IMG/VR virus record: IMGVR_UViG_3300021181_000025
Coordinates: 1 to 38,462 of that record
Strand: one strand, 5' to 3'
DNA length: 38,462 nt
DNA from: a virus
Lineage: Duplodnaviria; Caudoviricetes
Shown: in pieces, positions 1 to 38,462 of the stretch
Layout: each line of letters starts with the position of its first letter
How positions within the stretch are numbered: position 1 is the stretch's first letter
Notes under the pieces: model-generated
Databases searched by the model: none
Told to the model about the DNA's origin: nothing
The model's input: only the letters and a program-made list of their open reading frames with translations
Program-made: the position numbers and the translations under genes

Positions 1-984
1 TCCAGTGAAGTGATCGAAAACAACCCCATGGGGGGGGGAGCCAGCCAAGATGCAAGGTTTTATTAATTCTTCGGGGAAGGTAGCAAAATGCGCTTCTTTA
101 AAAGGCATTGGAGACACGGACCACACTGACCTCTTGTTTACGCCAAGAGGATGATGCACTGCTTTCATGTTACCGTTATTCTTTCCTGGAACCCTATCGC
201 TGCCAGTCTGGTTTTCTAGATTTTTTTCTCCAAGCCTCAATATAGAAGATGCTGCCAATGGAATCCTAATCGCATCTTGATCATAATAATACCTTGGAGA
301 CTTGCTTAATAAAAATATATATTCATGGGCTTTTGTGCATCTATCCTCGACGGATTCTGGCATGCAATTAGGTTTATGCCAAATAATATCCTGACGTAAA
401 AACCACCCATCAGCACGAAGCGCAAAGGCCACCATCCATGGGATACCACAAAGGTCTTTTTCTTTTAAATTTTCTTGCTTAATTCCTCTCTTTGGACAAT
501 TCTCAACCTCTGAGAACTTCTGGCCAGCAATAGATTGTTTTGACTGACGTTGACCTTTGCCGGGCCTGTAATTGTAATATGAATCCCCTAGATTTATCCA
601 TAGCGTCCCTTCTTTCTTAAGAACTCTTCGACACTCTCTAAATAAATCAACTATCTTTTTCACATATTCCTCAGGTGAATTTTCTAGTCCTATTTGGGAA
701 TCAATCTTGATAGCACCGCACTTCCCACAAACTCCACCCCTCCATCCCTCCCTTTCATGATTTGAATTATTGGATGAACTCTGCAAGGTTGAAGTGTTTT
801 CTTTATGAGATGATTTCCGTGAGTGATTACAGGAAGAGTCTCCTCCTTGCCATTTCCCTGTCCCATAGTCTCGCAGGCCCCAATAAGGAGGGGATGTAAC
901 GATAGTGTCTACGAATTCATCTGGCCAGGTCCGGGCGATTTCAATCGCATCCCCTTGGTGTATTTTGTTTATGATATCCTTCAT
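1..984 (-). CDS. Site-specific DNA methyltransferase, beta class (N4-C/N6-A), 3'-truncated by window edge
   Basis: Not in ORF track. Manual translation from ATG at 984 (SD AAGGA): MKDIINKIHQGDAIE...IVTSPPYWGLRDYG (motif IV SPPY)...LRQDIIWHKPNCMPESVEDRCTKAHEYIFLLSK...AHFATFPEELIKPCILAGSPPHGVVFDHFTG (start of motif I FxGxG at the edge). Confidence 0.93.
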   Translation of the reverse strand, partial: MKDIINKIHQGDAIEIARTWPDEFVDTIVTSPPYWGLRDYGTGKWQGGDSSCNHSRKSSHKENTSTLQSSSNNSNHEREGWRGGVCGKCGAIKIDSQIGLENSPEEYVKKIVDLFRECRRVLKKEGTLWINLGDSYYNYRPGKGQRQSKQSIAGQKFSEVENCPKRGIKQENLKEKDLCGIPWMVAFALRADGWFLRQDIIWHKPNCMPESVEDRCTKAHEYIFLLSKSPRYYYDQDAIRIPLAASSILRLGEKNLENQTGSDRVPGKNNGNMKAVHHPLGVNKRSVWSVSPMPFKEAHFATFPEELIKPCILAGSPPHGVVFDHFTG

Positions 985-995
985 ATTTTTCCTTA

Positions 996-1592
996 TTAAA
1001 TCATCGCTTCCACATTGCCCTGCAACTCTTCAGCTTTCTCAATGATGCCCGTATCGCTCGGGTTTAATGAGTGCATGTCGCGCGTGAATTCCTTGATAGC
1101 CGCAATGAACTTCTTGATGCTCTTGTTGTAGCGGGCTTCTATTTCCTGATCAGGATCAATTTTCTTGCGCTCTTTGATCATAGAGGTTAAATCTTTGTTC
1201 AATTGCGAAGCATCTGTTCCCTTCTTAAATACTTTATCGCGTAGGGTAGAATAATCCTCACGAGTAAGGTTGCGATCAGCGCGGGCGCGGCGGAGCACAT
1301 CCAATGGCTCATAGGAAGGAATGATGGCCACTTCTCGACCTGAACTAAATTCGGCCTTTAAATATTCAGGTTCTTGCTCCTCGACAAAGAAATAGGTCTT
1401 GACCAGCTTCATGCCCAGAGCTTTCTTCATGCCAAGTTCTTTAATGAGATAATCCTCGAATTTCTCATGTCCCCATTGATGATAAAGCTTATCGCGCCAA
1501 ACCGTATATAGGGATTGACCCAAGAATATCCATGAGGTCTTAAAGGTCTTGGCGTTAGCGGTTAATTCATTCCTTAGCGTTTCTGTTTGCAT
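996..1592 (-). CDS. Conserved hypothetical protein, probable host-derived (AKTFKTSWI...WGHEKFEDY...KEL family)
   Basis: 198 aa ORF with SD GAGGAG. Resembles, from memory, a conserved chromosomal hypothetical protein of Omnitrophota/myxobacteria. Confidence 0.75.
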   Translation of the reverse strand: MQTETLRNELTANAKTFKTSWIFLGQSLYTVWRDKLYHQWGHEKFEDYLIKELGMKKALGMKLVKTYFFVEEQEPEYLKAEFSSGREVAIIPSYEPLDVLRRARADRNLTREDYSTLRDKVFKKGTDASQLNKDLTSMIKERKKIDPDQEIEARYNKSIKKFIAAIKEFTRDMHSLNPSDTGIIEKAEELQGNVEAMI

Positions 1593-1609
1593 GATTTTCT
1601 CCTCGATTG

Positions 1610-1786
1610 TTATTGTTTTAAACGCATTTCATCTTCATAAAGCCAGACTTCTTTTGCCTCTGAATTATAAAAATATCGCACCTGATATTTAATGCCTGTC
1701 TGGGTTATGGCAATTTGAGTAATTCTCCCAACCAAGTCTAATGGTATGATAACGACCTCATTGCCTAGATTGTGTTTTAGTTCCAT
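1610..1786 (-). CDS. Small hypothetical protein (SH3-like beta-rich)
   Basis: Within track ORF 1610..1819. Likely start ATG 1786 (MELKHNLGNEVVIIPLDLVGRITQI...YQVRYF); packed in operon. Confidence 0.6.
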   Translation of the reverse strand: MELKHNLGNEVVIIPLDLVGRITQIAITQTGIKYQVRYFYNSEAKEVWLYEDEMRLKQ

Positions 1787-1796
1787 ATTTATCTCT

Positions 1797-1922
1797 CTAA
1801 GAAGGAATGATGCACCCAATAAACGATGGGCATTGATTATAATGGTTGATTGTCTTGGCCTTTTCGCATCCCCACATGGGAAGGATTATTAATGTCAATA
1901 GTAAAATATTATTTTTTCCCAT
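1797..1922 (-). CDS. Small putative lipoprotein
   Basis: MGKNNILLLTLIILPMWG-C lipobox-like, 41 aa. Start overlaps YopX 3' end (C-terminal part of track ORF 1797..2084). Confidence 0.45.
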   Translation of the reverse strand: MGKNNILLLTLIILPMWGCEKAKTINHYNQCPSFIGCIIPS

Positions 1923-2307
1923 ATAATAAATTTTCATTCTCGTATATGTTTCCAATAATTTCAATCTCTCCAAATAAAGGCCTTGATCCAGTTTTAATGT
2001 TAAATATAGGCCTAAACAAGAATCCTGAAAATAAGGCATCATATGATTTAGAAAATTCACATATAGCGATCTGCCCACGCTCATCTTTTAAAATATCTCC
2101 CTCATAAATTTTTTTGTCGTTCTTGTCTTGGAGGCCTGTGAATTGCATAATCGGACACTGCCTCATCATGGAGGATGAATCATGGTGAAGGTAAAAACCA
2201 GCATCTCTGCTGTCTTCTCTGTATCCGAAGTAAACCATTCCGGGGCCATATTCTTCGCCATCTGAATCTTTCCATCTTAAAAACACTCTAAACTTTATTT
2301 CCCTCAT
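1909..2307 (-). CDS. YopX family protein
   Basis: MREIKFR start, MQFTGLQDKNDKKIYEGDIL and EIIGNIYEN signature motifs. Confidence 0.93.
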   Translation of the reverse strand: MREIKFRVFLRWKDSDGEEYGPGMVYFGYREDSRDAGFYLHHDSSSMMRQCPIMQFTGLQDKNDKKIYEGDILKDERGQIAICEFSKSYDALFSGFLFRPIFNIKTGSRPLFGEIEIIGNIYENENLLYGKK

Positions 2308-2334
2308 ATTCCCGTCGCTAAGTAGATGAAGTTA

Positions 2335-2424
2335 TTAGAAACATTTTTGTAAGAACCTAATAATCATTAAAATCCCAACGCCTATTAAATTCCATCCAAT
2401 GAAAAATAAAGAAAAGATATTCAT
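2335..2424 (-). CDS. Small membrane peptide (29 aa)
   Basis: Manual: MNIFSLFFIGWNLIGVGILMIIRFLQKCF; fills the gap between operon genes. Confidence 0.4.
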   Translation of the reverse strand: MNIFSLFFIGWNLIGVGILMIIRFLQKCF

Positions 2425-2426
2425 AC

Positions 2427-2693
2427 TCACCCCTTCCCCTCAACCACGAGCAGAGATGGTAGGGAGAATATGATGGCATCCCCAATTTCTTTTTCTAATC
2501 CATATACTAAATACCGTGAAGTAACATGCTTAATTATATTATTTAAGCTTTCACTATCAAGCGTGAGGGACTTTTCGCCTTGAAGATTAATGGCATCATT
2601 AAAACCACCATTCCTTTCACCATCAGAGCCATATACCGCAACTCTTTCTCTTTTATCAATCATTAACCCAGGTATATATTTTAGCTTAACCAT
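2427..2693 (-). CDS. Phage hypothetical protein
   Basis: 88 aa, SD GGGGGA; GFNDAI motif common in small phage early proteins. Confidence 0.65.
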   Translation of the reverse strand: MVKLKYIPGLMIDKRERVAVYGSDGERNGGFNDAINLQGEKSLTLDSESLNNIIKHVTSRYLVYGLEKEIGDAIIFSLPSLLVVEGKG

Positions 2694-2707
2694 ATTCCCC
2701 CTAATTG

Positions 2708-2866
2708 TTATTCCTTGACTGATTTATCCTCATTTTTCTTCAACTCTCCAAACGTAAATTCTCTTCCGTAATCTTCAATAAGAAAAGAGGTGTTACAATC
2801 CATAGTATCTAGAACTTTTATCAATTCGTTTACTTTTAAATTGCTCACATCTATGCTTATTCTCAT
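2708..2866 (-). CDS. Small hypothetical protein (52 aa)
   Basis: Manual: MRISIDVSNLKVNELIKVLDTMDCNTSFLIEDYGREFTFGELKKNEDKSVKE; same GGGGGAATATG start as its neighbour. Confidence 0.55.
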   Translation of the reverse strand: MRISIDVSNLKVNELIKVLDTMDCNTSFLIEDYGREFTFGELKKNEDKSVKE

Positions 2867-2997
2867 ATTCCCCCTATCTCGGTGTTAAGAAGCGTTAAAC
2901 ATCCATTAAAGTAATAATCTCAATCTCTGGTAGCCAATCTGAGCCTTGATTTAATACCGTTCTACATTTAACGATCATATTCCTCTCCTGGGTGGGG

Positions 2998-3342
2998 TTA
3001 ATCATTAGTAAATACTAGATGAAGACATCTTAGGCACTCTAAATATCTATCTAAGCATCTACCAATATCGTCATTTTCTCCGTCACTCCAATATAATTCT
3101 CCAATTATTTCTATATCGTGGTTATTAGTGCGTTGATGAGCTATAATAACTCTAACGAAGTCACATTTATTAGAATCAATCAAAGCTAATACTCCAACCT
3201 TCCAAATATAACTTGTTCCTTTATCTAGCCATTTATCCCCATTAATTGCATCGTCATTTACGTCTTCTTTGTATTGAATGTTATAAACACTTTCAAGGTC
3301 GCTACATTTTTTTCTAGCGTATTCTATTAAAAATTCCTTCAT
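2998..3342 (-). CDS. Hypothetical protein (AT-rich)
   Basis: 114 aa ORF abutting upstream gene, SD GGAGG/GGGTG. Confidence 0.65.
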   Translation of the reverse strand: MKEFLIEYARKKCSDLESVYNIQYKEDVNDDAINGDKWLDKGTSYIWKVGVLALIDSNKCDFVRVIIAHQRTNNHDIEIIGELYWSDGENDDIGRCLDRYLECLRCLHLVFTND

Positions 3343-3343
3343 C

Positions 3344-3829
3344 TCACCCTCCTATAAGCTTGTGGATTGCTTTGGCTATTTTATGAGCAGATGTCTCAAT
3401 ACTATCTTCATCAGGTATTGGTACATTTAAAATGACCTTCTCAATTTGCTCAACTCTCGCAGACGAGGGGATGCCAAATAACCTATATACTTCTCTAATT
3501 AGCTGTATTTCTCTATGGTCGTAATACATTTCTGACATTTTTCTTGTTATGTCATCCAACGGCACCAAAGAAGGGGAGGGCTTAGTACACTTACAATCCT
3601 TAACGGCATCATGGCATATATGGCAATGAGTTCCGAAGTATCCACCATTGGTTTTAACTGACCCCACCCCCACGGGAAGATTGCCGATTTCGTAGATCAT
3701 CCTATTTTTCATACAGATTTGACATCCTTCATATTCAGCGCCTATATAGCATGGAATGGAATCGTGCTTATGAAGTGTCTGCTTCGGGAAATGCGGTAGA
3801 TCACGGACTTTAAGCTCACTTTTCTTCAT
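3344..3829 (-). CDS. Hypothetical protein with Cys pairs
   Basis: 161 aa, SD AAGGAG; CQIC and CHIC...CKC putative zinc ligands. Confidence 0.7.
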   Translation of the reverse strand: MKKSELKVRDLPHFPKQTLHKHDSIPCYIGAEYEGCQICMKNRMIYEIGNLPVGVGSVKTNGGYFGTHCHICHDAVKDCKCTKPSPSLVPLDDITRKMSEMYYDHREIQLIREVYRLFGIPSSARVEQIEKVILNVPIPDEDSIETSAHKIAKAIHKLIGG

Positions 3830-3840
3830 TGGTTATCTCC

Positions 3841-5022
3841 TTAATCTTTGTATGGATCTGTGATGTCTTCCCCCGCCATACAGACAATGACCGGATGGAG
3901 CACCTCAGTGATCTTAATGGATGTGGCGTGTTCGCCCAAGACGTTCTCAATCCTTTTGTAGCATTGAGGTGCCTCATCAACCCCAGCTCCGCGCAAGCAA
4001 ACATGTTTATTGGCAATCCACTTCATCATCTCATCATGCCTTACCAATCCGGGACCGCGCTTCTTATAACCATTCTCATCCTTAATGAATTTTCCTTTGG
4101 CATCATTTCGGGACATCACGCGCCCGGCACCATGAACGGTAGAGTATAGACTATGAATACTATCTGGACTCTCAATGCCTTCTAAAATAACGGATATGTC
4201 ACCCATAGATCCCCCCACAAATCCTTTCTGGCCGGGGAAGGAAGGGGTAGCACCTTTGCGCACCACCCAAAGGTCTTCACCTTGATGTGTTTCTTTCCAA
4301 GCGAAGTTGTGGTGGTTGTGGACACGGGTGCGCGGAGAAGCACCCATGATCTGCATAACCTTGTGGCATACCCATTCACGGCCTGCATAAGCATATTTGC
4401 CTGCCAATTCCATGGCCACCAGATAATCAGCTCCCAAGGCAGAATCAACATCAACCACTAGGGGTTCAACATTAATACCATCTTGGGCACCGCCAGCCCT
4501 GAGGAAGTGGGTCGCAATCTTGTGTCCGAGCCCACGGGACCCAAAGTGCACACCAATCCACACACGCTCAAGGGTATCAATAAAGACATCCACATAATGG
4601 TTCCCAGATCCAACTGTTCCAAGTTGGCTTTCGGCCGCTTTTTTGTCAATAGAATCTGGAAAAACCTTCCAAGCATCGTCCTCAAACAATGGATGATCAA
4701 CGCGCTCATCATTCTTGCGACCAACGCCAAAAGCTATTTGTTTAAATATTTCATCCGCCAACAAAGAGACATTCGGCTTAATGTCTTCCCATACCAAATC
4801 AGTCATAACCGCCATATTGCCACAGGCGATGTCAAAACCCACTCCAGATGGCGATATTTGGTTTTTATAGGCCACAACTCCACCAATAGGAACTCCATAG
4901 CCAAGGTGATGATCAGCCATTAAGGCTGCCTTATAGGCGGTCTTCTTGCATGTTTCAATTTGGGCTAGGGCTCCCTCATCAACCGGATCACCCCAAACCG
5001 GAATTCCATTAATTATACGCAT
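3841..5022 (-). CDS. rtcB: RtcB family RNA 3'-phosphate/5'-OH ligase
   Basis: Motifs DHHLGYGVPIGGV, GVGFDIACG, GSGNHY, HFGSRG, HNHHN, RKGAT, HGAGR, DEAPQCYK all intact; SD AAGGAG. Confidence 0.96.
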   Translation of the reverse strand: MRIINGIPVWGDPVDEGALAQIETCKKTAYKAALMADHHLGYGVPIGGVVAYKNQISPSGVGFDIACGNMAVMTDLVWEDIKPNVSLLADEIFKQIAFGVGRKNDERVDHPLFEDDAWKVFPDSIDKKAAESQLGTVGSGNHYVDVFIDTLERVWIGVHFGSRGLGHKIATHFLRAGGAQDGINVEPLVVDVDSALGADYLVAMELAGKYAYAGREWVCHKVMQIMGASPRTRVHNHHNFAWKETHQGEDLWVVRKGATPSFPGQKGFVGGSMGDISVILEGIESPDSIHSLYSTVHGAGRVMSRNDAKGKFIKDENGYKKRGPGLVRHDEMMKWIANKHVCLRGAGVDEAPQCYKRIENVLGEHATSIKITEVLHPVIVCMAGEDITDPYKD

Positions 5023-5039
5023 TTAATGCTCCTTCTTTA

Positions 5040-5378
5040 TCAAGACAATCCAGCGTATTTTAAAGCCTCTAATAAGGGCTGAACAGTTTCGTTAATAGAT
5101 TCGCTGGAATTTTTTAATAATTCTTCCAGTGAATCATAACCGACTTCCATTTCAATATCATTTTCCCAACCATAGCAGGAACAATGACCCATATCATGAT
5201 GGAAATATTTTCCCTCTTTTTTCCAGAGCATGTCTCCACCACCTTCATAGGAGCCATGGCCATAGCTATACACCAACCAATCAAATTCCTTTAATTCCTC
5301 AATAAAGCTCTGAGTATCGATCTCTTCTTGCTCTCTGTACTCATCTTTCACATAAGGAACATTAATGACTTTATTCAT
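5040..5378 (-). CDS. Acidic phage hypothetical protein (GSYEG...HCSCYG motif)
   Basis: 112 aa, SD GGAGG. Confidence 0.75.
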   Translation of the reverse strand: MNKVINVPYVKDEYREQEEIDTQSFIEELKEFDWLVYSYGHGSYEGGGDMLWKKEGKYFHHDMGHCSCYGWENDIEMEVGYDSLEELLKNSSESINETVQPLLEALKYAGLS

Positions 5379-5399
5379 AGACCCTCCTGTTTTATGTAC

Positions 5400-5413
5400 G
5401 TTTCACGTGAAAC
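5400..5413. promoter_or_regulatory. parS: parS-like centromere site
   Basis: Intergenic perfect 14-bp palindrome GTTTCACGTGAAAC, the core of bacterial consensus TGTTTCACGTGAAACA (14/16 match). Confidence 0.8.
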
Positions 5414-5536
5414 CTAACTCTTACTATGCTCATAATCAATCCTAGCCTGATATCCATCGGTAAAGGCTTTCTTATAAAGAATCCCACCAGCAACCAGACC
5501 AGAAATGATCATTATAGAAATCAAAAAATACTTCAT
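5414..5536 (-). CDS. Small single-TM protein (40 aa)
   Basis: Manual: MKYFLISIMIISGLVAGGILYKKAFTDGYQARIDYEHSKS; ATGA overlap with rep stop. Confidence 0.55.
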   Translation of the reverse strand: MKYFLISIMIISGLVAGGILYKKAFTDGYQARIDYEHSKS

Positions 5537-6300
5537 ATCATTACCTCCATTTTTCTACGGCAGGCGACCTTGGCGCCACCGCCCTGGGCTATTTCATAGC
5601 CATTCCCAAAGCAATCCGGGCATGTCTTATGGTGGATAGGCCATGTCTTTTCAGCCCCTTCCCTTTTACCCACCAACCATTTATCCAGATTATCAACTTT
5701 ATTGCGAACCCCCAAACAATACACAATGTCACAGAACCGATGCCGGTCCGCCCAATCATCCTTCACAAAGTTCTCAATGGCCTTTAACATCTCATCCTTC
5801 GTGCGGCCTTGGTGGAGGCGGGAGAGGATGATGCGCTTGCGCTCAGGGCTTAAAAGAATCTTCTTGCCTGTTTTCATACAAAAATAACCAAAAACTTCTT
5901 TAACATCATTATCAATTCTAATTACATTTTCATCTTCATTTGCATTTTCAATCGGCATATGCAAACAAGATGCTTTTTCAATGCTTTTGTTATGCAATTG
6001 CATGTTAGACCATCGTTTTTTAGCATTATCTGATAAGCTAGATGATTTTTTAGACCTTTTAGCCATTTCTTGGGTTAAGCGATGGTGATACACCATCCCA
6101 TCTTCAGTTACCCTAAACTTACTACGTATGATCTCATGGGTGCCAATAAAGGCATTGAAGGCATCTAAGGTCATTTCTCCACCGTGTTGGTGGAGGAAGC
6201 AAATTAGGCGGATGTAAATACCCACCTGCTCATGACTCATAATCATGGTACCTGTGAGAAAGTCAGAGGTATAGAAGAGGATGGCGGGGTCTTTAGCCAT
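5533..6300 (-). CDS. Phage replication initiator (DUF1376/YdaU-like N-terminus, phage replisome-organiser C-terminal domain, CxxC tail)
   Basis: MAKDPAILFYTSDFLTGTMIMSHEQVGIYIRLI N-terminus; AKKRW linker; ILSRLHQGRTKDEMLKAIEN C-domain. ATG 6300 preferred over TTG 6315. Confidence 0.8.
   Translation of the reverse strand: MAKDPAILFYTSDFLTGTMIMSHEQVGIYIRLICFLHQHGGEMTLDAFNAFIGTHEIIRSKFRVTEDGMVYHHRLTQEMAKRSKKSSSLSDNAKKRWSNMQLHNKSIEKASCLHMPIENANEDENVIRIDNDVKEVFGYFCMKTGKKILLSPERKRIILSRLHQGRTKDEMLKAIENFVKDDWADRHRFCDIVYCLGVRNKVDNLDKWLVGKREGAEKTWPIHHKTCPDCFGNGYEIAQGGGAKVACRRKMEVMI
5941..6003. repeat. Iteron-like repeats, candidate replication origin inside rep
   Basis: TGCATTTTCAAT (5941), TGCTTTTTCAAT (5971), TGCTTTTGTTAT (5982) and palindrome ATGCAATTGCAT (5992-6003) in the interdomain linker, beside an AT-rich tract. 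Confidence 0.5.
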
Positions 6301-6362
6301 TTTTATAATCCTCAATCTTTGGCATCGGTCTTAGCATAACAAAGAACTCAAGCATATAAGGA

Positions 6363-6421
6363 GACCCCGGCTTTCTATGCGAAAGTAAAGGAAGGTCTTT
6401 GGGAGACAGTCCACCGGAGTC
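6363..6421 (-). ncRNA. Candidate three-way-junction antisense RNA (P1 C4 / P4 CI-like) in rep leader
   Basis: P1 GACUCCGG/CCGGGGUC; P2 GGA..GUCU-CCCAA-AGAC..UCC; P3 CUUUC-GCAUA-GAAAG. The P2 tip is perfectly complementary (12 nt) to 6481-6492. Confidence 0.5.
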
Positions 6422-6499
6422 CAATAATTTATGATTCGATGATTTAGGTTTTTTATTTTTCATATACGTTTCGCTGAATCTCTCCCAAAGACAATGATG

Positions 6500-6528
6500 A
6501 TTATGCACCAATGATTTATTACTGTCAA
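6500..6528 (-). promoter_or_regulatory. Sigma70 promoter of the leftward (early) operon
   Basis: TTGACA (6528-6523), 17-bp spacer, CATAAT (6505-6500), AT-rich upstream region. Confidence 0.75.
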
Positions 6529-6583
6529 ATATTTTTTAATTTATTTTTCATCACCTCTTCATTTTAAAAATATTCGAAAACAA

Positions 6584-6612
6584 TTGCAATATTATTTAAG
6601 TGGGTGTATATG
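6584..6612 (+). promoter_or_regulatory. Candidate rightward (late) promoter
   Basis: TTGCAA-17 bp-TATATG; predicted +1 falls near the terS ATG at 6619. Confidence 0.4.
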
Positions 6613-6618
6613 TTAATC

Positions 6619-7287
6619 ATGGGCGAAAATACCATAGAAAAGTCTAAAGAAAAAAATGAAGATGGAATGACGCCTCTTCAGGCATTGTTTATCATTGAGT
6701 ATATTAAAGACCTCAACGGAACCAAAGCGGCCGAGCGTGCTGGGTACGGAAAAGAATATGCGGCAGATCAGGCCTGCAAACTTTTAAAGCTCCCTCACAT
6801 TAAAAAAGAAATTGATCGTCAGCTTCAAGCCAAGGCCACCCGCACATTAATCACCGCCGACAAAATTTTATATGAGATGTTCCAGATTGCAGACTGTGAT
6901 CCCGAGGAGGCATTGGAGGCCAATGGTGATTTAAAACCCATGCATGAAATTCCAATCCATGTGCGCAAGGCGATATCAAGTCTTGAGATCGAGGCGATGT
7001 ATGAGATGGATTATACAGAGAACAAGCCTAAGCGCGTGGAAGTCGGTATTCTTAAGAAAGTTAAATTCTGGAGCAAGGACAGGGCGCAAGAGAATCTTGC
7101 TAAACATTTAAGATTATTATCTGAGAGATTTGAAATAGGTGGATTGCCCGGAGGAGATTTTAAATTTCCGGGAGTGACTGAAGTATTCGTGGACTCTCCG
7201 CAAGATTTACATGAGGCGTTAGAGTTAGCCGCTCAACCACAACCACAAGGCGAAAATGTTAGTATTACCCCAGCTGAACCAAAATGA
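6619..7287 (+). CDS. terS: Terminase small subunit
   Basis: FIIEYIKDLNGTKAAERAGY...LLKLPHIKKEI HTH; KKVKFWSKDRAQENLAKHL; directly upstream of TerL. Start uncertain (6604/6610/6619). Confidence 0.93.
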   Translation: MGENTIEKSKEKNEDGMTPLQALFIIEYIKDLNGTKAAERAGYGKEYAADQACKLLKLPHIKKEIDRQLQAKATRTLITADKILYEMFQIADCDPEEALEANGDLKPMHEIPIHVRKAISSLEIEAMYEMDYTENKPKRVEVGILKKVKFWSKDRAQENLAKHLRLLSERFEIGGLPGGDFKFPGVTEVFVDSPQDLHEALELAAQPQPQGENVSITPAEPK

Positions 7288-8545
7288 TACGATCATTACC
7301 TATCCTAAAAAGTTTTATCCCTTGGTCAAGCCAGCACCTTTTAAGATCGCCAAAGGGGGGCGGGGAAGTGCGAAGTCTGAAAGTTTTGGACGTTTAGCGG
7401 TTAGACGCGCCGCAACAGAGAGGCTGCGATTTCTTTGTTGCCGTGAACTTCAAAGCTCTATCAAAGAGTCAGTGCATCAAACCCTCAGGGATATCATCTC
7501 TGAGCTGAAGTGGGACAAGTTCTTTCGTATAACTGACACCTCCATCAAGTCCTGGACCGGCAGCGAGTTTATTTTTAGAGGCCTGAGGAACAATTACAAT
7601 GAGATTAAATCCTTAAAAGGGATTAATATCTGCTGGATCGAAGAAGGGGAAGGGATAAGTCAGCCGAGCATTGACATCCTACTCCCGACCATCCGTAAGG
7701 ATGATGCGGAATTTTGGGTGTCTTTTAATCCCGAGACCAAAGACAGTCCATGCGATAAGACATTTATCACCCATGCGCAGCCGGGTTCGATCATTGTGGA
7801 GATGAACTGGCGGGACAATCCATGGTTCCCCATGACCTTGCGCAAACAAAAAGCGCACATGAAGATTGTCGATTATGAGAAATACCTGTGGGTGTGGGAA
7901 GGTCAGTATAAGCAGTACGCTCAAGATGTCATATTTAAAGACAAGCTCATTGTGGATGCGGATTTCGTAACCCCCGCAGATGTCAAGCAGTTCTATTACG
8001 GTCTGGACTTTGGTTTTAGTGTTGATCCCCTGGCCGCCCATCGCATGTGGGAAAAGCAAGATGGCGACTTTACTGATCTTTATATTGATTATGAGGTCTA
8101 CGGATTAGGGATAGAGCTTGATGAGATGCATGAACGATTGATTAAGGGATTGCCTGGCCTATTGCGACATAAGATCATGGCCGACAGTTCCCGACCGGAT
8201 ACCATCAATCACTTAAGAAAGCCTTTTAGCAAGAACGGCAGGAATTGGCCGAGCATTAACTGTGTGCCATGCAGCAAGAGCAGTAAGGCAGGCGGAAAGA
8301 CAGGAACGCAACAGGGGTATTTGCAAGACGGCATTGATTTCCTTCGTAGTTATCGGCACATTTATATTCATAAACGTTGCCCTGGCGCCAAGGATGACTA
8401 CCAGAATTACCGTTGGGATAGGGATAAAAAGACCCAAGAGATTTTAAGCGAGCCTGTGGATAAATCAAATCATACACCTGATAACAATCGTTATGCATTA
8501 GAAGATTTAATCAAACGGAAAGCGAGCGGATTCGATGCCCTCTAA
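7256..8545 (+). CDS. terL: Terminase large subunit (PBSX family)
   Basis: Walker A GGRGSAKS, CRELQSSIKES, Walker B CWIEEGE, SFNP, nuclease GLDFGFSVDP, NHTPDNNRYA. Confidence 0.97.
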   Translation: MLVLPQLNQNDTIITYPKKFYPLVKPAPFKIAKGGRGSAKSESFGRLAVRRAATERLRFLCCRELQSSIKESVHQTLRDIISELKWDKFFRITDTSIKSWTGSEFIFRGLRNNYNEIKSLKGINICWIEEGEGISQPSIDILLPTIRKDDAEFWVSFNPETKDSPCDKTFITHAQPGSIIVEMNWRDNPWFPMTLRKQKAHMKIVDYEKYLWVWEGQYKQYAQDVIFKDKLIVDADFVTPADVKQFYYGLDFGFSVDPLAAHRMWEKQDGDFTDLYIDYEVYGLGIELDEMHERLIKGLPGLLRHKIMADSSRPDTINHLRKPFSKNGRNWPSINCVPCSKSSKAGGKTGTQQGYLQDGIDFLRSYRHIYIHKRCPGAKDDYQNYRWDRDKKTQEILSEPVDKSNHTPDNNRYALEDLIKRKASGFDAL

Positions 8546-10034
8546 AAAGACAAGCCCAATTAAATTACCAAATTCTGTCCAAAAAGGCACAAATATGAGA
8601 AAATCTCTCAAAAATAGCCCTCAGGGGATGGGAAAAATCGAATTAACCTCACCTTTAGAAAGTCTCTTTACTCAGGGAGTCAAGGTTGAAAACAGCTTTG
8701 ATACAGGCGATGAAATGCTCTCCGGGGTATTTGATAGCCAAAGCAATTCACCGTTTTATCCCCAACCGCTTTCAAGTGGACAAACCCTTTTCCAGTCAAA
8801 CAACTATACCCCAATTATCACTTTGAACCGCGTGGCGGTCACACAAGCCTATATGACCCATGGCATCTTGCAGACCGCAATTGATGTGCCGGTTCTTGAT
8901 GCGTTTAGGGGGGGATTAGAGATTAAGTCCGAAGAACTGGATGATGAGGATATCCGCACCCTTAACAACTGGCTCAGGGAGAGCAAGACCCTGCATGAGA
9001 TCAAGGACGTCTTTAGATGGGCAAGGCTTTATGGGGGCGCAGGGCTGATCATCAACGTGGCTCAAGACCCTCTTGGTCCTCTTAATTGGAACTATGTTGA
9101 TTATCCAGACCTGCCATTATCATTTGTGGCGGCCGACCGATGGGAACTGGTATTGAATGTCATCCAGCTTAACGAGGTGGAATTTCCATACAATTATTAT
9201 GGCCAGTCATTGCGTAAAGATCGGGTCATGCGCGTCATTGGTAAAGAAGCCCCAAGCTTTTTAAGACCTCGCCTACAGGGATGGGGTATGTCTGAATTCG
9301 AACGCATGATTCGCGCTATCAACCAATTCATCAAAGCCGAAAACGTGCTCTTCCAGTTGATGGATGAGGCCAAAATTGACGTTTATAAGCTGGCAGGGTT
9401 CAATTCAACCGTTATCTCTGACCTAGCCCGCAACAAGGTCAATAAGCGTGTGGCGATCATGAATTACCTAAAAAACTACCACCGGGCAATAATGATGGAC
9501 ATGGAGGATGATTATGTCCAAAAGCAGATCACCTTCTCAGGCATGGGAGAAGTCTTTAAGCAGATCATGATCGGGATGAGCGCGGCCGTGCGCATGCCCA
9601 TGACCAAGCTCTTTGGGTTTACAGCCACTTCAGGCCTAAATGCCAATACCGATGACCTTGAAAACTACAATGCTATGATCGAAAGCGAGATCAGGGAGCC
9701 CGCATTGGATATCTGCTATCCGGTGGTCAAGGCCGCATGCCGTCATTTGTTTGGTTTTGAACCTCAGGACTTGGATATTGGCTTTAAGCCTTTACGTGTC
9801 TTGGGACCTGTAGAGGAAGAAGAGATCCGCACCTCCAAGCAAAACCGCCACTTCCAAAACCTCAGTGCTGACCTTTTGACGCCTGAAGAGTATATGAAGG
9901 CACTTAAGGCCGATGATGTTTTCACAATGGAGACCGAAGTGGGTGAGGGTTTGCGTGAACCCCTGCCTCTGGCACGTATGCAAGAGGCCTTGGATGGCCC
10001 GGAGAAGGGCAACGAAACTAAAGGCAACACATAA
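8535..10034 (+). CDS. Portal protein (DUF1073 family)
   Basis: WARLYGGA, GWGMSE, PMTKLFG, DLENY, FKPL motifs; follows TerL. Confidence 0.9.
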   Translation: MPSKKTSPIKLPNSVQKGTNMRKSLKNSPQGMGKIELTSPLESLFTQGVKVENSFDTGDEMLSGVFDSQSNSPFYPQPLSSGQTLFQSNNYTPIITLNRVAVTQAYMTHGILQTAIDVPVLDAFRGGLEIKSEELDDEDIRTLNNWLRESKTLHEIKDVFRWARLYGGAGLIINVAQDPLGPLNWNYVDYPDLPLSFVAADRWELVLNVIQLNEVEFPYNYYGQSLRKDRVMRVIGKEAPSFLRPRLQGWGMSEFERMIRAINQFIKAENVLFQLMDEAKIDVYKLAGFNSTVISDLARNKVNKRVAIMNYLKNYHRAIMMDMEDDYVQKQITFSGMGEVFKQIMIGMSAAVRMPMTKLFGFTATSGLNANTDDLENYNAMIESEIREPALDICYPVVKAACRHLFGFEPQDLDIGFKPLRVLGPVEEEEIRTSKQNRHFQNLSADLLTPEEYMKALKADDVFTMETEVGEGLREPLPLARMQEALDGPEKGNETKGNT

Positions 10035-10048
10035 TCGAGGAGAGGAAA

Positions 10049-10318
10049 ATGGGAAAGTTGCTGTTAAAGATTAAATGTATTGAGTGTGGATGTGAGCGGG
10101 AGATTACCAATGCCCAGACCCCTGTGGGTGAATGTAGTCTATGCAAAGAAGATTTTGGGTGGCTATATGCTCCAAAGACGATGCCCAATATCGTCTTAAG
10201 GCATGGGGATTTAGTGGTGGTCAATACGCGTGTGCCGGTGGACAGCCCACAACGCATATTCTCGGTTAAAAGAGGGAATAGTTTTTATTATCTTCAGCCC
10301 AAGGGCGAAGCCGCCTAA
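10049..10318 (+). CDS. Hypothetical zinc-ribbon protein
   Basis: CIECG...CSLC; SD GAGGAG. Confidence 0.7.
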   Translation: MGKLLLKIKCIECGCEREITNAQTPVGECSLCKEDFGWLYAPKTMPNIVLRHGDLVVVNTRVPVDSPQRIFSVKRGNSFYYLQPKGEAA

Positions 10319-10343
10319 AAGATAATCCATCGAGGAGGATTAT

Positions 10344-10634
10344 ATGGACGCACCAAAAGATTTAGGAGTAGCAGCAATCACCACCCATATTAAGGATGGG
10401 AAGGTAACTCAAGAATATCGCCGGGTTGAGTCATGGGCAATGAAGGGTGAGGATGGCAAACTATATTATGCCTGTGAATCATTCTTTGGAATCCAATTAA
10501 TGGATGATTGCCGCAATGGGATAACAGAAGGCACCGTTTTTTGTGGCACTCAGATCATCTCGGGCGAATGTGATCTTGATTGCTGGTGGGAGATCGCTCA
10601 GCAGTTGTATGCCATGAAAGAGGGGTGGGCGTGA
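10344..10634 (+). CDS. Hypothetical protein
   Basis: 96 aa, SD GAGGAGG. Confidence 0.7.
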   Translation: MDAPKDLGVAAITTHIKDGKVTQEYRRVESWAMKGEDGKLYYACESFFGIQLMDDCRNGITEGTVFCGTQIISGECDLDCWWEIAQQLYAMKEGWA

Positions 10635-10840
10635 GAATAACCATAACTCTTAAGAAAGACATTACATCAAATATGATAAGTACCCTCATGGGAAAGAAGG
10701 TGACTGGTCCCAATGGGAAAGAAATGGGAGAAGTGGTTTCCATTGAATATACGACTTCACCACTATTTTTAGAAGTGACGTATGAAATTTATCCCCATGC
10801 GGAAAGAACATTTGAAAGACTTTTGAGATTAGAAGAATGA
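10631..10840 (+). CDS. Hypothetical protein
   Basis: GTGA overlap with upstream stop and ATGA overlap downstream; GKKVTGPNGKEMGEV looks PRC-barrel-like. Confidence 0.55.
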   Translation: MRITITLKKDITSNMISTLMGKKVTGPNGKEMGEVVSIEYTTSPLFLEVTYEIYPHAERTFERLLRLEE

Positions 10841-11811
10841 GAAAAATCCAACCAATCCGGGACCGGGCTGACTACCACCTGCTGATCTATAGAGAGATCA
10901 AGGCCTTGTTGGATAGAATTCTGTTTGAACCCGTATTGGCGATTGCGACAGGCAAGAACCTCGAAAATGCACCATCCAAAGAATTATTAACCGCTTTACG
11001 ATCAGGGAGGATTACATATGCCGAGAACTACTTCACGGGCAAATTCAATGCGGCCATTGGCTTGGAGTTGCGAAAACTCGGGGCAGACTGGAACAAAGTC
11101 CGCAAAGCATATTACCTTCCGCAAGGCAATATCCCCACTGATGTCAAGATTGCAATTGCCCAAGGCCTATCTGACATCCAATCTAAAATAGCCAAAATAA
11201 ATGAGCACCTAACCGATCTCCAAAAAACTGGAGCGGTGCCCGATATAGATTTCAATACTCAATTCGCGGCAATGACCATTGATATCGATAAACAATTTAA
11301 ATCTACAATCCCAAAAGATTTAGAGATGCCAATGACCATGACGGCATTTCAGAAAGAAGCGATCCGCCGCGAGTATGTCGAGAACTTAAATAAATACATT
11401 AAAGATTTCACAGTTGATAGCACAGAACGCCTTCGCAAAAAAGTTATTGAGAATGTGCAAGAGGGCTATAGAGCATCAAACCTCGTCGGTGTTATTGAGG
11501 CAGAACACGGAGTTGCAAGTCGCCACGCATTGTTCTTGGCAAAACAAGAAACATCATTGCTCGTCTCAACTTATAGAGATTCACGCTATCAAGAGGCTGG
11601 CGTCCGTCGGTATCTGTGGTCAACAAGCCATGACTCAAGAGTGCGTCATGATCATAAAGTCCTCGACGGGAAAACATTTTTCTTCAATGATCCTCCCGTA
11701 ACAAACCAGAGCACGGGTGCTAAAAATAATCCAGGCTATGATTTTGGTTGTCGCTGTGTTGCTATTCCCATCCTTGAAGATGATGAGGAAATTCGGTACG
11801 GAAAAAAATAA
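10837..11811 (+). CDS. Head morphogenesis protein (SPP1 gp7 / Mu gpF family)
   Basis: YLWSTSHDSRVRHDHKVLDGK...PGYDFGCRCVAIP. Confidence 0.93.
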   Translation: MRKIQPIRDRADYHLLIYREIKALLDRILFEPVLAIATGKNLENAPSKELLTALRSGRITYAENYFTGKFNAAIGLELRKLGADWNKVRKAYYLPQGNIPTDVKIAIAQGLSDIQSKIAKINEHLTDLQKTGAVPDIDFNTQFAAMTIDIDKQFKSTIPKDLEMPMTMTAFQKEAIRREYVENLNKYIKDFTVDSTERLRKKVIENVQEGYRASNLVGVIEAEHGVASRHALFLAKQETSLLVSTYRDSRYQEAGVRRYLWSTSHDSRVRHDHKVLDGKTFFFNDPPVTNQSTGAKNNPGYDFGCRCVAIPILEDDEEIRYGKK

Positions 11812-11829
11812 TTAAAAATATATTTGACA

Positions 11830-11949
11830 ATGAAAAAAATACTTGACATTATAGAATCATTGATACGAAGAAGATTCACAGGAATACTCACAATCGAATT
11901 CTTTGAAGGCGGAATCCGTTCTGCCGATCAAAAGGAAAAGGTCATATGA
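11830..11949 (+). CDS. Small 39-aa protein (DUF2292-like), candidate leader ORF
   Basis: Manual: MKKILDIIESLIRRRFTGILTIEFFEGGIRSADQKEKVI; no clear SD. Confidence 0.55.
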   Translation: MKKILDIIESLIRRRFTGILTIEFFEGGIRSADQKEKVI

Positions 11950-11994
11950 GATAATACCCGCAAAATAGTTCGGGACTAAGTTTATCAAACTTCG

Positions 11995-12035
11995 CCCGCT
12001 TTAGGCTTTATAGCCTGAGGCGGGTTTTTTATTTT
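11995..12035 (+). terminator. Intrinsic terminator upstream of head protease gene
   Basis: 13-bp stem CCCGCTTTAGGCT / AGCCTGAGGCGGG (2 GU), 4-nt loop, followed by TTTTTTATTTT. Confidence 0.85.
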
Positions 12036-12048
12036 GTGGTTAAATCAT

Positions 12049-13230
12049 ATGATCAATCTGCTCTCTGAAAAAAAGGTGATACGTAACGAAAAGCAATGGC
12101 CTAAGACCTACACTCGTAAGTTTATCGAGCAAGGGCTGGTAGATTACAAGGACGCCAACCTGGCCAAAGGCCTTAAGGTCCTGCTCCTGCGTAAAGAGAC
12201 CATTGATCAGATGATACCGAGCTTTATCGATAAGCCGGTGGTTATCAAGCATCAGGACGTAGATACGGGGAATTTCACCGATGTCGCCATTGGCTATATC
12301 AAGAGCATTTACTTCAATGCCATGGATGGTTGGTATTATGTGGATTTCCTGATCACCCACGATGAAGGCCATGAGAAGATGGATGACGGTTGGGGCGTTT
12401 CTTGCGCTTACAAGGTCAATCAGATCATCTCAGGCGGCAAGTACCACAACATCGATTATGATGGCGAAATTGTATCAGGGGTAGGCGAGCATTTAGCCCT
12501 GGTCCAGAATCCAAGATATGAAGATTGCCTTACCGTAGTAAACGGAGTTGAGGCGTTCCTATACAACGAAAAAAGCTATTTAACTAAAAATCAACGGGAG
12601 GATAACAAAATGTTATTCAATTTCTTCGGTAAGAAAGAAGACAAAGGTTTCGCGCCTGACACAGTGGTTGATCTCGGTAATGGAAAAACCGCTAAATTGG
12701 CCGATATTATGAAAGTTGCAAATTCTATTTTATCGAAGGAAGCTCATCAAATTGATGGTTCCCAAGAAATTGAATTGGCTAATGGCAAAAAGGTGAAGTT
12801 AGAAGATGCTGTTAAGGCCTTTAATGCTGCTACCGACAAGGGCGAGTCCGATGATGAAAAGAAGGCTCGTGAAGTCGAAGAAGGCAAAAAGGCTGAAAAT
12901 GCTGTCAAATTTAAAAATTGTGGTTGCGGCGGTGAAAAAGACGGCAAGCACATGGATAATTGCAAAATGTATAATTCCGATGGTTCTGAGAAAGAAGGCA
13001 AAGAAAAGGCCGAGAACGCCGTAGAGACTTTGCAAAATGAAGTCAAGGCATTAAAGGCTGAGAATGAAGCTCTTAAGGCCGGTGCGGCTCATATGAAGGA
13101 TTATGTGAAGCTTAATGCCGCTAAAGAGACCATCGTGGCAGAAGTTGATTTGCAAAACGCAACCACTGTCAGTGGCACCTTAGATAGCAAACTAGAGAAC
13201 AGCAAGAAGTTCTTTACCAAAAAGGCATAA
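12049..13230 (+). CDS. Prohead protease/scaffold (DUF2213 family)
   Basis: KPVVIKHQ, VSCAY, GEHLALVQNPRY; charged coiled-coil C-half; internal start MLFNFF with SD GGAGG at ~12610 may give a separate scaffold. Confidence 0.85.
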   Translation: MINLLSEKKVIRNEKQWPKTYTRKFIEQGLVDYKDANLAKGLKVLLLRKETIDQMIPSFIDKPVVIKHQDVDTGNFTDVAIGYIKSIYFNAMDGWYYVDFLITHDEGHEKMDDGWGVSCAYKVNQIISGGKYHNIDYDGEIVSGVGEHLALVQNPRYEDCLTVVNGVEAFLYNEKSYLTKNQREDNKMLFNFFGKKEDKGFAPDTVVDLGNGKTAKLADIMKVANSILSKEAHQIDGSQEIELANGKKVKLEDAVKAFNAATDKGESDDEKKAREVEEGKKAENAVKFKNCGCGGEKDGKHMDNCKMYNSDGSEKEGKEKAENAVETLQNEVKALKAENEALKAGAAHMKDYVKLNAAKETIVAEVDLQNATTVSGTLDSKLENSKKFFTKKA

Positions 13231-13267
13231 ATTTTAACATCATCAGACCCAATAGGAGGGTAATTCA

Positions 13268-14173
13268 ATGTCACAAAATTATCAACAATTGAATCAGTTT
13301 GCTCAGCTTCCGATCTTAGGCGATACCGCGACAAAGGTGAATCTGAATACGCTTTCTGTTCAGATCGATCCTAATTCGACAAATACCCTTCTGCCTGGTG
13401 ATGCAGTATATTTGACACAGACCGCTGGGACCACCATTTTGGTGGACAAATGCTCTGCCACTGTGGCTCCGTTCGGTTACATCCTTTATAACCAAAGATT
13501 CAACCAGTTTATCGCTGGTGATGCGGTGGAAATCGGTACCGCTGGCCAGATTATGTTCTTATTGGCAGGTGGCACCATCAGCCGTGGCAACAATGTGGAA
13601 TATGATCCTAGTGCCAGTTTAACCACTGGTCCGCAAGTATTGGCCTCGGGTGGTGTCAATCCCATCTCTGGTTTAGCCTTGGATAATGCGACTGTCGGCA
13701 ATTTATTGCGCGTCCTTGTCTTGGGCGTATCTTACCCTGTGACCGCCACCATTTCAGGTGGATTTATCAACAACACGCCTATTGGTCAATCCACGGCTGC
13801 TGCTGGTTCGTTCACAACCTTGACGGCTTCTACCAGTTTAAGCGTCACGGGTAATGCGACAGCAACGACTGTATATGATGCGATTGTGGCCTTGACACCG
13901 GGTGCCACCGTTTCATTGAACCCGACATTAGCTGGCTTATTTACATTAGCACCTACGGCTTCTTGTACCATTAATGCAGCCAGCGTTCCTTCTAAGCATC
14001 AGAGAATTGTGATTGTCATTACACCGACATCCACAAGTTCTATGGTGATTACCTTCGGTAGCAATTTCGTTAGCCAAGGTACTTTGACCACAACGACCAC
14101 TTCACCGTTCTGCTTAAGCTTTGACGGGAATGGTACGAACTTTATTGAATCGTCACAACGTACAACCGATTAA
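13268..14173 (+). CDS. Head decoration/cement protein with C-terminal fibre-like extension
   Basis: Lies between protease and MCP; beta-rich N-domain then INNTPIGQSTAAAGSFTTL fibre motif. Confidence 0.7.
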   Translation: MSQNYQQLNQFAQLPILGDTATKVNLNTLSVQIDPNSTNTLLPGDAVYLTQTAGTTILVDKCSATVAPFGYILYNQRFNQFIAGDAVEIGTAGQIMFLLAGGTISRGNNVEYDPSASLTTGPQVLASGGVNPISGLALDNATVGNLLRVLVLGVSYPVTATISGGFINNTPIGQSTAAAGSFTTLTASTSLSVTGNATATTVYDAIVALTPGATVSLNPTLAGLFTLAPTASCTINAASVPSKHQRIVIVITPTSTSSMVITFGSNFVSQGTLTTTTTSPFCLSFDGNGTNFIESSQRTTD

Positions 14174-14204
14174 TTTTAAAAATACATAAACCGGAGGAAT
14201 CTCA

Positions 14205-15284
14205 ATGAGAACAGTCTTAGGATTCGAAAAAAAGATGGTAAATGGTCAGCAAGTGGATGATATCAGCAAGCCACTGTTTGCTAAAAATGGCGGCCTAAGC
14301 TTGCTCAATTCTTCCCAAGGTATTGAGACCTCCAGCTTCGGTTATAACCGGGCAATCACCACCTTGACTTATATTAAGACCTTGATCACTGAACAGGTCT
14401 TTTATCAAGTCAATCCGATGGATTATGCGCCCGTGGTGGTCGGTGAAGGTTCCTTCTCCACTGCCATCTTGACGAACGTCACCTATAGCGCTTCCGGTGA
14501 CTTCTTCCAAGGCTTGATCAATCAAGGCAACAATAACGACCAATTGGCTAAGTCCAACGTAGGTATCAGTTCCATTACCACACCGGTATTCAATTGGGCC
14601 AAGTCCATTGATTATACCATCTTTGAAATCGAGCAAGCCTTGCAGGCAAACAACTGGGACATCATCAAGTCCAAGCACGATGCCCGCAAAGAGAATTGGG
14701 ACTTGGGTATTCAGTCGATGTTCTTCTTGGGTATGCCTTCAGATCCGGTGAACGCTCCCGGCCTGTTGAATAACCCCAATGTCAACATCAACAGCTCTGT
14801 CATTACCCAGCTGTTAAACACCATGAGCTATTCCCAATTTACAACGGTTGTGGCCGATTTATTGGAATCATACCGTTTAAATTGTAACCGTACCGCATAC
14901 CCGACACACTTCATCATCCCTGAAGATGATTACAACGGTATGATGGTCCCGTATACAGCGACCGCCACAGGCTTCCCGTTAATCTCCATCTTGGAGTATT
15001 TAAAGAAGGCCTTCGCGGGTGTTGGTTTGCCCAACATCAAGATCATGCCGTCGGCATATGCAATGCCTGCATATAACGCCTCTGCTTCTGGTCTTGATCA
15101 GCACACCTACACACTGTTGAATTATGACGTGCGTTCTGTGCGTATGGATATTCCGGTTATGATCACGGCTACACAGCCTAACACGATCAATAACTTCCAG
15201 TTCCAAGATGCCGCCTACGGTCAATTTACACCAGTAGTTGTCATCAAGCCTCTGGAAATGCTGTACTTCCAGAACAACTTCTAA
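14205..15284 (+). CDS. Major capsid protein (DUF2184 family, HK97 fold)
   Basis: YTIFEIEQA, FFLG...GLLNNPNV, P-hydrophobic C-terminus; strong SD GGAGG; position. Confidence 0.88.
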   Translation: MRTVLGFEKKMVNGQQVDDISKPLFAKNGGLSLLNSSQGIETSSFGYNRAITTLTYIKTLITEQVFYQVNPMDYAPVVVGEGSFSTAILTNVTYSASGDFFQGLINQGNNNDQLAKSNVGISSITTPVFNWAKSIDYTIFEIEQALQANNWDIIKSKHDARKENWDLGIQSMFFLGMPSDPVNAPGLLNNPNVNINSSVITQLLNTMSYSQFTTVVADLLESYRLNCNRTAYPTHFIIPEDDYNGMMVPYTATATGFPLISILEYLKKAFAGVGLPNIKIMPSAYAMPAYNASASGLDQHTYTLLNYDVRSVRMDIPVMITATQPNTINNFQFQDAAYGQFTPVVVIKPLEMLYFQNNF

Positions 15285-15289
15285 TAAGT

Positions 15290-15340
15290 GGCCGAAAAGG
15301 GGAAACCCCTGTGGGGCTTTCCTCGAGGCTCCAATAGGCC
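15290..15340 (+). other. Structured intergenic RNA element after MCP
   Basis: GGCC/GGCC closing stem enclosing AGGGG-AAA-CCCCT and GGGGCTTT-CCTC-GAGGCTCC; no U tract. Confidence 0.45.
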
Positions 15341-15370
15341 TAACAACCCAATCGAGGAGGGGGAGAAATC

Positions 15371-15622
15371 ATGAGTGAAGTTAAAGTTGAAGAAAAGAAG
15401 GCAATAAAGCCCGTCTGCTTACAGCACATTGGAAAGATCCGTCAATTCTATGTGCATGCTGATAGAGTTATCAAGATTTATCGTGGTGCCGCATCGATGC
15501 AAAAGGGCACACGATTTGAAAAGACAGTCGTTTTAAATCCTGGATGCGTCGTTGATGTTACACCGGATTTAGCGGAATGGCTTTTAAAGAAAAGGGATTT
15601 TCAAAAGTATGGTGTTAAATAA
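15371..15622 (+). CDS. Hypothetical head-associated protein
   Basis: 83 aa, SD GGAGG/GGAG, post-MCP position. Confidence 0.75.
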   Translation: MSEVKVEEKKAIKPVCLQHIGKIRQFYVHADRVIKIYRGAASMQKGTRFEKTVVLNPGCVVDVTPDLAEWLLKKRDFQKYGVK

Positions 15623-15634
15623 GGGAGAAACCCC

Positions 15635-16105
15635 ATGTCTTGCACCGTATTGCCATGGACGCCGCCAACGTACCAACAATTTCAGGCGTTCTTCTTTAGA
15701 GATTTCCCTTATGCTGGTCCAGACACTCCGACCACGGATTTAAATTATGTCCAGCCACAAGACATAGAAAATGCCATAGCACTGGGTGAGGTCAACTTCA
15801 GCCCGTCTATGTTTGATGTGCAAAGCGGTCAGAGTACAACAGTTTTCATGTACTTGGCCGCTTTTTATTTGGTAGAGAATCTTAAGATGTCGGCTAAGGG
15901 GATTTCGGCTCAAGCCAACTTCCCTTTAACTGGCATAGGTGCGGGAGGGGTGAATGTAGCCATGCAGCCACCTGAATCTTTCTTAAAGAACCCCACTTAT
16001 GCCATGTTTACACGCAATGCGTATGGATTGCAGTATTTAAGCCTGGTCTATCCCTATACGATTGGCGCCATGGCCTTAATTCCGGGCACAACCACATTTT
16101 CATAA
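15635..16105 (+). CDS. Head-tail connector (DUF4054 family)
   Basis: FQAFFFRDF...YLAAFYL...TRNAYGLQYLSL pattern. Confidence 0.8.
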   Translation: MSCTVLPWTPPTYQQFQAFFFRDFPYAGPDTPTTDLNYVQPQDIENAIALGEVNFSPSMFDVQSGQSTTVFMYLAAFYLVENLKMSAKGISAQANFPLTGIGAGGVNVAMQPPESFLKNPTYAMFTRNAYGLQYLSLVYPYTIGAMALIPGTTTFS

Positions 16106-16119
16106 AAGAGGAGATCGAT

Positions 16120-16422
16120 ATGCATTATAAGAACGGACGTGAAGCAAAGAACGGTGACAAAGTGGTGTTAATCCCTTCCTATGGCGCTCCGGTCATTGGT
16201 ATTTTGTACGATGCAACCGCAGGCAATGATTATTGTAATGGGAAGATTGCACAGGTGTCTCCAAGCGATGTCTGTCCTAATCTTCAAGAAGTTTTGCATT
16301 TGGATGATGTCTTAAGTGCGGTAAATAATAAATTGGCAGAGGATGCAAAGGCCAAGGAATCCGTACAGACCCAAGAACAAACAGCGGCTCAAGAGGTAAC
16401 TAAGGAACCTGATCCTGCATAA
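16120..16422 (+). CDS. Conserved hypothetical protein (MHYKNGREAKNGD family)
   Basis: 100 aa, SD GAGGAG; inserted in neck module. Confidence 0.75.
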   Translation: MHYKNGREAKNGDKVVLIPSYGAPVIGILYDATAGNDYCNGKIAQVSPSDVCPNLQEVLHLDDVLSAVNNKLAEDAKAKESVQTQEQTAAQEVTKEPDPA

Positions 16423-16991
16423 TGAAGAAAAAATATACCATAGGTCGGAATATCTCAATCAATCTTGACATGGAAAAATTGTCAAAGTTGAAAGAGGAAC
16501 TGACCAAAAAGTATATTACGCGGGTAGGAGTTCTAGGGCAGAAGACCAATCGCATCCCAATGCTCACAGGTGAAAGCCATGAGCGGTATCAGATGCGGGT
16601 CAAAAAGATCATGAAGAGTAAACCCGAGATTGCTGAGAACGGGGAAAAGACCAATGCTGAAATAGGTCTTGTGCATGAGATGGGGTCCAGTAGTGATCAT
16701 ATCCCCAGACGTTCTTTCTTAGATATGCCATTGACTTTAAAGATGCCCGAGTATGCGAAGCAATTTAGTAACCAACTTATGAAGGCTGTCGATGACGGGA
16801 ACATTAAGCCCGTCTATATCAATTTAGGAATCAAGGGCGAGCAGGTGGTTCAGTTGGCATTTTCAAGTCGAGGATTTGGTATCTGGCCAGCTAATAGGCC
16901 ATCTACGATTGCCCTTAAGGGATCTTCACAGCCCTTAATCGATACCGCGCAATTGCGCAGAAGCATAACCAGTGATGTGGTGAATAAATGA
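16422..16991 (+). CDS. Neck/virion morphogenesis protein
   Basis: IGLVHEMG...IPRRSFL...NRPSTIALKGSSQPLIDTAQLRRSIT. Confidence 0.85.
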   Translation: MKKKYTIGRNISINLDMEKLSKLKEELTKKYITRVGVLGQKTNRIPMLTGESHERYQMRVKKIMKSKPEIAENGEKTNAEIGLVHEMGSSSDHIPRRSFLDMPLTLKMPEYAKQFSNQLMKAVDDGNIKPVYINLGIKGEQVVQLAFSSRGFGIWPANRPSTIALKGSSQPLIDTAQLRRSITSDVVNK

Positions 16992-17191
16992 ACTTCGATG
17001 ATAAGCAACAGGCCTTAGCTGATTTGATTACCATTACCTATGAAAATATGGGTTTTGCCGTATTAAATGCGGTCCCACATACGCCCGGTGTTTATAAACT
17101 TGAAGTCATCGATGCGACAGGTATTAAAGAAGTCCTTGTAACCGTTCTTTTACATATGGCCTTGGTGAATCCAGATGCCCCCGCTAATTAA
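16988..17191 (+). CDS. Hypothetical protein
   Basis: 67 aa, overlaps both neighbours. Confidence 0.55.
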   Translation: MNFDDKQQALADLITITYENMGFAVLNAVPHTPGVYKLEVIDATGIKEVLVTVLLHMALVNPDAPAN

Positions 17192-17564
17192 CGCCAATGC
17201 ATTGACGTTGCAACAAAATGTCGGAGGGTTACCGGATGTGAGTGCGGCCGTCATGACATTGCTACAGCCAGTTTCAGTGGACCTGGTTTTTCAGCAGATG
17301 ATCAATGGTTATTACAAACCGATCAAGAATTTGACGGTTAATACCCAAGCATGTATCCAGCCGCTCCCACAAGAGTTGGCGATCAAGATGGAAGGTGAGC
17401 GTAATTGGCGCTGGAACTTAATTCACATCTTGCCAAATGTGGATTTGAATAACAATGATCTGATAACTCTCTTTAATATCCAATATAAAGTGATGAAAAA
17501 AGAGAATTGGGCAAAGTACGGGTATTTAACCTATATCGTCGTTGAGAATTTTACCAATGCTTAA
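17175..17564 (+). CDS. Head closure / head-tail adaptor protein
   Basis: QACIQP...EGERNW...YKVM..ENWAKYGY pattern; position. Confidence 0.75.
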   Translation: MPPLINANALTLQQNVGGLPDVSAAVMTLLQPVSVDLVFQQMINGYYKPIKNLTVNTQACIQPLPQELAIKMEGERNWRWNLIHILPNVDLNNNDLITLFNIQYKVMKKENWAKYGYLTYIVVENFTNA

Positions 17565-18123
17565 TCAGCTCGAACACATTACGTCTTTGGATTTGTTAAG
17601 GGACATCATCCAACAAGAGATGTGCCTGAAGGATAACCAGATTTATATTTATGCTCAACCAAATATTATCCCGACAGACACGGGACTGTATGTAGTAATT
17701 GAGTATAAATATTCTAAGGTTTACAGCAGCAGGAACCTGAACACGGCCACGGTGAGCGCGCTCACTCAAGAGCAAAATATTAATACTCAGGAATTCTTGA
17801 CGGTTCAGCTATTCTCACGAACCTTTGAAGCATTGCAGAGGAAAGAAGAGGCGGCGCTGGCGCTTAAGTCTTATTACGCCCAGACCATTCAGGAGCAATA
17901 TTCTTTTAAGCTTTCCGTCAATCCACAGATTTTGGATTTGACCAGTCTTGAGGCATCGGCGATGTTGTACCGTTATGATATCCCGGTGGTATTTCTAAGT
18001 GCGTATCAGAAAATTAAAACTGTAGCATGGTACCAATCATTCACAGCTGGTGTGACTGTCAATGATGGGCAACCGGATATGAAAGCCGAATTTACGCAAC
18101 CAACAGCATCTTTGCCAACATAG
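17557..18123 (+). CDS. Neck/tail terminator protein
   Basis: Immediately precedes sheath; ATG 17557 overlaps upstream stop. Confidence 0.7.
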   Translation: MLNQLEHITSLDLLRDIIQQEMCLKDNQIYIYAQPNIIPTDTGLYVVIEYKYSKVYSSRNLNTATVSALTQEQNINTQEFLTVQLFSRTFEALQRKEEAALALKSYYAQTIQEQYSFKLSVNPQILDLTSLEASAMLYRYDIPVVFLSAYQKIKTVAWYQSFTAGVTVNDGQPDMKAEFTQPTASLPT

Positions 18124-18135
18124 GAGGAGTTTTAA

Positions 18136-19506
18136 ATGCCAAATTTACCGATCACAAACATCATTGATATCAATGTCACATTCTTGCCCGCGGGGATCGG
18201 GAATTTTAACGTAAACAATTTGGCCTTGATCACCAGTGATCAATTCCTCTCAAACCCGAACGGTGATTTTCATCGTTCCTATGTGTCGTTGGCACAGGTT
18301 GGTATCGACTTTGGTACCAATACAGAAACCTACGCACAGGCCGCAGCCGTATTTGCTCAACAGCCTAACTTAGTAGGTGCGGGTGGTAACTTGGTCATTT
18401 TCCCGGCCTTCACCAATTCCTCTGTGGCCACTATTGCCGTTCAAGCGGGGGGTACAGGATATAAGCAAGGTGACGTATTTACTATCACGCAGACTGGAGC
18501 CAATGGCGCAACTGGTACGGTCTCAGGCGTCAATAGTTCTGGTACCGTATCTGCCATTACCTTAACCGCAGGTGGTACGGGCTATTCCACCACTACTTCT
18601 GCAGCAACTATAGGTGGTTCGGGTAGTGGTTTATCGGTGTCGATTTCTGCTCTGACCACAGAAACATTGGCTGCGGCAATCGCTCGGACCCAGCAATACG
18701 TCTATTATGTGGGTATCATCAGCACGAGTTATGGAGCCAACACAACGTGGTTATCACTGGCTAATACGGTCCAGGGCTATCAGAATCTGATCTTGTTCTT
18801 GCCTTCCAACAACACGATTGACCTGTCTAATGCGTTTCTTAACATTCAACAGGCTACCGATTTTAATACACGCTGTTTGTTCTATTCCAATTCCAATGCC
18901 CTGCAAGCCCGTTTGTTTGCAGCCGCATATGCTTCAAGATTGTTGTCCGTGGACGCCGCTGGTTCCAATACGGCATTGAATATGAATCTCCAACAACTGG
19001 AGACTATCGTAGCCGATGGCGGGATCACACAGACCATTGTGGGACTGTGCCAAACCGCGGGTGTGGATATCTATCCTTCAACCGCTGGCTATCCGGGCGT
19101 CTACTCCAATGGCGCAAATAAGTATGCTGATGAGGTATGGAATCTTATTGCCTTTGTCGCTCAGTTGGAAGTCAATGGTTTTAATGCGCTGGCCACCGCT
19201 GGTACGAAGGTGCCTCAGACAGAACCGGGCGTTTCTGTCCTTAAGAACGCCTATAAGCAGGCCTGTCAGCAATTTGTTAATAACGGATATATCGCACCGG
19301 GCGCCTGGACATCTGCCGAAATCATTGGTAATCAGGCAGACTTAATCTCTAATATCCTTCAGTACGGATATTATATTTACAGCCAGCCGGTTAATCAGCA
19401 ATCTACGGCCGCCCGCGCAGCACGTCAGGCACCCTTAATCAGCATTTGCATCAAAGAGGCCGGGGCGATTAATTCAAGCATTGTTAATGTGTATATCAAT
19501 CAATAA
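18136..19506 (+). CDS. Tail sheath protein (DUF3383 family)
   Basis: LPITNIIDINV start, KVPQTEPGV, NGYIAPG, ARAARQAP, EAGAIN. Confidence 0.92.
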   Translation: MPNLPITNIIDINVTFLPAGIGNFNVNNLALITSDQFLSNPNGDFHRSYVSLAQVGIDFGTNTETYAQAAAVFAQQPNLVGAGGNLVIFPAFTNSSVATIAVQAGGTGYKQGDVFTITQTGANGATGTVSGVNSSGTVSAITLTAGGTGYSTTTSAATIGGSGSGLSVSISALTTETLAAAIARTQQYVYYVGIISTSYGANTTWLSLANTVQGYQNLILFLPSNNTIDLSNAFLNIQQATDFNTRCLFYSNSNALQARLFAAAYASRLLSVDAAGSNTALNMNLQQLETIVADGGITQTIVGLCQTAGVDIYPSTAGYPGVYSNGANKYADEVWNLIAFVAQLEVNGFNALATAGTKVPQTEPGVSVLKNAYKQACQQFVNNGYIAPGAWTSAEIIGNQADLISNILQYGYYIYSQPVNQQSTAARAARQAPLISICIKEAGAINSSIVNVYINQ

Positions 19507-19518
19507 GGAGATGATCCC

Positions 19519-19974
19519 ATGGAAGTTTCTTTAACTGGTAAGGACGTAATCATCATCAATGGTCGGACGTTAAATGACTTTGCCGACGGGGATACTTGCA
19601 AGCTTGATTACCCAAATGATCTCTCCGTAATCAAGACTGGTAAGAATGGCAATAGCATTTATGCCTTCCAGTACAGCGGTTTGCAATGCACCGTGGAATT
19701 GCGCGTTCTTTTGGGAAGCTCCGATGACTCATTTTTAAATCAGTTGTTGAGTACCTTTATCAATAACCCTCCGGGCTTTACCTTAATGAACGGAGAATTT
19801 ATTAAGAATATCGGTGATGGCTCAGGGAATATTAATCCCACGTCTTATGTGTTGTCTGGCGGGACCTTTAAGAAACAGGTACCTGCTTTGGAAAATGCGG
19901 ACGGCAATACTGATCAGGCCATCGCGGTATTTATGCTTCAATTCACCAATGCTCCACGTGCCGTTAATATGTAA
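19519..19974 (+). CDS. Tail tube protein (DUF3277-like)
   Basis: 151 aa after sheath; DFADGD, GKNG, SSDDSFL. Confidence 0.85.
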   Translation: MEVSLTGKDVIIINGRTLNDFADGDTCKLDYPNDLSVIKTGKNGNSIYAFQYSGLQCTVELRVLLGSSDDSFLNQLLSTFINNPPGFTLMNGEFIKNIGDGSGNINPTSYVLSGGTFKKQVPALENADGNTDQAIAVFMLQFTNAPRAVNM

Positions 19975-19996
19975 TCCATGAAAGGAAAATCGAGGA

Positions 19997-20428
19997 ATGG
20001 AAAAAACATTAGATAGTGGCGCAAGGTTAATCATCACCTTGTCAGATTTTGAAGTTTGTGACAGGCTCTTAATCGCCGTCACCAAAGAATTAGAAGGGGT
20101 GGGAATTAATTTAGGTCTTAAATCAGGCGGCTTATCTGATTTCCTGAACATGGATATCGACAAAGACGCGGCATTAAATACTCTTAAAAATGCCATTATG
20201 CGTCTGGCAGCTTCTACCCTGATTAGGCCGGTGCTCTGGGAGTGCATGGGACGCGTAGTATACAACGGTCAAAAAGTCACTCCAAAAACATTTGAAGGTG
20301 AAAAAGAAAGGGGCGATTGGCCGATTGTCGCCAAGGAGGTGCTGGTTGCAAACCTTCTCCCTTTTTTTCCAAATCTAAGTTCAAGGTTGTCAACCGCCTT
20401 AAAGGGAGCTATCGAAAGCCCCAGATAA
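19997..20428 (+). CDS. Tail assembly chaperone (gpG-like)
   Basis: Between tube and TMP; ends ...NLLPFF over a slippery site. Confidence 0.8.
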   Translation: MEKTLDSGARLIITLSDFEVCDRLLIAVTKELEGVGINLGLKSGGLSDFLNMDIDKDAALNTLKNAIMRLAASTLIRPVLWECMGRVVYNGQKVTPKTFEGEKERGDWPIVAKEVLVANLLPFFPNLSSRLSTALKGAIESPR

Positions 20429-20607
20429 GAATTGAAGCTGAAAATTCGACGGTGATCAGTTTGCGGCTTGCAAAGGTTTGGAGTTGTCATCCGGATATGG
20501 TTTTAAAGACGCGAATTGACCTCGTAATTGATGCCCTTCATTACGAGGTTTTTTTACAAGAACATGAAGAAACAAGTTATCTGCTCAACCGAGAAGAGCG
20601 CAAATGA
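20359..20607 (+). CDS. -1 frameshift extension of tail chaperone (gpGT-like)
   Basis: CCCTTTTTTT at 20359-20368 (C CCU UUU and U UUU UUU in frame); -1 frame open to TGA 20607, which overlaps the TMP ATG. Confidence 0.75.
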   Translation, partial: PFFSKSKFKVVNRLKGSYRKPQIRIEAENSTVISLRLAKVWSCHPDMVLKTRIDLVIDALHYEVFLQEHEETSYLLNREERK

Positions 20608-21761
20608 GTGATGTAAAAGTAGGACAATTATGGTTTGGATTGGGGTTCGATGTCGATCAGGTCAAGCTGAATGATGTCGTCAACTCCATTGGCAAACTTA
20701 ATCTCAATAGCGTCTTAGCCGCGGTAGGTGTGGGTGCTTTGGTGGATGGTCTCAAAGACATTATGGATGTCGCAAGCCAGATCACCGAACCGATGTACAA
20801 ATTTAATGCCGAAACCGGATTATCAGCTCAACGTATGCAGCAATGGTCCGAGTACGCTCAAAAGTTTGGAGTGGCCGGGGATGTGGTTTCATCTTCCTTG
20901 GCAGGTCTGCAGAAGAAAATGGCAGCGATGAAGTTCGGTGATTCCAGCCTTCTAAGCGGCATATATTTGCTCCAACAGGCTGGTGCGGATATTAATCAAT
21001 CTGATCTTAATGATCCATTCAGCTTCTTACAGAAGGCCACTGTTGGTCTGCAAAAAATAAAGCCTGAATTAAGGACATACGTCGCTGGACTCTTAGGCCT
21101 TAACGAGCAAGTCCTTCTGCTTAAGAATGGTTTCCAAGGCGCTGATCAAATGCCTTTCCCTAGCGAAGAGCAGGTTAAAGCCATCCGTGATTATAATTCA
21201 GCATGGACCATGGTGGGGATTAACCTCAAGCAAATTTTCGTCGATATCGCCTCTCAATATGCTCCTGATTTACAAAATCTAGGAAATATGCTCAACAGCT
21301 GGGGTGAAGCCTTGCATAGAAATGCGGCGATTATTAGGCCGCTGTTCGAATATTTATTTGGACTGGTCGCCTTGGCCACCGCCTTGATAAACCCTTGGCT
21401 TGCGGTAGGGTATGTGTTCTATATGGTATTTACCCATCTCAAGCAATTGAGCGATTTAATTCCTGATTTGGAAAAGAAGCTCAAGAGCATTGGAATTGTC
21501 CAAGCTATTCAAGGAGGATTTAATTTAGCAAATAAGGCGGCTAATGCCATCGCACCGGGCAATGTCGCCAACACGGTTAATAGTGCCTTGGGAATACCGA
21601 ACGGCATATTTGCGGCCGCTTCGGGTGGGGGGAAACACGTCACCCAACAGAATTCTATTACCATCATTGCGCACAATATCGAAGATTTGGAGCATAAGTT
21701 TGTTGCTTTCATGGAAAAGACCATAGCTAAATCATTCTATCAAAACTCAGCAAATTACTAA
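20604..21761 (+). CDS. Tape measure protein (short)
   Basis: LWFGLGFDVD start, TGLSAQRMQQW, helical Ala/Leu-rich, one hydrophobic segment; position. Confidence 0.8.
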   Translation: MSDVKVGQLWFGLGFDVDQVKLNDVVNSIGKLNLNSVLAAVGVGALVDGLKDIMDVASQITEPMYKFNAETGLSAQRMQQWSEYAQKFGVAGDVVSSSLAGLQKKMAAMKFGDSSLLSGIYLLQQAGADINQSDLNDPFSFLQKATVGLQKIKPELRTYVAGLLGLNEQVLLLKNGFQGADQMPFPSEEQVKAIRDYNSAWTMVGINLKQIFVDIASQYAPDLQNLGNMLNSWGEALHRNAAIIRPLFEYLFGLVALATALINPWLAVGYVFYMVFTHLKQLSDLIPDLEKKLKSIGIVQAIQGGFNLANKAANAIAPGNVANTVNSALGIPNGIFAAASGGGKHVTQQNSITIIAHNIEDLEHKFVAFMEKTIAKSFYQNSANY

Positions 21762-21762
21762 G

Positions 21763-22533
21763 ATGCCACAAAGCGTAGACCTTAACAGTAATCAACTCTC
21801 CATCGTCGCACAGACAGGCAATATCATTGCCAATGTGGCAAACGGTGCTATTGTGCGGCCGACCGGAACCGTACCAACAAGCGGCATCAATGGCTTCGTA
21901 TTCGACTTTTTAGGTGAGGAGGAGATCACATTAGAGAGTGAAATCACGGATCACTACACCGAAGATAATTCCTCAATCCAAGATCATATCGCACAGAAGC
22001 CTATTCGCTACGTCTGTAAGGGATATATCGGCGAACTCTTTAATGTGTTTCCTAATGCCATCCTGTCCATCTTAACCTCCGTGCAGACACTTGATGCTAT
22101 TCCATCGCTTCAGCCCGTATTTAGTTCGCAGGCCAGCCAAGTTTATGATCAATTGGCAGCCGTCGGAGATCAGGCCGTCAATGTCATTGGTCAGGCACAA
22201 AGCCTTAATGCGTTGATATCTGGGATCAGCACCACCGCCAATCGTCAACAAAATGCCTATACCACTTTTTTAAATCTTTGGCAAAATCGTGTGTTATGTA
22301 CGGTTGAGACTCCCTATCAAGTTCTTTACATGATGGCCATCGAACGTGTGACGCCGGTCCAAAATGAAAATACTCAGATCATTACCGAATTCACGGTAAG
22401 TTTTAAACAAATCCGGTTGGCAACGACCTTGACATCAACACCATTAACGATTACCAATGCAGCGGGGAGCGGAGTAAAGTCGCCATCAAATACGGCACCT
22501 TATAACCTTCCCTCCAATATCACGCTGACCTAA
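21763..22533 (+). CDS. Baseplate / tube initiator (Dit-like) protein
   Basis: ESEITDHYTEDNSSIQDHIAQKP...VETPY...F.VSFKQIR. Confidence 0.82.
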   Translation: MPQSVDLNSNQLSIVAQTGNIIANVANGAIVRPTGTVPTSGINGFVFDFLGEEEITLESEITDHYTEDNSSIQDHIAQKPIRYVCKGYIGELFNVFPNAILSILTSVQTLDAIPSLQPVFSSQASQVYDQLAAVGDQAVNVIGQAQSLNALISGISTTANRQQNAYTTFLNLWQNRVLCTVETPYQVLYMMAIERVTPVQNENTQIITEFTVSFKQIRLATTLTSTPLTITNAAGSGVKSPSNTAPYNLPSNITLT

Positions 22534-22539
22534 GGGAAT

Positions 22540-23094
22540 ATGGGAAACGTCATACCCAATAATTATACCAGTCCACAGCCAGGCCTTTTGGATACCGCCA
22601 TTACAAGTCTCCAAAGCAATGCCAAGGGACGTGTGTCACAAATGTTGAGTCCGGTGGTTTTGTTGGGGCAGACCACGGGTGAACCGACGACAGGGAATCC
22701 GGTATTGACGGCATTTGGTCTGACTTCGACAGAAGAATCTAATCCGAATCAGATCATTAATTTCACTGCCGATCCTTCACAAAATATCATCATCGTCTTA
22801 AGCGATGGTACCAGTATCAACATGACGCTTAATTATTATGCTGGGCAACAGGGATGGTTTTACAGCTTCAATTACAACAACGGTCAATTTGTGGTCAATA
22901 ACCGTCGATTGGTTACGGGTCCTAACATGCTATCCCAATTTTCCAATATCATTGAATTTGGATTTGCTGTCACTACGACAGATGCCTATGAGCCGATATT
23001 TATCGATGATTTTATCACGGGGCGAACCAGCTTCTATATTTTAGAAGCCAATGATGTGGAGATAACGGCGGAAGCAATTATCAATGCTTACTAA
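22540..23094 (+). CDS. Baseplate plug-family protein with N-terminal extension
   Basis: C-terminal ~110 aa DPSQNIIIVL...QQGWF...RRLVTGPNML. Confidence 0.7.
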   Translation: MGNVIPNNYTSPQPGLLDTAITSLQSNAKGRVSQMLSPVVLLGQTTGEPTTGNPVLTAFGLTSTEESNPNQIINFTADPSQNIIIVLSDGTSINMTLNYYAGQQGWFYSFNYNNGQFVVNNRRLVTGPNMLSQFSNIIEFGFAVTTTDAYEPIFIDDFITGRTSFYILEANDVEITAEAIINAY

Positions 23095-24025
23095 ATTTCA
23101 AAGGAATTATGAGCTCGATGTTATTGGAAACGATGGTCAATTACACACGTTTTCTTATCCTTTAACGCTCGAGTTTATGGTCAAGCGCAATGTGTTGGCA
23201 TCAGCCAATACCGGGAATTTCAAGGTTTACAATCTGGGACAAACCACCCGGAATGTAATTTATAAAGATCAGTTTTCACCGAATCTGTCGTTTCGTTCTT
23301 TGACATTAAAAGCTGGATATGGTGCGGGATTGACCACGACGCTGCCTATTATATTCCAAGGCAATGTAATGATGGCGCAATCCTATCGTCTGGAAAAGAG
23401 TGTTAATTTCATCACAGAGATCGATGGATATGACTATGCATGGGTTATGACCAATGCCAAATCCAATAGAAATTATCCAGCGGGCACCGTCACCCAGACA
23501 AAGATCATCAACGATTTAATCGGTGATCTTCAAGTCACGGTACCGACTGATCCGAACAATAAAGGAGCAAATTTAGGCATCGGAGCCGTGAGTCCCCAAT
23601 TTAATGTGACCTACAATCAAAATGTCGCAATCGTAGGGAATACTTGGGATGCGCTGCAAAAGATCACTAATAATCAATGTTATATCGACAACGGGAATGT
23701 CTACTGCCTTTTTGAGAATGATGTGTTTCCCGGTGATCTTACGGTAATAAATTCTTCCACGGGTTTACTCGGAACACCAAGGAAGCAGGATCGGCTGATC
23801 ATAGTGGAAATTCTTTTCGAACCCCGATTGCAGGTAGGACAGCAGGTGCAGATTCAAAGCACCTCTTTGGCTCAATATGCCAATACCAACAACGGCATCT
23901 TCAAGGTGGTTGGCATCGAACACCGTGGCATCATATCTGGGGCGGTGGGTGGAGAATGTAAGACCATAGTAAGTTGTCTTTTACCTTTTGAAAAAATAAA
24001 CACTGTGAATTCGAACGCATCATGA
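23084..24025 (+). CDS. Baseplate hub protein
   Basis: FKVYNL, LKAGY, IFQGNV, INSSTGLLGTP, FEPRLQVG, FKVVGIEHRG. Confidence 0.88.
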   Translation: MLTKFQRNYELDVIGNDGQLHTFSYPLTLEFMVKRNVLASANTGNFKVYNLGQTTRNVIYKDQFSPNLSFRSLTLKAGYGAGLTTTLPIIFQGNVMMAQSYRLEKSVNFITEIDGYDYAWVMTNAKSNRNYPAGTVTQTKIINDLIGDLQVTVPTDPNNKGANLGIGAVSPQFNVTYNQNVAIVGNTWDALQKITNNQCYIDNGNVYCLFENDVFPGDLTVINSSTGLLGTPRKQDRLIIVEILFEPRLQVGQQVQIQSTSLAQYANTNNGIFKVVGIEHRGIISGAVGGECKTIVSCLLPFEKINTVNSNAS

Positions 24026-24972
24026 CAACGCCAGTTCAAGATAGCCAAAATTTTGTCCCGGTCACGCCAGATTTAAATGCGTGGATACGGTTGATGTTCC
24101 AGACCTTCTCAGCGAACTTCAATTGTGTTTCGTTGGCGACGGTGAATAGTTTTAATGCGATTAATCAAACCGTCAATTTGACGATTAATTATATCCGTGT
24201 ATTTAAAAATGCCAATCCTAATCTGCCAGAGGCGGCCGCGGATGGCCAGACTTCTAACGTGTATTTGCCTTACCCGGTCCTGATTCAATGTCCAGTGTTT
24301 ATTTTGCAGGGAGGCGGGTCATATCTAACCTTCCCAATAAAGGCTGGCGATACCGGAGTGGTGTTATTTAATGATAGAGAGATATCGACATGGATGCAGA
24401 CTGGACAAATCACGTATCCTCAAAACCCCAGGACGCATGACTTATCAGATGGCATTTATTTTGGTGGCATCCGTAATATATTGAACGCGATTCAAAATTA
24501 TAATACATCGGTATGCTCTTTGACGGATTCAACTGGAGAAAGATTAGAAATATCTGGTACAGGTAAGGTTTATTTTGGGAGCACCCTTCCTTCTGGATAC
24601 CTGTGGTGTGATGGTACGTCATATAGTACAACTACTTATCCCAATCTTTTTGCAGCTATTGGATATACCTTTGGAGGGAGTGGAGGAAGTTTTAATGTTC
24701 CTAATATGGCTGGACAAGTACCTGTAGGTATTGGGGGAACACTTGGGCTTACACTTGGGCAAGAATTTGGAGAGGTGAACCATACATTAACGATACCAGA
24801 AATGCCATCTCACAATCACGCGTTTGCTACTTTAAGTAATCCTGGGGCATCAAGTGAGGATGTTTTTTTCAGAAATGGCGGAGATGATCAGGTCACGCAA
24901 AACACTGGAGGGGACGAACCCCACAACAACGTTCAGCCCTCTTTGGGTGTCAATTGGATTATAAAAATATGA
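24022..24972 (+). CDS. Baseplate spike (Gp138-like N-domain) fused to tail-collar domain
   Basis: PVFILQGGGSYLTFPIKAGDTG...DREI...RTHDLSDG, then PSGYLWCDG...LFAAIGYTFGG...FNVPN...HTLTIPEMPSHNH...PHNNVQP. Confidence 0.85.
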   Translation: MTTPVQDSQNFVPVTPDLNAWIRLMFQTFSANFNCVSLATVNSFNAINQTVNLTINYIRVFKNANPNLPEAAADGQTSNVYLPYPVLIQCPVFILQGGGSYLTFPIKAGDTGVVLFNDREISTWMQTGQITYPQNPRTHDLSDGIYFGGIRNILNAIQNYNTSVCSLTDSTGERLEISGTGKVYFGSTLPSGYLWCDGTSYSTTTYPNLFAAIGYTFGGSGGSFNVPNMAGQVPVGIGGTLGLTLGQEFGEVNHTLTIPEMPSHNHAFATLSNPGASSEDVFFRNGGDDQVTQNTGGDEPHNNVQPSLGVNWIIKI

Positions 24973-25328
24973 TCATACGCGCACTATCATCTTCAGGAGA
25001 CGCTACTTTTGGGCAGGGAGTCCAGAACTTTCTGAACAACCAAAATGCGGTGGCATTAAATATTAAGACCAATCTATATTGCTTTTTAAGAGATTGCTAC
25101 TTTGATATTCAAAAAGGAATTGATTGGCTTAGATTCTTTAGCGTTCCCACCAATTCTCAAGAGGTATTATTGAGTGTTCGTGCGAACATTCTATTGTCAT
25201 TTGGCGTGGTCAGCATTAATAGTATTGATGTCAGTGTTTCAGGAAGAAAGATAATTATTAATGCCAGTGTCAATACAATCTATACAAGCAATTTCAAACT
25301 CAATCTTGAATATGTACCAGTATCTTAG
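24969..25328 (+). CDS. Baseplate wedge / sheath initiator (gp25/gp46-like)
   Basis: MIIRALSSSGDATFGQG...FDIQKGIDW...VNTIY; ATGA-type overlap. Confidence 0.8.
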   Translation: MIIRALSSSGDATFGQGVQNFLNNQNAVALNIKTNLYCFLRDCYFDIQKGIDWLRFFSVPTNSQEVLLSVRANILLSFGVVSINSIDVSVSGRKIIINASVNTIYTSNFKLNLEYVPVS

Positions 25329-25338
25329 GGGGTATTAA

Positions 25339-26538
25339 ATGGCAACATCCCAAATTCCTTATATCGACGGCACGGGCATAAATATTCTGACCCTTCAGCA
25401 GATCATTACCAATATTATTAATGGTACATCCAGTGTTCCTGGTCTCGTATCTATTTATGGTCCTGATATCAACGTCGATAGCAATACCCCTGATGGTCAG
25501 TGGATTAATATCTTCGCTCTCTCCAATGAGGATATCGAGCAACTCTGTGTTCAAATTTATGATTCTTTTGATCCAACACAAGCCATTGGTGTGGCATTAG
25601 ATGCTCTTTGTCAATTGAATAGTAGCAGCTTACTCCGCCAAGGCGGCACTTATACTTTAGTGGCCGTGACGATTAATGTCACTGGATCTGTCAATTTATC
25701 AGGATTAGACACTTCTACTCCATATACGATCTCTGATAGCAATGGAAATTTATACTTTTTAATTGCTTCGGCTTCATTGACTCCCGGTAATAATATATTA
25801 AATTTCCAAGCCGCCACCATAGGTTTTGTTCAGGTTTTACCAAACACTCTGACAATCCCAGTCACCATCATTGCGGGCGTGAATAGTGTCAATAATGCTT
25901 CCGTGCCCTATCAAGTCGGCCAAAATCAAGAGACCGATGCTCAATTAAGAATCCGCCGAGCCGCTTCTACCGCGATGCCATCTCAAGGGTTTAATCAATC
26001 CCTCTATGCTGGTCTTTTAAGCATTACAGGTGTCACTCAGGCCGTTATCTATGAGAATGACACAAGCACTACCGATGGCACAGGAACTCCCGGACATTCT
26101 ATATGGGTCATCGTAGAAGGTGGCACGAGCACCGCTATCGCGGACATGATATATACCTACCGCAATGCTGGATGTGGTATGTATGGTTCCACCACAGTGG
26201 CGGTTCCCCAGGCCGATGGCACAAACTTTAATGTCAGCTTCTCACCATCTGTGGATGTCAATCTCTATCTTAGCCTTACCGTTTCATCTCTGTCGGGTGG
26301 ATCTGTAGACGCTAGTGCATTGATCGCTTATTTGGTAGAGAATTATATTTTGGGAATCTATGAGGTTGCTGATATCACCTCTATCACGTCCCTGATTCAT
26401 CAATACAGTACGGATATTCTAGTGCAATTTGCAGGTGTAAGCCTAACGGCAGGCAGTTATATCGATTCAGTTCTTCCAACGAATCGGTTTAATATACTGA
26501 CATTATCGACGGGAACAACAACTGTGAGCGTGGTATAA
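25339..26538 (+). CDS. Baseplate J/gp47 family protein
   Basis: IYGPDINVDSNTPDGQ, FDPTQAIGVALD, QETDAQLRIRR, PGHSIWVIVEGG. Confidence 0.92.
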   Translation: MATSQIPYIDGTGINILTLQQIITNIINGTSSVPGLVSIYGPDINVDSNTPDGQWINIFALSNEDIEQLCVQIYDSFDPTQAIGVALDALCQLNSSSLLRQGGTYTLVAVTINVTGSVNLSGLDTSTPYTISDSNGNLYFLIASASLTPGNNILNFQAATIGFVQVLPNTLTIPVTIIAGVNSVNNASVPYQVGQNQETDAQLRIRRAASTAMPSQGFNQSLYAGLLSITGVTQAVIYENDTSTTDGTGTPGHSIWVIVEGGTSTAIADMIYTYRNAGCGMYGSTTVAVPQADGTNFNVSFSPSVDVNLYLSLTVSSLSGGSVDASALIAYLVENYILGIYEVADITSITSLIHQYSTDILVQFAGVSLTAGSYIDSVLPTNRFNILTLSTGTTTVSVV

Positions 26539-26539
26539 A

Positions 26540-27217
26540 ATGGCTGTAGACCCAAACCTCTTAGAATATTACAGTGATCTCCTAATTGTTCAATATCAAG
26601 ATCAGCCGAACATGATCGCCACCGCTCAATTGTTGGTGAACCAGAGTCTTTGTGATGGGCTTCCTCAGGAACTCCAGACCTGCTTTGATTTAAATTCGGC
26701 TGTAGGAGATCAGCTGACTATTATCGGCGAGATCGTCGGGGTGCCTCGTAATATATTCGGGCTTGATCTGCAGAATACATTTTTCAATTACACCGATTAC
26801 GTTGGTGAACCTGCAGCCATCGGGTTTGGTAGCTATACCGAATCTCCATATCCAACATCTTTATTTAGGAGCTATTTTGATTCAGCGACTTATACAATGA
26901 CCGATGCACAGATGCAACAGGTGATTCAGTTAAAAATTCTTTTTAACAATTGTTATTCCAGCACTAAAGATATCGTTGCTGGATTGTGGGAATTGTTTGG
27001 GAATTATGTTTCTTATATTGATAATAAGAACATGACAGTGACGATAAATGTGGTCAATCCTTACCAGACCATTTTTATCATTGCTCAATATTTGAATATC
27101 ATTCCGCGTCCTATGGGGGTTGGATTGACGCTGAATTTGTTCACCGATTTCTTATATGATCAACAGGGGAATATTTTGTACGACCAACAAGGGTATCCTT
27201 TATACTCTCAACAATGA
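26540..27217 (+). CDS. Baseplate wedge protein (DUF2612 family)
   Basis: LLIVQY, FDLNSAVGDQLTIIGEIVGVPR, IPRPMGV; extra LYDQQG x2 tail. Confidence 0.88.
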   Translation: MAVDPNLLEYYSDLLIVQYQDQPNMIATAQLLVNQSLCDGLPQELQTCFDLNSAVGDQLTIIGEIVGVPRNIFGLDLQNTFFNYTDYVGEPAAIGFGSYTESPYPTSLFRSYFDSATYTMTDAQMQQVIQLKILFNNCYSSTKDIVAGLWELFGNYVSYIDNKNMTVTINVVNPYQTIFIIAQYLNIIPRPMGVGLTLNLFTDFLYDQQGNILYDQQGYPLYSQQ

Positions 27218-27227
27218 GGAGATTAAT

Positions 27228-27689
27228 ATGCGTAGAATAGAAGAATGGCTTTCAGTAATCTTGGTCTTGCTAGTGGTTGCGGGCTCTTTGATTTTCCCTA
27301 TTAAATCCAATGCTGGCCAATTAGGCAATTATCCAGCGACGGCGACATTGGCGAGTGCCGATATCGTGCCCGTTATTATTGTTTTAACAAATCAGAATGA
27401 AACTATCAATTGGTATAACTTTAAAGAGTTAATGAGCAAAAATATCAATTGGACAGATATTACCTCTCAGATTCCAAATCAATCAATGAATTGGACGGAT
27501 ATTCAAAGAGTTCAGAAAACAACCTCTGGGGTCAATTGGACTTACCTTGATATTGTCTCAGGAGGTATGAACTGGACGGCAGTTGCAAACAACGCCTCGA
27601 GTGGACAAGTATTCTGTTATAAGAGCACAGGTCAACCGGGAAAATGCAGTGGGACAATCACCAGCGGCATTTGTGGAACATGCAGTTAA
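27228..27689 (+). CDS. Small signal-peptide-bearing fibre-like protein with NWT repeats and Cys-rich C-terminus
   Basis: ATG 27228 with SD GAGGAG; MRRIEEWLSVILVLLVVAGSLIFPIKSNA|G; [IMV]NW x5. Confidence 0.75.
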   Translation: MRRIEEWLSVILVLLVVAGSLIFPIKSNAGQLGNYPATATLASADIVPVIIVLTNQNETINWYNFKELMSKNINWTDITSQIPNQSMNWTDIQRVQKTTSGVNWTYLDIVSGGMNWTAVANNASSGQVFCYKSTGQPGKCSGTITSGICGTCS

Positions 27690-27698
27690 GGAGATATC

Positions 27699-28541
27699 AT
27701 GGCAAAAATTATACGCGCAACTCAAACATTATTCGGTGGAACAGGGGTCACAAGCGATTTTGGAGAATTTGGTTCTCTAGCCGCTGGAACGCCCACAACG
27801 ACTAAAACGCCTTCAGTAATCCAATCTCTGGCTGCATGGGGATTAGGATGGGCTGCTGCCACTATCGGAGTTTTTGTGCCTGCTTATCAGGACATGAACG
27901 CTGTGCATTATTTAGCGTTTTACCAAATCTGCTATCTCCTGCAGATGGGCGTGGCTGAATACGACGCTGGAACAACCTATTACACTAATAGTGTTGCTCA
28001 ATACAATGGTCAATTCTATGTTTCTTTGGTGGATAACAATGCGGGTAATGAACCAGATATTAGTCCTTCTCAATGGCAATCAGGCCTACCTGGCGCTGAA
28101 ATCACTGGTGTCATAAAACAATATGCAGGCGTTACAGCTCCCGCGGGATACCTTTTGTGCAATGGTGCAGCAGTCAACAGGACAACCTATGCGGCTCTTT
28201 TTAGTATTGTTGGAACCCTTTATGGAATTGGTGATGGTTCTACCACGTTTAATATTCCTGACTTAAGAGGGCGAGTTGCCGTTGGTTATCTATCGGGAGA
28301 TTCTTATTTCGGAACTCTTGGCGAGAGTGGTGGTGAGGAGACTCACACTTTAACCACAAATGAAATGCCCTCTCATAGTCACACCGTCATTCGTGATATG
28401 GGAGGAAGTGCAGGGGCTGGTGCGGGACCAGCTTGGACAAATGGATCAACGACAGGGCCATCTACAAATCCCACAGGTGGTGGGGAAGCTCATAATAACT
28501 TGCAGCCATATTTAACCGTTAATCATATCATCAAATATTAA
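27699..28541 (+). CDS. Short tail fibre with tail-collar domain
   Basis: YLLQMGVAEYDAGTTY anchor; APAGYLLCNG...YAALFSIVG...FNIPDLRGR collar; EMPSHSH...AHNNLQPY. Confidence 0.9.
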   Translation: MAKIIRATQTLFGGTGVTSDFGEFGSLAAGTPTTTKTPSVIQSLAAWGLGWAAATIGVFVPAYQDMNAVHYLAFYQICYLLQMGVAEYDAGTTYYTNSVAQYNGQFYVSLVDNNAGNEPDISPSQWQSGLPGAEITGVIKQYAGVTAPAGYLLCNGAAVNRTTYAALFSIVGTLYGIGDGSTTFNIPDLRGRVAVGYLSGDSYFGTLGESGGEETHTLTTNEMPSHSHTVIRDMGGSAGAGAGPAWTNGSTTGPSTNPTGGGEAHNNLQPYLTVNHIIKY

Positions 28542-28550
28542 GGATGCACT

Positions 28551-28922
28551 ATGCCACAGAATCCAGACCCTTCACAAAATATTCCATTATCTATTGTGCA
28601 AGGTGCCACTTTTGTGCAACAATTTACTTGGTTCGGACCAACTGGATTGCCCAATGATTTGACTGACTTTACGGCTGATATGCAATTTCGATCTACCGTA
28701 CAAGACACAGGAACTCCTATTATTGAAGTATCCACTGGCGTTGGTGGAATAGTTCTGGGAGGCATAACGGGGACTATTACTGTTACCATCAGTGCTACTA
28801 TAACAGCTACATTGTCGGATGGAGAGCAATTGGTTTGGAATTTATTTCTAACTTCTCCAGCGGGGGTAGTATATCCTTTTGCGGCTGGTCCATCCACCGT
28901 ATTTGGGAGCACGATTAAATGA
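28551..28922 (+). CDS. Ig-like fibre/baseplate adaptor protein
   Basis: IVQGATF...DLTDFTADMQFRS...GTITVTISA pattern common in tail modules. Confidence 0.7.
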   Translation: MPQNPDPSQNIPLSIVQGATFVQQFTWFGPTGLPNDLTDFTADMQFRSTVQDTGTPIIEVSTGVGGIVLGGITGTITVTISATITATLSDGEQLVWNLFLTSPAGVVYPFAAGPSTVFGSTIK

Positions 28923-29269
28923 GTTGCGAGCCTATACAAATTCTTCAGAATCCCGACAGTATCGAGGTAAAAACTTACCCGACGAATATCCAAATATTAC
29001 AGGGGGTGAATGTGATAAAGGTATGCTCTCAAAATCCTGTTTCTCAATTCCAACCATTCTCTTTTACGGCTACCGTTGATAATCAGACAACTTTTGGGCC
29101 TCTTCCACAACCTCCATTGAATATTATTACTTTGGCCATCACTGGCACATTGCAAGATCCAGCCGGGACTGTCCCAGATTATACATTGGATGACACTGGC
29201 TTAAATATTATATTGAGTCAAGGAATTGCCGCTGGCAATACTGTCTACGGAATCTATCAGGTGGCCTAA
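28919..29269 (+). CDS. Tail-associated hypothetical protein
   Basis: FTATVDNQTTF...GTLQ...DYT motif; overlaps both neighbours. Confidence 0.7.
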   Translation: MSCEPIQILQNPDSIEVKTYPTNIQILQGVNVIKVCSQNPVSQFQPFSFTATVDNQTTFGPLPQPPLNIITLAITGTLQDPAGTVPDYTLDDTGLNIILSQGIAAGNTVYGIYQVA

Positions 29270-32200
29270 TGAGAAAAATACCTTTATATATTTTAATTAT
29301 TTCGACATTGTTCTTTAATGTGTCGATTGTCCATGCCAATACTCAAACGCCTGCCGCTAATATTTCAGTGGGACCTTCTTCTTTTATTAATTGCCTAAAT
29401 AGCTTAGATACCAATGTACAGGTGTCTTTACAGCAGATCGATAATTGCTTTGGAAATGTTCCTTTAAATCTTACCTTTATTGATTCTCTGGTAAAGAGTG
29501 GCAACAATGTCAGTCTAGTCAATGATTCTGTCTCTCCCGGCAACTCTCTGTATTACGGAACAAATGGAAGCGGCACTAAAGGCTTTTATACTATCCCGGT
29601 GTCGGGGATTACAGCTTTGACAGGAGATGTCAGCGCCACTGGTCCCGGAAGCGCGACCGCAACATTAGCAACCGTTAATACCAATGTTGGTTCTTTTGGT
29701 TCATCTACCGCTATTCCAAATTTTACAGTGAATGGTAAAGGCCTTCTGACGGCTGCAGGCAGCAATGCTGTAGTGGCTCCCGCGGGCACCCTGACAGGGA
29801 CTGCGCTGGCCTCTAATGTGGTTTCATCTTCTTTGACCTCCGTAGGCACTATTGGCACAGGTATTTGGCATGGAACGGCCATAGGTTATCAATATGGCGG
29901 ATCAGGACAAATCACCGCTCCAAGCAATGATCTTCTTGTCGGGAATGGTTCAGGATGGACATTGACAACATTGGGAAGCTGTTCCGGTGCGACCAACGCC
30001 TTGACTTATAATATGGGCACAGGTTTATTTGGATGTAATAGCATTGTGGGGGGGGTTTCCTCGGTATCTAATAGCGATAGTTCTTTAAGCATTAGTCCTA
30101 CCACGGGAACTGTCGTTGCGTCTTTAAATACTGGGCATAGTAATACCTGGTCCGCTTCTCAAATATTTAATTCCAATGTTGGTATAAATTCAGCAAATCC
30201 CGGCCAAGCCTTGGATATTCAAGGCACCGTTAGAGCATTAAACTTCTCGGGACCGGGCACAGGATTAACTGGTACCGCATCTAGTCTCACTGCTGGAACA
30301 GTGTCTACGATCAGCGGCCTTGTGGCAGGAGGTACCAACGTCACGATCACAGGGTCCGGAACGTCCGGAAGCCCGTACACAATTAATTCTAGCGGCAGCG
30401 GTGGTGGTTCGAATGGTTGGAGTCAAGCCGGAAATAATGTTTATACCACAAGCAATAGTTATAACGTAGGCATCGGAACTATGACGCCGGGACAAGCTTT
30501 AGATGTCAAAGGTACTGTTAGGGTGAGTGGCAGCGTCAACACACCTGCTTTGAGCAATCTTACTACAAATGGTTTTGTGAAAACTAGCGGCGGCATCGGT
30601 ACTCTTTCTATTGATACCAGTACATATTTAACCACAGCTTCAGCAACTTCGTTGTACGTTCCTTTTATAGGATGCCCTGAGCCAGTTAATTTCAATGCCC
30701 AGACATTGTTTAATATAGGAACTTTGGAAACAGATCTTAGCACATTGGATGACGGAAGCGGTAATGCATCAATTTATAATGAACTAACAGTTAACTCTGC
30801 ACACGGAAACCTTCTTCCTGCTTTTCAAGTTTTAGATAGTTTTGGTAATCAAGCTTTTGTTGTTGACAATCAAGACTTCTATGGATATGGGGATCGTGTT
30901 GCAACTTTCATGAATATTCTTGACGACGGAACTGGTTACATGACCGTTAATAATGGGTTGACGCTTAATAATATTACAGGACCTGCAGGAAGCGACACGT
31001 ATTTTGTTTTGAATATGACTGGCGGAAATGCGGAAGCTTTATTTAATACTGTCTCTGGAGATTCGGCCGAAATCGTGTTTTCTAGAAGTGACGGCCAGAA
31101 TCCTCCTCCTAGCACTGCTCCAAATGCTCTGTGGAGCATGGGGATTAATCCTAATGGATTTGGTGATAATAGATATACATTTTTTGATCAGGTAAGTGGT
31201 CAATCGGTAATTACATTAGATTCTGATACGGGAGATTTTAAAACACTCAATAATACCGTAGACGATGGAACAGGAGCATCTACCTTTAACGGAACATTGA
31301 CGGCAAGCAATATCATTGATAGTGGACTTTCGGCTAGTACAATTGTTTACGCGAACGGGAGTAAGCAATTATCGTCCGCCACTATAGGAAGCGGTTTATC
31401 ATTCACATCGGGAACATTATCAGCGACCGCACTTTCGAGTCCTTGGGGAAATTCTGGATCGAATGTTTACCTGCTAACCTCAACCAATAATGTTGGCATT
31501 GGTTCATCGACGCCCGGAAGTAAATTAGATGTTCAGGGCACTGTGCGCATATTGAATGGCAATGTTGGAATAGGTTCCACTGCCCCTGGACAGGCCCTAG
31601 ACGTACAAGGTACTGTGAGAGTTTTAGGAAGCGGAACTTTATCTGTTGCTGGAACATCAACATTAACTGGAAACGTAGGTATTGGTCAGGCACCCGATGG
31701 CGTTCACACTTTAATTGTGGGGTCTAAGACGGGAGTATCAAGTCCTCAAAATTCAGATGGTCTCTATGTTATTCCCAATGCTGCTAATGTAGAATTGGCC
31801 GTTTCCAACAGCACTGGTCACAATATATTTTCTGCTATTGAATCAGGTGGTGCATATTTCGGTACAGGTTCCAATGATGATCTAATTATTAGGGCAAACA
31901 ATGGTGATGGTTCACGTTTGCAAGCCAGCACAAAGAATTGGACTTTTGGTGGAAGTGGTTCGCCTGGCTCAACAGTCTCATCTGAAGGAAATTTATCTAT
32001 TGGCTCTTCTTATTATACAACTGCAGCTCCTTCCAACGGTGCAATCATCCAAGGTAATGTAGGTATAGGGTCAACGACGCCGGGCCAAGCCCTTGATGTA
32101 CAAGGCACTGTCCGTGATCTAGGAGAAGTTCTTACCAGCAATGTACCATCAACGACGACCAATACCCTTTACAACAACAGCGGAACTCTCTATTTCAATG

Positions 32201-33123
32201 GTTCAGCGGTGGGGGGAAGCAGTGGTTTGTGGACCACAGTAAACACCAACGATGTGTATGAGCAGAATGGATCGACTTATGGAAATGTAGGGATTGGTAC
32301 TAATCTGACAAGCAACGCAGCATTGACGGTAATGAATGGGAATGTCGGAATAGGCACTTGGAAACCCAATGGTGCGTTGATGATTCAATCAGGTAATGTT
32401 GGCATTGATACCTTTACTGCCTCGAATAATCTTACTGTTAACGGAAATATTCAGATGGTCGGATCTCAGCCAAATTTATTAATTCCAGCTGCTGGATTTA
32501 TAGAATTTAATAATAGTAGAACGATACAGATCAATAATGCTTCTTCAGACATATATGCAGGAATATTGTCGGGTCCAACCAGTACGGATGGAGGAGACAA
32601 CTCGTCATTAGGGACAAACACCTTAGCTTCTTTGACATCATCTGGAGCCAACGATGCAGCTATTGGAAACTCTGCTTTGAATGGAGACACTTCTGGAAGT
32701 CAGAATACGGCAGCAGGTACACTCTCTTTGCGCTATCTTACTACTACAAATCTTAACGCTGCTTTAGGTTATAATGCCGGGACTTTCATAACTGGCGGAA
32801 GTACCCACATCACTACTGCCGCAAACTCCGTGTTTGTAGGAGCGTCTACCGAGGCATTAGCCGATGGGGACACTAATGAGACTGTAGTTGGATACAATGC
32901 CATAGGAGCAGGAAGCAATTCGGTTGTATTGGGGAATTCAAGTGTAACAACCACTGAATTACAAGGGAATATAGGTCTTGGAACTTCAGTCCCAACTTCT
33001 AAGATTCAAGTAAAAGGCACTTGTGCTTCAATCGGTCCCGTGGGTGCCTGTTGGACCTCAACAGGACAAATGGGTTATTGTAGTGGGGCAGCGAATGTCT
33101 GTACCACATGTACTGCATGTTAA
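29269..33123 (+). CDS. Large fibre/adhesin-like protein with Sec signal peptide
   Basis: MRKIPLYILIISTLFFNVSIVHA|N; G/S/T/N-rich; NVGIxxxxPG(Q/S)xLD(V/I)xGTVR x5; Cys-rich C-terminus. Confidence 0.85.
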   Translation: MRKIPLYILIISTLFFNVSIVHANTQTPAANISVGPSSFINCLNSLDTNVQVSLQQIDNCFGNVPLNLTFIDSLVKSGNNVSLVNDSVSPGNSLYYGTNGSGTKGFYTIPVSGITALTGDVSATGPGSATATLATVNTNVGSFGSSTAIPNFTVNGKGLLTAAGSNAVVAPAGTLTGTALASNVVSSSLTSVGTIGTGIWHGTAIGYQYGGSGQITAPSNDLLVGNGSGWTLTTLGSCSGATNALTYNMGTGLFGCNSIVGGVSSVSNSDSSLSISPTTGTVVASLNTGHSNTWSASQIFNSNVGINSANPGQALDIQGTVRALNFSGPGTGLTGTASSLTAGTVSTISGLVAGGTNVTITGSGTSGSPYTINSSGSGGGSNGWSQAGNNVYTTSNSYNVGIGTMTPGQALDVKGTVRVSGSVNTPALSNLTTNGFVKTSGGIGTLSIDTSTYLTTASATSLYVPFIGCPEPVNFNAQTLFNIGTLETDLSTLDDGSGNASIYNELTVNSAHGNLLPAFQVLDSFGNQAFVVDNQDFYGYGDRVATFMNILDDGTGYMTVNNGLTLNNITGPAGSDTYFVLNMTGGNAEALFNTVSGDSAEIVFSRSDGQNPPPSTAPNALWSMGINPNGFGDNRYTFFDQVSGQSVITLDSDTGDFKTLNNTVDDGTGASTFNGTLTASNIIDSGLSASTIVYANGSKQLSSATIGSGLSFTSGTLSATALSSPWGNSGSNVYLLTSTNNVGIGSSTPGSKLDVQGTVRILNGNVGIGSTAPGQALDVQGTVRVLGSGTLSVAGTSTLTGNVGIGQAPDGVHTLIVGSKTGVSSPQNSDGLYVIPNAANVELAVSNSTGHNIFSAIESGGAYFGTGSNDDLIIRANNGDGSRLQASTKNWTFGGSGSPGSTVSSEGNLSIGSSYYTTAAPSNGAIIQGNVGIGSTTPGQALDVQGTVRDLGEVLTSNVPSTTTNTLYNNSGTLYFNGSAVGGSSGLWTTVNTNDVYEQNGSTYGNVGIGTNLTSNAALTVMNGNVGIGTWKPNGALMIQSGNVGIDTFTASNNLTVNGNIQMVGSQPNLLIPAAGFIEFNNSRTIQINNASSDIYAGILSGPTSTDGGDNSSLGTNTLASLTSSGANDAAIGNSALNGDTSGSQNTAAGTLSLRYLTTTNLNAALGYNAGTFITGGSTHITTAANSVFVGASTEALADGDTNETVVGYNAIGAGSNSVVLGNSSVTTTELQGNIGLGTSVPTSKIQVKGTCASIGPVGACWTSTGQMGYCSGAANVCTTCTAC

Positions 33124-33136
33124 AAAAGGAGAAGTT

Positions 33137-33472
33137 ATGAATAGAGCATTAATTCTTATTCTCGGATTAATTGGAGTTCTTTTATTAAGTAATGTTATTA
33201 AATCATGGGCACAGATTCCAACGAGCTATATATCTTCGGATTGCTCAACGGCCTATGTCAACTCTATCAACCCGAGTACAAATCAGGTAGACACCAGCAC
33301 TTACTCTAGTGCGCAGATCAATGCAGCGATTGCGATGGCCCAAACAGCCGAGAATAAACTACGTCAGCAAATCGCTCAAGACGACGTAACCATTGATCTA
33401 TATTTGCCTTTGCAATATGGCATTGCTGAATGTCTTGCCAATCAACAATCTAACCAGGCTAACGCCTCCTAA
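33137..33472 (+). CDS. Exported coiled-coil protein, candidate fibre chaperone
   Basis: ATG 33137 with SD AAGGAG; MNRALILILGLIGVLLLSNVIKSWA|Q; heptads INAAIAMAQTAENKLRQQI. Confidence 0.7.
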   Translation: MNRALILILGLIGVLLLSNVIKSWAQIPTSYISSDCSTAYVNSINPSTNQVDTSTYSSAQINAAIAMAQTAENKLRQQIAQDDVTIDLYLPLQYGIAECLANQQSNQANAS

Positions 33473-33487
33473 TATAAGGATATTGTC

Positions 33488-33835
33488 ATGTCTGACAAGT
33501 GGGATGGGAACCCTCGACGGAAGAATGATATTTATATGGTTGCCCTTGAGAGCAAAGTTGACCAGATGTTTGCTTTCCTGAGGGGAGAATTTGGAGATGA
33601 AGGACTTAATGGCGAGAAAATAGAAGGACGCACTACCAAGACATTGCGCGAAATAGTGACTCAAGCAAAATTAACAAATGGAAGGGTTACTAGCTTGGAG
33701 CAATGGCAACAAGAAGAGAAGGTCTCGAAGAAGAACAAAAAGGACGGATTACATAATAGATTAAATCTTGTGTCAATCTGTTGCGCTGTGATCTGTGCTG
33801 TCACAGCCATTGTAATGATTTTTAAACCAAAATAA
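33488..33835 (+). CDS. Membrane protein, XhlA/holin-like
   Basis: Coiled coil with TNGRVTSLEQW and a C-terminal TM helix; first gene of the lysis position. Confidence 0.65.
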   Translation: MSDKWDGNPRRKNDIYMVALESKVDQMFAFLRGEFGDEGLNGEKIEGRTTKTLREIVTQAKLTNGRVTSLEQWQQEEKVSKKNKKDGLHNRLNLVSICCAVICAVTAIVMIFKPK

Positions 33836-33850
33836 AAAGGAGAGACGAGG

Positions 33851-34549
33851 ATGAATATCCAATCGTGGTTAGCATGGGCAGCGCAGCATAAGGGGTTAAT
33901 TGTTATTCATTTAATAGCTTTTGATCATATCATTTCTCAAGGATTTCAGGCAATCGGATGGACCAAGTGGGTGTCGGTATTAGAAACCATCGCCACGTTT
34001 TTAGGTGCCGTCATCACTGCGACAAAGCAAGTAATTGCCGCGAATAAAAAAACGGCAGCCATTATCATTGTCGGCGGTTTATTGATGCCATGGGTTATAG
34101 CACCGAGTGCTCACGCTGATATTTTCCAGCCAATTCCACATAGAGCCGAGACCAAACAATTCTTGGCAGATGTCAATGGGCTATCAACAAATGCTGATAC
34201 ATTATTGACCGATGCGGCCGCCATTATTAATTATTTAGGTGTACGCGAGGGATATGCTTACCAATTCAATCAACACAAGTGGGTGACAACCACCGGAGCA
34301 ACAATTGTCAGCTATACCCCTTGGAATGTAGCCTTGGGCGTTACTATGCTTAATACCGACGGGGTTGTCGCTGATATTGATTGGAATATAGGAAATTATC
34401 TGCCTGTTCAAGATGTTCCCATTATGAACTTGACTCAATATCTCTATATCTTTGGTGGTGCGGGTGCACAATTAAAGACTGAAGATGATGGTAGTCAGCC
34501 CATGAAATTCGCTTCTGTGGGAGGTATAGAAGCAAAGTTTTCATTCTAA
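33851..34549 (+). CDS. Holin-like N-terminus plus internal signal peptide plus putative small beta-barrel
   Basis: Hydrophobic helices, KK-TAAIIIVGGLLMPWVIAPSAHA|D, amphipathic strands, terminal GGIEAKFSF. Confidence 0.6.
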   Translation: MNIQSWLAWAAQHKGLIVIHLIAFDHIISQGFQAIGWTKWVSVLETIATFLGAVITATKQVIAANKKTAAIIIVGGLLMPWVIAPSAHADIFQPIPHRAETKQFLADVNGLSTNADTLLTDAAAIINYLGVREGYAYQFNQHKWVTTTGATIVSYTPWNVALGVTMLNTDGVVADIDWNIGNYLPVQDVPIMNLTQYLYIFGGAGAQLKTEDDGSQPMKFASVGGIEAKFSF

Positions 34550-34550
34550 T

Positions 34551-34658
34551 ATGACTATCCACATTCCAGCATGGGTGGTCATCTCGGTGCTAACGACAAC
34601 AGGCATTGTGGTCGTCGTTGGTTTATGGTTAAAGAAAATATCAAAAGGATTAAGCTAA
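34551..34658 (+). CDS. Small single-TM peptide (35 aa)
   Basis: Manual: MTIHIPAWVVISVLTTTGIVVVVGLWLKKISKGLS; fills the gap exactly. Confidence 0.55.
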   Translation: MTIHIPAWVVISVLTTTGIVVVVGLWLKKISKGLS

Positions 34659-34668
34659 GGAGATTAAA

Positions 34669-35391
34669 ATGCGTAAAATCAAACGTTATGGTTGGAAGCC
34701 CTCATTGCCACACAATGTTAAAAAATATTCTTCCTGCCATGAATTTGTGGCCGAACTTCCAGCTCTTATCGATTTAAGGTCCCATTGCCCGGCAGTATAT
34801 GATCAGGGTGATTTAGGGTCATGCACAGCCAATGGCATTGCAGGTGCTATCCAGTTTGTCCAACCTGACGTAATGCCATCTCGTTTGTTCATTTATTATA
34901 ATGAGCGTGGGATCGAAGGAGATCCTGATCAAGATGGCGGTGCAGAAATTCATGACGGCATCCAAAGTATTTCCAAGCAAGGTGCATGCGCTGAGACCGA
35001 ATGGCCTTATGACATTTCTCAGTTTGCGGTATGCCCTCCTGAGCAATGCTATACCGATGCCCTAAAGGATTTGATCAAAGATTATTCTTCCTTAGACAAC
35101 AACAATGATATCAAGCAGGCTCTTCATGCTGGATATCCGGTTGTCTTTGGTATGACCGTTTATGAATCTTTCGAGTCTCCAGAAGTGGCCAGCACCGGGA
35201 TGGTACCGATGCCTGCCAGCAGTGAAGAGGTCATTGGGGGTCACTGTATGTTAATTGTTGGTTATGATGATGAAAAGCAATGCTTTATTGTCCGCAACAG
35301 CTGGGGGGCATCATGGGGCATATCTGGATATTGCTATATCCCCTATTTGTATATCTCCCAATTCGCATCTGATTTCTGGACGATCTCTTAA
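34669..35391 (+). CDS. Papain-family (C1A, xylellain-like) cysteine peptidase
   Basis: YGWKP, DLR..CP.VYDQGDLGSCTA (Gln, catalytic Cys), SRLFIYYNER, GGHCMLIVGYDD (His), VRNSWG (Asn). Confidence 0.95.
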   Translation: MRKIKRYGWKPSLPHNVKKYSSCHEFVAELPALIDLRSHCPAVYDQGDLGSCTANGIAGAIQFVQPDVMPSRLFIYYNERGIEGDPDQDGGAEIHDGIQSISKQGACAETEWPYDISQFAVCPPEQCYTDALKDLIKDYSSLDNNNDIKQALHAGYPVVFGMTVYESFESPEVASTGMVPMPASSEEVIGGHCMLIVGYDDEKQCFIVRNSWGASWGISGYCYIPYLYISQFASDFWTIS

Positions 35392-35401
35392 GGGGGAATT
35401 T

Positions 35402-36220
35402 ATGAATAGAAAAGGTCAGCAGCTATGGGAAGTGACATTGTTGTTGAGCGTGGTTTTGATTGCCATCGCTTGGTTCATGTCTAACCAAAAGACAACCTCT
35501 AATGACTTTCATTCCGGTTCTTCTCAGGTCACCCATACCGCGGACTCAAAACCATTCATAAGCCTTTTTAATTTCACTTGGTCAAGTTCTGGAGACATCA
35601 AAAATAAGGCCGCCACTGGTCCTGGGGCTTCGATTGTAGCCCCAGCGCCAGCGGAGCAGCCATCTACCCCTCCTCAGCAGCTTAAAATAGATTTTGGCAT
35701 CCCCACAAACCATTTAGGACACCTTTCTCCATGGGAAAGATTTGGCATGGACTTAGTCATTATATTGGTGGTAATGGGCGTTGGTGGCCTTTTAGATGCC
35801 TTGGGAGGAGATCATTGGCTATTCTGCCGAAGAATCATGATGCCTTTTCTTCTTGGGATAGGTATCAGTGCGGTCGTGTTTAGCTTTTATGACGAATGGT
35901 ACAATTGGTTGACTCTAATCCTTATTATGCCCATGTGGGGGACATTAAGTCTTCCATATTCAAATGATGGAAATTTTGGCCGGGCATTATGGATGGTTCT
36001 TAGTGCCGTGACCGGAGGACTTTTTCTAGTGCTCTTATCGTGTTTTTGTCATACCCATCTTTTAGCATGGTGGCTTTATATCGCCTATATAGTCATAGCC
36101 GGTATATTCGGGGGGAAATACAAGAACTGGAAGCAATTTAAAGGTGACTGGATTACAGGAAGCTTTGCGCTGTGCTCATTAATATTGTACGTTTTTTTAA
36201 GTCTGCAACTATCCCTTTAG
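35402..36220 (+). CDS. Polytopic membrane protein with class III (prepilin-like) N-terminus
   Basis: ATG 35402 with SD AAGGGGG; MNRKG|QQLWEVTLLLSVVLIAIAW; Pro-rich linker; about 6 TM helices. Confidence 0.7.
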   Translation: MNRKGQQLWEVTLLLSVVLIAIAWFMSNQKTTSNDFHSGSSQVTHTADSKPFISLFNFTWSSSGDIKNKAATGPGASIVAPAPAEQPSTPPQQLKIDFGIPTNHLGHLSPWERFGMDLVIILVVMGVGGLLDALGGDHWLFCRRIMMPFLLGIGISAVVFSFYDEWYNWLTLILIMPMWGTLSLPYSNDGNFGRALWMVLSAVTGGLFLVLLSCFCHTHLLAWWLYIAYIVIAGIFGGKYKNWKQFKGDWITGSFALCSLILYVFLSLQLSL

Positions 36221-37723
36221 GCCGCGTCTTTTCATATAAACGAATTTTTCTCTTTGGGTCATGCGCTCCTTTTTCTTTTCTATGGGAGCGATGATGCTTA
36301 TCTGCTTCCTTAAGTTGGCGATTTCCGCCATATTGTCATCATATTTATTGATGTAGGTATTCTTCTCTGCTTCCTTTAGGAAGTCCTCTGCATGCTTAGT
36401 ATCTCCCTTTATCAAAGACATGATGGCTCCCCAAATAAGAAGACGGAAATCTTTTGGATCATTGATTAATCCCTCGAATGTCTGGGCTGAGGCCATTTCT
36501 TGCTTCCCTTCGTTCATTAGGTCCTGAATCAAATTGTGTCGGTACCAAGACAGTGCAGGAAAGTGACGGAGGTGGTATTGATAAAATGAAGTAAGGTCTT
36601 TATACATCGGGTACACTTCAGAGAGGCAAATACAATAATAAGCACAAAATGCTATTAATAATGGGACATAGAGAATCCCGGCCATTGATAAAAAATATGA
36701 AAGGAAAAACATCATAAATACATTTGGCATGCTGCAATATCTATCTGATAGAATTTGGGTCACGGGCAAGACGGCTGACCATTGCAGAGTGGCTAAAACA
36801 AAGAATCCAAAAAATCCAATATACCTATGAGGAAGAATAAAAAATATAATCGCACACGCACCCAAAGCTGCTGTGCCTTTAAAGAAATAAGCATCAATTT
36901 TATACGCATCTTCTGTCCCCTCCTTAGTTAATCCCCACTTCAAACGATCAGGATATTGCATCGCACATACTTGAGGGAATATCATCTTCCAAAAAAAGAA
37001 ACCAAAGGTCTTGACGATGACAATAAATCTGGTAGGTTTGAAAGTTTTCAGATCCCCATCTGCCATGACCTCCATGCGCCCACGACATTTTCCTATAATA
37101 TATTGACTCCCGGCCAGCAGGAATATCGGGATCAAAAGAAGGAACCATGGGGATTTATTTAAAAGTAATATTGGTGAGAAAATGGCGGTGACTTGAAGTA
37201 GTCCACTAAAAAGATATAGGGCGGGTGCAATAATTGGCACCAACATCATTGTCAATACCAATATAATATTTATCGCATACCGACGGCCATTGAGCCACAG
37301 GGATGTCTGGTTATTAATTGGATTACAAATATAGAGAACCGCGGCACCAAAAGATATCTTGTCGTGCCCTAGTGCAAAAAACATAAGTATCGCAATGGTT
37401 GAGTTAATGGCTATCTTTACCCAATGTTCTAATTTGACATTTGTACCGAACGTGGTACCGCTATAGAGGTGATCTGAAATAAACTCTTGGAAATTGTTAA
37501 AATTCCTTATCTTGGAAATAGGGAAAAAACCCAACTGGCGCCTCTTCTGGTACCATTGGTAATCATCCATAATGACATCATATGTCGTCGAGTGAAAGTA
37601 TAGAGCAATATTAATGAGGATTAGAATAATCGATGGAATCACTGCTGCCTCCGGGTATGGTGATGTAAAGAAAGATAGAAAACGCAAAAAATAGAATGAA
37701 TACCACACATGCAATGAGGGCAT
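36209..37723 (-). CDS. GT-C fold glycosyltransferase, TMTC-like, with C-terminal TPR-like helices
   Basis: VIMDD first-loop motif, NPINNQTSLWLNGR (cf. HPxxxEAVxWIxGR), SDRYCSMP (cf. AERYLYLP), ~10 TM helices; ATG 37723 in TGATG overlap. Confidence 0.75.
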   Translation of the reverse strand: MPSLHVWYSFYFLRFLSFFTSPYPEAAVIPSIILILINIALYFHSTTYDVIMDDYQWYQKRRQLGFFPISKIRNFNNFQEFISDHLYSGTTFGTNVKLEHWVKIAINSTIAILMFFALGHDKISFGAAVLYICNPINNQTSLWLNGRRYAINIILVLTMMLVPIIAPALYLFSGLLQVTAIFSPILLLNKSPWFLLLIPIFLLAGSQYIIGKCRGRMEVMADGDLKTFKPTRFIVIVKTFGFFFWKMIFPQVCAMQYPDRLKWGLTKEGTEDAYKIDAYFFKGTAALGACAIIFFILPHRYIGFFGFFVLATLQWSAVLPVTQILSDRYCSMPNVFMMFFLSYFLSMAGILYVPLLIAFCAYYCICLSEVYPMYKDLTSFYQYHLRHFPALSWYRHNLIQDLMNEGKQEMASAQTFEGLINDPKDFRLLIWGAIMSLIKGDTKHAEDFLKEAEKNTYINKYDDNMAEIANLRKQISIIAPIEKKKERMTQREKFVYMKRRGLKG

Positions 37724-38094
37724 CAATCAATAACTTCAGAACCGTCTTTAACCAATTTTTGTACGGCATCTCGAATCTCCTCTTGAAGTTTGATGGCATA
37801 GAGAGAATAGTGAGTTGAGAATTTTACATTTAGCCAATCAATGACTTTACCCACATGATGCACAGACCAATACCCAATAAACATGAGAAGAGGGATAGAG
37901 AATAAAAACATACCCAGAAGTATGTCTGGATTTTTAAGCTTAAGCGTATAATAAATACCGAATATAGCCATAATGACGTACCTAAAATTATTAAACAGAT
38001 CCAAGCCGCGCTGACAATAGAAGTAATAGCGAATGAGTTTATTTTTGGTTCCATGCCAATACTCCTGTTCTCTTTGATCGACGGGTTTTTCCAT
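37723..38094 (-). CDS. Hypothetical two-TM membrane protein
   Basis: 123 aa, translationally coupled on both sides. Confidence 0.75.
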   Translation of the reverse strand: MEKPVDQREQEYWHGTKNKLIRYYFYCQRGLDLFNNFRYVIMAIFGIYYTLKLKNPDILLGMFLFSIPLLMFIGYWSVHHVGKVIDWLNVKFSTHYSLYAIKLQEEIRDAVQKLVKDGSEVID

Positions 38095-38372
38095 TACTTA
38101 CCTGCCATAATTCTAGCAGTCATCGTTGAAAATTCTCTCAAATGAAGGACTTTAAAAAGCTTATGGCAAAGATAAATGCTAGGAAGATATTGGCCAGTCT
38201 CGAACTTTGCGATTGAAGCTCGGCTGCAACCGGCAAGCTTGGCAACATCATCTTGGGTAAATCTCAATTCTTCTCTTTTCGATCTCAATAGATCACCTAA
38301 CATTTTTCTCCCTTTCTCGACCAGCCATATATCCTTCGCGTCTACCATTGGAAAGTCCAATAGTATACCCAA
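38094..38372 (-). CDS. XRE-family helix-turn-helix regulator
   Basis: LRSKREELRFTQDDVAKLAGCSRASIAKFETGQYLPS; start uncertain. Confidence 0.88.
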   Translation of the reverse strand: MGILLDFPMVDAKDIWLVEKGRKMLGDLLRSKREELRFTQDDVAKLAGCSRASIAKFETGQYLPSIYLCHKLFKVLHLREFSTMTARIMAGK

Positions 38373-38462
38373 CCATATATGCAGCGGCGGCGATTAATAA
38401 TTTAATAAAAATTGATATCATAATACCCCGATCTCTTTTAATTTTTCTCTAATTCATCACAG

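What the first reader, a model, noticed from the sequence alone, without database searches (positions are those of the whole stretch)
27228..33472. Tail-module fibre proteins carry Sec signal peptides: candidate exported, post-lysis fibre assembly system
Seen: three genes inside the baseplate/fibre operon begin with classical signal peptides: 27228 (..KSNA|G), the 1284-aa fibre at 29269 (..IVHA|N) and 33137 (..SWA|Q). They are interleaved with ordinary cytoplasmic tail genes. Known: tailed-phage virions normally assemble in the cytoplasm, so fibres lack signal peptides. Inference: these fibres fold in the periplasm (disulfides, possibly glycans, with an exported coiled-coil chaperone) and join the virion at or after lysis, or they are displayed on the lysogen surface.
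Basis: partly seen in the sequence, partly recalled or inferred. Interest (0 to 1): 0.85.

Follow-up and report, generated by a model that had tools for sequence, protein, structure and literature searches.

The report
Exported phage fibres with docking clips
A contractile-tailed phage, likely of Omnitrophota bacteria, puts export-type leaders on three tail-block proteins, and one of them is predicted to clip onto a short tag on the leaderless baseplate, so these fibres are likely matured outside the cytoplasm and would join the particle only when the cell bursts.

Summary
Confirmed. Three of 33 structural-block genes (27228, 29269, 33137) carry Sec-type leaders (own heuristic). The two closest complete relatives keep a leader on the long fibre with a different sequence. 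None of the three genomes matched a tyrosine integrase or resolvase, which weakens the lysogen-display idea. New here are two candidate hand-over points. (1) The leaderless baseplate wedge ends in a three-unit tag that co-occurs with 27228-type genes in three distantly related phages; a 27228 trimer is predicted to bind it (score 0.83, best control 0.00). (2) Leaderless 28919 folds like the CBA120 TSP4 XD2 docking domain and precedes the exported fibre in 4 of 4 loci seen. The fibre bodies resemble Omnitrophota chromosomal fibre proteins. The phage also encodes a GT-C-fold membrane enzyme. Cultured phage phi18:3 has three leader-bearing proteins annotated structural by MS/MS. Export, cleavage and late attachment remain inferred. 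This scan noted leader-bearing fibres before on other DNA; I found no paper describing the route.

The parts
26540..27217 (+). Baseplate wedge (DUF2612; kin of XM1 gp17 and Pam3 gp23), leaderless
   Evidence: Pfam; PDB profile search; heuristic
27146..27214 (+). C-terminal docking tag of the wedge (D203-Q225), three LY(D/S) units 8 residues apart
   Evidence: Absent in relatives L003/L004, present in L057; tags before leader-bearing anchor genes in L057 and L150; predicted interface
27228..27689 (+). Leader-bearing mini-fibre: leader 27228-27314, N-terminal tag-binding domain, GINW-type repeats, 4-Cys cap
   Evidence: 39 of 49 short homologues have leaders; N57 invariant; hhalign 81% to the anchor of leaderless fibres; complex
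27699..28541 (+). Leaderless collar-domain tail fibre
   Evidence: PHROG/Pfam; PDB 8kec long tail fibre
28551..28922 (+). Leaderless adaptor (phrog_1084; weak match to the 'L-shaped tail fiber assembly' family)
   Evidence: conserved in L003/L004
28919..29269 (+). Leaderless stand-alone XD2-like domain, likely the docking hub for the long fibre
   Evidence: Model; top structural hit TSP4 187-250, Z 9.0, rmsd 1.5, 64 aligned; same domain ends the anchored fibre of podophage G009
29269..33123 (+). Leader-bearing long fibre: leader 29269-29337, TNVQ N-terminal domain with a Cys pair, mobile shaft module 29608-29883, 11 NVGIG-type repeats, 6-Cys tip
33137..33472 (+). Small leader-bearing protein (leader 33137-33211), 2 Cys; likely a partner or chaperone of the fibre tip
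   Evidence: Weak likeness (E 0.006, pairwise) to a 95-aa leader-bearing gene of G013, whose fibre has a near-identical Cys tip; no such gene after the L003 fibre
36209..37642 (-). GT-C-fold (TMTC/PMT-like) membrane protein with TPR tail; candidate periplasmic glycosyltransferase, link to the fibres unproven
   Evidence: Atlas; D26 invariant and D27 nearly so; model pLDDT 95; top 7 structural hits all GT-C, Z 13.9-15.1

Best explanation
Three tail-block proteins carry export-type leaders and are likely secreted through Sec, where they would fold and form disulfides in the periplasm; they would then clip onto cytoplasm-built particles at or after lysis through predicted docking sites on leaderless tail parts. 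Dock 1: the wedge's three-unit tag is predicted to bind the freed N-terminal tip of a 27228 trimer, one unit per subunit. Dock 2 (inferred from fold and gene order only): the XD2-like 28919 hub receives the TNVQ N-terminus of the long fibre. The fibre bodies were likely recruited from exported fibre proteins of the host lineage, which would explain why they keep the export route. 33137 likely assists the tip. The GT-C enzyme may glycosylate these parts. Shown: sequences, conservation, co-occurrence. Predicted: folds and the complex. Inferred: export, cleavage, timing.
For: Leaders are kept while their sequence diverges in L003/L004. Among fibre homologues, 4 or more Cys occur in 18 of 23 leader-bearing against 19 of 96 leaderless proteins, and in 12 of 18 against 6 of 45 in viral loci. 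A tag precedes a leader-bearing anchor gene in the window, L057 and L150; both tag and gene are absent in L003/L004; a tag also precedes a leaderless anchor fibre in L045. Complex score 0.83, best of 3 controls 0.00; the mark was reached by 116 of 157 solved and 2 of 215 mismatched pairs; runs agree in at least 97% of contacts; partner pLDDT at least 74. Neither partner has a solved relative by sequence. 28919 resembles TSP4 XD2. Related podophages put a leader directly before a tail-fibre anchor that in G011 is 42% identical to the epsilon15 tailspike N-terminus. No integrase matched in 3 of 3 genomes. 3 of 12 MS/MS-annotated structural proteins of phi18:3 have leaders.
Against: There are no virions, proteomics or SignalP run for this phage; the leader test is home-made. 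The complex job is unlike the tool's calibration (trimer plus peptide, own alignments). A direct HMM of the anchor missed 27228; only profile-profile comparison linked them. The XD fold also occurs in neck and adaptor proteins, so it is not specific. Fibre repeats are shared with host chromosomal proteins in non-phage context. One tag lies on a small leader-bearing gene not followed by an anchor gene (G013). The phi18:3 evidence is a GenBank note; the paper was not available. Homologue counts are not independent of kinship.
Confidence: 0.68

Rival explanations
1. The exported proteins act on or from the infected cell, as surface adhesins, receptor blockers or free decoys released at lysis, and are not virion parts.
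For: NVGIG repeats occur in 13 of 201 and GINW repeats in 48 of 201 genomes of the host phylum, with an array beside hisS/aspS-like housekeeping genes in G201. Bdellovibrio MAT fibres are leader-bearing surface adhesins (PMC10769870, passages). The phage already has a leaderless fibre (27699).
Against: No integrase matched. The genes sit in the fibre slot of the late operon. The fibre's mature N-terminus matched 0 of 201 host-phylum genomes. The tag on the wedge appears and disappears with 27228 and is predicted to bind it. Relatives put leaders on tail-fibre anchor domains.
Confidence: 0.17
2. The leaders stay uncleaved as membrane anchors for a time and particles pick the fibres up at the membrane, for example through lysis lesions, before the cell bursts.
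For: 27228 has a long hydrophobic stretch. The CHAP lysin also has a leader-like N-terminus (read by eye), so envelope events may be staged.
Against: Small-residue cleavage motifs are conserved across the family. The predicted docking face is the first mature residues, G30-G33, which would face the periplasm and be crowded by an uncleaved leader (inference).
Confidence: 0.09
3. The leaders are vestiges or mis-called starts, and the working proteins are made in the cytoplasm.
For: Most homologues of the shaft module are leaderless (45 of 63).
Against: Good RBS or translational coupling at the called starts. No RBS-backed in-frame start is seen near the cut sites (read by eye). Leaders are conserved in function in relatives and track cysteine content.
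Confidence: 0.06

Closest known systems
Branched receptor-binding complexes on gp10-like XD hubs (CBA120 TSP4; T4 gp10; G7C gp66), PMC8825819 (abstract and passages read)
   Same: 28919 is predicted to have the XD2 fold; a second trimer would dock on a hub rather than on the baseplate.
   Different: Here the hub is a stand-alone gene and the docked fibre carries a Sec-type leader; no leader is mentioned for the CBA120 partners in the passages read, and I recall them as cytoplasmic.
Bdellovibrio bacteriovorus MAT fibres, PMC10769870 (passages read)
   Same: Leader-bearing, mosaic, phage-fibre-like proteins; the capping-loop motif resembles the NVGIG...P...L repeats (one residue longer here than as printed).
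   Different: MATs are chromosomal and displayed on the predator surface, with a shared ~130-aa N-terminal domain. These genes lie in a phage tail operon, begin with docking-type domains not found in the host-phylum genomes searched, and have no S74 match.
Cellulophaga phage phi18:3 gp085-gp087 (GenBank KC821620)
   Same: Leader-bearing proteins annotated 'structural protein' from MS/MS; 9 other such proteins in the stretch viewed are leaderless.
   Different: Different host phylum and few cysteines; no docking tag examined; I found no paper discussing the leaders.
PB1/E217-like and Pam3-like myovirus baseplates, PMC10329688 (passages read)
   Same: Same tail gene order; in E217 the wedge (gp45) is where the fibre encoded next to it attaches.
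   Different: Here an extra C-terminal tag on the wedge and an inserted leader-bearing gene add a second attachment.
GT-C protein glycosyltransferases (Pmt, PglB/STT3, TMTC-like)
   Same: 36209-37642 has the fold, a conserved first-loop Asp-Asp and a TPR tail.
   Different: A phage-specific family, distant from host-phylum copies; donor and acceptor unknown.

Membership tests
Sec/SPase I substrates | Basic n-region, hydrophobic h-region, small residues at -3/-1 | tested here: met
   Own heuristic and direct reading; family-wide; SignalP not available
Sec/SPase I substrates | Export and cleavage in vivo | not testable with these tools
   Needs reporter fusions or proteomics
Tailed-phage fibres/RBPs | Encoded in the tail module after the baseplate genes | tested here: met
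Tailed-phage fibres/RBPs | N-terminal domain that binds a tail component | tested here: inconclusive
   Predicted for 27228 (0.83, best control 0.00); for 29269 only gene order and hub fold
Tailed-phage fibres/RBPs | Present in purified virions | not testable with these tools
   Uncultured; indirect precedent in phi18:3 annotation
Bdellovibrio MAT family | Conserved ~130-aa beta-rich domain right after the leader | not tested
   No MAT sequence compared; 29269 starts with a TNVQ domain
Bdellovibrio MAT family | Chromosomal gene of a bacterium | tested here: not met
   Genes lie in a complete phage genome with terminal repeats
Bdellovibrio MAT family (S74 subgroup) | C-terminal S74 chaperone | tested here: not met
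   No Pfam match for 29269 at E up to 1; it ends in a 6-Cys tip
XD-hub branched RBP systems | gp10-like XD domain on an anchored partner | tested here: inconclusive
   Top hit TSP4 XD2, Z 9.0, but neck and adaptor proteins score 8.1-8.7
Lysogenic-conversion morons | Temperate phage with an integrase | tested here: not met
   PF00589 0 of 3, PF00239 0 of 3 genomes; plasmid-type or transposase-based lysogeny not searched by family
GT-C glycosyltransferases (36209-37642) | GT-C membrane fold with acidic motif in the first external loop | tested here: met
GT-C glycosyltransferases (36209-37642) | Sugar transfer to the fibres | not testable with these tools
   Needs glycoproteomics

The most novel reading that the evidence does not exclude
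Many tailed phages run a two-compartment assembly line: host-recognition fibres recruited from host adhesins are exported, disulfide-bonded and glycosylated by the phage's own GT-C enzyme, then snap onto finished particles at lysis through a portable three-unit peptide tag and an XD hub, so fibres could even be exchanged between particles outside the cell.
Probability: 0.35. Interest if true: 0.93.

Novelty: categorically new. Interest (0 to 1): 0.8.

Why it matters
Tailed-phage particles are held to be built wholly in the cytoplasm. A route in which receptor-binding parts mature in the periplasm and attach at lysis would let phages use disulfide-locked, possibly glycosylated host adhesins as fibres. 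It would also change how leader-bearing 'hypothetical' phage genes are annotated. This window names a concrete 23-residue tag and its 125-aa partner, so the idea can be tested with two small recombinant proteins, and phi18:3 offers a cultured system.

Tried and rejected
N-glycosylation: sequons in the fibre are 30 against 32 expected; the 7 in 27228 (2.7 expected) come from NW repeats whose next residue varies in homologues; rejected. A direct HMM of the anchor missed 27228. The idea that the cassette split a podophage nozzle gene in L150 got no support. GT-C as a required part of the route: 0 of 50 other fibre-module phage records carry this family, including leader-bearing ones, and 2 of 10 other GT-C phage records show no leader-bearing fibres in the regions read; rejected as required. 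Foldseek gave no GT-C hit under E 0.001; the wider aligner did. No cultured phage matched the first 577 aa of the fibre. Viral scans for the 27228 family and 33137 returned only this phage or nothing. Atlas hits for 27228 were under 0.9, leads only. Promoter and terminator scans were at or below chance. Three host MAGs had no match to a fibre repeat region. Literature searches for the route listed nothing relevant; subscription journals are not covered.

Full report
Setting. The window is most of a contractile-tailed phage: terminases, portal, capsid, sheath, hub, wedges and fibres were identified by PHROG and Pfam. A complete copy exists (G001, 47,999 bp, terminal repeats), identical over the finding (0 of 6,245 bases differ). 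The missing 9.5 kb holds RecT, nucleases and a CHAP lysin. No tyrosine integrase or resolvase matched G001 or its two complete relatives (0 of 3 each; controls rang in 14 and 12 of 14 genomes). An HTH regulator is present, and other forms of lysogeny were not searched. The host is likely Omnitrophota: gene 996-1592 matched 3 genome contigs, all Omnitrophota MAGs, at 37-42% identity.

Observation. The three leaders are real. My heuristic (charge, hydrophobic window, -3/-1 rule; not SignalP) flagged 5 of 48 window genes, and only these three among the 33 genes from terminase to 33137. In relatives L003 and L004 the long fibre has a different leader followed by a similar mature start with a conserved cysteine pair. 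Of 119 fibre homologues, 23 were leader-positive after I moved two evident false calls (P0009, P0047) to the negative set; 18 of 23 had four or more cysteines against 19 of 96. Of 80 viral loci with the shaft module, 6 were open at the 5' end and 11 were duplicates; of the 63 left, 18 had leaders, with four or more cysteines in 12 of 18 against 6 of 45. These counts are not corrected for kinship. Of 49 short homologues of 27228, 39 were leader-positive; the rest are mostly fragments or repeat-only matches.

Dock 1. The wedge gene (DUF2612; kin of XM1 gp17 and Pam3 gp23) ends in a 23-residue extension with three LY(D/S) units. L003 and L004 lack both this extension and the 27228 gene. A distant myovirus (L057) has the extension on the same wedge, followed by a leader-bearing fibre. 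A locus with an apparently different tail block (L150) has the tag on a 96-aa leaderless gene directly before a 27228 homologue. L045 has a tag variant before a leaderless fibre with the same kind of N-terminus. A pattern scan of all loci then held gave 8 rows: 4 were tags close to a stop in plausible genes, 3 of them before leader-bearing anchor genes; the fourth (G013) is on a small leader-bearing gene without an anchor gene after it. The 27228-family N-terminus aligns with the anchor of those fibres by hhalign (probability 81%, E 1e-5; best of 30 column-shuffled controls 5.6%), though a direct HMM missed it. A trimer of mature 27228 with the wedge tail scored 0.83 in the complex predictor, best of 3 controls 0.00. 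The mark was reached by 116 of 157 solved and 2 of 215 mismatched pairs; the runs agree in at least 97% of contacts; partner pLDDT is at least 74; the job differs from the calibration. Each tag unit touches one subunit, through G30-G33, Y35, I50 and N55-N57; Y35 and N57 are invariant in the family. Neither partner has a solved relative by sequence. Because the face is made of the first mature residues, I infer that leader cleavage frees it. In E217 the wedge is where fibres attach (PMC10329688, passages).

Dock 2. Leaderless 28919 is conserved directly upstream of the long fibre in the window, L003 and L004. The same domain ends the leaderless, tail-anchored fibre of podophage G009, which is followed by a leader-bearing fibre with the same TNVQ start (4 of 4 loci seen). 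The TNVQ profile was seeded with leader-bearing proteins, so only G009 is an independent hit. The 28919 model (mean pLDDT 74, domain above 80) best matches TSP4 residues 187-250 (Z 9.0, rmsd 1.5, 64 aligned), which is the XD2 module thought to receive other trimers (PMC8825819, abstract and passages). Neck and adaptor proteins score almost as high, so this is suggestive only. An earlier scan note had named XD hubs before my fold search returned the hit.

Support from other phages. In podophages G011 and G013 a leader stands directly before a tail-fibre anchor domain (PHROG 1640/13893 matched from near the profile start); G011's is 42% identical to the epsilon15 tailspike N-terminus. G007 and G009 have the same anchor without a leader. 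Following a lead from earlier notes, I checked phi18:3: of 12 genes annotated structural from MS/MS in record positions 20,000-71,443, three (gp085-087) have leaders and nine do not. I saw only the GenBank notes, not the paper.

Origin. A repeat region of the fibre matched 13 of 201 genomes of the host phylum, including an array of giant genes beside housekeeping genes in G201 (neighbours named by eye). GINW repeats matched 48 of 201; all but one of the 150 listed matches begin after most of the anchor part. The fibre's mature N-terminus matched 0 of 201. So the bodies look host-like and the docking ends look phage-specific. The repeats resemble the capping motif of Bdellovibrio MAT adhesins (PMC10769870, passages). 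This fits recruitment of exported host fibres, and it also keeps the surface-adhesin rival alive.

33137 and the GT-C gene. 33137 has no close relative. It is weakly like a 95-aa leader-bearing gene of G013, whose fibre ends in a near-identical cysteine tip; L003, with another tip, lacks such a gene. A tip partner or chaperone is plausible and untested. 36209-37642 folds as GT-C plus TPR: the top 7 structural hits are Pmt4, PglB, Pmt2, STT3, ALG12, AglB and ArnT (Z 13.9-15.1), and the atlas points to TMTC/PMT_2. It occurs in 19 viral loci. Of 10 other records read, 7 show leader-bearing fibre genes, 2 show none and 1 is cut short; two pairs among them are close kin. It was absent from 50 of 50 other fibre-module records, so it is optional. 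N-sequons are not enriched in the fibre.

Novelty. Four searches for the route returned no paper describing exported tailed-phage fibres; I saw listings only, and subscription journals are outside the library. A 2026 paper says no Omnitrophota phage associations had been reported (PMC13452462, passage). The scan noted leader-bearing fibre genes in many other genomes; those notes are unchecked and add no weight. What this window adds is a defined tag-trimer clip with predicted support, a stand-alone XD-like hub and a phage GT-C enzyme. Confidence in export with late attachment is 0.68; interest 0.8.

Noticed in passing
window 36209-37642 (-): Phage-specific GT-C/TPR family found in myo- and podo-type phages; in G008 and G014 it sits next to sugar-transferase-like genes, so it may modify host surfaces instead.
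   Followed up: partly
L006:2475-2951 (G001): CHAP-domain lysin that appears to have its own leader and lies in the early region, far from the tail block; a homologue in G003 is leader-positive.
   Followed up: partly
window 3841-5022 (-): RtcB RNA ligase, a possible counter to RNA-cleaving defences.
   Followed up: no
window 996-1592 (-): Phage copy of an Omnitrophota chromosomal protein of unknown function.
   Followed up: partly
window 34669-35391, 33851-34549, 35402-36220: Papain-family peptidase and two membrane or leader-bearing genes of unknown family in the lysis region; 33851 has a homologue in G003.
   Followed up: no
window 24022-24972: Baseplate spike protein fused to a collar-type domain.
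   Followed up: no
window 13268-14173: Unannotated gene before the capsid gene, conserved in G002 and G003, with a fibre-like C-terminal part; possible head decoration.
   Followed up: partly
L151:1-9027: Open frame of over 3,000 codons made almost wholly of 11-residue GINW repeats; similar giant repeat proteins in 48 of 201 genomes of the host phylum.
   Followed up: partly
G201:C2 about 144,500-186,000: Chromosomal array of giant NVGIG-repeat genes interleaved with small leader-bearing lectin-like genes.
   Followed up: partly
L122:5188-5382 (G013): A small leader-bearing gene that itself ends in the three-unit tag; possible exported adaptor.
   Followed up: no
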